In this document: one piece after another, positions 1 to 64,000 of the stretch
Layout: every line of letters starts with the position of its first letter
Position numbering within the stretch: the first letter of the stretch is position 1
Assembly (NCBI GenBank): GCA_965215125.1
Contig: OZ244052.1
Span: 1,696,001 to 1,760,000, forward strand
Direction of reading: 5' to 3'
From: an uncultured candidatus Porisulfidus sp.
Lineage (GTDB): Bacteria; Pseudomonadota; Gammaproteobacteria; Poriferisulfidales; Oxydemutatoraceae
DNA length: 64,000 nucleotides
The notes under the pieces: model-generated
Databases searched by the model: none
Seen by the model: the letters and a program-made list of their open reading frames with translations, nothing else
What the model was told of the DNA's origin: nothing
Made by a program: the position numbers and the translations under genes

Positions 1-1
1 T

Positions 2-2878
2 CAACCCGATGGTAAGGGTTATAAGGCAAGTGCCGATGCAATGATAATAACATCGGGTTGTCCCTCCGGCGGTTGCACGGGTTTTGAGCTGACCATGAGC
101 TTGGACTTCATGGGGGACGCAAGTTATCGCGCAACAACGAACAAAGCAATATATACGGTTGCCGATTACAACGATAGCAACGATGAAGGCTGGCAACCGA
201 TCGGGAGCTCCTCTAATACTTTCGGCACAAAATTTGAAGGCAACGGCTATACGATATCTAATCTTATGATCAACAGAGTTGGAACCGATAATGTAGGTTT
301 GTTCGGTTATACGGGAAGTGGGGCTCAAATTGTTAGGCTGGGTTTGCTCAATGTGAATATCAAAGGAGCTTCTTTAGTCGGTAGTTTAGTCGGTTATAAT
401 CAAGGCACCGTCATGGACGGCTATGCGACGGGTTCTGTTTCAGGGAATAATCAAGTAGGCGGTTTGATTGGTAGTAATACAGGCAGTAATGGCCGAATCA
501 CGAACAGCTATGCGACGGGTTCTGTTTCAGGGAATAATAATATAGGCGGTTTGATTGGTAGTAATATAAGAGGTAGTTCTATCACGAGAAGCCATGCGAC
601 GGGTTCTGTTTCAGGGAATAATCAAGTAGGCGGTTTGCTCGGTCTTAATACGCTTCCTGATAGCCGCATCACGAACAGTTATGCGACGGGTTCTGTTTCA
701 GGAGCGAGCTGGGTAGGCGGGTTAGTGGGTTGGAATCATCTTTTTAGCAGTATTCAGACCAGCTATGCGACGGGTGCTGTCTCGGGGTCCGGTTCTAATG
801 TAGGCGGTTTGGCCGGTCGTAATCAAGCCACCATTAGCTATAGTTATTGGCTCAGTGGCTCTGCGAGTAGGGGAGGTACGGGTGTTGCCACGAATACCCA
901 AAAAACCGCCGAGGCTCTCAAATCACCCATGACTAATACCGGGATATATAGTAATTGGAATTCCTCGGTATGGGATTTCGGTACTTCGGATCAATTCCCG
1001 GCACTCAAAGCCTTGAGTGGTACCTTGCTACCCGGTCAAGGGATGAAATTAGATGAAAGTTTAGGAGCGGGTTTAAGAGAGAGTATAAGAGAGTTAGAAG
1101 TATTAACACCGAACACGTCATTAAGTCCAACTTTCGGAGTTTCGACAACCCATTATGTTATAACTTTTTTCACTACCGGTGCCCCGATAGACATTGTTCT
1201 GAGATTGAGAGCCTATGACCCCGATGCGGAGATTAAAATTGTCAAAGAAGAAGACCCTACCGTTAACTATTTTGCCGGCAGGGGTCGTAGCGGCGAAAGC
1301 GATCCTATCACCATAGACGGTAGCACAGTAATCGGTATCACGGTTGGCGCAGCCAATGCCGGTAACGCCTCTTATAGAATTGTATCGGAACAAATGACCT
1401 TGCCACCGTGTACCGAATCTTTAGGCTTTCCCGATGATAACGACGGCCCTGAAGCTTTGGATATTGATAAGAATGGCAACGGATTGATAGAGATCTGTGA
1501 CTTGGAAGGTCTTCATGCAATGCGCTACCAGACGGATGGAACGGGTTATAAGACGAGTGCCGATGTAAGCGCAATAACGGTAGGTTGTCCCGCCGTCGGT
1601 TGCATGGGTTATGAACTGACTAGAAGTTTGGACTTCATGGTTGACGACAGCTATCGCGCGACGAGTAACAGGGTAATATATACCGTTGCCGATTACAACG
1701 ATAGCGACGATCAAGGTTGGGAACCGATCGGGAGCTCTTCCGATACATTCAAGACAATATTTAACGGCAACGGCTATACGATATCCAATCTTATGATTAA
1801 CAGACTTGGTAGCGACGGAGTAGGCTTGTTCGGTTATATCGGGAATAATGCTGAAATTGCTAATCTGGGTTTGCTCAATGTGAATACGCGAGGGGCTTCT
1901 CAAGTAGGTGGCTTGGTTGGTGAGAATCGAGGCCTCATCACGACCAACTATGCGACAGGGACTATTTCAGGGAATAATAACATAGGTGGTTTAGCCGGTC
2001 GTAATACCGGTAGTAATAGCCATATAACGACCAGCTATGCGACCGGAAATGTTACAGGATCCGGTAATACGCAAGGCGGTTTAGTCGGTTGGAATACGTC
2101 CGATGGTTCCATCGCGAACGGCTATGCGACCGGAAATGTTACAGGATCCGGTAATACGCAAGGTAGTTTAGTCGGGCGCAATGATTCCGGTAGCTCTATC
2201 ACGAGAAGCTATGCGACCGGAAACGTTGTAGGATCTAGTGCCGTAGGTGGTTTAGTCGGTAATAATCAAGGTACCATTAGATATAGTTATTGGCGAAAAG
2301 AAACCGGTTCTGGTCTTAATAGCATAGGTGTTGATCCGCAGCTTTCTTATGAGGCGGGACAAACCGCTGCCGCACTCAAATCACCCACGGTAGCAACCGG
2401 AATATATAGTAATTGGAGCACCTCGGTATGGGATTTCGGCACTTCGGATCAATTCCCGATACTCAAAGCCTCGGACGGCAACTTGCTACCGAATCAAGGA
2501 ATGAAATTGGAAGGAGGATTAAGAGAATTAAAAGTATTAACACCCATCAGCGAATTGAGGCCGATTTTCGGAGTCTCGACGACTCATTATGTTATAACTG
2601 TTATTTCTATTACCGGTACCACGAGCAACATCGTTTTGAGATTGACGGCGTATAACCCTAAAGCGGAGATCGCAATCACTAAACAAGGAGAGACTACCAA
2701 TTATTTCGCCGGCAAGCGTAGCGGTGAAGAGAGCGATGATATCATCGTGGGTGAAGGCACCCTGCTGACCATTACGGCTGGCGACGGAATCGCCCCTTAT
2801 AGGATCACCCTTAGATTGTCGGAAGGTATCAAAATCCGAGCTGCAGTAAGAGTATTTTTAGAAGGCTCCCTTCGGTAG
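2..2878 (+). CDS. Large GLUG-repeat / cadherin-like beta-sandwich surface protein, 5'-truncated by the window edge
   Basis: The frame is open from base 2 (QPDGKGYKASADAM..., homologous to the internal YQTDGTGYKTSADVS). Two ~480-aa modules, each with a Cys-containing cap (GCP..GC.G[FY]EL..SLDF), repeated VGGLVG.N...I..SYATG.V units, WDFGTSDQFP and an L.P.FGVSTTHY beta-sandwich. Ends VRVFLEGSLR. Confidence 0.8.
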   Translation, partial: QPDGKGYKASADAMIITSGCPSGGCTGFELTMSLDFMGDASYRATTNKAIYTVADYNDSNDEGWQPIGSSSNTFGTKFEGNGYTISNLMINRVGTDNVGLFGYTGSGAQIVRLGLLNVNIKGASLVGSLVGYNQGTVMDGYATGSVSGNNQVGGLIGSNTGSNGRITNSYATGSVSGNNNIGGLIGSNIRGSSITRSHATGSVSGNNQVGGLLGLNTLPDSRITNSYATGSVSGASWVGGLVGWNHLFSSIQTSYATGAVSGSGSNVGGLAGRNQATISYSYWLSGSASRGGTGVATNTQKTAEALKSPMTNTGIYSNWNSSVWDFGTSDQFPALKALSGTLLPGQGMKLDESLGAGLRESIRELEVLTPNTSLSPTFGVSTTHYVITFFTTGAPIDIVLRLRAYDPDAEIKIVKEEDPTVNYFAGRGRSGESDPITIDGSTVIGITVGAANAGNASYRIVSEQMTLPPCTESLGFPDDNDGPEALDIDKNGNGLIEICDLEGLHAMRYQTDGTGYKTSADVSAITVGCPAVGCMGYELTRSLDFMVDDSYRATSNRVIYTVADYNDSDDQGWEPIGSSSDTFKTIFNGNGYTISNLMINRLGSDGVGLFGYIGNNAEIANLGLLNVNTRGASQVGGLVGENRGLITTNYATGTISGNNNIGGLAGRNTGSNSHITTSYATGNVTGSGNTQGGLVGWNTSDGSIANGYATGNVTGSGNTQGSLVGRNDSGSSITRSYATGNVVGSSAVGGLVGNNQGTIRYSYWRKETGSGLNSIGVDPQLSYEAGQTAAALKSPTVATGIYSNWSTSVWDFGTSDQFPILKASDGNLLPNQGMKLEGGLRELKVLTPISELRPIFGVSTTHYVITVISITGTTSNIVLRLTAYNPKAEIAITKQGETTNYFAGKRSGEESDDIIVGEGTLLTITAGDGIAPYRITLRLSEGIKIRAAVRVFLEGSLR

Positions 2879-2990
2879 AACCGCCCTAATGCTAAGTACT
2901 CGCATGATATTAATCGGTTGTGCCACATAATTTATGAATACTACCTGTAGGGGTGCACTATCGTGTCCGCCCTAAAGTATCGTTTTGCAA
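2875..2990. repeat. Degenerate copy of the modular intergenic repeat (GTAG-REP at 2947-2972)
   Basis: GTAGGGGTGCACTATCGTGTCCGCCCTAAAGTATCGTTTTGCA aligns by eye with the reverse complement of 63470-63550. GTAGAACCGCC overlaps the upstream stop codon. Confidence 0.6.
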
Positions 2991-3782
2991 ATGTTTAGTT
3001 TGGATATCATTCATGCGCTCAAGCGTTCATCGGTATTACGACTATCGGCTGTTTGCATATTGGATTTATGTTCGTCCACCAACGATTATTTGTTGTCTCG
3101 CAAGCCACCGCCTAAAGCCAAGTTTAATTTATGCGTTGCCGCTCGGCAGTATGCCGGACGAGGCCGCCGTGCTAAAAGCTGGCGTTCCGGCCATAACGGT
3201 GTCTATTTATCGGTATCATGGCAGGCAAATCCCGATACGACGAACGACGGCTGGTTACTTTTAATGGCTGCGGTGCGTTTAGCCGAGACCTTGCATGACT
3301 TAGGAATCTCCGAGATAGGTGTTAAATGGCCGAATGATTTGTATTATAAGGGTGCGAAATTGGCAGGCATACTGCTTGAGTATCGCGGCAATTCTGCGGT
3401 GATGGGTATCGGTTTGAATATTGCGACACCTTTGGATGTGGCGAAGAAACCCGATGTCAATTGGATCGGTTTGGAGCAAACCGGCATCGTCGTGCCGGCT
3501 TATGCCGATTTGGTCGCTTCGGTGGTCGATGTGGCGTTGGCAATCCATGAACGGATTGACATCGCCGAGCGCAAGCGGCGTTTTGCGGCGTTCGATATAT
3601 TGTATAATCGTAGCATTGAAATAGAAAACCGAGGAACTAAAACATTCGGGGTTGCCCGAGGTATAGATGAAAAAGCGCATTTACTCGTCGATAGCGACGG
3701 GCAGGTAGATGCGTATAATTATGGGGAAATTAGCGTTCGCGATGACAGAATTATTGATAGATGTGGGCAACAGCCGTTGTAA
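2991..3782 (+). CDS. birA: Biotin--[acetyl-CoA carboxylase] ligase (no N-terminal HTH)
   Basis: SSTND, Q.AGRGR, KWPNDL and KLAGIL motifs; adjacent to coaX. ATG at 2991. Confidence 0.93.
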   Translation: MFSLDIIHALKRSSVLRLSAVCILDLCSSTNDYLLSRKPPPKAKFNLCVAARQYAGRGRRAKSWRSGHNGVYLSVSWQANPDTTNDGWLLLMAAVRLAETLHDLGISEIGVKWPNDLYYKGAKLAGILLEYRGNSAVMGIGLNIATPLDVAKKPDVNWIGLEQTGIVVPAYADLVASVVDVALAIHERIDIAERKRRFAAFDILYNRSIEIENRGTKTFGVARGIDEKAHLLVDSDGQVDAYNYGEISVRDDRIIDRCGQQPL

Positions 3783-4515
3783 ATACGCCTGTGTTGAAGA
3801 TCACCGCATTAAATTGCGCGGCGCATTGGCTTTGAACGATTTGAGTGAGATGTCCGATGTTGTGCAGAGATGTGGGAAGGTGGTGCCCGAAGTCGCTTAT
3901 ATGATCAGCGTTGCAAGCCGTAGCATCAATAGTTCCGTTGCCGATGCGGTTGCGCAGTATTTTGGGTATACTCCGATTTTGCTCGATAAAAAAATGCCGG
4001 TATGCGGTCTTAGGAGCGATTACGAGGCAACACAGTTGGGCATTGACCGCGTGGCAGTGATGGTTGCTGCTTGGCGGCGGTTGAGGCAAGCGTGTATCGT
4101 GGTGGATTTCGGAACGGCGGTGACCATCGATTTGATAGACGACGAGGGTGTGCATAAAGGCGGCGTGATTTTACCGAGTAATGCTTTGATGCGTTCTAGT
4201 TTGTCCGAAGGTACGGCGCAGTTGAATTATTTTGACGATACGGATAGACCACCTCGTGTTCCGGCGACGAATACCGAGGACGCAATCGCTTCGGGGTGTA
4301 GGCTTACACTGACGGCATCTATATCCCACATTGTGCGAGAAATGCAGAGGCAATTCACTCGCGATATTCCGGTGCTGGCAACCGGCGGTGGTGTTTGTTT
4401 GCCGGATCAAACAAACGGAAATTGTGCAATCGGCACATCGCTCAAATACTTATCCGTCGTTCCTACGCTGAACTTTGAGGGAATGATGGCACTGATAGAA
4501 ACATATTATGAATAG
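3742..4515 (+). CDS. coaX: Type III pantothenate kinase
   Basis: LLIDVGNSR, LGIDR, VVDFGTAVTID and NTEDAI motifs; follows birA. Start placed at ATG 3742. Confidence 0.92.
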   Translation: MTELLIDVGNSRCKYACVEDHRIKLRGALALNDLSEMSDVVQRCGKVVPEVAYMISVASRSINSSVADAVAQYFGYTPILLDKKMPVCGLRSDYEATQLGIDRVAVMVAAWRRLRQACIVVDFGTAVTIDLIDDEGVHKGGVILPSNALMRSSLSEGTAQLNYFDDTDRPPRVPATNTEDAIASGCRLTLTASISHIVREMQRQFTRDIPVLATGGGVCLPDQTNGNCAIGTSLKYLSVVPTLNFEGMMALIETYYE

Positions 4516-5569
4516 TATTACAGAAAGAACAGGTTTTTTAATCGTCGGCATCGGCGGGCTCGAAATATCAAAGGCGGAGCGAAAGTTTCTGAAGCATCCG
4601 GCGGTTGCCGGGGTGATTTTGTTCAGCCACAACTATCACGATAGAGCGCAAATTACCGAATTAATAGAAGCATTGCATAACATCAAACCGGGTTTTATCG
4701 TGTCGGTAGACCACGAGTGTCGAATTGTGCAGCGGTTTAAGAAAGGTTTTACCGGACTGCCGATGCCGATAGAGATAGGGCGATATTACGATGAAGATAA
4801 AGCTGCGGCATTAAACGCGGCTTACGCTTACGGCGTGATTGTCGGTTCCGAGATGCGCGACATCAATGTGGATTTGAGCTATCTTCCGGTAATGGATATT
4901 GCGCACTTTGACGGTGTAATCGGTGGGCGTGCTTTCCATAGCGACCCCGAAGCGGTGACAGAACTTAGCAAGGCGGTAGTCACCGGCTTGCACAATAGTA
5001 GTTTGCCTGCTTGTGGCAAGCACTTTCCCGGACACGGTTCAGTGCAAGGCGACACGCATACCGATATAATTCGTGACCCTAGAACCCGGTCCGAGATAGA
5101 GGCACACGACTTGTATCCTTTTGCCGACATGATTAAAAAGAAATATCTGGATTGCATCATGCTATCGCATATTGTCTACGAAGCCGTCTGCGATACGCCG
5201 GCGAGTTTATCCGAGCATTGGATTAAGGTCGTGTTGCGCGAGCAACTAGGTTTTGACGGGATAGTGTGCACCGACGATTTGGATATGGTCGGTAGTGGCA
5301 ATACCGACAGTGCCGTGCTTAAAAAAGCGATGAATGCAGGATGCGACTTATTATTGATTTGCCGACGCGGGGTATCGGAATTGAAGCAACTCATATCGGA
5401 TTTCGGCAAAGACGAGATAAATCGCTACAACCGCTTATCCTCCGAGCATTTGGGCGTAATAGATACGCATATACACAATAGAATACCGAAGGGTTCCAAG
5501 GCTTACGAGAACGCGGTTGCCAGGCTTAATGACTTGAATAATCGAGTGGATAACCCCCCCCGATCATGA
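4508..5569 (+). CDS. nagZ: Beta-N-acetylhexosaminidase (GH3)
   Basis: GVILF..N, KHFPGHG...DTH, LREQLGFDG...TDDL.M and AGCD motifs. Confidence 0.92.
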   Translation: MNSITERTGFLIVGIGGLEISKAERKFLKHPAVAGVILFSHNYHDRAQITELIEALHNIKPGFIVSVDHECRIVQRFKKGFTGLPMPIEIGRYYDEDKAAALNAAYAYGVIVGSEMRDINVDLSYLPVMDIAHFDGVIGGRAFHSDPEAVTELSKAVVTGLHNSSLPACGKHFPGHGSVQGDTHTDIIRDPRTRSEIEAHDLYPFADMIKKKYLDCIMLSHIVYEAVCDTPASLSEHWIKVVLREQLGFDGIVCTDDLDMVGSGNTDSAVLKKAMNAGCDLLLICRRGVSELKQLISDFGKDEINRYNRLSSEHLGVIDTHIHNRIPKGSKAYENAVARLNDLNNRVDNPPRS

Positions 5570-6672
5570 TAAACATCAATATGCTTGTAGGCGATTTGCA
5601 CGCACTGCTTCCCGGCATCAGTGCGCAGATATGGCTGATAATCGTCGTATTCATTTTTGTTTTTGCTCTCCTTTTATTTAACTGGTTGGTCAACCTGTTT
5701 ATGACGGCACTGGTCAGAAAAGCGAATACGACAAAGATGGTGTGGGATGAAATTATACTGAACAGCATCAAACCACCGATCAGATTGCTGATTTGGGTGG
5801 TCGGCATCAGCTATATAGCGGAGGCTGTCTGGAAGGTCTTATCCGATATTGATTTGGCATCCAAGGTCAGCACATTATTTATTATCTATACTTTGGCATG
5901 GTTTGCGATCAGGCTCCTAAAAGGTATAGATCGTCATATCGTCGGGCGGAAAGCCGACTATGAGGGTAAGTTCTTGGATGCTGCCAGCACTCGGGCAATC
6001 AACAAACTATTGCGTATTTCGGTGATTATTACCGCAGTGCTGTTGACGATGCAGACTATGGGTTACAACTTATCCGGTGTTTTGGCATTCGGTGGTGTCG
6101 GTGGACTGATCGTCGGTCTTGCGGCTAAAGACCTGTTGGCAAACTTTTTCGGTGGGCTGATGATTTATTTGGATCGTCCTTTTCAGGAAGGCGATTGGAT
6201 ACGTTCATCGGATCGCGATATAGAGGGTACCGTAGTCAACATCGGGTGGCGGTTGACGCAAATCAGAACTTTTGATAGATGTCCGCTCTATGTGCCTAAC
6301 TCTATGTTCACCAGCATAGTTTTGGAAAATCCCTCGCGCATGTCGCACCGACGCATCAATGAGGTGGTGGGCGTGCGCTACGACGATATTGCCAAGATAC
6401 CTACGATTGTCAAGCAAATCGAAGAAATGCTGATCGAACACGCCGATATAGACGAGGAAGAGGGCTTGGTCGTCAGCCTAAACGAGTTTGCCGACTCGTC
6501 GGTCAATATCAAAATTTATGCGTTCACCAAGCACAAAGATTTGGCATCTTATCAAATAGTTAAACAAGATACACTGCTCAAAATAAGCCACATCATCGAA
6601 GCACAAGGTGCCGAGATCGCATTTCCGACCCAAACCCTGCACATCGCCCGAGGCGATGCAGAAGCCGACTAA
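5566..6672 (+). CDS. mscS: Small-conductance mechanosensitive channel family protein (YnaI-like)
   Basis: Multiple TM segments; GGVGGLIVGLAAKDLLANFFGG, DRPF..GDWI, EGTV..IGWR.T.IRTFD, IAFPTQT. Confidence 0.9.
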   Translation: MININMLVGDLHALLPGISAQIWLIIVVFIFVFALLLFNWLVNLFMTALVRKANTTKMVWDEIILNSIKPPIRLLIWVVGISYIAEAVWKVLSDIDLASKVSTLFIIYTLAWFAIRLLKGIDRHIVGRKADYEGKFLDAASTRAINKLLRISVIITAVLLTMQTMGYNLSGVLAFGGVGGLIVGLAAKDLLANFFGGLMIYLDRPFQEGDWIRSSDRDIEGTVVNIGWRLTQIRTFDRCPLYVPNSMFTSIVLENPSRMSHRRINEVVGVRYDDIAKIPTIVKQIEEMLIEHADIDEEEGLVVSLNEFADSSVNIKIYAFTKHKDLASYQIVKQDTLLKISHIIEAQGAEIAFPTQTLHIARGDAEAD

Positions 6673-6684
6673 GTCGGTTTATTT

Positions 6685-6842
6685 GGGGTTATTGAAAATG
6701 TATTGGCATCGCAAAAATCCAACCGCTTGCGCCACCCAATTACGCAAACCACCTGTAGGGGCGGACTAACATGTCCGCCCGATCAATCGGCAATTTAATG
6801 AAGTCCGCCCATGCGGTTCGTGGATACTTTTTCAACAGCCCC
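6685..6842. mobile_element. MITE-like element with imperfect TIRs enclosing a GTAG-REP
   Basis: Left end GGGGTTATTGAAAATGTAT (6685-6703), right end ATACTTTTTCAACAGCCCC (6824-6842). REP GTAGGGGCGGACTAACATGTCCGCCC at 6755-6780. Lies between convergent mscS and lpxB. Confidence 0.7.
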
Positions 6843-6847
6843 ATTTC

Positions 6848-7984
6848 TCATTTTTGGCGTGTCAGATCATGAATCAATTCGGCAGTGGTTTTAGACGCCG
6901 ATGCGGTTCCGAATTTTTCACGCAATGCGAATAGGTTTTGCGACATCGTCTCTCTGCGCTTTGCATCGCCGAGTAGTTTGCAAGCGTGTGCCGATAGCTT
7001 TTCGGGTGTCGCATCGTTTTGTAGATATTCCGGCACGAGCGGACTGTCGGCGATGATGTTCGGCATGCTCGCATAGCGTATTTTGATAAACCATTTTAAT
7101 ATCCAGTAGCTCAACGGCATTAATTTATGTGTTGCGATGAGCGGCGTGCCGCACAACGCAAGCTGTAGGGTTGCGGTGCCGGTCGCACTGATCGCAAGGT
7201 CTGCATTTTTCATTTCGGTATAGGTATGTCGGTCGCTTAGGCGACAATCAAAATCGGAACGATCCAAATAGCTTTGATATAAATCGGCATCTATATCGGT
7301 GGCAGCGAGCAGACGAAAACGAATCTTTGTATCTAAGTGTTGCCGTATCAATATCGCCGCTTCAACCATCACAGGGAGCAAGCGTTTAATCTCGCTTTTT
7401 CTACTGCCGGGCAGTAACAGTACGGTTTTATTCTGGTGTCTACCATTTATGGCTTGAGGGTTGCTACGCTCCCATTCTTCTAAATCCTCGATCAACGGGT
7501 GTCCTACATAACTCACCGGTACTGCATGCCGCTTATAAAAATCCTCTTCAAACGGGAATATCACTGCAACATGGTCTATATCGCGTTTGATTTTTTTGAT
7601 GCGATATTGCCGCCATGCCCATAACTGGGGGCTGATGTAATACAACACCTTGATGTTGTGTTGCGATGCGATGCGCGCCAATTTTAGATTGAACTCGGGA
7701 TAATCCACCAGCACCAATAAATCGGGTGGGTCGTTTATCAGCGATTGTTTAAGCGTTGTGAAAGCGCGCCGCAGTGCCGGATAATGCCTTAAAATTTCGA
7801 CGATGCCGATGACCGCCAGAGCCTGTGCATCGACCAACAACCGCATACCCGCATGCTTCATTTTTTGCATACCCATGCCGTAACATTTTATCTGTTGCGA
7901 TCGTCGCAGTTGCGCGATAAGTTTTGCTGCGTGCTTATCACCCGACGCCTCGCCGGCAACAAACATAATCTTTTTTGTTTCCAT
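6848..7984 (-). CDS. lpxB: Lipid-A-disaccharide synthase
   Basis: AGEASGD, VDYPEFNL, YYISPQLWAWR, VGHPL, LLPGSR.SEI and GTATL motifs. Confidence 0.95.
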   Translation of the reverse strand: METKKIMFVAGEASGDKHAAKLIAQLRRSQQIKCYGMGMQKMKHAGMRLLVDAQALAVIGIVEILRHYPALRRAFTTLKQSLINDPPDLLVLVDYPEFNLKLARIASQHNIKVLYYISPQLWAWRQYRIKKIKRDIDHVAVIFPFEEDFYKRHAVPVSYVGHPLIEDLEEWERSNPQAINGRHQNKTVLLLPGSRKSEIKRLLPVMVEAAILIRQHLDTKIRFRLLAATDIDADLYQSYLDRSDFDCRLSDRHTYTEMKNADLAISATGTATLQLALCGTPLIATHKLMPLSYWILKWFIKIRYASMPNIIADSPLVPEYLQNDATPEKLSAHACKLLGDAKRRETMSQNLFALREKFGTASASKTTAELIHDLTRQK

Positions 7985-8076
7985 AAAGCATTATTTAGAG
8001 TTTAGAGAACTTTAACCGAAATTATACCCGCGATATGTAGAACCGCCGATTGTGCCTGTAGGGGTGGTTGTGGTGT

Positions 8077-8365
8077 GGGGCTGTTGAAAAAGTATCCACG
8101 AACCGTAGGGCGGACATCAAAATTGCCGATTGACCTACTGGCTCAATCGGCGGCTCTATTCTGCCCGTAGCGCGTTGGTCGGCACGATTTATACATTCAT
8201 CCACCCGATTTATGGAAACCAAAACCATACGGCGCAAGCGGTTCCAGCCGTGCAGAACGGTACTTTAGGGCAGACACACAGGTCTGCCCCTACGACTTTG
8301 TGGTTATCATAATTATGCGGCGCAAAGCGGTTGCAATTGTGCGAAAAAGCACTTTTTCAACAGCC
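8077..8365. mobile_element. MITE-like composite repeat (TIRs, nested REPs and linker modules)
   Basis: GGGGCTGTTGAAAAAGT (8077) ... ACTTTTTCAACAGCC (8351-8365). Internal REPs at 8105-8166 and 8268-8293. Strongly similar to 12887-13181 and 63409-63587. Confidence 0.78.
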
Positions 8366-8403
8366 TAGTATCTGTCCGAAGATTTAGTGCTGCAGATTGC
8401 CGA

Positions 8404-10995
8404 TTATAGAATATTTTGAATCTTTTGCCTCCAATCTGCTTCCATTAAAATTTTAAAAATCATGTTTGTCTCATTTTCGGAGGCGGTCTCTACGGTACCG
8501 ATATTGACATTGTCATCGTCGGCATATTTCTCCAGCAATTCAAAAAGCTTTGTCTTATATTCGGTGTCCGAGTTGCCTTTCAAATGGTCTCCTTTGGTTT
8601 CCAAAACGGCGACCTTATCGGCGTTGTTTGAGTCGACACAAGCCAGAAAATCAGGATACACTTTTCGTGCTTGCCATCCTTGAAGATAATAGTCTTGTTT
8701 TGCTACTATTCTGTGCCACCACTTAAGTGCTTCTCTTTCATCAAGATACCAAGCTATATCTTTTTCCAGTTTGTTATAGTGTTTCTCGTAAGTTTTTTCG
8801 AACAGAGTTAATTGCAAAGGGTCTCCATCTCTTTTCTTTAAAGTTTTGTCGTTTTTTGAAACGAAGAAATCAATTCTAATTGCCATTTTCCAGTTAAGAT
8901 CAATGGAGTCCTTAAATACCTTAAAGCAAATATCTCCGTTTTCTAATTTATCGGTAAAAATTTTCTCCGAGACTTTGTTAACCTGATCTTTTATATCTTT
9001 TTCAATAGCATCGAGCAAAAAGGTTCCGTTGACATAAATCTTTTCATCGGAGATACGCTTAGCTTTCAGGGCACTTATAGTTTCTTCTAGAATTCTGGAC
9101 GCTTGCCATGGATTCGGCACGGTATCGGAAAGTCGTCTCACCATATAAGCAAAATTTATTTCTGCAGATTCTTGTTTTGTTTTCATGGTGTCGTGAGCAA
9201 ATTTAAGTTGTCCTTTGTCGTCTTCTATATCCATCTTGACATGATTCACTCTAAGTTTGTCGATGTCTTCGGGTTTGAAAGCATCTTTGTTGCGGTACGA
9301 AATCTTGGAAAAGTCAATGTTCTGGAGGATGTCCGATTCGTATCTGATATTTCTCCATAATTTTTTATCTTTATGGAGGACTTTGGGCAAGAAAACTTTG
9401 GTTCGCTTAAATCCGGTTCTCCTGTTTATCGTCTCTTTATCAAACTTGCTATCTCCTCCTTTGATATGGTCTATCAAATCACCCATGCCTTCTTCTTGTA
9501 GACCTTTCTTTATTCCTTCTACTACTTCTCCTACGGTTGGGTTATAACAGAAAACATAACTCTCGTTTAAGGACTCATAAGAAGTTTGCCGGGCATCGGG
9601 TTGTCTTAAAATTCTGCCGATTAGTTGCGTCAATGCTTTTTTGGATTGGGCATTGGATAAGATTGCCAGCACATAAGCATACGGACAATCCCAACCCTCC
9701 TGAAGGGCATGTTTGGTAATAATAAATCTAACTTGTGAGGTTTCACTTAGTAGGCTTTCGTCTTTGAGTTCATTTCTTTCTGCAGTCTTTATTTTGATGG
9801 CACCCTCATCGACACCGAGTTTTTCAATTAAGTACGTCCTAACATCTTCGGTATGAATAAACCGCCTTTCTCTTTGTTCTTTTCCGGTTCTCTCCACTTG
9901 TATCAGCATGATAGGGCGAATGTATCGTTCGGATTCTTGATAATGATGTTCACAGTCGTCGTTGAGTTGTTGTATTTTTTCGTAGGCTTTGCACAAAGTC
10001 TGTTTCCAGTTCCATTTGTCGGAGTTGATGATATTTATGGGAAGTTTGATCATTTCTTCTTCCTTTAATTTTATCCCCGAGACGCTTACCAGTATATTAC
10101 TCAGATGTTTCCTTATATTGGGGGTTGCAGAAAGTTCTAAAATAAATCTCGGATTTAAGCCGCAAATTGTATTTCTGGCCAAATCGGAATAAGCGCGATG
10201 GCCTTCGTCTAAAATAACAATAGGGCGGGTTATACGTATGGCGTTTCCTAAGCTATGCTTTACGGAAATACGCTTGGCATTGGACACCTTCATTTCATAC
10301 TCATGGCAATCCAGATTTTTGGTGCTATTGAGTAAATTGTTATTTGCATCGTAATCGTCGGATCGGGGGAACAAAGAAATAAAATTTCCCGAGTCCTTAA
10401 AAACCCGCAATGATTCTTTGGTCTCTCTATTTGTAGATTGGAGCATCATGACCATAATGCAGAGATAATTTTGTATATCTTGAGACGAAAAGGCACTCGT
10501 CTTTTCGAGGATTTTAACTCGACCCGCAGCGGCTCTTTCAAAAATATTCCTATACGGATGGTTTCTATTTTTGAAATTTTTTATGGTTTGTCTATAAATA
10601 GCTTCGGTGGGAACAATCCATAAAACCAACCCGGTATTTTTTGAGAAATAATCGGTGTTGATTCTTTCAACAGCGTATACTCCCAGCAGAGTTTTGCCTC
10701 CACCGGTGGGAACCTTCAAACAGATATTAGGAATTAGGTTACCTAAACCGTCTTTTTTTTCTATGTAGCGTAGCGTTTGAGTATTGCCTTTGCTGTCCTT
10801 GAATTGCGGTAATTTCCCTTCTTCGTTCAATTGCTCCCATGTCTCACGACAATACTTTTCTATTTCTCTATTTCTTTTGCGACTTTTATGAAATTCTACC
10901 TCCTCTTTCTCTTCTATGTATTTCGTTTTGAGTGTTTGCAAATAATAGTCCAGCTGTTCTAAAACGAGTTCTTGAAATTCTTTCAACTGTATCAT
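8404..10995 (-). CDS. res: Type III restriction enzyme Res subunit (SF2 helicase plus PD-(D/E)XK nuclease)
   Basis: VPTGGGKT (Walker A), ILDEGH, LQEGWD, QLIGRILR and C-terminal YPDF...LETKG. Overlaps the mod stop by 4 nt. Visibly AT-richer than the flanks. Confidence 0.88.
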   Translation of the reverse strand: MIQLKEFQELVLEQLDYYLQTLKTKYIEEKEEVEFHKSRKRNREIEKYCRETWEQLNEEGKLPQFKDSKGNTQTLRYIEKKDGLGNLIPNICLKVPTGGGKTLLGVYAVERINTDYFSKNTGLVLWIVPTEAIYRQTIKNFKNRNHPYRNIFERAAAGRVKILEKTSAFSSQDIQNYLCIMVMMLQSTNRETKESLRVFKDSGNFISLFPRSDDYDANNNLLNSTKNLDCHEYEMKVSNAKRISVKHSLGNAIRITRPIVILDEGHRAYSDLARNTICGLNPRFILELSATPNIRKHLSNILVSVSGIKLKEEEMIKLPINIINSDKWNWKQTLCKAYEKIQQLNDDCEHHYQESERYIRPIMLIQVERTGKEQRERRFIHTEDVRTYLIEKLGVDEGAIKIKTAERNELKDESLLSETSQVRFIITKHALQEGWDCPYAYVLAILSNAQSKKALTQLIGRILRQPDARQTSYESLNESYVFCYNPTVGEVVEGIKKGLQEEGMGDLIDHIKGGDSKFDKETINRRTGFKRTKVFLPKVLHKDKKLWRNIRYESDILQNIDFSKISYRNKDAFKPEDIDKLRVNHVKMDIEDDKGQLKFAHDTMKTKQESAEINFAYMVRRLSDTVPNPWQASRILEETISALKAKRISDEKIYVNGTFLLDAIEKDIKDQVNKVSEKIFTDKLENGDICFKVFKDSIDLNWKMAIRIDFFVSKNDKTLKKRDGDPLQLTLFEKTYEKHYNKLEKDIAWYLDEREALKWWHRIVAKQDYYLQGWQARKVYPDFLACVDSNNADKVAVLETKGDHLKGNSDTEYKTKLFELLEKYADDDNVNIGTVETASENETNMIFKILMEADWRQKIQNIL

Positions 10996-12638
10996 CGGCT
11001 CACGATTTTATGAATGGCAAAGGGTAATTGACAAAAAGTAATTTTTTCTTGTGAAAGTTCTTTTAGAGAGTAAAAACAGGCAGAAGCGAAAACAATGGCT
11101 TTGCTGCATTTTTTCTGTTTCATAATTTTTTGAATAAGCTCTTTTCTTTCGAGACTTAAAGCGGAGTCGTTGCCACTTAAAAATTCTTTGTTGGGTTCAT
11201 AGATAACAAAAAAGGCGGTGTCTCCGTTCACTTTCGCAACATAAAAATTGTCGTTCGGCTTAAACTTTCCTAGGGTATTCCCGGTTGCGGTATAAAAAAC
11301 ATATTTAGAAAGTGCCTCGTAGCTGGGCAGAGATTTACCTTTTAACAAATTTTCTTCACTAACCTCGCTACCCAGAGTACAGTAAGTAAACGAACCGCCT
11401 AAACCATTTTTTAGGTTTTCGTCTTTTGCTTTGGGTACACCCTTTATAACTCTGCGAACACGCTCTGCGGTAATTTTATCGGCATAGTCTTCACACTCCA
11501 CAAGGATGAATTTGCGATTGCCGCCATCTTCTTTGTTGAGACTAAGAACCGCCTGAGCTGTGGTGCCCGAACCGGCAAACGAATCTAAAATTATTGCATC
11601 TTTTTCAGCCACAAGTTTTGTTATATATTCTATTAAAGTAGTTGGTTTAGGATTATCAAAATTGGCACTTCCCATTATTGCCTGATACGATTGTGTTGCT
11701 TTCTGTGTGTTGCCGACTTCGTCCGCCATAAGCAAGGAATTCGATATAATGCCTGATTGAATTTCGGACTTAAACTTTTTGCGCCTAGGAACATTTGTTC
11801 CTTTGGGACCAAACCATATTCTATTATCTTTGTACAGTTCCAACAATTTTTCTTTAGAATGTCGGGGATAGGTTCCTTTAGGGGCTTGCCACTTTCTTCC
11901 GTTAGGGAAGGTTATTATGTATCTGGGGGAGTTGCCACTTTTTGCATGTAACGTATGGTGAATCCAGTTCCCTCTAGGATCGTTGTCTAAATTCTTAAAC
12001 TCATCATTTTGTTCTTCGGTTCTTTCTGTTAAATGGATTTTGCATAAATCTATGTTTTTAGCGTAAGATAAAATATATTCATGGTTGACAGAAACAAATT
12101 TTGCATCGTTTTGTCTGCCGGATTTTTTATTCCATATAAAGTTTGTAATAAAGTTTTTATCATCAAAAATTTCGTCCATTATCAGTCGTAAATTATTAAT
12201 TTCGTTATCGTCAATACTAATAAAAATAACCCCGTCCTCGCTCATTAGTTCTTTCAGCAACGACAATCTAGGCCACATCATGCAAAGCCATTTGTCGTGT
12301 CTTTGCCCATCGTCCAATTCCACCGTTTTGCTCAACCATTCCTTTATCGTCGGGCTATTGACATTATCGTTATATTTCCAGCCTTCTTTGCCGGTGTTGT
12401 AGGGTGGGTCAATATAAATACACTTTATTTTCCCTGCATAGCGCGGTAGCAGAGCTTTCAATGCGTGGAGATTGTCTCCGTGAATGATTAAGTTGTCGTC
12501 AAGAGAGGGTTTTTGTTTTTTCCCTCTCTTATCTTTAGGGGGCAGAGATTTTTTTTCGTCAATCCTTAAATCGCGAAAAGGCACACCCAAGTGATAGCAA
12601 TGGATTATGGATTTTCCCTGAAAATCAAGTGTCGGCAA
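10992..12638 (-). CDS. mod: Type III R-M Mod subunit, adenine DNA methyltransferase
   Basis: IHGDNL.ALK, IYIDPPYNTG, FDNPKP and LDSFAGSGTT motifs. TTG start preceded by GGAGG. Confidence 0.9.
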   Translation of the reverse strand: MPTLDFQGKSIIHCYHLGVPFRDLRIDEKKSLPPKDKRGKKQKPSLDDNLIIHGDNLHALKALLPRYAGKIKCIYIDPPYNTGKEGWKYNDNVNSPTIKEWLSKTVELDDGQRHDKWLCMMWPRLSLLKELMSEDGVIFISIDDNEINNLRLIMDEIFDDKNFITNFIWNKKSGRQNDAKFVSVNHEYILSYAKNIDLCKIHLTERTEEQNDEFKNLDNDPRGNWIHHTLHAKSGNSPRYIITFPNGRKWQAPKGTYPRHSKEKLLELYKDNRIWFGPKGTNVPRRKKFKSEIQSGIISNSLLMADEVGNTQKATQSYQAIMGSANFDNPKPTTLIEYITKLVAEKDAIILDSFAGSGTTAQAVLSLNKEDGGNRKFILVECEDYADKITAERVRRVIKGVPKAKDENLKNGLGGSFTYCTLGSEVSEENLLKGKSLPSYEALSKYVFYTATGNTLGKFKPNDNFYVAKVNGDTAFFVIYEPNKEFLSGNDSALSLERKELIQKIMKQKKCSKAIVFASACFYSLKELSQEKITFCQLPFAIHKIVSR

Positions 12639-12886
12639 AATTCCTCCGTTTACCTTTTGAGGTAATGTAAAGATGATAGAATTTTTCTTTGTAGTGTTTC
12701 AAGGGCACCTCGCAGTTGTTTGGATGATATTGTATAGCATTTTTAGGTCTTCGAGGAAAGCGTAGATTCTAACTGCTTTTGACCGCAAGAGATTGATCCG
12801 AGAATATAAAAATTGACCTTCTTTTCTATAGATGGTTTCCATGAATTAAATGGATGAATGAATGTATAAATATTACAGATACGACA

Positions 12887-13181
12887 GGCCTGTTGAAAAA
12901 GTGCGGGCATTGCACAAACCCAACCGCTGTGCGCCGTGAATATTCGCAAACCGCCGTAGGGGCGGACTGGCATGTCCGCCCGTAACGTTGGCCGGCATGA
13001 TTTATACATTCATTCATCCAATTTATGGAAACCAAAACCAAATGGCGCAAGCGGTTGAGTTTGTACAGAACGGTACTTAAGGGCAGACACACAGGTCTGC
13101 CCCTACAACTCAGTGGTTATCGTAAATTCAATGGCGCAAAGCGGTTACGTTTTTGCAGAAAAGTATTTTTTCAACAGCCCC
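12887..13181. mobile_element. MITE-like composite repeat containing an inverted REP doublet
   Basis: GGCCTGTTGAAAAAGT (12887) ... TTTTTCAACAGCCCC (to 13181). REPs at 12956-12981 (+) and 13081-13106 (-). Further modules flank it at 12832-12886 and 13182-13270. Confidence 0.8.
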
Positions 13182-13307
13182 ACGCCACAACCACCCCGTG
13201 GAAAGGCTTTACATTTTGTACTATGTATCAAGGTTCTGCACAATGTCACGCCGATTGAGCCAATAGGTTAATGAGAGATGATACAATTACCTTTTTATGA
13301 GAGTGCG

Positions 13308-13589
13308 ATGGACAACAAAGATTTAGAAAAATTAGCCAAGCTGGCTCGTTTGAAAATAGCAGACGGCGAACACGAAGCGTTGGTCAGTTCCCTCAACGAG
13401 ATATTGGGTTTTGTGGAACGTTTGAACACTGCGAAGATAGAAGACATCGCACCGCTTTCTCATCCCTTGGATATGCATCAAAGGTTGCGGTCGGACGAGG
13501 TTGCAGAACCCGACGAGTCCGAGCGATTGCAAGAAATTGCACCCGATTGGCACGATAGTTTCTATACCGTTCCCAAAGTATTGGATTAG
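13308..13589 (+). CDS. gatC: Asp/Glu-tRNA amidotransferase subunit C
   Basis: LAKLARL, P..HPL...QRLR.D.V and VPKVLD motifs; first gene of gatCAB. Start could be 13278. Confidence 0.92.
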
Positions 13590-13596
13590 GATTTTG

Positions 13597-15057
13597 ATGC
13601 TTGGCTATACACTAACCGAACTTGCCCGAGGGCTACGCAAGGGTGATTTTTCAAGCACCGAACTGACTCGCTTTTTTCTTGACCGCATTGAAAATCACAA
13701 CGACACCTTAAATGCGTTTATCACGGTGACCGCCGACCAAGCGTTGCAATGTGCCGAACTAGCCGATCGGCAATCGTATGACGAGCAAACCCATCCTTTA
13801 CACGGCATCCCGTTTGCGCATAAAGATTTATTTTGCACTCGGGGTGTGCGTACCAGCTGTGCTTCCAAAATGCTGGATAATTTTATTGCCCCCTACGATG
13901 CAACCGTAACGACCAAATTAAAACAGCTTTGCATGCCGATGCTGGGCAAGACCAATATGGATGAATTCGCAATGGGTTCTTCGACCGAAACCGGTTTTTA
14001 CGGTGTGGTGCATAATCCCTGGGACGAGCACTGCGTGCCGGGGGGTTCTTCGGGTGGATCGGCAGCGGCGGTTGCCGCCTCGTTGGCACCGTGCGCGACG
14101 GCAACCGACACCGGAGGCTCGATCAGACAGCCGGCAGCATTTTGCGGCATCACCGGAATCAAACCCACCTACGGGCGAGTCTCGCGCTACGGCATGGTTG
14201 CTTATGCTTCCAGTTTGGATCAAGCCGGCGTGTTGGCGCGCAGTGCCGAGGATTGTGCGTTATTGTTGCAAGCCATCGCCGGTTTTGACGAGAAAGATTC
14301 TACCAGCACCTCGCACCCGGTACCCGATTATGCACAGGCTTTGGGTGATGGACTCAAAGGTTTGCGTATCGGTGTGCCGCAGGAATATCTGTCCGAGGAT
14401 TTGGCACCGCAGATTGCCGATAATGTCGTTGAAGCGATAGAAGTATTCAAAGATCTGGGATGTGAGATTGTGGATTTGAATCTACCGGCACTGGATTATG
14501 CGGTAGCCGCCTACTACATCATTGCGCCTGCCGAATGTTCGTCTAATCTGGCGCGCTACGACGGGGTACGCTACGGCTACAGATGTAAGGATGCACACGA
14601 TCTGTCGGATTTGTATACCCGTTCACGCGCCGAAGGTTTCGGAGACGAGACCAAGCGTCGTATTCTAATCGGCACCTATGTATTGTCGGCAGGTTATTAC
14701 GATGCGTATTATTTGAAAGCGCAAAAGGTGCGGCGCCTAATCAGAGACGATTTTATGAACGCTTTGGAAAAAGCCGATGCGTTAATCGCCCCGGTATCGC
14801 CGACCACCGCATTTAAGATAGGAGAGAAAATCTCCGATCCGGTGACGATGTATTTATCCGACATCTATACGATTGCAGTGAACTTGGCAGGGGTGCCGGC
14901 GATCGCTTTGCCTTCCGGCTTTATCGACAATAAACCGTTGAGCGTACAATTAATAGGTAGACATTTCGACGAACTTACTTTGTTTAAGCTGGCGCATCGC
15001 TATCAACAACAAACCGACTGGCATCGGACGATGCCCGAACACTATAAAAACGCATGA
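13597..15057 (+). CDS. gatA: Asp/Glu-tRNA amidotransferase subunit A
   Basis: [38 protein letters not shown] and SSNLARYDG. Confidence 0.97.
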
Positions 15058-16496
15058 ATACCGATCATTGGCAAGCGACCATCGGTCTAGAGATACACAT
15101 GCAGCTCAATACTCGTAGCAAGTTGTTCTCGGCTGCCGAAGTGCGCTACGGCGGCAAAGCGAATACGCGCACATGCATGATCGACGCGGCGTTGCCCGGC
15201 GTATTGCCGGTTGCCAACGAGGCTGCAATAGATATGGCAATTGCTTTCGGCTTGGCGGTTGAAGGAAATATCGCTACCACCACCGTGTTTGCCCGAAAAA
15301 ATTATTTTTATCCGGATTTACCCAAAGGTTATCAAATTAGTCAATACGAAAACCCGATAGTTTCCGGAGGGCGCGTTCCGATTGAACTGGAGGACGGCAG
15401 CGTTCGCTATATCTCGTTGGAACGCGCACATTTGGAAGAAGATGCCGGTAAGTTGATTCACGGCACTTACGGAGAACTCAGTTGCGTAGATCTAAATCGC
15501 GCCGGGACGGTCTTGATAGAAATAGTTTCAAAGCCGGTGATGACCAGTGCCGGTGAGGCGGTTGCGTATATGAAGCAAATACATGCGATAGGGTGTTATT
15601 TGGATATTTGCGACGGCAATATGCAGGAAGGTTCGCTGCGCTGCGATGCCAATGTATCTATCCGAGCAAAAGGAGACGACAAACTGGGTGTTCGCACCGA
15701 GACCAAAAATCTAAACTCGTTCCGCTTTATAGAAAAAGCCATACTGTATGAGATCGATCGTCAGATCGAGGTATTGGAACACGGTGGACAGGTTGTACAA
15801 GAAACCCGACTATACGACCCGGCGTTGGATGAGACGCGAGTGCTACGCAGTAAAGAGGAGGCCGAAGACTATCGCTATTTTCCCGACCCCGACCTGTTGC
15901 CGCTACGGTTGAGCGATGAACGGATTGAAGCATTGCGCGAGCGTCTTCCGGAATTAAAACATAGCCGATGCCGAAGGTTTAGCGAAGACTACGGCTTGAG
16001 TAAAGACGATGCCGAACAGCTGACCAAAACAAAAGCAACGGCGGATTATTTTGAACGATGTGTCGATCTATCCGCCGCCGGACCTAAATTGATCGCGAAT
16101 TGGATGACCACCCGGTTTGCCGCACTGTTGAACCGAGATAAACTCGGTGTAGAAGACGCACCTATAAGCCCCGAGGACTTCGGCGAACTTTTAGATAACA
16201 TAGCCGAGCAGAAGATATCCGCCAATAATGCAAAAGCCGTACTGGAAAAAATGTGGACGGACAAACGTTCTGCCGAAGATGTGATAAACGAACTGGGATT
16301 GGAACAAATCGGTGATGACTCGCAACTCGACGACATCGTCGATCAAATACTACGCGATAATCCCGAACAGGTGCAACAATACCTCTCGGGTAAGGAGAAA
16401 GTATTTGCTTATTTTATCGGTCAGGCGATGAAAGCCAGCAAAGGGAAAGCCAACCCCGGCAAATTGTCCGAGTTATTCAACGCGCGTCTCAAATAG
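15054..16496 (+). CDS. gatB: Asp/Glu-tRNA amidotransferase subunit B
   Basis: [33 protein letters not shown] and YRYFPDPDL. Confidence 0.97.
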
Positions 16497-16689
16497 AACC
16501 GCCGATTGAGCCGGTAGGTCAATCGGCGTAACACTGTTCAGAAACTTAGCATCGGTATGTAGGTCGAACAAGCTAGGGCTTGTTCTCATAAATGTAGGGT
16601 GATTGGATGGTGCTGACGGGACTTTTTCAACAGTCCCAGCGTGTCTGCACTAGTACGGGGTCGGTACATTCCCTTCCAAAGGAGGGGAA
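16493..16689. repeat. Cluster of repeat modules (ATAG-REP hairpin, TIR-like end, CCCCTCC/GGAGGGG module)
   Basis: ATAGAACCGCCGATTGAGCCGGTAGGTCAATCGGC at 16493-16527; ACTTTTTCAACAGTCCC at 16621-16637; GGTACATTCCCTTCCAAAGGAGGGGAA at 16663-16689. Confidence 0.7.
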
Positions 16690-16738
16690 CGGTGTGTTTC
16701 TACAGAGGGATTTTTTAGTTACCTTGTATAATTGCGTC

Positions 16739-19700
16739 ATGCTTTTAGTCCATAATTATGAACCGCAATCATACGAACAACAACGTCTATTGAAACAACT
16801 GCGGTCTATAGACCGCAACATCATCGGTATAGAAGTTGCCGAACTTTATTTTCTGCTAAGCAAAGACAATACCGGCAAAGCGTCGGAAGAACAAAGCGAA
16901 ACTATAGATATAGCGAAGGTATACAGTTTGTTGGATATTCAAGATACACACGGTGGGCAAGGGTGGCCGTGGCCGTCCGAGATAGATAATTTGCTTTATG
17001 TTGTTCCGAGACAAGGAACGATTTCGTCTTGGTCCAGCAAAGCGACCGATATTTTCAATATATGCAATATGGATTTGGTCGCTCGGATAGAGCGCGGTTT
17101 TTGTTATCGTTTGCGGTTGGATGCACGGAAATTCACATATAGCGATGCGATAAAAGCGCAGTTGCACGACCGTATGGTGGAGACGGTTTATTCCACTCGT
17201 AAAGAGATAGACGCTTGGTTGACCGCCGCACGATTACACGGGAATACGCTTCAAAACAAAAAGGTCGATAACCGGATAGCGGCTATTAGGCATCGTCAAA
17301 CACCGGTCTCGGCACAGCGTATATCGACTTTCGTGAACGACAACGGGAGCGGTTTAGGTTTATCGGAAGCGGAACTATCCCGATTTGCAAAATACTATAT
17401 CGAGGTTGAGCGCATGCCTACCGACACCGAGTTAATGATGTACGCGCAAGTCAATTCGGAACATTGTAGACACAAGCTATTCAATGCACATTGGCTACTG
17501 GATTCAAAACTTCAAGAGCAAACACTGTTCGAGATGATAAAGAGTACTCGCCACGCGCTCGATAATGTTGTATCGGCTTACGAAGACAACGCTTCGGTCA
17601 TTCGGCACGGCGCGAGTATCAATCGTTTGCAAATAGATCCGTCTTATGGGCACTATGTCTACGGCAACGAGGAACGGTTTTATTCGATCAAAGTGGAGAC
17701 GCATAATCACCCGACGGCGATCTCTCCGTTTCCGGGTGCGGCAACCGGGTCGGGTGGTGAGATCAGGGATGAGAGTGCAACCGGACAAGGTGGATGTCCG
17801 CGCATGGGTTTGGTCGGTTTTAGCTTGTCAGACCTCCATATTCCCGATTTTGAACAACCTTGGGAAGATGCACCGGTATATCCCGCACACATTGCGTCAC
17901 CGTTGCAAATAATTAGCGAAGGTCCGCTCGGTGCCGCCCGTTTCAACAACGAGTTCGGTCGTCCTTGCGTGTGTGGCTATTTTAGAACTTACGAGGGACA
18001 AGCCGAGACCTACAGATGGGGATATCACAAGCCGATCATGATTGCCGGCGGCCTAGGGAGTATTTGCAAGGAGCATATCGCCAAGCAACATTTCGATGCC
18101 GATACACCCTTGGTTGTTTTCGGTGGTCCGGCGATGCGTATCGGCTTGGGCGGCGGGTCGGCATCTTCGGTCGGTGGCGGTAGTGCTTCGCACGAATTGG
18201 ATTTTGCATCGGTACAACGCGATAACGCCGAGATGCAGCGTCGTTGTCAAGGTGTGATAGAACGGTGTACGGAAGAGTTGCATAATCCGATACGCGCGAT
18301 ACACGATGTGGGTGCAGGTGGGCTTGCCAATGCACTACCCGAGTTGGTGCACGGTGCGGGGAGAGGGGCGCATATAGACTTGCGTGCGATTCCGTGTGCC
18401 GACGACACCTTGTCGCCGATGGAGATTTGGTGTAACGAATCGCAGGAACGATATGTTGCGGCAATAGATAAGCATCTGTTGGATAGGTTCAAGACCTTTT
18501 GTGCGCGTGAGCGATGCCCTATGGCGGTAGTCGGACGAGCAGTGCCGGAGCAGACTCTGATATTGGAGGATCGCCTTTATCCCGAAGGTACCCCGCAGCG
18601 TATGCCGGTGGATATACCGATGGCGGTGTTGTTTGAAAAACCGTCCGACGATCAACGTCCGCTAAAGCGAATAACACGCACGCCCACGGTTCTCTGTCAA
18701 TGGCAAGATATAGACCTCGACGATGCGGTTGAACGAGTACTCAAGATGCCTGCCGTTGCCGCGAAGTCTTTTTTGATTACTATCGGCGATCGCAGCGTAA
18801 CCGGTTTGATACATCGCGACCAGATGGTAGGGCCGTGGCAAGTACCGGTTTCCGATGTTGCGGTATCGTTGATCGATTATACCGGGAATGGCGGTGAGGC
18901 GATGGCGATGGGAGAACGCACGCCCGTTGCGGTAGTCGACGCAGCGGCATCCGGACGGCTTGCGGTTGCCGAGGCGATATTGAATATATCGGCTGCCGAC
19001 ATACGCGAATTAAATCATATCTGCTTTTCGGCAAATTGGATGGCAGCGTGCGACTCGGCACAACAAAGATTTGATCTTTACAACACGGTGAAGGCGGTGA
19101 CGGATCTGTGTAAAGCACTTGGCATCGCAATACCGGTCGGCAAGGATTCTCTATCGATGCAAACCCGTTGGCAAGACGCAGGGCAACATTACCAAGTCAA
19201 CTCGCCGGTATCGCTCATAGTCTCCGCTTTTGCACAAGTCGCATGCGTAAAAGACACTTTGACTCCGCAGCTCGATACCCGATCGTCGGGGAATCGCATT
19301 TTTCTGATCGATGTGTCGGGCGGCGATCATCGCTTGGGTGGTTCGTGTTTGATGCAAGCGTATAAACGAAAAGCGGAACCGCCCGATTTGGATAACCCGA
19401 AACGGCTGATCGATTTTTTTGAGTTTATGCGCGAATTGCGTGATGACCGTAGAGATTGTCGCATACTGGCTTACCACGACCGTTCGGATGGTGGCTTGCT
19501 GGTTGCATTGATGGAGATGGCTTTTGCGGCACATTGTGGTGTGTGTTGCGAGTTGAGCGAGCAAGACGAATTGCTACCGGCATTATTCGGCGAGGCACCC
19601 GGCGCACTGGTACAGATCCGCGAAGACGCCACCAAGCAAATGTACGAACTTATGGAACGATATAAGGATACATTGAAGGTTCGCGAAATCGCTCACATTT

Positions 19701-20731
19701 TGGAAAAGAAGAACTTTGAAGTGCACCATAAGGATCAATCGTGGGTTTGGGATTTGATGCATCTGAAACGATGGTGGAGCGAGACCGGTATGCATATACA
19801 AGCATTGCGCGACGACCGGCAATGCGCCGAAGAGGAAATGGATACTCTGTGCGATGCGCATAATCCGGGTTTGCGCGCCGAATGGGATTTTGCTCTGCCC
19901 GATGATTTGAACTATGAGCCTACGACCTCGTTTGATGCACAGAGTTTTTCTATCAAAGCCAAAAAACCCAAAGTCGCTATCCTCAGAGAGCAAGGTGTCA
20001 ACGGTCATAAGGAGATGGCGGCAGCATTCGAGCGGGCAGGTTTTGCCGCCTACGACATACATATGAACGATTTAATCAACGGCGAGGCAGACCTGAAGTG
20101 TTTTCAAGGTTTGGCTGCCTGTGGGGGTTTCTCTTACGGAGATGTGTTGGGGGCAGGTGCGGGTTGGGCACATTCTATATTGATGCACGACCGTAGCCGA
20201 GAAACCTTTGCAGAATTTTTCAACCGCACCGATACCTTTACATTCGGTGTTTGCAACGGCTGTCAAATGCTATCGCGTATCAAGGACATCATTCCCGGTG
20301 CCTCGCATTGGCCGGTATTTGTGCGCAACCGTTCAAAGCAATTTGAAGCGCGCTTGGTAAAAGTAGAGATAACACCCTCACCGTCGGTATTGTTGGCGGA
20401 GATGGTCGGTGCCCGTTTGCCGATAGTCGTTTCCCACGGAGAAGGCCGAGCACTATTCACCGCCGAACAAACACCAGGGCATGCAAGCCCGTACACATGC
20501 CTACGTTATATCGATAACTACGACCGTAGCACCGAACATTATCCTGCCAACCCCAACGGTAGTCCACAAGGCATGACAGCGTTTTGTAATACCGACGGTC
20601 GTGTAACGATTATGATGCCCCACCCCGAGCGCTTATTCAGAACCGATCAATACTCGTGGCACGCTCCCGAATGGGGATACCTTGCACCATGGTTCGGATT
20701 GTTCCATAATGCCTATAAATTTTGTAGCTGA
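16739..20731 (+). CDS. purL: Phosphoribosylformylglycinamidine synthase (large, single-chain)
   Basis: [53 protein letters not shown] and MMPHPER. The ORF-track N-terminal extension runs through repeat DNA, so the start is moved to ATG 16739. Confidence 0.96.
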   Translation: [1330 protein letters not shown]

Positions 20732-20743
20732 TTAACCATAACC

Positions 20744-21814
20744 ATGTCTTGTCCCATATACATTATCAATCTTAAGCGTAATCCGGAGCGGCGGCTTTAT
20801 ATGCAAAGACAGCTGGATGCCTTCGGCTTGGATTACAGTTTTGTAGAGGTGGATGTTTTTGATAAATACGAATTGGAATCGAAGGCATACCGCATCCGTG
20901 TTGCTCGCATGTTGGGAATTGACGAGCAGGCCTTGGAACACAAATATGCCACGGTGATAGATTATGTGAAAAATCATCATAAAAATAAATATCATGAATT
21001 AGCGTTACTTGCTATCGGGTTGAGTCATATAAAAGTCTACAACTTGATGATAGCGAATAATCATGCGATGGCGTGTATATTAGAAGATGATGCTAGATTA
21101 TTGCCGACTTTCCCCGAGGTGCTTAAAATCGCTCCTGATTTAGAGTGGGATATATTACAGTTTTGTCACCAGCCTTATTTCTTTCTCTTTGTTCCATTTT
21201 TTATGCATCATTTTTCTAGGATAGGTTTCCTCAAATTTCCTAATCTTCGGTTATTATTTCCTGAGAATTATAATCAGATAGATAAACGGATAATAAGAGA
21301 ATATGGTTTTGATAATCGGAGATACTCAAAGCCGGCGACTTATATAACACGAACCATGCGACTACATCGTAATAAACACAAAAGCATCATAAAATCTCTA
21401 ATTACCGGCGCAATTAGGAAATTCTTGGTTCCTAAAAGTCATTTACCACGTATAAATAACATCAGGAATACTATAGAATTGTTGCAGTTCAATACTACAA
21501 TTGAGCTAGGTATGTTTCCCGAGGAACGCACTCCAACCCTTATAACCGAACATCATTGTATTGCTAAGCCTAGAGGAAAGATTTCGTCGACTACGGCGTA
21601 TTTAGTAAGACAATCGGCTATAGCTAAATGGAAACAAGCATTACTCTCCGATAATTTTCTAAGTATAGATCAGATTCAATGGAGGTTATACAAGAATAGG
21701 CAGGTAAAGCTACGCATAATTAGCCCGCCTTGTGCGACGGCTACTTATGGTTACCTAAAATATACAATGCGTCTCTCGGACTCTCACTTTGATATAAATA
21801 AAACAAATTTTTAG
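20744..21814 (+). CDS. Glycosyltransferase family 25-like protein with a long central insertion
   Basis: IYIINLKRNPERR, SH..VY..M and ACILEDD motifs. AT-rich; paralogous to 27843-28796. Confidence 0.78.
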   Translation: MSCPIYIINLKRNPERRLYMQRQLDAFGLDYSFVEVDVFDKYELESKAYRIRVARMLGIDEQALEHKYATVIDYVKNHHKNKYHELALLAIGLSHIKVYNLMIANNHAMACILEDDARLLPTFPEVLKIAPDLEWDILQFCHQPYFFLFVPFFMHHFSRIGFLKFPNLRLLFPENYNQIDKRIIREYGFDNRRYSKPATYITRTMRLHRNKHKSIIKSLITGAIRKFLVPKSHLPRINNIRNTIELLQFNTTIELGMFPEERTPTLITEHHCIAKPRGKISSTTAYLVRQSAIAKWKQALLSDNFLSIDQIQWRLYKNRQVKLRIISPPCATATYGYLKYTMRLSDSHFDINKTNF

Positions 21815-21853
21815 GTTTAACCTATGAATGGTTTATAGCTATTTTATGATATA

Positions 21854-22405
21854 TCATTTCCATTTGATGGAGCAGCCGATACCGGGAATTTGGTGTTCGG
21901 GACCGTGCCCGGTTTCGGCAATCAAAATCATTGCTTCCAGTAGTTCCTGCTTTAAGTCGTCGCTGCTCTGTGAGGGACCGCTTGCATCGAGCCGCCCTCT
22001 ATATTGAAGTTCAAAATCTTTGTTATAACCGAAGAAATCGGGTGTGCAAACTGCCCCGTAGGTCTTAGCGACCGCTTGGCTTTGGTCGTACAAATAAGGG
22101 AAAGGATAGGCAAATTTTTGGGCTATTTTTTTCATATTGTCAAATGAGTCTTCGCTGTATTCGGCGGGGTCGTTGGACATAACCGCAACCGAATTGATAC
22201 CGTGATCAAGCAACTGTTTAGTTTGGAGGCTTAGTTTTTTCTGGATCGCTTTTACATAGGGGCAGTGATTGCATATAAACATGACCAGCAAGCCGTTTAC
22301 TCCCATGCAGTCGCGTGCATTGTATGTTTTCCCGTCGGTTGCCGGCAAGCTGAAATCGTGCATCGCTTCTCCGAAATTGCAAACCGGTGTTGTTTTTGCT
22401 ACCAT
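21854..22405 (-). CDS. Thioredoxin-like / AhpC-TSA (PRX_like1) family protein
   Basis: VMFICNHCPYVK, DSFDNMK, YGAVCTPDFF, YRGRLD and IGCSIKWK. Confidence 0.9.
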   Translation of the reverse strand: MVAKTTPVCNFGEAMHDFSLPATDGKTYNARDCMGVNGLLVMFICNHCPYVKAIQKKLSLQTKQLLDHGINSVAVMSNDPAEYSEDSFDNMKKIAQKFAYPFPYLYDQSQAVAKTYGAVCTPDFFGYNKDFELQYRGRLDASGPSQSSDDLKQELLEAMILIAETGHGPEHQIPGIGCSIKWK

Positions 22406-22498
22406 AGCTGTTTATCTACTGAATGTGCTTGAGTATATTACCCGATTTTTTCGCATTATCAAATCTTAAATAGACAAATTTCGCAAAACGAGAGCTTA

Positions 22499-23632
22499 AT
22501 GACACGATTTTTTACTTCCGAGTCGGTTTCCGAAGGTCACCCTGACAAGATCTGCGATCAGATATCCGACGGTATTTTGGATGCTTTGATAGCCGAAGAT
22601 CCCAATAGTCGCGTCGCGTGCGAGGCGATGGTCAAGAATAACCATGTTGTTGTGGGAGGTGAGATTTCCAGCAGTGCCGATATTTGTTATGAAAGAAATA
22701 TTCGTAGCATTATTGCCGAAATAGGCTATGACGATCCCGGCTTGGGTTTTGATGCCGAACACTGTAATATATCAATTTTACTGGGTTTGCAGTCGTCCGA
22801 TATCAGTCAAGGCGTAGATCGAGACGAATCGCAGGGTGCCGGAGATCAAGGTTCGATGTTCGGTTATGCCAGCAACGAGACCGACGAATTAATGCCCGCT
22901 CCGATTACTTATGCGCATCGCTTGCTCAAGCGACATTCCGAATTGAGACGTGCAAAGACATTACCGTGGCTGCGTCCCGACGCTAAAAGCCAACTCAGCT
23001 TTCGCTACGAGGATGACAAACCGGTCGGCATATCGGCAATTGTTTTTTCTACCCAGCACGATGAATCGGTGTCGCTTGTCGAGATTGAAGAAGCGGTGAG
23101 AGAGCAGATTATCAAAGCGGTATTACCGCAAGAATGGTTGTCCGCAGACACCCGTTACCATATCAACCCGACCGGACGTTTCGTGGTCGGTGGACCGGTC
23201 GGTGATTGCGGTCTGACCGGGCGTAAGATTATCGTCGATACCTACGGTGGCATGGCACGACACGGCGGCGGTGCTTTCTCGGGTAAGGATCCGTCCAAGG
23301 TAGATCGCTCGGCAGCCTATGCCGCGCGTTATGTTGCCAAAAATATCGCCGCAGCAGGTCTAGCCGAACGTTGCGAGGTTCAGTTGTCTTATGCGATCGG
23401 TGTTGCCGAACCGGTTTCAATCTCGGTGGATACCTTTGCAACCGGTAATTTACCGGATTCAGAGATCGTGTCGTTGGTGAAAACGCATTTTGATTTGCGG
23501 CCTGCGGCAATCATCGAGGATTTGGATTTGTTAAACCCGATATATAAGCAAACCGCAGCATACGGACATTTCGGCAGAGACGATATACATCTGCCGTGGG
23601 AAAGCTGCGATAAGGTAGAATTGTTAAAATAG
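22499..23632 (+). CDS. metK: S-adenosylmethionine synthetase
   Basis: [33 protein letters not shown] and [16 protein letters not shown]. Confidence 0.98.
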
Positions 23633-23659
23633 ACACAACTAATAAAGGGAGATTTACGA

Positions 23660-24970
23660 ATGAGTGTTACAGCGAGAGAATTGGAACAAGATTATAGAGT
23701 TGCCGACTTAAGCCTGGCCGAATGGGGGGCTAAAGAGATCGCGATCGCCGAGACCGAAATGCCGGGTTTGATGGCGTTGCGAGAACAATACGCCGGGCAA
23801 CAGCCGCTTGCCGGGGCGCGTATTGCCGGTTGCTTGCACATGACCGTGCAGACCGCAGTGTTGATACAGACTCTGGTTGCATTAGGCGCGTCGCTTAGAT
23901 GGGCTTCGTGCAATATCTTTTCTACCCAAGACCACGCCGCTGCGGCGATGGCGGCAGCCGGTATCCCGGTCTTTGCATGGAAGGGCGAGAGTGAATCCGA
24001 ATATTGGTGGTGTATAGAGCAGACGGTCAGAGGCAAAGACGGTTGGACACCCAATTTATTGCTCGACGACGGTGGCGATTTAACCAAAATGATGCACGAT
24101 GAGTTTCCCGAGTTGCTCAAGGAAGTGAAAGGGGTTTCGGAGGAGACCACCACCGGTGTCAGACGGCTATACGATATGCACGAGAAAGGGGAATTAGGGA
24201 CAGTTGCGTTTAATGTCAACGACTCGGTCACCAAATCAAAGTTTGATAATATCTACGGTTGCCGAGAATCGTTGATAGACGGGATTAAGCGCGCCACCGA
24301 TGTGATGATTTCCGGAAAAGTTGCGGTAGTTTGCGGCTACGGTGATGTCGGCAAAGGATGTGCGCAATCGCTACGCAGTCAAAGTTGCAGAGTGTGGGTG
24401 ACCGAAATAGACCCGATCTGCGCACTGCAGGCGGCGATGGAAGGGTATCGGGTTGTGACGATGGAAGAGGCTGCACCCCAAGCAGATATATTCATTACCG
24501 CAACCGGCAACTATCGTGTAATCAATCACGATCACATCTCGGCAATGAGAGATCAAGCGATTGTCTGTAATATCGGCCATTTTGACGATGAGATAGATGT
24601 GGCAAGCCTAAAAGATTATCGGTGGATCAATATCAAACCGCAGGTTGATCAAATTGAATTACCCAATGGCAGACGCATTATTCTATTGGCGGAGGGACGG
24701 TTGGTTAATTTAGGGTGTGCGACCGGGCATCCGAGTTTTGTTATGTCCAATTCATTCACCAATCAGATACTCGCACAAATAGAACTTTGGCAGCATAGCG
24801 AACGCTATAGCGTCGGCGTACATACGCTACCTAAAGTGCTTGACGAAGAAGTTGCGCGATTGCATTTGGCTAAAGTAGGTGCGCAATTAACGAGATTGAA
24901 TCCCGAACAGGCGGAATATATCGGAGTACCTGTGGAAGGACCTTACAAACCCGAGTATTACCGTTACTAA
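23660..24970 (+). CDS. ahcY: Adenosylhomocysteinase
   Basis: [35 protein letters not shown] and GHPSFVMS. Confidence 0.98.
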
Positions 24971-24988
24971 AAATATCGTCGGACACCG

Positions 24989-25726
24989 ATGAGAGTGTCT
25001 AGAGTCTATTACCCGATAGAGATGAAGCCTCAACAGAGGTTTGAGGTTGACGGTAAGGTACACCACTATCTAAACCGAGTGTTACGCCTTAATACAGGGG
25101 CGGCGGTGCGTTTTTTTAACGACAAAGGACACGAATTTCTATGCACACTGACGGACAAGAATAGGCAAAGGAGTACGTTTATATGTGAAAGCGAAGTTGA
25201 AGTACTCCCGGAAATTGAGCCTAAAGTTAAGCTCTATCTGGCAGTTTGTAAAAACGATAGCATGGATTTTTCGGTACGGAAAGCAACCGAGTTGGGTGTG
25301 CAGGAATTACAACCGCTGATTAGCGAGCGTAGTTTGTCGCAAAGTGCTGCCGATAGGCGACGGTTGCACTGGCAAGGTGTTGCAGAAAGTGCCTGCGAGC
25401 AATGTGGCAGAGCGATTGTTCCTCGAATAGCAGACCCTATCGCATTACAACAAATCATGAAAATTGGAGGAGACGATAAGGCAATCATCTGTTGTCTCGA
25501 TACCCCAATCTCGATCAAAGACCGAGCCGACAAGATTTTGGCACAGTTATTTGAGCGCAAAGCCATGCTCCATTTGATGATCGGCCCGGAGGGCGATTTT
25601 AGTGCCGATGAAATTGCCCATGCGATATCATTGGGTTTTGAACCTGCCGGTTTAGGGGATTATGTGCTTCGCAGCGACACTGCCGTTGTTGCCGCACTAA
25701 GCGTTATACGCTTTTTGCGTACGTGA
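24989..25726 (+). CDS. rsmE: 16S rRNA m3U1498 methyltransferase
   Basis: HYL.RVLRL, KATELGV, ACEQCGR, IGPEGDFS and LRSDTA. Confidence 0.93.
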   Translation: MRVSRVYYPIEMKPQQRFEVDGKVHHYLNRVLRLNTGAAVRFFNDKGHEFLCTLTDKNRQRSTFICESEVEVLPEIEPKVKLYLAVCKNDSMDFSVRKATELGVQELQPLISERSLSQSAADRRRLHWQGVAESACEQCGRAIVPRIADPIALQQIMKIGGDDKAIICCLDTPISIKDRADKILAQLFERKAMLHLMIGPEGDFSADEIAHAISLGFEPAGLGDYVLRSDTAVVAALSVIRFLRT

Positions 25727-25732
25727 GACTCA

Positions 25733-26073
25733 GGCTGTCGAAAAAGTATTCACGAACTGTGTGGACAGTACATTCCCCTCCTCTGGAGGGGTGGCAGGCT
25801 TCGCCTGACGGGGTGGTTGCTAAGGGTCTGCATAACTACAGGGACGGTTCTATTTATGCAGTGCCAATACTTTTTCAACAATCCCCAACTGCCTGAACCC
25901 CTGATTACGATTCCTATAAACCCAATGGATGAATGTCTTGTTTGTGCGGATGCGTTACGTTTTGGGCAGAACAAAGCCGCCGATTGAGCCAGTAGGTCAA
26001 TCGGCAATTTAATTTAAGTCCGCCCCTACATATTGTATCGAACATCGTCGTGGTTCTGCACAATGTCACGCCG
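25733..26073. repeat. Composite repeat: MITE-like unit 25733-25886 plus nested REP 25964-26029
   Basis: GGCTGTCGAAAAAGTAT ... ATACTTTTTCAACAATCCCC encloses TTCCCCTCCTCTGGAGGGGTGGCAGGCTTCGCCTGACGGGGTGGTTG. Followed by GGGCAGA...GCCGATTGAGCCAGTAGGTCAATCGGC...GTCCGCCCCTAC. GGTTCTGCACAATGTCACGCCG is shared with ~13232. Confidence 0.75.
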
Positions 26074-26079
26074 GTTGCC

Positions 26080-27321
26080 CTACCGGAGCAAGTGGTGGTT
26101 TTCTCTGACGTATTTTTCTATGAGTGCTCTGAAGTCGGCTACCAAGTTGTCGCCGGATAGTGTCAGTTCGTGTTTGCCGTCTATATAAACGGGGGCTACC
26201 GGACGTTCGCCGCTGCCCGGTAAGCTGATGCCTATATCCGCGTGCTTGCTTTCCCCGGGTCCGTTGACTACGCATCCCATTACCGCAACGGTCATTTTTT
26301 CGGCACCGGGGTATTTTGTTTTCCAATCGGCCATTCTCTGCTCTATGTAGCTTTGTATTTCGGATGCGAGTTTCTGAAAATAATCGCTACTTGTGCGCCC
26401 ACAGCCGGGGCAGGCGATTACCGAAGGAATAAAGGCGCGTAACTTGAGAGCTTGCAGGATATCTTGTGCGATGCGCACTTCTTCGCTACGGCTGCCGCCG
26501 GGTTTCGGGGTGAGCGAAACTCGTATCGTATCGCCGATGCCCTCTTGAAGTAAGATTGCCAATGCTGCGCTGGAGTTAACCGTCCCGCGCCGTCCCATAC
26601 CGGCTTCGGTGAGGCCCAAGTGAAGCGGATAATCACACTGTTTGGCAAGCATTCGGTACACGCAAACCAAGCCTTGTAAATCACTGAGTTTACACGATAG
26701 GACGATTGCGTTGTGCGCTAAGCCTAAGTTCTCGGCTTGTTCGGCACTTTGCAATGCCGACTCGATCATCGTCTTGTAGGTGATTTCGTCCAGCGACAGC
26801 GGGTTTTTTAATTTGGCGTTATCGTCTAGTTTGTTTTTTAGCAGGTCTTGATCCAAACTTCCCCAATTTACACCGATGCGAACGGGCTTTTGATGTAGAC
26901 ACGCGTACTCTATCATTTCGGCAAACTGCGTGTCGTGTTTAGCACCGCGCCCCACATTACCTGGGTTGATGCGTAGCTTGTCCAGATGTGCAATACATTC
27001 GGGATGTTTGCGTACTAGTTTGTGACCGTTGTAATGGAAGTCGCCCACTAGCGGCACACGATTGCCCGAGGCATCCAGTTTTTCTACGATTTCGGGAATT
27101 GCGCGAGCTGCAGCCTCGTTGTTGACGGTGATACGCACCAATTCCGACCCTGCCTGTGCGAGTTCTATAATTTCGGCAGTGGTTGCTTCAATGTCGGTGG
27201 TGTCGGTGGCAGTCATCGATTGCACTACGATAGGTGCCGTGCCACCGATAGTGATATTAGCAACCTGCACCGACACGGTGCGTCGTCTATGTATTGCGGG
27301 AAGTTTTATGCTTTGTGTCAT
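26080..27321 (-). CDS. ispG: (E)-4-hydroxy-3-methylbut-2-enyl-diphosphate synthase
   Basis: [39 protein letters not shown] and [10 protein letters not shown]. Confidence 0.97.
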
Positions 27322-27379
27322 TTATAGCGTAACTCGTATAAAATGTATTGAATATTATACAACGACAGACAATCATAAG

Positions 27380-27787
27380 ATGGCATTTTTAGGAACAATA
27401 TCATGCGAGACCGAAGGCAAAGGGCTATATGACTTAAGTCCCGGCGTTCAGGATCTATTGCCTGCCGATGCCGAGGGCTTGTGCCATTTATTCGTTCGGC
27501 ATACCAGTGCATCGTTGGTTATCACCGAGAATGCCGATCCTACCGTTCATTCGGATTTGGAGAATTTTATGAGTAGACTGGTGGTTGATGGAGATCCTTT
27601 GTATCGGCATACTGTCGAAGGTCCCGACGATATGTCCGCGCATATACGATCGGTATTAACTAAGAGCGAATTAAACATACCGGTACAAGCGGGGCGGTTG
27701 ATGCTAGGTGTATGGCAAGGTATTTATTTGTGGGAGCATCGTAGCCACGCTAAAAAACGCTCGGTGGTTTGCACACTCATTGTTTAA
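27380..27787 (+). CDS. yjbQ: YjbQ / UPF0047 family protein
   Basis: HTSASL.I.ENADP.V..DL, EGPDDM.AHI and LG.WQGIYLWEHR. True start is ATG 27380; the longer ORF overlaps ispG. Confidence 0.9.
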   Translation: MAFLGTISCETEGKGLYDLSPGVQDLLPADAEGLCHLFVRHTSASLVITENADPTVHSDLENFMSRLVVDGDPLYRHTVEGPDDMSAHIRSVLTKSELNIPVQAGRLMLGVWQGIYLWEHRSHAKKRSVVCTLIV

Positions 27788-27842
27788 ATAATCATAAAGA
27801 TGCTGAAATCCCCGTAAATAATCTACTGCACCCTAATTTTTT

Positions 27843-28796
27843 ATGAATACCGACATTCCTATTTATGTAATCAGCCTAAGGCGATTACCCGAGCGTAGAT
27901 TATCCGTACAAAGACAGCTGGATGCTCTAAATCTGAAATACCAAATTATAGAAGCATTCGACGGGCGCGATTTTTTCTCTAAAGATTACCGCCTAAAGGT
28001 TGTCCGAGAATTCGGCATGAACGAGGATGCCATAGAAAAGAATTTATCTACATGGTCTTCGTATGCAATTTTGTTCAGTCACATTAAAGCCTACAATTTA
28101 ATGATAAGGAATAATGTTCCACTAGCCTGTATATTAGAGGATGATATTGATATATCCCCGGTATTTCCCGAGATATTAAACAATGTGCAACAATTTCCCT
28201 GGGACATATTAATGCTCGCTAATCATTCGGATAGTGTTGTGAGACTAACAAATACTCTAGCGGGTATCATGGTACATAGGTCACATCTTGCTTTGTGTCG
28301 GCGATTGATAAGTTATTATGTACATTCACCGCGATTGAGTCTAAAGCAACATTTGATAGCGATGCAATGTGCTTTTAATGTTATTAAACGCCGTTGGCAT
28401 TTATATCCTTATAGTATAATCCGCAACAGTAGTTTTGATATAAATAAAGCAGTAATAAATTTTAAAGATATCAATGAGAGAGAGTCTTTTTGGCAATATT
28501 ATGCATCCAAAATGGGTGCTGCCTTCTCTCACGATAAGGCATTCAAGCACCACATTACGGATAATTATTATGTAGCGAGTAAGTTGCCTGAATATTGTAA
28601 GGGAGGTATGGGTTATATGCTTAGATTAGAAGCTGCGCTTCGGTGGAAAAAAGAAGCATTAACCGATAAGCACGGAGATATTGATTTCATTCCTAGAATA
28701 TTAGCCGAACGCAACGATGTCAGGTTGTCTATTGTGACACCACCGTGTATAACAGCTTTATATAGATATTTGTCATGTTCAGCGAGGCGAAATTAA
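27843..28796 (+). CDS. Glycosyltransferase family 25-like protein
   Basis: IYVISLRRLPERR, AFDG, SHIKAY..M and ACILEDD. Its C-terminal L.IVTPPC.TA.Y.YL is shared with 20744-21814. Confidence 0.78.
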   Translation: MNTDIPIYVISLRRLPERRLSVQRQLDALNLKYQIIEAFDGRDFFSKDYRLKVVREFGMNEDAIEKNLSTWSSYAILFSHIKAYNLMIRNNVPLACILEDDIDISPVFPEILNNVQQFPWDILMLANHSDSVVRLTNTLAGIMVHRSHLALCRRLISYYVHSPRLSLKQHLIAMQCAFNVIKRRWHLYPYSIIRNSSFDINKAVINFKDINERESFWQYYASKMGAAFSHDKAFKHHITDNYYVASKLPEYCKGGMGYMLRLEAALRWKKEALTDKHGDIDFIPRILAERNDVRLSIVTPPCITALYRYLSCSARRN

Positions 28797-28823
28797 TGTC
28801 GCTAAGCCTTAGCCTATTCTCGG

Positions 28824-28912
28824 TGGTGCCCGGGGCCGGAGTCGAACCGGCACGAGCATCACTGCTCGAGGGATTTTAAGTCCCTTGCGTCTACCAATTT
28901 CGCCACCCGGGC
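28824..28912 (-). tRNA. tRNA-Leu(TAA)
   Basis: GCCCGGGTGGCGAAATTGGTAGACGC...GACT-TAA-AATC...GGTTCGACTCC...GGGCACCA, with long variable arm and encoded CCA. Confidence 0.95.
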
Positions 28913-28946
28913 ATGCAACCGTGGACTTCGGTGTTTTCGTTGACAA

Positions 28947-29017
28947 AGGCTAGTGCCGGAATCGAACCGGCGTAAACGGCTTTGCAGGCCGCTGCATGAC
29001 CATTCTGCCAACTAGCC
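28947..29017 (-). tRNA. tRNA-Cys(GCA), CCA not encoded
   Basis: GGCTAGTTGGCAGAATGG...GCGGCCT-GCA-AAGCCGT...GGTTCGATTCCGGCACTAGCCT. Confidence 0.93.
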
Positions 29018-29133
29018 GAAACTCTATCGGCAGACGCGGGTCTGCCTTTAATTTAATCGCATATTGTACTATGTATCGGGTATCGTACAATAATAAAAGG
29101 TTTGGGAACTATATAGTTAACTTGACAAAGAAA

Positions 29134-29149
29134 TGTTAAATTATATCAA
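29134..29149 (+). promoter_or_regulatory. Possible extended -10 promoter giving a leaderless tnpB mRNA
   Basis: TGT-TAAATT at 29134-29142 with the ATG starting 7 nt after the hexamer; no Shine-Dalgarno upstream. Confidence 0.3.
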
Positions 29150-30366
29150 TGCAAACCCATAGAACAATTAGATACCATTTATATCCGGCGACACAGAAAA
29201 AACACCGGCAATTATATGGCACAGCAGGCGCATGCCGCTATGTCTGGAATCACTTTGTAGCCAAGCTGAAGGACGAATACGAGTATTACGGCGAAAGCCG
29301 GTTTAAATTCTTCACCCTAGGCAAGCAATTTACGACATTAAGAAAGTATTGCGACCAGTGGTTGCAAGGTTATTCCGCTTATATCGTCAAATCGTCATTA
29401 CAACCGATAGAGATAGCATACAAAGGATTTTTCAAGGGCAACAACGGATTGCCGAAGTTTCAGGGGAAATATAGGCATAGCCCGTCATTCCCGATCAATT
29501 ATCAATCGGCAAAGATATCAGCTTCTCACTTGTATATACAGAAGCTAGGCTGGATGAAGTTTGCCGGTGGCGATAGGTATAAAGGTGAGAAGTTTGTATC
29601 CGGTCAAGTCAAGTATGAATGTGGTAAATGGTATGCATATATCATCTATGAAGTGGAAGTGCCAAGCAGGTCGCATCCAGCGGTAGCAGTAGGACTAGAT
29701 AGGAATTGTGGTCAGGTCGCATTGTCGGACGGAACGATGTATCACCTGCCCGACTTAAAGCGTAAGGAGGCAAGGCGTAGGCGTTATCAGCGAATGGTTG
29801 CTAGACAGGTGAAGGGGAGCAACAGGCGCAAACTAGCAAAACATAGGCTACGGAAAGCGTATCAAGCGGAGCGGTTTGCGAGGGCGAATTGGTGTCATCA
29901 AACCAGCCGGTTAATAGCAGACCAATACGACATTGTGTATATGGAAGGATTGAATACAGCCGGCATGACGAAGTCGGCGAAAGGGACGATAGACAACCCG
30001 GGTAAGAATGTGAGGGCAAAGTCAGGTTTGAACAGGGAGATACTAAAGAGTGGCTGGTATAAACTGGAGCAATGCTTAAGCTACAAGGCCTGTATAGAAA
30101 AGGTCAATCCGGCCTATACGAGTCAAACCTGTAATCAATGCGGAAGCGTAAATAAAGTAAACCGTAAGACCCGATCAATTTTCAAGTGTCGGCATTGCGG
30201 ACACGAGGACAATGCGGATGTAAATGCTGCATTAAACATTTTGGCGGCTGGGAGTGCTGCAACCGGATGTGGAGACGGCGACAGTGGCAACACAAGTCGG
30301 TCAATGAAGCGTCAAAAAGATAGGGTGGCAAGGCAGGCTAAAAAGTCTGTCAAGTTACCTATATAA
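29149..30366 (+). CDS. tnpB: RNA-guided endonuclease TnpB (IS605 OrfB-like)
   Basis: N-terminal RYHLYP...GACRYVWN helical domain; RuvC-I AVGLDRN, RuvC-II MEGLN...SAKGT..NPGKNV.AKSGLNR.IL, zinc finger TSQTCNQC...CRHCG, RuvC-III NADVNAALNI. Confidence 0.93.
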   Translation: MQTHRTIRYHLYPATQKKHRQLYGTAGACRYVWNHFVAKLKDEYEYYGESRFKFFTLGKQFTTLRKYCDQWLQGYSAYIVKSSLQPIEIAYKGFFKGNNGLPKFQGKYRHSPSFPINYQSAKISASHLYIQKLGWMKFAGGDRYKGEKFVSGQVKYECGKWYAYIIYEVEVPSRSHPAVAVGLDRNCGQVALSDGTMYHLPDLKRKEARRRRYQRMVARQVKGSNRRKLAKHRLRKAYQAERFARANWCHQTSRLIADQYDIVYMEGLNTAGMTKSAKGTIDNPGKNVRAKSGLNREILKSGWYKLEQCLSYKACIEKVNPAYTSQTCNQCGSVNKVNRKTRSIFKCRHCGHEDNADVNAALNILAAGSAATGCGDGDSGNTSRSMKRQKDRVARQAKKSVKLPI

Positions 30367-30464
30367 TTCCCAAAGTATATATAATGGATTGAAACTATTG
30401 ATGACCAGATTGTTAAATAGTAAAAATATTTTCCATTTCAGCGATTGTAGCCTGCAAAAAAAGA

Positions 30465-33400
30465 ATGGATATAGGTTTTAATAAATATTACTTTATATTA
30501 TATCTAGGGTTACTTATTGCTCTACCGATACTTGCACAGGATCTTTCTCCCGAGTTGATCTGTGCAGACGAACTTGATAACGACCCCGCTAACGACGATA
30601 TAGACGACGATGATGACGGTTTAATAGAACTGTGTTATTTAGAAGATGTCAATGCGATACGCGAAGATGTCTCAGGCACTAGCTTGAAGCGGGGAGCTTC
30701 AATACTTACCGCAGGTTGCCCTACCAACGGTTGCGTAGGTTATGAATTAGTAAGAGATTTGGATTTTGCGACCACCCGAAGTTATGTGAACGCGATAGCA
30801 AACAAAAAAGTATGGACGGTGCAGAACTTTGACGACACTGACGATTTTGGTTGGTTGCCCATAGGGGATGCAGACAATCCTTTTAATACCGTCTTTGAAG
30901 GCGGCGGCCATACGATTTTCGGTTTAGAAATGAATCGAGAAGTAGAATATAGCGGTTTATTCGGTGTAAGCAATGTGAATTCAATCATAAGAAATTTCGG
31001 CGTAGTCGGCAATTTTGAAATCAGCGGCTTATCAAGTTTCTATATAGCTTGTTTGGTTGGAGAGAATAGGGGGCAAATCTTGAACAGCCATGCAACCTGC
31101 CGTATTAAATCTTCGGACAGTGATTTTGGTAATCTAGGCGGCTTAGTCGGCACCAACCAAGGTCAAATCTCCAGTAGCTATGTTCTTGGGCTAAACCCAC
31201 CGGTTGATTGTTTTGAGGGTGATGGGGTTCATCTATGCTCATCGGGTGAAGTAGGCGGCCTAGTCGCTGATAACCGAGGTCAAATCTCCAATAGCTATGC
31301 TATTGCCGATATTAGGACAGATGGCTTTTTTGGTGGCGGCTTGGTTGCCTATAATAGCGGCACGATCACCGATAGTTATGCTATTGCCGATATAGCAACT
31401 GTGCTTGAGAATAAGTCCGGTTTGGGTGGTATAGCGGGTAGTAATGAGGGCACGATTGCCAATAGTTATGTAGCCGGTTCTTCATTAGCTCTTGTCGGGT
31501 TATTCAGCTCCGGGAATACCAGTGGTTATGCAAGTATAGATACTAGTGTGCTGCAAGTACCTACCGCACCCGATGCAACCGATCCCGATCGTTATACAAA
31601 TTGGAGCACCGACAACTGGGATTTCGGCGATACAATGAGTTATCCTGCACTTCGTTATATCGCCGGCGATGCCGGCAACGCTTGTGCCTTGCTACCGCAC
31701 CCGATGCAGCCACGCTGTGGGGCTTTGTTGCCCGGTCAGCCCGGCCGCAATCGCGGTTTGAACACCTTGTTTTTCGCAAGAAACGGTTTAGAGTGGGGTG
31801 TCACCGAGATACCCGTTGCCCCGCCTTTTTCCTCTTTGCTATACGATTACGGTGTGACCATTTTGTATAGTAATACGCTTCAACTCAGACCGTATGCCGC
31901 TATCGGTACTGCGACGATTTCAATTACCAAAGTAGGGGATACCGCAAACCGTAACTATTTTAGCAATAAGCGTAGCGGCGATTTGAGTGAGGAAATCTTG
32001 TTACCCGACGAGAATGTGCCTACGACCTTGACGGTAGTGGTCATCGATGCCGACCCTACGACTTATCATTTTGTTATACGCAGAACGGTTCCCGATGAAG
32101 CAATTACGCTCGATATTACCACCCCTGATTCCGGTTCCTCAGTGCATGAAGGAGATCCTATTACTGCGCAAGTCGGTGACGGTAATAGTTTCTATTACTA
32201 TGCTTTGTTCCAAGACGAAGTTGAGCTGATGCGAGGGGAAAGCACTGCGTCCGTTTTGAGTTTTCGCATCCCCGAAGATTTGGATTTTGAAGCCGATGCA
32301 ACGACACGGAAGATTGTGTATACCGTATCGGTCGATAACGGTTCTAACAAAGTAGATAAAAATATTGAATTGATAGTTGCTAAGCGCAATAACGGCGAGC
32401 CTCAGCTGGATTTGAATATAATAGGCAGTCAATTCGGCATAAACCCTATTGTGGATGATCCGGACGGTGTCGGCAGATTTACTTATCGATGGCAGAGACG
32501 AGACGAGGGTGATAGTGATTGGATAGATGTTTCCGATAACTATAGCTATACCGCACCGGTTGACGGTCCTAATACGATACGCTATCGCGTGATTATCAAC
32601 CATGTTGACGGTCAAGAATATAGTGAAACATATAGTATAGGTCCGTTTCCTTACCTCTCGGACGCGGACAATGACCCCGACGATGACCCCGACAAATTGA
32701 TAGATATTTATTATTTGGAAGATTTGAATGCAATACGCTATGGGTTGGACGGTAGCGATTATAGTGTCAATCACCCGAGTAATATCAACGTATATAGAAA
32801 TTTTACGGGTTGTTCGGATGGTTGCATCGGCTACGAGTTGTTGAGAGACTTAGATTTTAATACCACCCAAAGCTATATAGATGCAGCCACCGCGCGAGAC
32901 CAATGGACGGTTGATGATTTTAGCAATGCTTCGGATACCGGTTGGTTAGCTATAGGGTCGGTCGACAACCCGTTTGATAGTACCTTCGACGGCAACAATT
33001 ACAAGATTTCCAATTTACAAATAAATAGGGATACGGTGAACGATGCCGATATTGCGTTGTTTGCGGCAGTTTCGGGAAATGCGAGTATAAAGCATGTTGG
33101 TTTGTCGGATGTTGCGATTGAAGGTAGAGGCGATACGAGTAGCTTGGTTGCCGAGAATAAGGGTGCCGTCGTTAATAGCTACGCATACGGACGGGTTATC
33201 GGTGGGCAGGATAACTTGGGCGGATTAGTTGCGATTAACGACCGCGATACTTCTACGACCGCAACGATTGTGAATAGCTATGCGAATGTCATAGCGACAT
33301 CTGCCGATGTGCTATCGGCAGGTGGTTTGGTCGGCAGCAACAGGAGTGTGATTAGAAATAGCTATGCGGTGGCTAATGTGAACGGTCCTTGTAATGTAGG

Positions 33401-34946
33401 TGGCTTGGTCGGTGAAAATAAAAGCAAGGCAAACGGGAGAGGACAAATCATCAATAGTTATGCCGCAGGAGATGTAGGCAGTATGGGAAATTGTATCGTC
33501 GATAGTGTGCAACACAGATTGGGTGGTTTGACGGCATACAACGAGGGATTGATAAAAAATAGTTATGCGTACGGAAGTGTCTCGGGTTATGACGGCAGTG
33601 TCGTGGGCGGTTTGGTTGCCGCATCTATGGATGTAGACGGTGCACTTCCTGCCGAAGTGGAGTCTAGTTATTGGGACAGTAATGCGAGTGAGCGGACGCG
33701 TTCTGCGGGGGGCACCTCTAAGACTACCGTCCAGTTGCAAATGCCGACTGCCGCAACCGGTATCTATGCGGATTGGAATACTGCTGATTGGGATTTCGGT
33801 ACTTCGGTGCAGTATCCGATAGTAAAATACACCTCGGCGACCGACATTTTTGCCGAGCCGGTGTGCGCTACCGACGCCGATAACGCACTGCCACCGTGCG
33901 GCACTATCGTGCCTAATCAACGTATTGGTCTGCAAAGCCTGACTTTGTCGATAGAAAGTCGTAGTACTCCGTTGATGCCGCCGTTTAACCCTGCAATCAC
34001 TAGCTATAGAATAGCGGGCATTGTAAACGCGATCAACCATACCACGATAAGTGCGACGGCACTGGAAAGCACTAGTCGGATAAGAATAAAAAGTAGTAGT
34101 CTTGAGGACGACATAGAGACAAATGCGGTTGAGCCGACTAGCGATGTGATTCCACTGGAGGAAGGTGGCACGACGACGATTACGATCATCGTGACCACCG
34201 AAGACAGTGAAATCGAACGAGCATATACCGTTGCGATAGAACGCTTACCGAGTTCGGATGCCGGTTTGGCGGAATTGGAGATAGCGGGCGAGCGCGGCAA
34301 TATAAAATTAACCCCTGAATTTTCCACAACCGAAACCGAATATACCGGGGAGGTTCAAGGTGACGTAGAAGTTTGGATAAACACGACGGCGACGCATAGC
34401 AAAGCGACGATCCAAATCGCAAAGGTGGGAAGCCAACCTATCCCTTCGATGCGTGGTCAAGCACGCAAACGGATTGAATTAGATCGGGCAACGACGACAA
34501 CCGTTATGATAACGGTGACCGCCCAAGACCGAGTAAAAGACGAAATATATACCGTTAAGCTAAGGCGATTAAAGAGTTCCGACGCAAACTTGAGAAGTTT
34601 GGAGATCGTAGGAATCGATGGTAGAAAATTTGAGCTGACCCGCATATCGGCAATAAAATATAGTGCCGAGGTTAAAAGTGATCAGAGCATCAGCATACAT
34701 GCCGCTGCACACCCCAGAGCGATGATTGAAGTCATAAAAGATAGAAATTCGGTTGCCGGCAAAAAATTGATGCAAGGGAGAATAGAAAGCGATCCGATTG
34801 AATTAAATCAAGATACGACTACGACCATCGTAGTGCGGGTGATATCCGAAGCCGGAAATCGGCAAGACACCACCCTAGTCATATCACACATAATAGATGC
34901 CATCCGCATTCGCGTCAAAGTGTTTTTGGAAGGCATCCTGCAATAG
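30465..34946 (+). CDS. Large secreted GLUG-repeat / cadherin-like beta-sandwich surface protein
   Basis: Sec-type signal (YYFILYLGLLIALPILAQD); acidic DDDDDGLIELCYLED cap; two GLUG beta-helix modules ending W...WDFG...YP; several L..L.....L.P.F......Y beta-sandwich units. Ends IRIRVKVFLEGILQ. Confidence 0.82.
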   Translation: MDIGFNKYYFILYLGLLIALPILAQDLSPELICADELDNDPANDDIDDDDDGLIELCYLEDVNAIREDVSGTSLKRGASILTAGCPTNGCVGYELVRDLDFATTRSYVNAIANKKVWTVQNFDDTDDFGWLPIGDADNPFNTVFEGGGHTIFGLEMNREVEYSGLFGVSNVNSIIRNFGVVGNFEISGLSSFYIACLVGENRGQILNSHATCRIKSSDSDFGNLGGLVGTNQGQISSSYVLGLNPPVDCFEGDGVHLCSSGEVGGLVADNRGQISNSYAIADIRTDGFFGGGLVAYNSGTITDSYAIADIATVLENKSGLGGIAGSNEGTIANSYVAGSSLALVGLFSSGNTSGYASIDTSVLQVPTAPDATDPDRYTNWSTDNWDFGDTMSYPALRYIAGDAGNACALLPHPMQPRCGALLPGQPGRNRGLNTLFFARNGLEWGVTEIPVAPPFSSLLYDYGVTILYSNTLQLRPYAAIGTATISITKVGDTANRNYFSNKRSGDLSEEILLPDENVPTTLTVVVIDADPTTYHFVIRRTVPDEAITLDITTPDSGSSVHEGDPITAQVGDGNSFYYYALFQDEVELMRGESTASVLSFRIPEDLDFEADATTRKIVYTVSVDNGSNKVDKNIELIVAKRNNGEPQLDLNIIGSQFGINPIVDDPDGVGRFTYRWQRRDEGDSDWIDVSDNYSYTAPVDGPNTIRYRVIINHVDGQEYSETYSIGPFPYLSDADNDPDDDPDKLIDIYYLEDLNAIRYGLDGSDYSVNHPSNINVYRNFTGCSDGCIGYELLRDLDFNTTQSYIDAATARDQWTVDDFSNASDTGWLAIGSVDNPFDSTFDGNNYKISNLQINRDTVNDADIALFAAVSGNASIKHVGLSDVAIEGRGDTSSLVAENKGAVVNSYAYGRVIGGQDNLGGLVAINDRDTSTTATIVNSYANVIATSADVLSAGGLVGSNRSVIRNSYAVANVNGPCNVGGLVGENKSKANGRGQIINSYAAGDVGSMGNCIVDSVQHRLGGLTAYNEGLIKNSYAYGSVSGYDGSVVGGLVAASMDVDGALPAEVESSYWDSNASERTRSAGGTSKTTVQLQMPTAATGIYADWNTADWDFGTSVQYPIVKYTSATDIFAEPVCATDADNALPPCGTIVPNQRIGLQSLTLSIESRSTPLMPPFNPAITSYRIAGIVNAINHTTISATALESTSRIRIKSSSLEDDIETNAVEPTSDVIPLEEGGTTTITIIVTTEDSEIERAYTVAIERLPSSDAGLAELEIAGERGNIKLTPEFSTTETEYTGEVQGDVEVWINTTATHSKATIQIAKVGSQPIPSMRGQARKRIELDRATTTTVMITVTAQDRVKDEIYTVKLRRLKSSDANLRSLEIVGIDGRKFELTRISAIKYSAEVKSDQSISIHAAAHPRAMIEVIKDRNSVAGKKLMQGRIESDPIELNQDTTTTIVVRVISEAGNRQDTTLVISHIIDAIRIRVKVFLEGILQ

Positions 34947-35004
34947 CAGCTATTCACCATTAACTAAGCACCCTACGTAGTCGGGCTAGTTGTGTGTAAT
35001 CCCG

Positions 35005-35598
35005 TCATAGCGGATTGATGACGGCGATTACACCGATGACAGGGTGGTCTATATAGTATAGTTTTTCATCCGTCATAATTCTTTCTAGATGTATAGGGAT
35101 GGAAAAAGTTTGTGGTGTATCCACGAACTGAGGGGTTTCGTTGAAATTGGGATCGTATTGGAAATCTAATATCAGTTTGAAATAACGCTCAAAACTCATC
35201 CAAGCAGTACCTTTTAGTAATCCGTTTTGAGGTTCGTTTAAGATATTGATGTAGGGTGTTTGGGCGCGGTGTAAAGGCGGTTGCCGCCACCCACCGTGAT
35301 AGAGTAATTGATAGCGGCTATCCAGCCTGATTTTTTGCGCTTCGTCGGTTAATCTCAACTGACTCTCGGTGGCCGCCTGTATATCGTCGTAAACATCGGT
35401 TCGAGATAGGTCCAAGGCTGCGCGTTCTGCATGCCGTCTTGTCTGCACATGGCTTAGATCTTTGAGTTTGTCTATTGCGATATTTGCTTCTATTTGCTTG
35501 AAGACGATAATCTCTGCTTGGTATAGTTCGGCGGTGTCCTGTGCACTTGCATGGGTACAGCATATTAGAAGCGATACCGATAAAAATAGAATTTTCAT
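35005..35598 (-). CDS. CsiV-like (DUF2803) periplasmic peptidoglycan-binding protein
   Basis: Signal peptide; YQAEIIVF, YQLLYHGGWRQP and YYIDHP.IG motifs; conserved position downstream of mfd. Confidence 0.75.
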   Translation of the reverse strand: MKILFLSVSLLICCTHASAQDTAELYQAEIIVFKQIEANIAIDKLKDLSHVQTRRHAERAALDLSRTDVYDDIQAATESQLRLTDEAQKIRLDSRYQLLYHGGWRQPPLHRAQTPYINILNEPQNGLLKGTAWMSFERYFKLILDFQYDPNFNETPQFVDTPQTFSIPIHLERIMTDEKLYYIDHPVIGVIAVINPL

Positions 35599-38500
35599 CT
35601 AAGCCACCTCCTTTAGCGATAATAGTTTAATAAAATCTTTTATTTTTGATTCTCGCACGGCAACGGTTTCCATACTATCGTCGTTCTCGTTTATGATCAG
35701 TTTTTGATTGCCCATAAAGCGATATTTCTGAGGTTCTTTTTTTACCATTTCAATCAGTTTATCCAGATCAAGTTTGGGTCGTTCTTCAAAGTGTATATTC
35801 AATTCGGATTCGTCGGCTCTTAATTTTCGTATACCTATATTGTGGCATATTATTCTAATCGCTGCATTGATATATAGATTTTTCGTGTAATCCGGTAGTG
35901 CGCCGAAGCGATCTATCATTTCTACTTTGAGTTCTGCTAGGTTCTCTTCGTCGCTCGCTGCAGCGATACGACGGTAAAGCACTAGGCGTAGATTGACATC
36001 CGGAATGTAATCCGGCGGGATCAGTGCGGGTTCGCCCAGGTTGATTTCGGCTACCGTATCGAGCGGTCTATCGGGGTCGGGAAGTTGCCCCGATTTGAGC
36101 GTTTCTACGGCGCGTCGTAATAGCTTGTTATACATCGCAAAGCCGACTTTTTGTATATGTCCGCTCTGTTCCTCGCCCAACAATTCTCCCGCACCTCTTA
36201 TTTCCAAGTCGTGGCTTGCGATAGTGAAACCGATGCTTAAATCTTCCAAAGACTCTATTACCTCGAGTCGTTTTGCTGCGTCGTCGGTGATTTCCGAGCG
36301 CGTCGGAATGAGTAGATACGCGTAAGCGGCGTGGTGTGATCTCCCGACGCGTCCGCGGAGTTGGTGCAGTTGTGCCAACCCCAAGTGGTCGGCACGATTG
36401 ATAATTATCGTGTTCGCATTCGGTATGTCTATACCGCTTTCTATAATCGTCGTGCAGACGAGGATGTGATGATTGTGGTTGTAAAAATCCATCATCGTCC
36501 GTTCCAAGTCTTTTTCGTTCATCTGCCCGTGTGCCACTGCGATTTTTGCATCGGGGAGTAGCGATCTTAAAGCTTCTGCGGTATCGTCTATGGTTCGCAC
36601 TTCGTTGTGTAGGAAGAAGATTTGCCCGCCGCGGCGGAGTTCTCGATTGCAGGCTTCGCAGATTAGGGCATCGTCCCATTGTGTCACAAAGGTTTTGATC
36701 GCTCGGCGTCCGGGGGGCGGTGTTGCGATGATGGACAAAGACCTAAGCCCGCCGAGGCTCATGCCGAGCGTGCGCGGTATCGGTGTAGCAGTCAACGTTA
36801 ATACATCCGCCGATGTACGTATGGATTTTATCTGTTCCTTGTCTTTGACACCGAAGCAATGTTCTTCGTCTATTACGATGAGTCCTAAACTCTTGAAGTC
36901 GGGCGGCGTGCGTAGTAGGGTGTGCGTGCCGATGACGATATCTACATCGCCTTTTTGTATTGCGCTCAAGGTTTGTTTTTTTTGTTTATCGGCAACGAAG
37001 CGCGACAACATCTCTATACGTACCGGCCATTTTGCAAAACGCTCTCTGAATGCCTCGAAGTGCTGTATCGCAAGCAGTGTGGTCGGCACCAATACGGCAA
37101 CTTGTTTGTGGTTGTGTACTGCAACAAACGCAGCGCGTATTGCAACTTCGGTTTTGCCGAAACCCACATCACCGCAGACGATTCGGTCCATGGGTTTATC
37201 GCTGTTCATATCTTGTAGCACATCGTCTATTGCGCTTTTTTGATCGGGTGTTTCCCTATAAGGGAAGGTGGCGGCGAAAGCATGGTAGTCCGAGTGGTTT
37301 ATTTCAAAGCATATATTGGGGGAGGCGTTGCGGCGTGCTTGTATATCCAGCAGTTCGGCTGCAACATCGTGTGCCTTGATTGCCGCTTTGCGTTTTGCGG
37401 TATTCCATGCTCGACCGTTGAGATTATCCAGTTTGATATGTTGTGAAGGATTACCGGTGTAACGGCTCAGTAGATGCAGTGCGATGACCGGGACATAAAG
37501 TTTGTCTTTGTCGGCGTATTCAAGTACGCAAAACTCCGATAGATAACCACCTACTTCCATCGTCTTTATGCCTACGAAACGACCTACACCGTAGTCTTGA
37601 TGTACGGTTGCACTACCGATTTCCAAATCTCCTATGCTTTGTATCAATGCAGCAACATTACGCGCTTGCTTTGATTGTGTCCCGGTACTTGTAGGTTTGG
37701 TGACGATATCTTGATAACCGAGTAGTGCGATTTTCGGTTCCTCAAGTATAACGCTTTGATGTAGGTCGGCGCAACAAATGCAAAGTTTCGCAGAACTTTT
37801 GAGAAATGTTTGCCAATTTTCTATTACTTTAGGGTGTATACGATGGGGTGCGAGTATTTCGGAAAGTTGTTCCGAATAGCCCTGTGTGGGTGCATGGAGT
37901 AGGATGCGTCCGTTGTAAGTGCGTATAAAATCCTTCAGCTTGGCGGCGGGTGATTTCTGTTGAGGATCTAATGCAACGGGTGGTGCCAAGCGAGTCTTGA
38001 AATTACGGATACCGTGTTGCCGGGAATCTGCATGATACTTAAAGGTTTGGGTTTCGATATTGTCGAAGTGTTTTAGGCATTGCGCTAGTTCGCCGCTATT
38101 TAGGTAGAGCAGACCGGGGTTTAGCAGGGCGCGCGCTTCGGCATGGGCGAGCAATCGGTATCTCTCTTCTATATACTCCAGATGTTTTGCCGCAGTCTCA
38201 AGGACTTCTCTCGCATAGATGCAAACCGTGTCGGGACCGAGGTAATCGAACAGCGTGGCTGTTGTGTCGTGAAAAAACGGCAGGTAGTACTCTATGCCTG
38301 CCGGGATGATGCGCTCGCTGATGCTCGAATAAACGAAGCATTGATCCGGTTGTATGCTGAAGTGCGAGCGGAATTTGTATCTGAACGATTTTATGGTCTG
38401 CTTGTCTATTAAGAATTCTCGCGCCGGTAACAACATCGTAGAGTTTATTTTTTCTATCGTTTGTTGGGAGTCCGAATTAAACGATCGTAAAGTATCTATT

Positions 38501-39060
38501 TGATCGTCCCATAGATCTATGCGCGTAGGATAATCGGACGACGGAGAATAAAAATCTATGATCGAACCGCGTATCGCATATTCTCCGTACCGTTGTACTT
38601 GCGAGACCGAGGTATAACCCAGAGTGAATAACCGCGAGCGAAAATCCTCTATATCGAGTTGATCGCCTATAGAAATCTTGACGCTGTTGTTTTCGACAAA
38701 GCTACGCGGCGGTAGACGCTGCAACAAAGTCGGTATCGCTACGATACAAATGCGGCTATTTTTAGCGGGTAGTTGCGATAGTATGCCGAGACGCTCGGCG
38801 AGGATATTCTCGTCGGGAGAAAATTGATCGTAGACCAGAGTCTCGTAATTCGGAAACAGCAGTAATGTGTCGTCCGTGCCTAAAAAAAATTGCAGTTGAT
38901 CGTATAGACGGCCGGCAGTCGTAGTATCGGTACAAACGAGCAGTAGCGGGCGTTTGTACCGATGGTAGAAGTTCGCGGTTTGATAGGCGAAGCTACATCC
39001 TAATAATTCTCCCCAGCGCAGCAGTGTGTGTTCTTGTTCGGATGGTTGTGTGGACGGCAT
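35599..39060 (-). CDS. mfd: Transcription-repair coupling factor
   Basis: RGSIID, VHQDYGVGRF, CGDVGFGKTEVA, IDEEH, TATPIPRTL, QLRGRVGRS, DLEIRGAGELLG and a TRCF C-terminus. Start at ATG 39060. Confidence 0.97.
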   Translation of the reverse strand: MPSTQPSEQEHTLLRWGELLGCSFAYQTANFYHRYKRPLLLVCTDTTTAGRLYDQLQFFLGTDDTLLLFPNYETLVYDQFSPDENILAERLGILSQLPAKNSRICIVAIPTLLQRLPPRSFVENNSVKISIGDQLDIEDFRSRLFTLGYTSVSQVQRYGEYAIRGSIIDFYSPSSDYPTRIDLWDDQIDTLRSFNSDSQQTIEKINSTMLLPAREFLIDKQTIKSFRYKFRSHFSIQPDQCFVYSSISERIIPAGIEYYLPFFHDTTATLFDYLGPDTVCIYAREVLETAAKHLEYIEERYRLLAHAEARALLNPGLLYLNSGELAQCLKHFDNIETQTFKYHADSRQHGIRNFKTRLAPPVALDPQQKSPAAKLKDFIRTYNGRILLHAPTQGYSEQLSEILAPHRIHPKVIENWQTFLKSSAKLCICCADLHQSVILEEPKIALLGYQDIVTKPTSTGTQSKQARNVAALIQSIGDLEIGSATVHQDYGVGRFVGIKTMEVGGYLSEFCVLEYADKDKLYVPVIALHLLSRYTGNPSQHIKLDNLNGRAWNTAKRKAAIKAHDVAAELLDIQARRNASPNICFEINHSDYHAFAATFPYRETPDQKSAIDDVLQDMNSDKPMDRIVCGDVGFGKTEVAIRAAFVAVHNHKQVAVLVPTTLLAIQHFEAFRERFAKWPVRIEMLSRFVADKQKKQTLSAIQKGDVDIVIGTHTLLRTPPDFKSLGLIVIDEEHCFGVKDKEQIKSIRTSADVLTLTATPIPRTLGMSLGGLRSLSIIATPPPGRRAIKTFVTQWDDALICEACNRELRRGGQIFFLHNEVRTIDDTAEALRSLLPDAKIAVAHGQMNEKDLERTMMDFYNHNHHILVCTTIIESGIDIPNANTIIINRADHLGLAQLHQLRGRVGRSHHAAYAYLLIPTRSEITDDAAKRLEVIESLEDLSIGFTIASHDLEIRGAGELLGEEQSGHIQKVGFAMYNKLLRRAVETLKSGQLPDPDRPLDTVAEINLGEPALIPPDYIPDVNLRLVLYRRIAAASDEENLAELKVEMIDRFGALPDYTKNLYINAAIRIICHNIGIRKLRADESELNIHFEERPKLDLDKLIEMVKKEPQKYRFMGNQKLIINENDDSMETVAVRESKIKDFIKLLSLKEVA

Positions 39061-39077
39061 GGCTAGAGTCAATCACA

Positions 39078-39173
39078 GTTTGGTTTTGGTTTCCATAGAT
39101 CCAATTAATGAATATATAAAATAGTGCAGACCCGCTGCAACCACCCCGTCAGGCCGCGCCTGCCACCCCTCCA
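39078..39173. repeat. Repeat modules (reverse D module and GGAGGGG..GACGGGGTGGTTG module)
   Basis: GTTTGGTTTTGGTTTCCATA and GCAACCACCCCGTCAGGCCGCGCCTGCCACCCCTCCA are reverse complements of segments at ~63430 and ~25784-25820. Confidence 0.7.
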
Positions 39174-39194
39174 CAAATTAAAGCAAAAATATTA

Positions 39195-40484
39195 TCAAGC
39201 GAACATATCGTGGACGATATTCTCGAACCAGCTATAAGCGTATTGAACTTCTCTTTCTCTCGCAAAGTCGGTTGCATCCATAGGCGTTAGCCCGCCGGCT
39301 ATTTTTTCTATGTTGCTTTTGTCTTCGGAGAGCTTATACACTGCGGCTACCGAAATACCGTAATCCGGTGCAACGATACTATAGCAAGTATTGACATAAG
39401 AAGGTACGTCCATCGGTTTTTCTTGGAGGCTCGCGACAACCGCCGTCGCACAGATCTTGGCCTCGGAGTTTGCGGCATAACCCGATTTAGGCAATCCTGT
39501 CGCAATGCTTGCATCACCGACGATATAAATGTCTTTTTGCATGGTTGATTCAAAAGTGTCTAAATGTATCGGGCACCAACCCGAGTCATCTGCGACACCG
39601 CTATTTTGAGCAATCCGACCTGCTTTTTGAGGAGGAATAAGATTGATCACATCGCCCGTGAAGTCGTCAAATTCGGTAGAGACCGTCATCTTTGCGGTGT
39701 CAACCGCAACGACACCTCTGCTACCCGTATCCGCCCCCGAAACCCATTCAATCATACCTTCGTAGCGTTCTTCCCAAGCCTGCATGAAAAGTTCTTGTTT
39801 GGAGAATTTGTCTTTGGCATCGATAACCATAATTTTTGATTTGGGTTTGTTATTTTTTAGATAGTGGGCTATTTGGCAGGCGCGCTCGTAAGGACCCGGC
39901 GGGCACCGGAAAGGATTACCCGGCGGCGCGATGATGACCACACCGCCGTCCTGCATCGCTTCAAGTTGTTGCCTCAATAGCATGGTTTGTTCGCCTGCTT
40001 TGTATGCGTGTGGCATTACTTCGCTTGCCGCTTCGGTATAACCGTCTACGGCACCCCATTGAAAATCTATGCCGGGCGACAGCACCAGCTTGTTGTAAGG
40101 TAGCTTGGCACCGCTTGCGGTAGTGATTACTTTTTTCTCGGGATCCACCGTATCCGCCATTTCGTTAATCACTTTGATGCCGCGTGCCTTTAAGCCTTCG
40201 TAGCCGAATTGTAGAGTGGCTAGATCGCGTTCGCCGCCGATAACTTCGTTGCTCATAAAACAGGTGTAATAATTCGGGTTTGCCTCTATCAGTGTGACAT
40301 TAATAGATTCATCCATCATTTTGATGTATTTGGCGACGATCGCGCCACCTGCGCCCCCACCGATAACCGCAACTTCGTGCGAGGTACCCAAAGCCAGTTG
40401 AGGGAAACCCAATACCGCAGCCCCGCCGGCAACGGTACCGCAAGCACTTAGTTTGATAAAATCTCTTCTGTTGATGTTCGACAT
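39195..40484 (-). CDS. fccB: Flavocytochrome c sulfide dehydrogenase, flavoprotein subunit
   Basis: Tat signal NRRDFIK; [36 protein letters not shown] and NTCYS. Start at ATG 40484 after GGAG. Confidence 0.92.
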
Positions 40485-40512
40485 TTCACTATCTCCTTGA
40501 TAATTGTTGGGC

Positions 40513-41184
40513 TTAGTTGCGCACGCTGGCGTAGTACTGCAACAAGTTGTATATGCTCTCTTCGCCGTGTGCTTCAAGCATTTCCGTGAGTTTGGTATTC
40601 ATTTTCTTGGGCATCTTGCGACGGTCGTTTATATAATCTTCCATAGTGTATTTCAGATAAGGCATCCATTGTCCCGCCAATAGACCGACATCGTCGGCGG
40701 TCGAAAGACCGCCATCTTCATGACATTTACCGCAATACTCCTCGTGCAGTTCCTCACCTATAGCGACTTTTGATTTATCGTAATCTTGTTCAACGGCTAC
40801 GACCTCGGAGCCGTCTAATATACTTGCCATCGTAATAATCTCTTCGAGTGTATAGCCCGATGCGATACGAGACATAATCGTGCTAAAGCGAGGGTATGCT
40901 TCTACATACTCGTACGCCTCGTCTTGATACAATATGTCAAGCGCATCCTCCAAGCCTGCTTCGTCGCCGGTATATTTATACGCGAGCATAGTACCTATAA
41001 AATAGTTTTGGGTTATCCCGGCGAGAGACGGAATTGCCGGGCCTCGGCTGACACCGTTCTCCCCGTGGCATGACACGCAAGTATTCAGTAGCATTTGCGC
41101 GGATGCCATCTGTGCTTGAGCAACCGTCGTTACTCCGAATAGCAAAGCTAAAGCAAAGAATAGCAAATTAAGTTTTTTGATCAT
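40513..41184 (-). CDS. fccA: Flavocytochrome c, diheme cytochrome subunit
   Basis: Signal peptide; CVSCH and CGKCH; STIM and RKMPKKM Met-ligand regions; directly upstream of fccB. Confidence 0.88.
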
Positions 41185-41269
41185 TTTGAAAGCCTCGTTC
41201 TTGTTAAAAAATCAGTCATTAAGTTTAAGGTATCATACAGCGATTGGTGGTTTTGTGCAAGTGGCGGTT

Positions 41270-42313
41270 TTATTCGACAGCAATCGCTGATTTCATTTTC
41301 GCCTTGAACTCCTTGTTGAGGACTTGAAATATTACTTCGTTTCCAGCTGTGTTGAAATGATAATCTCCTTTGTTGTAATATTTCTCTTCGGTTTTTTCCA
41401 ATCCCAGTTTCTTTTTTAGGCGGAAAAAGGTGGGAAAAGCATTTATAAATGCAAAGCATTTTTGTTCACAAAATTCTTCCCATATTTCAACATAGGCATT
41501 GTCTTTATTACCATATTTTAAATGTTTTGGTCGAGGGAACACACCGACCGAAAGTTTTATTCCATGTTTGTTTAATAGCTTATAAAGTTCTTCCATTTTT
41601 GATAGACTTCTTTCAATTGCTCCGCTTGATCTATAATATTGATATTCTCTCTCATACTGGAGTGGTGTCTTTATATTTTGATTAAGGCAGTCCGGGTGAT
41701 ATGCAGTTCGATCTGTACAAATATCATTTATAATAATTTCATTATATGTTGAATATACTATTTTTCTCGTATATCTAAAATAATTATGTAGAAGGAAACT
41801 AAGTTTACTACGCTCAAATCTATTAACTCTATAATCGTCTAAGAAATCGTTATAGTCGATAAAAACAACTACATGGTTTGTCTCAAGTCCTTTGCCAAGA
41901 TAATAAGAAATTTTTTGTAAATATCTGGTTGGCGAATAACTTACAACCCCTAGGTTTCCGACATCTATATCGGGGTGAGCGAGGTCGTACATTCCGACAA
42001 AAGTATCTTTGTAGGGTGCAAGTTCTCCTTGTGTAAAACTGTCTCCGATAAATACGACATCAAACGATAACGAAGAGCGGTTTAAGTTATCACAATGAGT
42101 CCTAAAAGCGTTTTTATCGGTGCACATTTCTCCTCCGAAATCGTCTACATGAATGTACGATGGTTTCAGTGTATGGTGGAAATCGGGGTGAGATATTGCA
42201 TAATCTTGTTGTCGGACCGGCAGAGGATTTATTCGAGTATATAAAAAGTCCACGAGTAGAAACAGGATCACTAAAATAACTACATTGTAGGTGAGTATCT
42301 TAATCCATTTCAT
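41270..42313 (-). CDS. Membrane-anchored SGNH/GDSL hydrolase-like protein
   Basis: N-terminal TM segment; FIGDSFT.G, NLGV.SYS, NDF and D.HFN..GN blocks. AT-rich; overlaps the carbamoyltransferase stop. Confidence 0.72.
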   Translation of the reverse strand: MKWIKILTYNVVILVILFLLVDFLYTRINPLPVRQQDYAISHPDFHHTLKPSYIHVDDFGGEMCTDKNAFRTHCDNLNRSSLSFDVVFIGDSFTQGELAPYKDTFVGMYDLAHPDIDVGNLGVVSYSPTRYLQKISYYLGKGLETNHVVVFIDYNDFLDDYRVNRFERSKLSFLLHNYFRYTRKIVYSTYNEIIINDICTDRTAYHPDCLNQNIKTPLQYEREYQYYRSSGAIERSLSKMEELYKLLNKHGIKLSVGVFPRPKHLKYGNKDNAYVEIWEEFCEQKCFAFINAFPTFFRLKKKLGLEKTEEKYYNKGDYHFNTAGNEVIFQVLNKEFKAKMKSAIAVE

Positions 42314-44141
42314 ATTTATCTCTATAATTTTCTTTGAATGCTTTGTCTTGTTCGTCTTTGATGAGCATCAGATTGGCGATGATCAATATCTCAAGTTCGG
42401 TTGCCATAAAACACTTGAATGCGTCCTCGGGTGTGCAGACAATCGGTTCTCCGCGTACATTGAACGAGGTGTTGACGAGTATCGGACAACCGGTAAGCGT
42501 ATAGAACTCGGAGATGAGCTTATAATAATGTGGATTGGTATATTCGTCAACGGTTTGTATTCTAGCACTGTAGTCAACATGAGTGACCGCCGGTATCTCC
42601 GAGCGAGGGATGTTTAATTTGTCAATCCCGAATAATGCCTTCTCTTTTTCCGTCATGGTGTACCTTTTGTTTTCCGAGACACTAGCGACTAATAACATGT
42701 AGGGGCTGTCGGTATCTAATTCAAACCACTCGTTTGCATGTTCTTGTAGTACGCTCGGGGCGAAGGGTCGGAATGATTCACGATATTTGATCTTCAGATT
42801 GAGATGCTTTTGCATTTTAGGCGACCGCGGGTCGGCGATGATACTCCGCCCACCGAGTGCCCGAGGTCCGAATTCCATACGGCCATTCATCCATCCTACG
42901 ATTTTACCGTTTGCCAACGAATACGCAGTTTTTTTAATAATCTCCGGTTCGGAGTATTCCTTGAATTTAGCACCTAGACCACTTAGCTTTGCCTTTGCCT
43001 GTTCGGTAGTAAAACCGGGCCCTAAATACGCGCCGTGCATATTATCTTTTCCGTTGCCGATGGTACGTTTCTTGCCTAACATGATATGGTAAGCGGCTAA
43101 TGCGGCACCTAATGATCCTCCGGCATCGCCGGCTGCGGGTTGTATCCAGATATTATCAAAAACTTTTTCTCGTAGTAGCACACCGTTGGCAACGCAGTTA
43201 AGTGCTACGCCACCCGCCAAGCAAAGGTTTTGCAACTTGCTTTCGGTGACAACATTTCTAGCTAGTTTTAACACAATCTCTTCGGTCACTTTTTGTATAG
43301 AGGCCGCAATATCCATTTCTCTTTGTGTTAGTCTACTTTCGGGATCACGCGGCGAGCCGCCGAAAAGCGCGTTGAATTTTTTGCCGATCATCTTTAGGTC
43401 GGTGCAATAATCAAAATACGACATATTCAAATGAAAAGAGCCGTCATCTTTGATGTCTATTAAATTATCTTTGATAAGATCTATGTATTTGGCATCGCCG
43501 TAAGGTGCTAAACCCATCAGCTTGTATTCGCCGGAGTTTACTTTGAAGCCGGTGTAATAAGTAAATGCCGAATAGAGTAATCCGATGGAATGGGGAAAGT
43601 GGATTTCTTTGTGGACTTTTAGATTATTGCCTTTTCCGATTGCCAGAGAAGTTGTAGTCCATTCGCCTACACCGTCCATTGTAAGAACTGCCGCTTCTTC
43701 AAACGGTGACGGATAAAATGCGCTTGCGGCATGGCTTAAGTGGTGTTCGCTGAACAGCAACTTGTCGTAGCATTCGATGTCTTTGGTGAATATGGACCTT
43801 AATTCTTTTAGAATCACGGATTTTTGAAACAGTTTGTCTTTAACCCAAATGGGCATTGAGGCGGCAAAGCTCTTGAAACCTCTGGGTGCAAACGCCAAAT
43901 AAGTTTCCAAGAGACGCTCAAATTTGAGAAAGGGCTTATCGTAAAAGACGATATAATCAATTTCCTGCGGTTTGATATTTGCCTCGTTCAAGCAATAATT
44001 GATCGCTTGAACCGGGAAACCGGCATCGTGCTTTAGCCGCGTAAAACGTTCTTCTTGTGCGGCGGCGATTTCTCCGTCTTTAATCAAGCACGCGGCACTG
44101 TCGTGGTAGTAGGCCGAGATACCGAGTATATATATTGCCAA
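42300..44141 (-). CDS. O-carbamoyltransferase (NodU/CmcH/SxtI family)
   Basis: ILGISAYYHDSAA, QEERFTR.KH, EHHLSHAASAF, GEYKLMGLAPYG, GGVALNCVANG, EFGPRALG.RSI and NTSFNVRGEPIV. Confidence 0.93.
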   Translation of the reverse strand: MAIYILGISAYYHDSAACLIKDGEIAAAQEERFTRLKHDAGFPVQAINYCLNEANIKPQEIDYIVFYDKPFLKFERLLETYLAFAPRGFKSFAASMPIWVKDKLFQKSVILKELRSIFTKDIECYDKLLFSEHHLSHAASAFYPSPFEEAAVLTMDGVGEWTTTSLAIGKGNNLKVHKEIHFPHSIGLLYSAFTYYTGFKVNSGEYKLMGLAPYGDAKYIDLIKDNLIDIKDDGSFHLNMSYFDYCTDLKMIGKKFNALFGGSPRDPESRLTQREMDIAASIQKVTEEIVLKLARNVVTESKLQNLCLAGGVALNCVANGVLLREKVFDNIWIQPAAGDAGGSLGAALAAYHIMLGKKRTIGNGKDNMHGAYLGPGFTTEQAKAKLSGLGAKFKEYSEPEIIKKTAYSLANGKIVGWMNGRMEFGPRALGGRSIIADPRSPKMQKHLNLKIKYRESFRPFAPSVLQEHANEWFELDTDSPYMLLVASVSENKRYTMTEKEKALFGIDKLNIPRSEIPAVTHVDYSARIQTVDEYTNPHYYKLISEFYTLTGCPILVNTSFNVRGEPIVCTPEDAFKCFMATELEILIIANLMLIKDEQDKAFKENYRDKYEMD

Positions 44142-44144
44142 CTT

Positions 44145-44294
44145 CTAAAATAGCGTATATACAAACGGTGATACTACGGTACCTTGTGTAAAAATTATCA
44201 ATGCTCCGAAAACCACCATTACGATAATCACCGGCGCGAGCCATAACTTTTTACGTACTTTGAGAAAGCCCCACAGTTCGATTAAAAATTTCAC
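44145..44294 (-). CDS. SxtK-like small membrane protein (DUF5989 type); absent from the ORF track
   Basis: Translated by hand: MKFLIELWGFLKVRKKLWLAPVIIVMVVFGALIIFTQGTVVSPFVYTLF. GTG start with AAGGAG upstream. Confidence 0.85.
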   Translation of the reverse strand: MKFLIELWGFLKVRKKLWLAPVIIVMVVFGALIIFTQGTVVSPFVYTLF

Positions 44295-44307
44295 TTAATG
44301 TGTCTCC

Positions 44308-44727
44308 TTAAAATTGGTTCTTAAACGACGAAGGTTCCGGCCCTATAGGTTGTCTGTTTTTCCAGTAGGTTTCTTTATTCGGTTTTTTGATTTGCAGTTC
44401 GTCCCGTCCGAAGGCTCTAGTTATAACGGCAATCGGGGTAATCAATACGAAAAATATAATACCCATTATAACAGGACTGACGATTTTCCCTAATACAATT
44501 CCTAGATACATCCACGCGCGATTAAACGGAAGCAGTATGTTCGGGATGAAGAGTGTCACCGTAAGCGTTGCAACGGTTAGTAGCGCGAATATAACCTCTA
44601 CACGATTTAGGCTACCGTCGTAGAAGAGGACGGTGATGAGTGCGAAAATTCCGCTGAAGAAAAACCCGAACTTACGATTGGAGACGGGTGTTTTATATTG
44701 CTTGAAGCTGTATTGCATAAAAGACAC
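44308..44727 (-). CDS. SxtJ family membrane protein
   Basis: SNRKFG, L.PFNRAW..LG..LG.IVSP...GIIFF..ITP, GRD.L and YW..R......F..QF. Confidence 0.85.
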   Translation of the reverse strand: MSFMQYSFKQYKTPVSNRKFGFFFSGIFALITVLFYDGSLNRVEVIFALLTVATLTVTLFIPNILLPFNRAWMYLGIVLGKIVSPVIMGIIFFVLITPIAVITRAFGRDELQIKKPNKETYWKNRQPIGPEPSSFKNQF

Positions 44728-44757
44728 GATAGTATTTGATATCTCGCTTCGGTTTTA

Positions 44758-45312
44758 TCAATCAAGCGAGGCACTCTGACTGTCGCTCGGTGCTTTGGGT
44801 TTTTTCGGTGTTTTGTGGGCGACACCGACATGGCACGAGATACAATTTTCGCCTTCGGTGTGGGCGCGTTCGTGTTTGCGTTTTGCGGTTCTATCTTGTT
44901 CGTCGAGATCCATAGCTTGAAATTGATGGCAACTCAGGCATGTTGTTGCGTACGAGGAATCGAGCCTACCCCATACTTTGTTTGCCATTCTCCAGCGGTG
45001 TGCCTCGAATTTTTCTTGACTGTCTATGGTGCCGAGTATTTCGTGCCACACATCTTTTGCCGCCATCAATTTAGCGTGCAGTTTGAGATCGAGCTGCTCG
45101 GGTACATGACAATCGCTACATTGGGCGCGTATGCCTTGCAGATTTGAGTAGTGAACCGACTCTTTCCACTCCGCCTCAACCCACTGCATAGAGTGGCAAG
45201 AGGTACAGAACTCAGTGGTATTTGTCGCTTCCAGAGTGGTTGTAAATGCGCCGGTGGCAACGATGCCGGCAATGAAGACTACACCGATTGAAATAATTCC
45301 TTTGTATTTCAT
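44758..45312 (-). CDS. NapC/NirT family membrane-anchored tetraheme cytochrome c
   Basis: N-terminal TM segment; four CXXCH motifs (CTSCH, CSDCH, CLSCH, CISCH); T.T.EFC..CH.M. Confidence 0.9.
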   Translation of the reverse strand: MKYKGIISIGVVFIAGIVATGAFTTTLEATNTTEFCTSCHSMQWVEAEWKESVHYSNLQGIRAQCSDCHVPEQLDLKLHAKLMAAKDVWHEILGTIDSQEKFEAHRWRMANKVWGRLDSSYATTCLSCHQFQAMDLDEQDRTAKRKHERAHTEGENCISCHVGVAHKTPKKPKAPSDSQSASLD

Positions 45313-45384
45313 TTAAATATCCGTATAAGGACTATAATTATATATCATTTATCGAGTTTAGTCGCCTTATTTTATGAAAACAAA

Positions 45385-46020
45385 ATGAACAGCAGGGTGT
45401 TATTCGAGGTGCGAGAATTGCATCTAAGGCGAGGTACGGTAGCAGGGCGCGCGCTAAACTTTGCTTTGCGTGCAGGTCAGTGGTGCGTGTTGAGCGGAGA
45501 AAACGGTTCCGGCAAGACGACATTGCTACGGGTGTTATGCGGTTTATCGGAACCGCGCAAAGGGTTTGTAGGTTGGCGAGGTTTTGCTATCGGCTATTAC
45601 CGCAAGCATTATCATCAAACTTTTATCTATATCGGACACAAGTTGGGATTTAGAGGTGGTTTGAGCGTCAAAGAAAATTTAAGTTTCTATCGTGATTTAA
45701 GAAATCGGCACGGTGTTGCCGGAATTGACGAAGCGATAGATTACTTGGGACTCGAAGATGTTGCCGACCGTCCCTATGCATCCTTGTCGCACGGTCAGCG
45801 GCAACGCGGTGCATTGTGTCGCTTGATGACCGAAGAAGCCCAACTTTGGCTACTCGACGAGCCCACCGGTGCATTGGATAAGCAGGGTCACGATATTTTT
45901 CAGGAGCTTTTAAGTGCGCACTTAGACAAAGGTGGCATGGCAGTCGTTGCAACACACAAGCCGTTCGCACACGACATATTGCAGGGTGCGCATCGACTAA
46001 GATTGACTGCCGATGTTTAA
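45385..46020 (+). CDS. ccmA: Heme export ABC transporter ATPase
   Basis: GENGSGKTT, YIGH, LSHGQRQR and WLLDEP; first gene of the ccm operon. Confidence 0.92.
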   Translation: MNSRVLFEVRELHLRRGTVAGRALNFALRAGQWCVLSGENGSGKTTLLRVLCGLSEPRKGFVGWRGFAIGYYRKHYHQTFIYIGHKLGFRGGLSVKENLSFYRDLRNRHGVAGIDEAIDYLGLEDVADRPYASLSHGQRQRGALCRLMTEEAQLWLLDEPTGALDKQGHDIFQELLSAHLDKGGMAVVATHKPFAHDILQGAHRLRLTADV

Positions 46021-46681
46021 GCCCTTATTCGCATTACTCAAATGGGATTTGTTGTCGGTGGTGCGGGAGCGTAGCGATTGGTTGATCGCAATTATTTTTT
46101 TTACGATTATCGTCAGTTTATTTCCACTGGGTGTCGATGCACAAAGTTCGGTGTTGAGTACCTTTGCACCCACTGCGATATGGGTTGCCGTGTTATTGTC
46201 CGGTTTGTTGTCGCTGGAACGGGTTTTTAAGGATGACTTCGACAACGGCATTTTGGAGCAACTGATGTTGAGTTCTCGTAATATCTATACGCTCGTGGGA
46301 GCGCGTATTTTCACACATTGGTGTACTACCGGGCTACCGTTCACGATACTCGCCCCGCTATACGGTTATGCTCTGGGTATTCCGCTCCATGCCTTGACAG
46401 ATGTAATCTTCGGTTTATTATTAGGTACACCGACACTGAGTGCCCTGGGTGCCTTGGGTGCGGCGTTAACCGTTTCCTTGAGGCAGGGCGGCATGTTGTT
46501 GGCATTATTGATAATGCCTTTTTACATACCTTTGTTGATATTCGGAACAAATGCGATTGATTTGGCAGCGAGCGGATTGCCGGCGAATGCGCCTTTGGCT
46601 TTTCTAGGTGCCATGCTGATTATCGGTATCGCTTTAGTGCCGATTGCCGTTTACGGTGCGCTGCGGGTCGTATTGGATTGA
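46013..46681 (+). CDS. ccmB: Heme exporter permease
   Basis: LFPLG, F.DDFDNG.LEQL, LLLGTPTL and P.YIP.LIFG. Confidence 0.93.
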   Translation: MFKPLFALLKWDLLSVVRERSDWLIAIIFFTIIVSLFPLGVDAQSSVLSTFAPTAIWVAVLLSGLLSLERVFKDDFDNGILEQLMLSSRNIYTLVGARIFTHWCTTGLPFTILAPLYGYALGIPLHALTDVIFGLLLGTPTLSALGALGAALTVSLRQGGMLLALLIMPFYIPLLIFGTNAIDLAASGLPANAPLAFLGAMLIIGIALVPIAVYGALRVVLD

Positions 46682-46687
46682 TTTGAT

Positions 46688-47437
46688 ATGGATATTAGAA
46701 CTTTTTATAGGTGGGGTACTTTGCCTTTTTTCTACCGTTGGACGACCGGTTTACAGCCGTGGTTGTTTGCGGTCACATTGATATTATTTGCATTCGGCTT
46801 ACTGTGGTCTTTGTATATTGCGCCACCCGATTATAAGCAGGGAGAAGCCTATCGCATTATTTATATACATGTGCCGGCAGCATGGATGTCTTTATTCGTT
46901 TATATCGTAATGGCGTTCGCCGGATTGATCTTGCTGGTGTGGCGAGTCAAGCTCGCCGAGTTGATACACCGTGAATGTGCGGTAATCGGCGCGGCGTTTA
47001 CCGCGATCACTTTGTTGACCGGGATGCTGTGGGGAAAGCCCATGTGGGGTGCTTTTTGGGTATGGGATGCGCGTTTGACTTCGGAGTTGATACTACTGTT
47101 TTTGTATCTGGGCGTTATCGTATTGGGTTCTGCGATTGACGATCGCGAAAAAGCGGCACGTGCAACCGCAGTGCTTGCAATCGTCGGCGTGGTCAATATC
47201 CCGATTATTCATTATTCGGTTATCTGGTGGAACACCTTGCATCAGGGACCTACGATTACCAAATTGGATGCACCGTCCGCGCATGTTAGCATCGTACTCC
47301 CGCTACTTTATATGGCAGTGGTATTTAAGTTATACTTTATTACCACATTGCTTGCCCGTATCCGTATGCGGATTGCCGATATGTGTCGCGAGCAACATTG
47401 GTTTAAGCGATACTATGATTTAATCGAGGTTAATTAA
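46688..47437 (+). CDS. ccmC: Heme exporter protein C
   Basis: RIIYIHVPAAW, WGKPMWG.FWVWDARLTS and WWNTLHQG. Confidence 0.95.
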   Translation: MDIRTFYRWGTLPFFYRWTTGLQPWLFAVTLILFAFGLLWSLYIAPPDYKQGEAYRIIYIHVPAAWMSLFVYIVMAFAGLILLVWRVKLAELIHRECAVIGAAFTAITLLTGMLWGKPMWGAFWVWDARLTSELILLFLYLGVIVLGSAIDDREKAARATAVLAIVGVVNIPIIHYSVIWWNTLHQGPTITKLDAPSAHVSIVLPLLYMAVVFKLYFITTLLARIRMRIADMCREQHWFKRYYDLIEVN

Positions 47438-47586
47438 TGAACTGGTTTTTAATGGGTGGTTATGCATGGTTTGTATGGCCTTCTTATATAGCATGTGTAT
47501 TGATAATGTTGTGGCTTGCGGTGTCGCCGTATCGCCGCCATCGGCACACGATAGAGAAACTCAAGCGATCGCCGAGTAGCCGATGA
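47437..47586 (+). CDS. ccmD: Heme exporter protein D; absent from the ORF track
   Basis: Translated by hand: MNWFLMGGYAWFVWPSYIACVLIMLWLAVSPYRRHRHTIEKLKRSPSSR. MGGY..FVW.SY signature; overlaps the ccmC stop and ccmE start. Confidence 0.88.
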   Translation: MNWFLMGGYAWFVWPSYIACVLIMLWLAVSPYRRHRHTIEKLKRSPSSR

Positions 47587-48014
47587 CATCGAGGCACAAA
47601 CAAAGATTGGCTTTTGTCACTATTTTGCTACTCGCGTTTAGTGTGGCGACGGTTCTGGTGTTATACGCACTGGAAGAGAATCTGCTTTATTTTTATACCC
47701 CCAGCCAACTGACGGAACACGCACCACCCGAAGGGCGTAGCTTTAATTTAGGTGGAATGGTTGTAGAGGGCAGCGTGAGTCATAGCGATGCGGTTTATTT
47801 TTCGTTGACCGATTATAAAGACACTATAAATGTCGTTTATTACGATATTCTGCCCGATTTATTCGGTGAAGGACAAGGAGTCATCGCAACCGGACGCTTA
47901 AATCCCGAAGGTATTTTCGTCGCCGAAACCGTACTGGCAAAACACGACGAAAACTATATGCCACCCGATGTTGCCGAAGCACTCAATATGCCCATTCCGT
48001 TGAAACAAAAATAA
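47583..48014 (+). CDS. ccmE: Heme chaperone
   Basis: YFYTPS, LPDLF.EGQG and LAKHDENYMPP. Confidence 0.95.
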   Translation: MTSRHKQRLAFVTILLLAFSVATVLVLYALEENLLYFYTPSQLTEHAPPEGRSFNLGGMVVEGSVSHSDAVYFSLTDYKDTINVVYYDILPDLFGEGQGVIATGRLNPEGIFVAETVLAKHDENYMPPDVAEALNMPIPLKQK

Positions 48015-48025
48015 TCCTGGAATCG

Positions 48026-49960
48026 ATGATCGTAGAATTAGGACATTTTTTATTGGTGCTTGCGTTGAGCGTTTCCTTACTGCAAGGTGTCGCCGGTTTG
48101 GCGGGTGCGCAATTCAATCGTGTTGCACTGATGGCGGTTGCCCGCCCGGCGAGCTATGCCTTATTCGCGTTATTACTGCTGTCGTATCTCGCACTGAGTT
48201 ACGCCTTTGCGACCGACGATTTTTCGGTGCTTTATGTTGCCGCTCACTCCAATACGAGTTTGCCTGTCTACTATAAGTTATCTGCTGTTTGGGGTGGACA
48301 CGAAGGTTCTTTATTGTTATGGGCATTTGTATTGGGCGCATGGATACTCGCAGTTGCGTTATTGAGCCGCAAACTTCCCGATACTTTTTCCGTCAGAGTG
48401 TTGGGTGTTATGGGGCTTATTGCCACCGGCTTTTTGCTGTTTATGCTGGCAACCTCCAACCCTTTCGAGCGACTATTTCCGATGCCTGCCGACGGTAGAG
48501 ACTTGAACCCGTTGTTGCAGGACCCCGGCTTGATCATTCATCCACCGATGCTTTATATGGGCTATGTAGGCTTTTCGGTTGCTTTCGCTTTCGCGATTGC
48601 AACATTGCTCGGCGGCAAATTTGATTCGAGTTGGGCACGGTGGTCCAGACCGTGGGTGTTGGCGGCGTGGGTGTTTTTGACGATCGGTATTACACTCGGT
48701 AGCTGGTGGGCTTATCACGAACTCGGATGGGGCGGTTGGTGGTTTTGGGACCCGGTTGAAAATGCGTCTTTTATGCCGTGGTTGGTCGGCACCGCACTCA
48801 TTCATTCGCTTGCCGTAACCGAGAAAAGAAATGCGTTTAGAAGCTGGACTCTGTTGCTTGCGATATTGGCATTTTCGCTGAGTTTGCTGGGTACCTTTTT
48901 AGTGCGCTCCGGTGTGTTGGTATCGGTACATGCATTCGCAAACGACCCGGAGCGAGGTATTTATATATTGGCATTTCTCACCGTCATGATCGGCAGTGCT
49001 TTGCTACTCTATGCGGCACGCAGTCCGCAGATCAAAAGCGGCGGCGTATTCGCGTTGGTTTCACGCGAGCATCTATTATTGATCAATAATGTATTGCTGG
49101 TGGTGGCAATGGCGTGTATTTTGATCGCCACCTTATATCCTTTGGCGATGGATGTATTAGGTCTCGATAAAATATCGGTGGGTGCGCCGTATTTCTCGGC
49201 GGTATTCGTGCCACTGACCTTGCCGTTGGTGTTCTTGGCGGGATTGGGACCCAAAATGCAGTGGAAGCAAGCGAGTCTGAAGCAATTGTGGCAGGCAACA
49301 CGAGGCGTACTCGGTATTGCAATCGTCGTCGGAACAATTTTATTACTTCTGGTCGGCGACCATTTCTCGTTGTTGACCGTGTTGGGCGTTGTCGCCGGAG
49401 TATGGATTATCTTTGCAATGCTCAATACATTGTTTAAGTTGGATAATAACACCTTCTCCGGATCATTCACTCTGAATCGGTTGCGGAGCTTGCCGGCTTC
49501 TTTTTACGGCATGAACATGGCACATATCGGGATGGGAATTTTCGTTTTGGGGGTTACCTTCAGTGGTGCTTATAGCGAGGAGAAAAATGCATTGCTCGGC
49601 GAGGGGGAGACAATCACGATCGCCGGTTATCGTTTTGTATTCAACGGGGTCGGCAACAAAGAAGGTCCGAACTATAGCGCACTGGAGGGCGAACTTGATG
49701 TCTATAAAGACGACGAGCAGGTTGCAACGCTGTATCCGCAAAAACGCGTCTACCGGGTACAGACAAACCCGATGACCGAAGCGGCGATAGATGCAACTTT
49801 ATTAAGAGACCTATATGTTTCGTTGGCGGAACCGGTCGGGGATCGTTTCGGAGTGCGGGTTTATTACAAACCTTTTATACGCTGGATTTGGATCGGTGCA
49901 TTGCTGATGGCACTCGGCGGTTTGTGGTCAATCGGCGATAGACGTTATCGCTCGGACTAA
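48026..49960 (+). CDS. ccmF: Cytochrome c heme lyase subunit
   Basis: WGGHEGSLLLW, HPPMLYMGY, WAY.ELGWGGWWFWDPVENAS and SVHAFA. Confidence 0.96.
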   Translation: MIVELGHFLLVLALSVSLLQGVAGLAGAQFNRVALMAVARPASYALFALLLLSYLALSYAFATDDFSVLYVAAHSNTSLPVYYKLSAVWGGHEGSLLLWAFVLGAWILAVALLSRKLPDTFSVRVLGVMGLIATGFLLFMLATSNPFERLFPMPADGRDLNPLLQDPGLIIHPPMLYMGYVGFSVAFAFAIATLLGGKFDSSWARWSRPWVLAAWVFLTIGITLGSWWAYHELGWGGWWFWDPVENASFMPWLVGTALIHSLAVTEKRNAFRSWTLLLAILAFSLSLLGTFLVRSGVLVSVHAFANDPERGIYILAFLTVMIGSALLLYAARSPQIKSGGVFALVSREHLLLINNVLLVVAMACILIATLYPLAMDVLGLDKISVGAPYFSAVFVPLTLPLVFLAGLGPKMQWKQASLKQLWQATRGVLGIAIVVGTILLLLVGDHFSLLTVLGVVAGVWIIFAMLNTLFKLDNNTFSGSFTLNRLRSLPASFYGMNMAHIGMGIFVLGVTFSGAYSEEKNALLGEGETITIAGYRFVFNGVGNKEGPNYSALEGELDVYKDDEQVATLYPQKRVYRVQTNPMTEAAIDATLLRDLYVSLAEPVGDRFGVRVYYKPFIRWIWIGALLMALGGLWSIGDRRYRSD

Positions 49961-50018
49961 GTAGGGCGCATTACCGACGACACCAATAGGGTTATCTCAA
50001 TAAAGCAATCGCAGCGAA

Positions 50019-50053
50019 ATAGAACCGCCGATTGAGCCAGTAGGTCAATCGGC
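50019..50053 (+). repeat. ATAG-REP hairpin
   Basis: ATAGAACCGCCGATTGAGCCAGTAGGTCAATCGGC, near-identical to 16493-16527. Confidence 0.8.
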
Positions 50054-50130
50054 ATGATATTGCGCAGAACTTTAACGTATTCGGATGAGGGTTCATGTAA
50101 TTGGGAAGTTATTGCCAACTTCCGGCATGC

Positions 50131-50397
50131 TTACTTCAATGAAGTAATCGCAGTAAAAATTATTTCAGATAATCCTAAAAATAATGCGATGCCTACACTC
50201 ACAACCCATACAATCATGGTGTTTTTTGTATCGCTTATTTTTTCTATCAGTTTAGTCTCTTGCTCTGCTAAACCTATTTTCAGGTCTGCCTTAGTTGCCA
50301 TATCTTTTGAATTTGCGACTTCGGATAAGGCTTCCTTTGCTTCCTCCGGATTAGCACCTAATTTTGTCAATACATTGTATAGAGCGATTTCCGATAT
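50131..50397 (-). CDS. Small coiled-coil protein with C-terminal TM segment (DUF1640/CCDC90-like); likely ATA start or start-mutated pseudogene
   Basis: ATKADLK..L.E.E..L coiled coil followed by MIVWVVSVGIALFLG. In-frame ATA at 50397 lies 7 nt after AAGAGG. Confidence 0.55.
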   Translation of the reverse strand: MSEIALYNVLTKLGANPEEAKEALSEVANSKDMATKADLKIGLAEQETKLIEKISDTKNTMIVWVVSVGIALFLGLSEIIFTAITSLK

Positions 50398-50426
50398 TTT
50401 GATTCCTCTTTTGCACCAATACTTAA

Positions 50427-50699
50427 TTAGTTGTTTTTCTTTTTAATGCGCTCTTTGACTTCCATACAGGAAATTATGTATTCGTTAATGGCTTTTCCTG
50501 CATTAGCGAGAATCTTAATTGCAGATCCTATAACAATAACCAGTCCTAATATATAAAGGGGAAGGTTATCAAAGTATAAGCCTAGTAAGGCTACAAACAT
50601 GCCAATACCTCCGAGTGCCAGCACTGCCAATAAATCAATTAAAGTATTACTTTTAGGCACTTCCTGCCGACGTTGCGCAATGTTCAGGTGTGCTTCCAT
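50427..50699 (-). CDS. Hypothetical two-TM small membrane protein
   Basis: ATG at 50699 with GGAGA upstream; two hydrophobic stretches and a basic tail; AT-rich. Confidence 0.55.
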   Translation of the reverse strand: MEAHLNIAQRRQEVPKSNTLIDLLAVLALGGIGMFVALLGLYFDNLPLYILGLVIVIGSAIKILANAGKAINEYIISCMEVKERIKKKNN

Positions 50700-50902
50700 T
50701 ATGTTGTCTCCTACCGAAATTATGCATAATGTAGTGATTATATCATAATCGTTATGCCGGTATGGCAGGATTTTCATCGGTAAATCAAAAGGAATATAGT
50801 AAAATCACACTATATGACGATGAAAAATAAAATTGCCGCTTGCCGTATCCTCAGTTTCTATGACTAAAATTTTTTAAGCGTATTAAAAGTGCTTTAAGAA
50901 CG

Positions 50903-51448
50903 ATGCGATTGATAGTGTTATTGACAGCTTTTTTTGCAATGCTGGTGCTGTTTGCCGTCGGCTTGAAGTTGGATCCTTCGTATGTGCCGTCGCCGTTGGT
51001 CGGTAAAACGATGCCGGCTTTTGCAGCCGAAGATCTGCAACAACCGACGCAGCGTATAGAACAGAGCGACTGGCTGGGACAACCGGCACTGGTTAATATC
51101 TGGGCAAGTTGGTGCGTGGCATGCCTGAACGAACATCCGTTGCTGATGGAATTTTCACGACACGAAGAATTCCCTATCTACGGTATAGGTTATAAGGATA
51201 TCCGCAAAGACGCACTGCAATGGCTGGCACGGCACGGCAATCCCTATGCGATGAGTTTGCACGATATCGACGGGCGCATCGGGATAGATTGGGGTGTGTA
51301 CGGTGTGCCGGAAACTTTTGTGATAGATCACGTCGGTGTTATACACTATAAACATATAGGTCCTATAAACGAGATACTGATGCAAGAAACACTGCTACCT
51401 TTACTGCAAAGATTACGCACCGAGCAATACGATGAAACCACAGGCTAA
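50903..51448 (+). CDS. ccmG: Thiol:disulfide interchange protein CcmG/DsbE
   Basis: PSPLVGK, NIWASWCVACLNEHP and GVYGVPETF. Confidence 0.95.
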   Translation: MRLIVLLTAFFAMLVLFAVGLKLDPSYVPSPLVGKTMPAFAAEDLQQPTQRIEQSDWLGQPALVNIWASWCVACLNEHPLLMEFSRHEEFPIYGIGYKDIRKDALQWLARHGNPYAMSLHDIDGRIGIDWGVYGVPETFVIDHVGVIHYKHIGPINEILMQETLLPLLQRLRTEQYDETTG

Positions 51449-51860
51449 AATCATTTTTCTAGTATTGAATATAATTTTATTGTGGTCTTTGGCGTGTTCT
51501 ATCGCCGTTGCCTTATCGACTACCGGGTTATTACCCGAACAAGAACAACGTTATCATGATTTGCTCAGAGAATTGCGTTGCTTGGTGTGCCAGAATCAAT
51601 CACTCGCCGAGTCCGATGCCGGTTTGGCAGCCGATTTGCGAGACGAGGTAAAGGCGATGATAATGGAAGGAGCCGACGACAACGAGATTTTCAAGTTTAT
51701 GACCGAGCGATACGGCGATTTTGTTTTGTATCAGCCACCGTTCAAGCCACAGAATTATCTATTGTGGGTTGCGCCGTTTCTATTATTGTTGATAGGTCTG
51801 GCGGTATTGATTAGAAATGTTGCGCGGCAAAACCGTGCGATAAAACCCGAGGCCGATTAA
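51432..51860 (+). CDS. ccmH: Cytochrome c biogenesis protein CcmH
   Basis: LRCLVCQNQSLAES and RYGDFVLY.PP. Confidence 0.95.
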   Translation: MKPQAKIIFLVLNIILLWSLACSIAVALSTTGLLPEQEQRYHDLLRELRCLVCQNQSLAESDAGLAADLRDEVKAMIMEGADDNEIFKFMTERYGDFVLYQPPFKPQNYLLWVAPFLLLLIGLAVLIRNVARQNRAIKPEAD

Positions 51861-52963
51861 TGCTGGTATTCTGGGGTGTTGCGGCACTAACATGGCTATT
51901 GCTGTTGCTTGTTTTGTTGAAGCCGTTGCTTAAACGGCACGGTGCGAACCAACCGCATCAGCCGAGTGCCTACAAAAAGCGTCTGCTTGTCTCGGTAGCG
52001 ACGGCAGTTTTTATCGTGGTTTCCAGTGCCTCGCTTTATGTATATTGGTCAAACGGCTATTCGCTACTCATCGCCTCATCCGATAGAGAGAGCAATATGG
52101 TGGAATTGACCGAACAGCTGGCTCGGCAATTGGAACAATCTCCGGATAATCCGCAAGGCTGGTTATTACTTGCCAATTCGTACACCGCACTGGGAGAATA
52201 CGATAAAGCCGTGACTGCTTATCGGCAGGCGGAACGTTATACCGAACTCGAAGCGTGGATGCAGATCGCTTATGCAGAAGCACTGCTTGTTAGCCAAGGT
52301 TCTTTGAACGCCAAAGCCAAAGACTTGTTGGAGGTAGCCGTAGCGAGTAGCCCCGATGACCCGCAAGGTTTATTTTTGATAGGGCTTGCTCATTTAGAGC
52401 GAACAGATTATTTGCAAACTATTTCTTATTGGGAACGTTTGCTGGCATTATTGGAAGCCGACGACCCTTTAGCGAATGCGGTGGAGGAGAAGCTCGTCGA
52501 AGTCAGAACATTAGCCGCCGAAATGCCCGAGACGAGTCGCGACGAACCGCAGCAAGATACATCGGATAAACAAGCCGAAGACTCGGAGGCGAGACAATCT
52601 ACATCCGAGGAAGTGCCCTGTTTTATACGCATCGGTGTTAGCTTGGATGCCGAACTTTATTCAAAAATATCGCCACAAGACACATTATTCGTTTATGCCA
52701 AAGCAGCAACGGGGCCGCCGATGCCGCTTGCGATTAAGCAATTTACCGCGGATGCTTTGCCGTTGGAGACCTGCTTGGGACCCGAGGATGCGATGATAGA
52801 AGGTATGACCATCAATAGTTTTGATCCGATCCGGATTATTGCACGCATTTCAAAATCGGGCTTGGCAGCCCCGCAACCGGGAGATATGCAAGCCTTAAGC
52901 GAACCGTTGCCGACAAAAAATGGTAGTGTGGTCTCTTTGTCGATTGACGAGATATTGGAATAA
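51860..52963 (+). CDS. ccmI: Cytochrome c biogenesis TPR protein CcmI/CycH
   Basis: TM segments; TPR-like P.N..GW.LLA..Y; C-terminal LFVYAKA..GPPMPLA...ARISKSG.A..QPGD. Confidence 0.88.
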   Translation: MLVFWGVAALTWLLLLLVLLKPLLKRHGANQPHQPSAYKKRLLVSVATAVFIVVSSASLYVYWSNGYSLLIASSDRESNMVELTEQLARQLEQSPDNPQGWLLLANSYTALGEYDKAVTAYRQAERYTELEAWMQIAYAEALLVSQGSLNAKAKDLLEVAVASSPDDPQGLFLIGLAHLERTDYLQTISYWERLLALLEADDPLANAVEEKLVEVRTLAAEMPETSRDEPQQDTSDKQAEDSEARQSTSEEVPCFIRIGVSLDAELYSKISPQDTLFVYAKAATGPPMPLAIKQFTADALPLETCLGPEDAMIEGMTINSFDPIRIIARISKSGLAAPQPGDMQALSEPLPTKNGSVVSLSIDEILE

Positions 52964-52965
52964 CG

Positions 52966-54207
52966 GTGTCCATAGAATATCTTGTCGGCTGGCGGTATAC
53001 GCGCGGCAAAAAACATAACCATTTCATCTCTTTCGTATCGCTGATATCTATCTTGGGTATTGCCGTCGGGATTACCGTTATTATTACCGTACTCTCGGTA
53101 ATGAACGGATTCAAGGAAGAGATCAGAAATAAGATACTCGATGTGGTTTCGCATAATACCTTGAGCAGTCTGGACGGCACTATCGACGATTGGCAGGCTC
53201 TGCGTCCCGAGCTTGAAAACGAACCCGGTGTTGCTGCGACGGCACCCTTCGTCGAGATGCAAGTGATGCTGATGAAAGGCGATAGGGTCAGAGGGGCTTA
53301 TGCACGCGGGGTCGTACCCGAACTCGAGAAACAAGTATCCAATATAGAGGGTTATCTCAAAGTAGGTGAGATTGAAAGTCTGACACCGGAAGACTATCAC
53401 ATTATTTTAGGACACTCGCTCGCTTTTTCCTTGCGAGCAGAACTCGGCGATAAAATTACCTTGATTAGCCCGCAAGCGGCGGTCACCCCGGCCGGTGTAT
53501 TACCGAGAATGCGGAGCTTCGTCGTGTCGGGGATATTCGATACCGGGTTGTCGGAGTTTGACCGCGGTATCGTATTGTTAAATCTAGAGGACGCAAGCCG
53601 TCTTGCTCGCTTGGACGATAATGTCAACGGTATCCGTCTGCGATTGGACGATCTATTCAAATCCCCCGAACTCAGCAACCGTCTCAACCTGCGCTTGGGT
53701 CCGCAATATTGGGTTACCGATTGGACGCGCAACCACCGTAATTTTTTCAGAGCTCTGGAGATGGAAAAACTGTTATTGTTCCTAATCATGGCACTGATTA
53801 TCGCAGTTGCCGCATTCAATATTATCTCGATGCTGGTCATGGTGGTGATAGAGAAACAATCCGATATTGCCATCTTGAGAACGATGGGAATGCAGCCTAT
53901 TCAAGTCATGAAAGTTTTTATAACCCAAGGCTGCCTAATCGGTTTTATGGGCAACATCGCCGGTATAATCGGTGGGGTACTGCTGGCAAGCTATGTAGAA
54001 GATTTGGTGACCGCGATAGAACGCGCAACGGGGGTCAAGTTTTTGTCGCCGGATGTTTATCCGATTACCGAAGTACCGTCTAAGTTGATAGCCGAGGATG
54101 TTATCGTTGTTGCGGTGCTGACTTTTGTGATGACGGTGTTGTCTACGCTCTATCCGGCGTGGCGTGCGTCGCGCTTGAGGCCGGCGGAAGTTCTAAGAGG
54201 CGGATGA
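52966..54207 (+). CDS. lolE: Lipoprotein-releasing ABC transporter permease (LolC/E/F type)
   Basis: FISFVS..S..GI..G...II.VLSVMNGF, VAAFNI.S.L.M.V.EK..DIAILRT.G and LYPAWRA. Confidence 0.9.
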   Translation: MSIEYLVGWRYTRGKKHNHFISFVSLISILGIAVGITVIITVLSVMNGFKEEIRNKILDVVSHNTLSSLDGTIDDWQALRPELENEPGVAATAPFVEMQVMLMKGDRVRGAYARGVVPELEKQVSNIEGYLKVGEIESLTPEDYHIILGHSLAFSLRAELGDKITLISPQAAVTPAGVLPRMRSFVVSGIFDTGLSEFDRGIVLLNLEDASRLARLDDNVNGIRLRLDDLFKSPELSNRLNLRLGPQYWVTDWTRNHRNFFRALEMEKLLLFLIMALIIAVAAFNIISMLVMVVIEKQSDIAILRTMGMQPIQVMKVFITQGCLIGFMGNIAGIIGGVLLASYVEDLVTAIERATGVKFLSPDVYPITEVPSKLIAEDVIVVAVLTFVMTVLSTLYPAWRASRLRPAEVLRGG

Positions 54208-54896
54208 CGATGAACTCGTTGCTGGAATGTCGGGCGATCACCCGGTATTACGACGATGGCGTGTCGCGTACCGAAGTCCTGAAGGGATTGGATTTAGAAG
54301 TGATGCCGGGTAGTACGCTGGCAATCGTCGGTGTATCGGGTTCCGGTAAAAGTACTCTATTGCATCTATTGGGTGGTTTAGACACGCCGAACGAAGGCGA
54401 TATCACGATTCAAGGACAACGCATCAACACGATGTCGGAGACCGAGCGTAGCCGTTTCAGAAATCGGCATATCGGCTTTATCTATCAGTTTCATCATCTA
54501 CTGGGCGACTTTAATGTGTTGGAAAATGTGGTGATGCCGTTGCTGTTGCGGGGACAATCTTTTGCTAAAGTCGAAAGCCTAGGCGAGCAACTACTTGCCA
54601 AGACCGGTCTCAAAGAACGGGCAAAACACAAACCGTACCAATTATCCGGCGGGGAACGTCAACGGGTTGCTATCTGCAGGGCGATGATAACCCAACCGAG
54701 CATTATTTTGGCGGACGAACCGACCGGGCAGTTGGATAGAAATAGTGCCGAAGCCGTCACTACAGAACTACTCAACTTGAGTGCCGATAACCGAACCGCA
54801 CTGATATTTGCCACCCACGATCAAGATTTGGTGAGTCGCTTACCTGAAGTGTATAGAATTGACGGTGGACTATTGAACCGCCGATTGAACCAGTAG
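54204..54896 (+). CDS. lolD: Lipoprotein-releasing ABC transporter ATPase
   Basis: GVSGSGKSTLLHLLGGLD, GFIYQFHHLL, LSGGERQRVAI and ADEPTG. Start at ATG 54204 or 54210. Confidence 0.92.
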   Translation: MTMNSLLECRAITRYYDDGVSRTEVLKGLDLEVMPGSTLAIVGVSGSGKSTLLHLLGGLDTPNEGDITIQGQRINTMSETERSRFRNRHIGFIYQFHHLLGDFNVLENVVMPLLLRGQSFAKVESLGEQLLAKTGLKERAKHKPYQLSGGERQRVAICRAMITQPSIILADEPTGQLDRNSAEAVTTELLNLSADNRTALIFATHDQDLVSRLPEVYRIDGGLLNRRLNQ

Positions 54897-54914
54897 ATCA
54901 ATCGGTGGTTCTAT
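54875..54914. repeat. REP-derived hairpin between convergent lolD and tonB (possible bidirectional terminator)
   Basis: GAACCGCCGATTGA-ACCAGTAGA-TCAATCGGTGGTTC; contains or overlaps both stop codons. Confidence 0.75.
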
Positions 54915-55516
54915 CGGTCGCGTAGTTCAAACTTAATATGTGCGCTTGATTTGCTTTTGTTGCCAGGCGGATAACGCCATTGAGAGATTGCCGTCAAGGC
55001 GGTTTTTTCAAATATCCGAGGCGGGTCGGATGCGATAACCTTTGGGTTGACGACTTTTCCGTTCATGGTTATTGCAAACTCTATGCTAACCCATCCTTCT
55101 ATACCTCGCGTGATTGCATACATCGGATAGATCGGCTCCACTCTAAATATCGGTTGCAGGTTGATTACGCTAGGGTCTCGGTTCGCCGAAGTATGTCTGG
55201 TGATAGAGAGCGGTTCGGGTTCCGGTGATGTCTCGGTCTTATGCTTTTCGTCTGTCGGTGCCGATTTGTCTCTCTGTTCTTTATAGGTATCGTTGTTAAG
55301 CGATTGCGTCGGAACCGGCACGGAAGGAGCAGCACTAGGGGTCTGTTTATATTCATTTTTATAAATAGGCAAGAAATTTACTGATACGGCGGGGCGATGA
55401 TTTGAGGGATTGTTATAGCGCAATGTTCCTATAAGTTGCCCGACTGCGGCGAACAGCGCATAGCTAATCAGCGATGCTATCGTCAATGCGATAAGCCAGC
55501 GTAGTATTTTATTCAT
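54911..55516 (-). CDS. tonB: Energy transducer TonB
   Basis: N-terminal TM segment, Pro-rich linker, C-terminal P.YP..A..RGIEGWV...F.I...G.V....VI.S.P..IF...A..A...WRY. Confidence 0.88.
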   Translation of the reverse strand: MNKILRWLIALTIASLISYALFAAVGQLIGTLRYNNPSNHRPAVSVNFLPIYKNEYKQTPSAAPSVPVPTQSLNNDTYKEQRDKSAPTDEKHKTETSPEPEPLSITRHTSANRDPSVINLQPIFRVEPIYPMYAITRGIEGWVSIEFAITMNGKVVNPKVIASDPPRIFEKTALTAISQWRYPPGNKSKSSAHIKFELRDR

Positions 55517-55928
55517 CCAACTCGGCGGCAATCGCAATATTTTCTATTCCGGCACGATGAACTTGATCCAGTACTTTCACCAAGCTCGCATTGTCGGAGG
55601 CTTTGTCGGCAAGTATGACGACTGCGCGTTGCGGATTTTCAAGGTGCATTTTTCGTAGCACACCTTGTAATGTTCTAATGTCCATCGCTTGGGTTTTAAT
55701 CCGAATCTCGCCGTAGCGATCGATGCTTATCCGAATAGGATTATCTTCTTGTGGCACTGCCGATTTTGCCTGCAACAGTGAGACTTCAATGCCGGTTTCC
55801 TGAACGAACGAGGCGGTAATGATAAAGAAGATTAAAAGTATGAAAACCACATCCAACATCGGCGTCAAATTGATCTCAACCTCGGCGGATGCAGGTCTAT
55901 AGGCTTTGTTTAGGCGACTCCTAATCAT
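55509..55928 (-). CDS. exbD: Biopolymer transport protein ExbD
   Basis: INLTPMLDVVFILLIFFI.TASF and V.I.AD.......LV.V.D. Confidence 0.92.
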   Translation of the reverse strand: MIRSRLNKAYRPASAEVEINLTPMLDVVFILLIFFIITASFVQETGIEVSLLQAKSAVPQEDNPIRISIDRYGEIRIKTQAMDIRTLQGVLRKMHLENPQRAVVILADKASDNASLVKVLDQVHRAGIENIAIAAELDE

Positions 55929-55932
55929 GGCA

Positions 55933-56457
55933 TCAGATAAATAGGCTGTCCAGACGGGAGATAGCATTGTCCGCTAGACTTCTCAGGTGGCTTGCAAAAA
56001 GCAGTCCCGATAAGCTCACTAAAAGCCCCGTTGTCGTCGGGATGATTGCCAATGCGATGTTACCCGATATTTCTAAGTTCAAATTGGACGCAGCAAGCAG
56101 TTGCATCTCAAACACCGAGATCAAACCGAGTACCGTACCCAATAGTCCGAGTAGTAGGCTTATTCTGGTGAACAACCGTATCCACCCGATGCCTCGCTCG
56201 CTTTGCGAGCGGTATTCCGATAGGTAATAGGATTTGAGTAGCCACCGTTCGCCGACGACCCTGCTACCTGTTATTTGCCATTTTTGTAGGTATCGCGCCT
56301 GTGTATGCTTGTTGACGAAGATGAAATATAAATAACGCTCTATAATCAGCACCCACATGATCAACGCCGAGATTATCAGAACGATGAGTACCTCGGCACG
56401 AATCACCTGGAGTTCGTAAAACGGACTGTAGACAAGGTTCAACCAATGCATTGTCAA
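55933..56457 (-). CDS. exbB: MotA/TolQ/ExbB proton channel protein
   Basis: W.LI.ERY, LLGLLGTV.GLI.VF and I..A.IPT..GL.V.L.G; lies between the TtpC-like gene and exbD. Confidence 0.85.
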   Translation of the reverse strand: MTMHWLNLVYSPFYELQVIRAEVLIVLIISALIMWVLIIERYLYFIFVNKHTQARYLQKWQITGSRVVGERWLLKSYYLSEYRSQSERGIGWIRLFTRISLLLGLLGTVLGLISVFEMQLLAASNLNLEISGNIALAIIPTTTGLLVSLSGLLFASHLRSLADNAISRLDSLFI

Positions 56458-58307
56458 GTTATCCTATTTGCGTGTTGTATTAAAAGCCCCGCACTTTGGT
56501 GTTCCAGTATGTTGCGTATCTCTTTGTTGTACGACATCGCCCAGGTATAGAGCAATAGTAGCGGGATTGCAACATATAGACCCAGCAGGGTAGTCACCAA
56601 CGCTTGGCTGATACCTTGTGCCATGATTTTAGGATCGTTGGTGCCGAATAAACTAATCGCTTGGAAGGTTTCTATCATACCGAGTACGGTGCCCAATAAA
56701 CCCAGCAACGGGGCTGCGATGATCAGCACCTTGATTGTACTGAAGCCCCATTCCAGCAGTGGTGTTTCTCTCAGCACCGCTTGCTCGATCCGCCATTCTG
56801 CCTCTTCCGCATTGCTACTTAGATCGGCGATACTCAAGATTCGTCCGAGTGGATTGCCGGAGTCGTATTCGGTAGCATATCTCTGTTTTTCTACCGAGCG
56901 TAGGCATTGCCGTAAAAGAACGATTTTGTACACCACCAATAGGATGCCGTATATGCCCAGTACCGATATAAGATATGCGACCCACCCCCCTTGCCATACA
57001 CGATCCATCACGCTCAGAGAGGCATCCAGAGTTGTCAACACCGCACCTTGTGATAGATCTACCGGTGCTCTTAGGAAGCCGACATCCAGATCGGCTTTGC
57101 TAATGCCGTCGGCAATCAACAATAAGAACGGGCTAGGGGATTTGGCTAGCACGACGGGGCGATTGACAGCTGCGGCGTAGCTTAGAAGTTCACCGTCGTA
57201 TAGCAAGTTGAAAGGTCCTATGTGGACGATTTCTCGCATAGTGGATGTGCCGTCTTCCAGTATTATTTCGGTGTCGAAGAAACTCGTTTGCGCTTGTAGC
57301 TTATAAAGTTCTATGAATAACGCTTGCAAGGTTTCAATGTGGGCTATGTCGACGATTTGATCGTTTTGCAATAGCGGATTCAGGTTGTTGCGATAGTCGG
57401 GCAGTAACAAGGGTATGAAAGATCCGGCGATCATTGTTTGTAGTTCCTCGGCAGTATTGCGGACGATCGCAATTAGTTCTTTTGCTTGCCCCAGCCTCCG
57501 ATAATACGCAGATTGCAGTTCGGAGACTTGTTGCTTTTTGTCTTCGAGCAGTGTCTCTAAAGCTGTTATTTCTGTAGGTGTTTGCTGCGTCTGTGCAGGT
57601 ATCGTCGTGCCTTCCGAGGTCTGTTCTACGGGAGGAATGTTGCGTGCGGCAGGCTGTGTCAACTGGACGGGCAGTAATAAAATCCCCGGTGCCACACCTT
57701 TGTGCGCAACATTAAAAGCCTGCTCGATCGGATAGCGGTACCTGTTGTTTAACGCATGCCAATCGGAGGTGTGTCGGTTCCAAGCACCCACTTGCCGACC
57801 GTCCAAACTTTTATAGATCAAGATATTTCTACCGATGTGCATGAAATCGACGACTAGGTCCTCTTCATCGAGTTTTCCTCTATAGCTTTCAAAAGAGAAG
57901 CCGTATTCGGCTTCAATGCGGTAAGCCTCTAGTATGCGGCGTATCTTTTCTGTTGTATCTAAATCGGATGAAGTCATCATGTTGCGCAAACCCTTGATGC
58001 GTAGGCTGCGTTCCGAGTGGAGAAAGGGTAGGTCTAGCTCAATCCATGCTTGCAATTCGGCTATCAGTTGTTCGGCTAAAATCAAGAGATCGGAGTCCGT
58101 TATCTTCGGTTTGTCCAGTTGTTTTTTATAAATCCCGATGGCGTTATTCTGCTCGGATATCACTTGTTGCAGTTGTTCCGCATAAACCTCCGAGGATTGC
58201 GGCTGCGCCTCTACAGAGGTGTAGCTTTCGTTTGCCGACAGCAAAGAAAGCGATGTCCGGCATATCAGGAAGACGGCAATTAATGGTTTTATCAATACGA
58301 ACTTCAT
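56454..58307 (-). CDS. Fused DUF3450 (TtpB-like) and TtpC-like MotA/TolQ/ExbB protein
   Basis: N-half: signal, D.PF...ER..R...L..M...D....EK.RR.LEAY.IE..YG...E.Y and GR..L.Y.SLDG. C-half: V.IG.FN, APVD.S.G, QGG.V.Y, NPLGR, APLLGLLGTV.GMI.TFQ.I.LFGT.DPK.MA.GIS.AL.TT. Start at ATG 58307; the longer ORF overlaps the tRNA. Confidence 0.8.
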   Translation of the reverse strand: MKFVLIKPLIAVFLICRTSLSLLSANESYTSVEAQPQSSEVYAEQLQQVISEQNNAIGIYKKQLDKPKITDSDLLILAEQLIAELQAWIELDLPFLHSERSLRIKGLRNMMTSSDLDTTEKIRRILEAYRIEAEYGFSFESYRGKLDEEDLVVDFMHIGRNILIYKSLDGRQVGAWNRHTSDWHALNNRYRYPIEQAFNVAHKGVAPGILLLPVQLTQPAARNIPPVEQTSEGTTIPAQTQQTPTEITALETLLEDKKQQVSELQSAYYRRLGQAKELIAIVRNTAEELQTMIAGSFIPLLLPDYRNNLNPLLQNDQIVDIAHIETLQALFIELYKLQAQTSFFDTEIILEDGTSTMREIVHIGPFNLLYDGELLSYAAAVNRPVVLAKSPSPFLLLIADGISKADLDVGFLRAPVDLSQGAVLTTLDASLSVMDRVWQGGWVAYLISVLGIYGILLVVYKIVLLRQCLRSVEKQRYATEYDSGNPLGRILSIADLSSNAEEAEWRIEQAVLRETPLLEWGFSTIKVLIIAAPLLGLLGTVLGMIETFQAISLFGTNDPKIMAQGISQALVTTLLGLYVAIPLLLLYTWAMSYNKEIRNILEHQSAGLLIQHANRIT

Positions 58308-58317
58308 GGTTTTAAGG

Positions 58318-58394
58318 TGGCGCGCCCGAAAGGATTCGAACCTCCGACCCCCTGGTTCGTAGCCAGGTACTCTATCCAACTGAGCTACGGGCGC
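58318..58394 (-). tRNA. tRNA-Arg(ACG)
   Basis: GCGCCCGTAGCTCAGTTGGATAGAGTACCTGGCT-ACG-AACCAGG...GGTTCGAATCC...GGGCGCGCCA. Confidence 0.96.
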
Positions 58395-58440
58395 ACGTAC
58401 GGTTGACTAATATAACACATAGGGCGGCATTCCTCTTCTT

Positions 58441-58555
58441 GTAGGGGCGGGCTTGCATGTCTGCCCGAAAGGGTGCAGGCGTTAGCCTGACGGGATGGTC
58501 GCCGGGGTTCCGCACAAGGTACAGTGTTGGTACATTCCCCTCCTTCGGAGGGGAA
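58441..58555. repeat. Repeat modules (GTAG-REP and CCCCTCC/GGAGGGG module)
   Basis: GTAGGGGCGGGCTTGCATGTCTGCCC at 58441-58466; CAGGCGTTAGCCTGACGGGATGGT; GGTACATTCCCCTCCTTCGGAGGGGAA. Confidence 0.72.
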
Positions 58556-58602
58556 TTAGTTGCATTTGCTCTATTGGGCGAGCAATGGTACTCTATGCAG
58601 TG

Positions 58603-59208
58603 ATGTTTAGCGGAATTATAGAGGCGGTTGCCAAGTTATCGGTAAGCGATGTATCACGAAGCCCACGCCGTCTTTGTTTTGAAACCCAATTCGATGCGAG
58701 CCGGCAGCTTTCAATCGGTGCGAGTATTGCGGTGGACGGCGTGTGCTTGACGGTAGTGGAGTTCGACTCGCATTACTTTTGCGTTGAAGCGTCCGACGAG
58801 ACTTTATCGTGTACCACATTGAAAGAATTGAACATAGGGGATCGGGTTAATGTGGAATCGGCACTGGCGGTGTCGGACCGTTTTGACGGTCATTTGGTCA
58901 GTGGTCATGTCGACGGGGTCGGCACCATATCGGAGATCAAAACCGAAAATCAAACCCGATGGTTGCAAATAGAACCCCCCGAGCATTTGATGAAATACAT
59001 CGCACTCAAAGGTTCGGTATGTGTCAACGGCACGAGCTTGGTATCGCACAAAGTTTCGGACTCTAATTTTCATGTTAATCTTATTCCTCATACTTTGCAG
59101 ATGACAAGTTTTGCGGATAAGAAAGTCGGCGATTGTGTCAATGTAGAGGTGGACTTGGTTGCCCGTTATATTGAACGCTTATTGAAGATGCAAAGCGATC
59201 ATGGTTAA
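58603..59208 (+). CDS. ribE: Riboflavin synthase
   Basis: Canonical N-terminus MFSGIIE; SIAVDGVCLTV, GHLVSGHVDG, KGSV.VNGTSL, IPHT and VNVEVD..ARY. Confidence 0.95.
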   Translation: MFSGIIEAVAKLSVSDVSRSPRRLCFETQFDASRQLSIGASIAVDGVCLTVVEFDSHYFCVEASDETLSCTTLKELNIGDRVNVESALAVSDRFDGHLVSGHVDGVGTISEIKTENQTRWLQIEPPEHLMKYIALKGSVCVNGTSLVSHKVSDSNFHVNLIPHTLQMTSFADKKVGDCVNVEVDLVARYIERLLKMQSDHG

Positions 59209-59539
59209 AAAAAGCAGATCTAAGCAAAATCACAGTATCACATTGCGCGTAATCGGCATTGGATTATTTATGGTTCTTTTATCTTTGCTTGTCTCGTTGT
59301 TCGGTGAACGCGGTGTATTGGAACTTTGGGAACTAAAGCGCGCCAATGCGCTTGAGGCAGCTAACAACGAGGTATTGAGAGAACGTAACCAAAGGCTGAT
59401 GAGCGAGATTGCCGATTTGAAACACGGCGGTAGCGTTCTCGAAGAACTGGCTCGTGAAGATTTAGGTATGATTAAGCCCGGTGAGACCTTTTTCAAAGTC
59501 ATAGAAAAGCAAGGTACGGCAGAGGATACACCGCAGTGA
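59201..59539 (+). CDS. ftsB: Cell division protein FtsB
   Basis: TM segment, G.RG, leucine zipper, EELAREDLGMIKPGETFF; precedes ispD. Confidence 0.9.
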   Translation: MVKKSRSKQNHSITLRVIGIGLFMVLLSLLVSLFGERGVLELWELKRANALEAANNEVLRERNQRLMSEIADLKHGGSVLEELAREDLGMIKPGETFFKVIEKQGTAEDTPQ

Positions 59540-60243
59540 CGAGGTGTTGGGGCATCGTGCCGGCGGCCGGTATGGGGCAGCGTATGAATGTCAACCGGCC
59601 CAAGCAATATATAAAGGTGGCAGGCAAACATATCATAGAACATAGCCTTGCACCATTGCTACGATGCACTTGGGTCGATACGATAGTTGTTGCACTCGGC
59701 AAAGACGATAGCTATTGGCAGCACACATCTATTTCAAATGATCCGCACATAGCGGTGTGTTGCGGTGGGCCGAGCCGTGCGCAATCGGTGCGCAACGCAC
59801 TGGCGCAATTAAAAGCCGATGCAAAAGACTGGGTCGTTGTTCACGATGCGGTAAGACCTTGTCTTAAAACCGAAGCCTTGGAACAATTTATCAAATCTAC
59901 TTGGGAAAATCCTGTCGGTGCGATATTGGCAATTGCTATCAGCGACTCAATCAAACGTGTGCAACGCACCGCAGATCACAATGGCTTACGCGTCGTTGAC
60001 ACCTTGAATCGAGACGATTTATGGGTGCGCGCCGCAACGCCGCAAATGTTTCGTTATCGCTTGCTATGCGACGCTTTGGATAAAGCACTTAACGACGGTA
60101 TCGGCATAGACGACGAAGCCGTTGCCATGCAGCATACAAAGCACGAGGTGCGTGTGGTATTGGGCGATGCGCAAAACATTAAAATTACCTATCCTGCCGA
60201 TTTAGAAAACGCTCGGCGATGGTTGGGTGACACACAACGATGA
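59536..60243 (+). CDS. ispD: 2-C-methyl-D-erythritol 4-phosphate cytidylyltransferase
   Basis: PAAG.G.RM....PKQY, VHDAVRP, TPQMF and NIKITYP.DL. Confidence 0.95.
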   Translation: MTRCWGIVPAAGMGQRMNVNRPKQYIKVAGKHIIEHSLAPLLRCTWVDTIVVALGKDDSYWQHTSISNDPHIAVCCGGPSRAQSVRNALAQLKADAKDWVVVHDAVRPCLKTEALEQFIKSTWENPVGAILAIAISDSIKRVQRTADHNGLRVVDTLNRDDLWVRAATPQMFRYRLLCDALDKALNDGIGIDDEAVAMQHTKHEVRVVLGDAQNIKITYPADLENARRWLGDTQR

Positions 60244-60740
60244 AAGCCGGCATAAGAATAGGTAGCGGTTTTGATGTACATGCTTTTTGCGAGGGTGATC
60301 ATTTGTATATCGGCGGCCTTAAAATTCCTTATCAATACGGTTTGAAAGCGCACTCCGACGGCGATGTATTATTACACGCACTTTGCGACGCTTTACTCGG
60401 GGCTGCCGCCCTAGGCGATATCGGTGGTCACTTCCCCGACGACGACGACCGTTTCAAGGATATCGATAGCAAACATTTGCTAAAACAAGTGTGCCTGATG
60501 GTGGCGGACAAAGGCTATAAAATCGTCAATGTTGATGCGACGGTGATTGCACAAGCACCTAAATTATCGCCGTTCGTCGTAAAAATTAGACAATCCGTCG
60601 CCGAGCTGCTCAATGTCCCCGAGGCGTGTGTCAATATCAAGGCAACGACTACCGAGGCTTTGGGTTTTATCGGTCGTCGAGAAGGAGTTGCCGCACACGG
60701 CATCGTATTAATCGAAAAACATGAGTCACCAAAAGCATAA
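60240..60740 (+). CDS. ispF: 2-C-methyl-D-erythritol 2,4-cyclodiphosphate synthase
   Basis: RIG.GFDVH, HSDGDVLLHAL.DALLGA and KATTTE.LGF.GR.EG. Confidence 0.96.
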   Translation: MKAGIRIGSGFDVHAFCEGDHLYIGGLKIPYQYGLKAHSDGDVLLHALCDALLGAAALGDIGGHFPDDDDRFKDIDSKHLLKQVCLMVADKGYKIVNVDATVIAQAPKLSPFVVKIRQSVAELLNVPEACVNIKATTTEALGFIGRREGVAAHGIVLIEKHESPKA

Positions 60741-62661
60741 ATTGATAGACTTGAGCTTTGACGCGTTATCCGAGCGCGGCAAACTTGCCGGAGTGATTAG
60801 CAATTTCAACGCTCGTAGCGAACAGCAAAAGATGGCAGCGGCGGTTGCCGAGGCAATTTCGGCACAACACGATTTGGTTTGCGAGGCGGGCACCGGCATC
60901 GGTAAAACTTTTGCTTATTTGGTACCCGCCTTGCTGTCCAAAAAGCGCACCATAGTCTCCACCGCAACACGCCATCTGCAAGACCAGATTTATTTTAAGG
61001 ATTTGCCGGTGGTTATAGATGCGCTGGAGATTGATTGCCGGCCGGCACTACTCAAGGGGCGGGCGAATTATTTGTGCATGGAAAGAATGAATCAGGCGAC
61101 GACCCAACCGGTATTGGATAAAACACGCGCTGCTAAAATCAATCAAGTGGAACAATGGTCCTTTGAGACCACCGACGGCGACATTAGTTCGATGTCCGCT
61201 ATCGCAGAGGATGATTCGCTGTGGTCGTGGTTGACTTCTACTGCCGAAAATTGCTTGAGAAAAGATTGCCAGTATTACGATAGTTGCTATGTCGTGAACG
61301 CTCGTCAAAAAGCTGCGGAAGCCGATGTGGTCATTATCAACCATGCGCTATTGATGGCGGACATGACACTCAAAGAAGAAGGTTTTGCAGATTTTTTGCC
61401 GCAAGCCGAATTAATAATCGTGGACGAAGCCCATCAGCTAAAAGATTTTGCCGAAAGAAATTTCACCGAGAGCTTTAGTAGCCGGCAGTTCACCGACTTA
61501 CTGAAGGAAATCAGCGGGCTGGTCAAAGAGGACTCCGAACCTGACATGCGTATAACGGATTTGATAGGCTCGTGCACTAAGAGTTTTAGACGGTTCTCCG
61601 GACTTTTTCAAACTTTAGGCGAGCGGGCACCGATTAAGGCTTTGCGAGAGCATCCTTCCTTTGCCGAATACTACCAACATTTTGTAGAGCACGGCAACGC
61701 ACTGATACGCGCACTCGCACCGTATAAGGTAAAGTCCGAGCAAGGGGAGAACTGCACGCAGCGCATTACGACGATGCTTAAGTTTATAGAGTCGGTCTGT
61801 AGGTCGGACGATGATGCCAAAGTAGGAGAGGTCGCCGGGCTGGCGTGGATTAATCGCCATTCGAAGACTTTCCATATTTATTTGAGTCCCGTAGATATCT
61901 CCGGTTTACTGGCGGAAAAAAGCAAACAGTATAACGCCAACTGGGTATATACCTCTGCGACGCTTTCGGTGAAAGACGATTTTTCATATTTTTTATCCGA
62001 TTGTGGCGATGACAACAAGCCGTGCAAATCTTTTGCAAGCCCCTTCGATTATCAAGCGCAGGCAGCACTGTATTTGCCCGATCGAATGCCGCTACCTAGT
62101 GATGAAGGTTATACCGACCGCTTAATGAAGCAAGTTGCTCCGATACTATCGATGTCCAAAGGACATGCCCTGTTGTTATTCACGAGTTATAAGGCACTGT
62201 ATCAAGCCGAAGAACTTCTAAAGACCGGCGATCAATATACCTTGTTGGTGCAGAATAAAGCACCCAAGCAGGCACTCATCGGTCGTTTCATTGAAGAAGA
62301 TAATGCGGTGTTGTTGGGTACTAGTAGCTTTTGGAACGGAATAGACCTGAAAGGAGACACCTTGCGTTGCTTGGTCATAGACCGCCTGCCTTTTAGAATG
62401 CCCGACCCGTTGTTACAAGCGCGCGAGGCTTTTTATAAAAAGGCCGGGCGAGATTTTTTTAAGGAGTATGTTTTGCCGGAGGCGATTATTACGCTACGAC
62501 AGGGTGTAGGTCGTCTAATTCGTAGCGAAACCGATACCGGAGTCGTTGTCATCGGCGATCCGCGTCTAAAAAGAATGAATTACGGAAGCATTTTTTTGCG
62601 TAGTCTGCCCGACATGAGGCGGTGTCACGATATTACATCGCTCGGTCCCTATCTGAAATAA
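60721..62661 (+). CDS. yoaA: DinG/YoaA-family Fe-S ATP-dependent DNA helicase
   Basis: EAGTGIGKT, KGRANYLC, C...C....C Fe-S ligands, DEAH, SATL and QG.GRLIR; upstream of tsaB. Confidence 0.9.
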   Translation: MSHQKHKLIDLSFDALSERGKLAGVISNFNARSEQQKMAAAVAEAISAQHDLVCEAGTGIGKTFAYLVPALLSKKRTIVSTATRHLQDQIYFKDLPVVIDALEIDCRPALLKGRANYLCMERMNQATTQPVLDKTRAAKINQVEQWSFETTDGDISSMSAIAEDDSLWSWLTSTAENCLRKDCQYYDSCYVVNARQKAAEADVVIINHALLMADMTLKEEGFADFLPQAELIIVDEAHQLKDFAERNFTESFSSRQFTDLLKEISGLVKEDSEPDMRITDLIGSCTKSFRRFSGLFQTLGERAPIKALREHPSFAEYYQHFVEHGNALIRALAPYKVKSEQGENCTQRITTMLKFIESVCRSDDDAKVGEVAGLAWINRHSKTFHIYLSPVDISGLLAEKSKQYNANWVYTSATLSVKDDFSYFLSDCGDDNKPCKSFASPFDYQAQAALYLPDRMPLPSDEGYTDRLMKQVAPILSMSKGHALLLFTSYKALYQAEELLKTGDQYTLLVQNKAPKQALIGRFIEEDNAVLLGTSSFWNGIDLKGDTLRCLVIDRLPFRMPDPLLQAREAFYKKAGRDFFKEYVLPEAIITLRQGVGRLIRSETDTGVVVIGDPRLKRMNYGSIFLRSLPDMRRCHDITSLGPYLK

Positions 62662-62669
62662 TCCGCCCG

Positions 62670-63362
62670 ATGAACGGTGTGCCGGACAATTCTAATATCT
62701 TAGCGGTTGATACTGCGACCGAAGCCTGCTCGGCGGCATTATTGAGCAACGGCGTGGTTCATCAACGTTTTGATATAGTACCCCGTCAACATCACAGCTT
62801 AATATTTGAAATGTGTCAGGCTGTTTTGACCGAAGCAAAAATAGATACCGCCGAACTGGATGCGTTGGTCTATGGACGCGGGCCGGGCTCTTTTACCGGT
62901 GTGCGAATCGCTGCATCTTTGGTGCAAGGCTTAGCGTATGCCCATACTCTGCCGGTGGTGGCAATCTCCGACCTGCGAGCGGTTGCCCTGCAAGCGTTGG
63001 CACAGAGCGATGAGACACAAGCCTTAGTTGCAATGGATGCGCGTATGGAAGAAGTCTATTACGGCTATTTTGAAAAAGACGGTGATTTGGTGAGAGCAAT
63101 AACCGATGAAGCCATTGCCGAGCCGGAGCAATTAGTGGTGCCCGATACATTCAAAGGTATAGTTGCGGGTACTGCGGTGCCGATCTATCGTGCCGTACTA
63201 GAACAAACTTTGGGCGAGCGATTGATACAATGGTATGTATCCGAACTGCCTCGAGCGACCACACTGCTACGCCTAGCGATGCTACCGCTTTCATCGGGTG
63301 ATACGCTACCAGCCGACCAAGCCTTGCCGGTATATTTACGCCACCCGGTACAAAATGCGTAG
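62670..63362 (+). CDS. tsaB: tRNA threonylcarbamoyladenosine biosynthesis protein TsaB
   Basis: ILAVDTATEACSAAL, GRGPGSFTGVRI, MDARMEEVY and P.YLR. Confidence 0.94.
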   Translation: MNGVPDNSNILAVDTATEACSAALLSNGVVHQRFDIVPRQHHSLIFEMCQAVLTEAKIDTAELDALVYGRGPGSFTGVRIAASLVQGLAYAHTLPVVAISDLRAVALQALAQSDETQALVAMDARMEEVYYGYFEKDGDLVRAITDEAIAEPEQLVVPDTFKGIVAGTAVPIYRAVLEQTLGERLIQWYVSELPRATTLLRLAMLPLSSGDTLPADQALPVYLRHPVQNA

Positions 63363-63365
63363 AGA

Positions 63366-63652
63366 CAGGCGAAGCCTGACGGGGTGGTTGTGTCGTATCT
63401 GTACTATGTTTATACATTCATCCATCCAATTTATGGAAACCAAAACCAAATGGCGCAAGCGGTTGGTGTCGTGCAGAACGGTACTTAAGGGCAGACACAC
63501 AGGTCTGCCCTACGGCTTGGTGGTTATTATAAATTCACGGTGCAAGCGGTTACGGTTGCACGCTGACGATACTTTTTCAACAGCCCCTTCATGTCTGAGC
63601 AAGTAAAGTGACGGTTCTATTTATGCAGCACCAATACTTTTTCAACAGTCCC
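63366..63652. repeat. Composite repeat copy with two tandem right-end TIR motifs
   Basis: 63409-63587 closely matches 13001-13181. REP at 63489-63513. ATACTTTTTCAACAG occurs at ~63569 and ~63634. 63610-63652 matches 25843-25886. Confidence 0.78.
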
Positions 63653-64000
63653 ACTTTTGTCGTAGCGCAAAGGTGCATCCACATTGATATTACGACAATC
63701 GTAATGTTCAAAACGAACCGTGCGACCTGCATATGTGAAAGAGGAGAACAATTCCATAGGACATGTTTTGCTCAGTTGTCTCAACTTCGAAGAGGGTCCT
63801 GCGTTTATCGGTTCCCAGACGCTATCGCGAATCCATACGAATTGTTTGTTTTTAGAGAGTATTCTTAAAACTCCATTTGGATAAATCAGTGCACAAATAA
63901 GCAAACTGCCGTTTTGAGGGTTGGAACTAAACTATAGTACTTTCCTAAAGTTCTATCATTTTAGATACTTAAATAATATGTCATCAAACAACTGAAAACG

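What the first reader, a model, noticed from the sequence alone, without database searches (positions are those of the whole stretch)
29101..30374. TnpB nuclease enclosed by DDE-type terminal inverted repeats instead of IS200/IS605 ends
Seen: a full-length tnpB with all three RuvC acidic residues and the zinc finger is tightly bracketed by a 27-bp inverted repeat (TTTGGGAACTATATAGTTAACTTGACA vs the reverse complement of TGTCAAGTTACCTATATAATTCCCAAA, 2 mismatches). The tnpB stop codon lies inside the right repeat. No tnpA is present, and no IS605-style subterminal hairpin is apparent at the ends. Established: IS200/IS605 (HUH Y1) and IS607 (serine recombinase) elements, the usual TnpB hosts, lack TIRs. 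From memory, the ISNwi1 group of the IS1595 family has TIRs starting 'ggnnatTAT' and often carries passenger genes; GGGAATTAT here fits that pattern, but this needs checking. Inference: TnpB has been captured by a non-autonomous IS1595-like element mobilised in trans by a DDE transposase, a pairing of RNA-guided nuclease and transposon chemistry that I do not recognise as characterised.
Basis: partly seen in the sequence, partly recalled or inferred. Interest (0 to 1): 0.85.

Follow-up and report, generated by a model that had tools for sequence, protein, structure and literature searches.

The report
TnpB fitted to IS1595 transposon ends
A small jumping element carries only an RNA-guided nuclease gene (tnpB) between the ends of an IS1595-type transposon, and its guide RNA and target motif appear rebuilt to fit those ends; the arrangement is known in outline, but this family shows how the fit may work.

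Summary
The genome holds 7 such tnpB copies and 2 IS1595 transposase elements with related ends. Relatives in 19 of 53 genomes of the order share the design. None of 111 loci has a transposase inside, and near-identical ends (22-23/24) sit on IS1595 elements of sister genomes. TnpB is intact and under purifying selection. The predicted omegaRNA is rebuilt around the right TIR: the TIR tip closes the pseudoknot and its body forms a hairpin arm. A purine lies just 5' of the left TSD in 47/48 copies (IS1595 controls 14/36; held-out set 8/8). The TnpB residue matching ISDra2's TAM -1 contact covaries with TSD base 1, so the TAM probably ends inside the TSD (TAA here); held-out support for this was mixed. 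Likely role: cutting the emptied site so the element is retained. TIR-flanked and solo TnpBs are in print (Altae-Tran 2023; its DDE-5 has a TA 8 bp upstream). This scan reported the same kind before on other genomes and on other copies here. No RNA or bench data.

The parts
29094..29096 (+). Predicted TAM (TAA): two flank bases plus the first base of the left TSD
   Evidence: Purine at -9 in 47/48 elements. TA|A in this clade. Residue covariation. Inferred, not assayed.
29096..29103 (+). Left copy of the 8-bp target duplication (worn, 5/8 match to the right copy)
   Evidence: family TSD 8/8 in 34 of 70 and 7/8 in 14 of 70
29104..30371 (+). Whole non-autonomous element, 1268 bp
   Evidence: Boundaries shared by 7 copies in the genome
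29104..29127 (+). Left TIR, 24 bp, IS1595 type
   Evidence: 22-23/24 identical to the ends of IS1595 elements L148 and L152
29149..30366 (+). tnpB, 405 aa, intact D-E-D triad and zinc finger; starts 45 bp inside the left end; stop codon inside the right TIR
   Evidence: best fold match ISDra2 TnpB 8h1j; dN/dS below 0.4
30244..30260 (+). Predicted omegaRNA stem 1 with the pseudoknot loop at 30250-30255
   Evidence: Stem 96.2% paired, 2 pairs with two-sided changes, over 47 sequences
30323..30360 (+). Predicted omegaRNA terminal hairpin whose 3' arm is the right TIR (sits where IS605 has its TnpA hairpin)
   Evidence: z below -2 in 50 of 69 right ends against 2/11, 4/12 and 5/65 in controls
30348..30371 (-). 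Right TIR, 24 bp; its last 6 bases (30366-30371) close the predicted pseudoknot
   Evidence: pseudoknot 97.9% paired
30372..30379 (+). Right copy of the target duplication; base 1 predicted to be the unpaired last scaffold base
   Evidence: register inferred
30373..30388 (+). Predicted guide (TSD bases 2-8 plus right flank)
   Evidence: Inference from the ISDra2 architecture; no TAM-plus-12-nt target elsewhere in the genome

Best explanation
This is a transposase-less IS1595-type element whose only cargo is a working TnpB-omegaRNA. An IS1595 DDE transposase encoded elsewhere recognises the 24-bp TIRs and inserts it with an 8-bp duplication (anatomy shown; mobilisation in trans inferred). A transcript running through the tnpB 3' end, the right TIR and the flank folds into an omegaRNA in which the TIR replaces the IS605 right end. 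Its guide is the right TSD plus flank (structure supported by covariation; expression not shown). The empty allele reads TAM, TSD, flank, so TnpB cuts it, whether it arose by loss of the element or is an unoccupied sister or incoming copy. Repair from a filled copy keeps or spreads the element (inferred from IS605 work). The filled site is spared: the left junction offers the TAM but at most 7 matching bases, and the right junction offers the full match but no TAM. Because the transposase has no motif preference, only copies that land next to a TAM are defended, which would give the one-sided flank motif. The TAM is short and clade-specific and probably includes TSD base 1 (TAA in this clade).
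For: Seven copies and two IS1595 elements in the genome; no Y1. Empty sites with one TSD copy for L001, L011, L019, L020, L009 and L005. Cognate TIRs on IS1595 L148/L152. Catalytic D 80/80, E 80/80, D 78/80 among ORFs of at least 330 aa, 3 of them outgroups. dN/dS 0.06-0.39 in 20 of 21 pairs, 1 undefined. Pseudoknot 97.9% paired with an A-U (33) to C-G (7) switch; slid controls 40-64%. Purine at -9 in 47/48 against 21/48 on the mirror side (p 1.7e-9) and 14/36 in IS1595 controls (p 7e-10); held-out 8/8. In an unbiased scan of 360 columns, residue 58 and then 78 best predict TSD base 1; they align to ISDra2 S56 and F77, which contact TAM -1 and the partner of TAM -2. Cys58 goes with C at TSD base 1 in 9/10 against 4/30 for Gly58. 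No self-target for 7 of 7 guides. Retention by TnpB is shown for IS605 in PMC10055086.
Against: No RNA or cleavage data. The only IS1595 transposases in this genome have ends just 17-19/24 identical, so the actual mobiliser is unproven. This copy's TSD differs at 3 of 8 bases, so it may no longer defend its own site, and no empty allele of it was found. Held-out residue predictions were mixed: Cys58 gave C in 1 of 2 (L333 had G, which breaks the 0/48 'never G' rule), and Tyr78 gave the full AA in 0 of 2 well-defined sites (4 of 6 including worn TSDs). For position -9 the top-scoring columns were not the TAM residues, so phylogeny confounds the scan. The pseudoknot loop also encodes protein and the TIR tip is fixed by the transposase; the two-sided change comes from one deep clade. 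A 47:1 bias is steep for a pure retention filter. How IS1595 excises is not established by anything I read.
Confidence: 0.65

Rival explanations
1. TnpB shapes where the element inserts, or locks it in place, by binding rather than cutting. TnpB-omegaRNA on TAM-bearing DNA biases the borrowed transposase, or it binds TAM plus the 7-base TSD match at its own left end and shields that TIR from excision.
For: The motif is nearly absolute (47/48 and 8/8) even in copies with perfect TSDs, while autonomous elements with the same TIR type lack it. The TSD builds a TAM-plus-7-nt site next to the left TIR in copies D and F. TnpB binds TAM sites with weak seed dependence (PMC10055086).
Against: The nuclease triad is invariant. 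tnpB copies look older than autonomous ones (perfect TSD 34/70 against 18/22), as a retention filter predicts. The left-junction match has decayed to 0-5 bases in 5 of 7 own copies. There is no evidence of TnpB-transposase contact.
Confidence: 0.2
2. The flank motif is an asymmetric target preference of the transposase, and TnpB is kept for another reason, such as damping transposition or attacking other mobile DNA.
For: The control is small: 18 elements, 8 of them one element in G007. Own-genome element X also has TA. L022, with a TTGACA-type TIR, has TA|A although its TnpB sits in an NG clade.
Against: Autonomous elements with the closest TIR types show no purine bias. The motif follows the TnpB clade and TAM-contact residues: L008 and L152 share a TIR type, yet the motif tracks the protein.
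Confidence: 0.1
3. An ordinary IS605/IS1341 element that landed inside a pre-existing IS1595 MITE, with its guide lying inside the MITE.
For: The scaffold contains a TCAA motif 41-57 bases before the end that resembles an IS605 terminus. IS1595-derived MITEs exist (L349).
Against: That motif is the 3' arm of an internal scaffold stem; IS605 outgroups continue past the equivalent stem to a hairpin and their own end. The following bases pair with the TIR and have no convincing target in the genome. The TIR architecture holds down to 37% protein identity.
Confidence: 0.03

Closest known systems
DDE-associated TnpB branches DDE-1 to DDE-6 and solo TnpBs with the same ends (Altae-Tran et al. 2023, PMC10691335; I saw passages, sections 8 and 9, and searches of the supplementary PDF text; Fig. 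4 and Additional files 7, 10, 11 not seen)
   Same: Inverted terminal repeats around tnpB, the tnpB 3' end near the element end, and solo copies mobilised in trans. The legend of Additional file 11 says DDE-5 has a TA motif 8 bp upstream of the end, the same position as here.
   Different: Those branches were defined by a DDE gene within 1 kb, whereas here none lies inside in 111 loci. The text names IS630, and the review names ISL2, IS630 and IS1031, not IS1595. DDE-5 is listed with rearranged-site, plasmid-borne branches, while this family has a canonical triad and no plasmid hit above 36%. Whether it is DDE-5 could not be settled.
IS605/IS1341 TnpB (ISDra2, PMC10097598, passages seen; ISGst, PMC10055086, passages seen)
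   Same: Protein fold, omegaRNA overlapping the 3' end of the gene, a pseudoknot closed by the element tip, a guide taken from the right flank, and a TAM on the left.
   Different: No Y1 transposase, TIRs and an 8-bp TSD instead of hairpin ends, and a TAM not shared with the transposase.
IS1595 family and its transporter IS (PF12762; PMC12561309 and TnCentral preprint 10.1101/2021.05.26.445724, passages seen)
   Same: TIRs, AT-rich 8-bp duplications, passenger genes.
   Different: No transposase in cis, and the passenger's RNA is built from the TIR itself.
Fanzor1 in eukaryotic DDE transposons (review PMC13565253, section 6.2 read)
   Same: The 5' TSD forms part of the TAM and the 3' TSD part of the scaffold.
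   Different: Bacterial canonical TnpB that keeps its pseudoknot; the TSD is 8 bp and variable, so most of it would be guide.

Membership tests
TnpB (IS200/IS605-type RNA-guided nuclease) | HTH, RuvC with D-E-D, zinc finger, TnpB fold | tested here: met
TnpB (IS200/IS605-type RNA-guided nuclease) | omegaRNA scaffold with pseudoknot at the right end | tested here: met
   By covariation and folding only; Rfam has no match
TnpB (IS200/IS605-type RNA-guided nuclease) | Expressed omegaRNA and RNA-guided, TAM-dependent cleavage | not testable with these tools
   Needs RNA sequencing and a cleavage assay
IS200/IS605/IS1341 element | Y1 transposase in cis or trans, no TIR, no TSD | tested here: not met
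   No Y1 in the genome or in 111 loci with one query; TIR and TSD present
IS607 element | Serine recombinase, no TIR or TSD | tested here: not met
   TIR and TSD present and no room for a second gene; serine recombinase elsewhere in the genome was not searched
IS1595 family (non-autonomous) | TIRs shared with IS1595 transposase elements | tested here: met
   22-23/24 with L148 and L152; 17-19/24 with X and Y
IS1595 family (non-autonomous) | 8-bp target duplication confirmed by empty sites | tested here: met
   (family); worn at this copy
IS1595 family (non-autonomous) | Mobilisation by an IS1595 transposase | not testable with these tools
   Inferred from shared ends
IS1595 subgroup ISNwi1 | Subgroup catalytic spacing and TIR consensus | not tested
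DDE-5 branch of Altae-Tran 2023 | TA motif 8 bp upstream of the end | tested here: met
   TA in this clade; other clades have NG
DDE-5 branch of Altae-Tran 2023 | DDE transposase gene within 1 kb of tnpB | tested here: not met
   0 of 111 inside the ends; 3 of 111 have an IS1595 hit outside the ends (only IS1595 and Y1 queries used)
DDE-5 branch of Altae-Tran 2023 | Sequence placement in the branch | not testable with these tools
   Their alignments and loci files are not held

The most novel reading that the evidence does not exclude
TnpB-omegaRNA does more than defend emptied sites: it helps decide where a borrowed IS1595 transposase inserts the element, or locks TAM-adjacent copies in place through the TAM-plus-TSD site at the left end. 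This would be a natural two-part system in which a nuclease-active TnpB steers a DDE transposase in trans, with a 2-3 base TAM retuned by single residues.
Probability: 0.18. Interest if true: 0.85.

Novelty: new variant of a known kind. Interest (0 to 1): 0.6.

Why it matters
A 2026 review (PMC13565253) says prokaryotic TnpB with DDE transposases is rare, of unclear benefit, and perhaps limited by inflexible target recognition. This family offers a test case: many independent insertions, a transposase with no motif preference, and a one-sided motif that follows the nuclease's TAM residues. It shows how a guide RNA can be re-fitted to a new transposon end, a bacterial parallel to Fanzor1. It also predicts compact nucleases with very short TAMs and a natural map from residue to TAM.

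Tried and rejected
Internal fixed guide after the TCAA motif: no convincing genomic target, and the bases pair with the TIR; rejected. Autonomous version with the transposase inside: none in 111 loci. L197 is an unrelated IS1595 with its own TIRs beside a distant tnpB, and long homologues such as P0139 and P0244 carry no transposase domain. Empty allele of this copy: the orthologous region in G001 diverges at about window 29076, and no joint across the element was listed in 4 runs of contigs. Expression: no RNA holder listed, which is not evidence either way. Promoter scan: 0 sigma-70 sites. Rfam: only the tRNAs. Close relatives in plasmids and phages: best about 36%; viral contigs gave only distant TnpBs. 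Literature: TnpB + IS1595 gave 9 papers, none about this by title or abstract start (listing only, except the TnCentral passages); TnpB + ISXO2 gave 0; some searches gave only the works cited. Most subscription papers and the PNAS additional files are outside these searches. No complex prediction was run, and no formal one-clade test was run.

Full report
OBSERVATION. The ORF at 29149-30366 (405 aa) carries HTH_OrfB_IS605, OrfB_IS605 and Cas12f1-like_TNB. Its model (pLDDT 77.8) matches ISDra2 TnpB best (8h1j, E 4.5e-21). The inverted repeat is real. Scanning the 2.22-Mb genome gave seven tnpB-derived elements between such repeats: five with full ORFs (A, C, D, E and this one, W) and two internally deleted (B, F). 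All end at the same GGG...CCC, so the element is 29104-30371 with 24-bp TIRs. TSD matches were 8/8 for D and F, 7/8 for B, C and E, 5/8 for W and 4/8 for A.

TRANSPOSASE. The same scan found two 1294-bp elements (X, Y) encoding a 308-aa PF12762 IS1595 transposase. They are the only PF12762 matches in the genome, and no Y1 transposase matched (completeness 99%). Their TIRs match W at 17-19 of 24. IS1595 elements of same-genus genomes match better: L148 (306-aa ORF) and L152 (275-aa ORF) at 22-23 of 24. The best-fitting mobiliser is therefore not in this genome, and cross-mobilisation by X/Y or a lost cognate copy is inferred.

FAMILY. One search gave 31 loci in records titled Ca. Oxydemutatoraceae, Ca. 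Porisulfidus and other gammaproteobacterial MAGs (that these are sponge symbionts is my recall). Of the 31, 25 had a TIR pair with at most 6 mismatches in 24, 5 had poorer pairs, and 1 was cut by a contig end. A 29-sequence profile hit 19 of 53 genomes of the order and 3 of 400 in a class-wide sample, two of them from this family (only 4 candidates scored per genome). Among the 160 metagenome and viral loci, only the four top scorers (477-609 bits) were TIR type. None of the other listed loci (at most 318 bits) had a repeat with a TSD of 7 or more, and many lay beside a Y1 gene. In a midpoint-rooted FastTree every member with known context in the 122-leaf clade holding W is TIR type (support 0.70; about half the leaves are proteins without context). 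No IS1595 or Y1 gene lies inside the ends in 111 loci; 3 have an IS1595 hit outside the ends. Empty orthologous sites in this genome hold one copy of the TSD for L001, L011, L019, L020, L009 and L005; L003 shows no duplication. Copy D is shared at the same site with L002 at 99.4% identity.

SELECTION. Among 80 ORFs of at least 330 aa (3 of them IS605 outgroups), the RuvC D, E and D were present in 80, 80 and 78. dN/dS over codons 1-355 was 0.06-0.39 in 20 of 21 pairs, with 1 undefined.

OMEGARNA. I aligned W and 46 of the 73 locus right ends listed, leaving out near-duplicates, outgroups and mis-called ends. Stem 1 is 96.2% paired with two two-sided changes. A loop (30250-30255) pairs with the last six bases of the element in 97.9% of cells, one pair switching from A-U (33) to C-G (7). 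No shuffle of 500 reached the paired fraction, and slid partners gave 40-64%. The C-G change comes from one deep clade, the loop also encodes protein, and the tip is fixed by the transposase, so this is good but not conclusive evidence. The stretch before the tip folds into a hairpin whose 3' arm is the TIR: z below -2 in 50 of 69 right ends (antisense 33 of 69; several segments were clipped by my motif finder), against 2/11 and 4/12 for IS1595 ends and 5/65 for tnpB left ends. The 5' arm changes with the TIR type, for example in L022, L031 and L079. The IS605 outgroups L032-L034 have an ordinary hairpin and terminus at this place.

FLANK MOTIF. Of 81 tnpB elements with both ends called, 11 duplicates and 22 with a TSD of 6/8 or less were dropped; 17 further loci had no left end called (16, plus L021). 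In the remaining 48, the base just 5' of the left TSD is a purine in 47, against 21 of 48 at the mirror position (p 1.7e-9) and 14 of 36 sides of 18 IS1595 controls (p 7e-10). The controls are those with GGGAATTAT-type ends and a perfect TSD among 50 fetched loci plus X and Y, and 8 are one element. TSD base 1 was never G in the 48. The motif follows the TnpB tree: TA|A or NA|A in W's clade, RG|C in L007/L009/L019/L020, mostly NG elsewhere. In a held-out set of 24 loci, 8 new sites had a TSD of 7 or more and all 8 had the purine.

REGISTER. In ISDra2 the pseudoknot spans -2 to -6 and -1 is not listed as paired; S56 and Y52 contact TAM -1, and F77 contacts the partner of TAM -2 (PMC10097598). 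Here the helix runs to the element's last base, and the C-G switch fixes that register, so TSD base 1 should be the spare scaffold base on the right and the last TAM base on the left (inference). Consistent with this, residue 58 and then 78 had the highest mutual information with TSD base 1 among 360 columns in 48 proteins with TSD of 6 or more, and they align to S56 and F77. Cys58 went with C in 9 of 10 against 4 of 30 for Gly58; Tyr78 went with AA in 11 of 12 against 4 of 36. Cys58 occurs in two separate clades. Against: for position -9 the top columns were not TAM residues. In the held-out set Cys58 gave C once and G once, and Tyr78 gave AA in 0 of 2 clean sites and 4 of 6 overall. Kin share residues, so these p-values overstate.

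MECHANISM. Shown: anatomy, independent insertions, selection, RNA pairing and flank bias. Inferred: mobilisation in trans, expression, cleavage of the TAM-TSD-flank empty allele, and retention by repair as shown for IS605 (PMC10055086). None of the 7 own guides has a TAM-plus-12-nt target in the genome; left junctions match at most 7 bases and right junctions lack the TAM. The open puzzle is how near-absolute the bias is, which leaves room for TnpB acting at insertion. W's own TSD has decayed at 3 of 8 positions, so W may be undefended.

PRIOR WORK. Altae-Tran 2023 (PMC10691335) reports six DDE-associated branches with inverted repeats and solo TnpBs mobilised in trans. It lists IS1595 only among search HMMs in the text I saw, and notes a TA 8 bp upstream for DDE-5. 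Its figure and additional files, which I could not see, may show this family or the IS1595 link. The review PMC13565253 names ISL2, IS630 and IS1031. Searches found no paper on IS1595-type TnpB elements in the held library. This scan had already reported the kind on at least eight other stretches in other genomes and on copies A, D and F here.

VERDICT. A real element and a new variant of a known kind. The added value is the RNA-TIR co-adaptation and a testable TAM register. Interest 0.6.

Noticed in passing
L345 101-324, L346 101-326, L348 101-298, L347 101-240: MITEs of 140-226 bp with the same TIRs that keep a whole or partial omegaRNA but no tnpB; L345 and L346 are two copies of one MITE. 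They could supply guides in trans.
   Followed up: partly
G000:C1:965778-967676 (copy B): A deleted tnpB copy with a second IS, IS3-like by eye, inserted just upstream of the tnpB start; a similar deletion joint was seen in three runs.
   Followed up: no
L022 2465-3723: Its TnpB groups with L023/L013/L014, but its TIR is of the X/Y type and the inner hairpin arm has changed to match, suggesting end swapping between IS1595 subfamilies.
   Followed up: partly
L003 2456-3714: Insertion directly before the start codon of a conserved gene with no target duplication, compared with the empty site in G000.
   Followed up: partly
window 28824-29017 and 30465-34946: The element sits between a tRNA-Cys/tRNA-Leu pair and a 1493-aa GLUG/cadherin-like repeat protein of a multi-copy family; the relative G001 has a different gene after the tRNAs.
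   Followed up: partly
G000:C1:1902907-1902987: An isolated remnant of the tnpB 3' end and omegaRNA without TIR.
   Followed up: no
L154-L156: A second, 753-bp IS1595-family group with different TIRs and 8-bp TSDs; no tnpB was seen with these ends.
   Followed up: no
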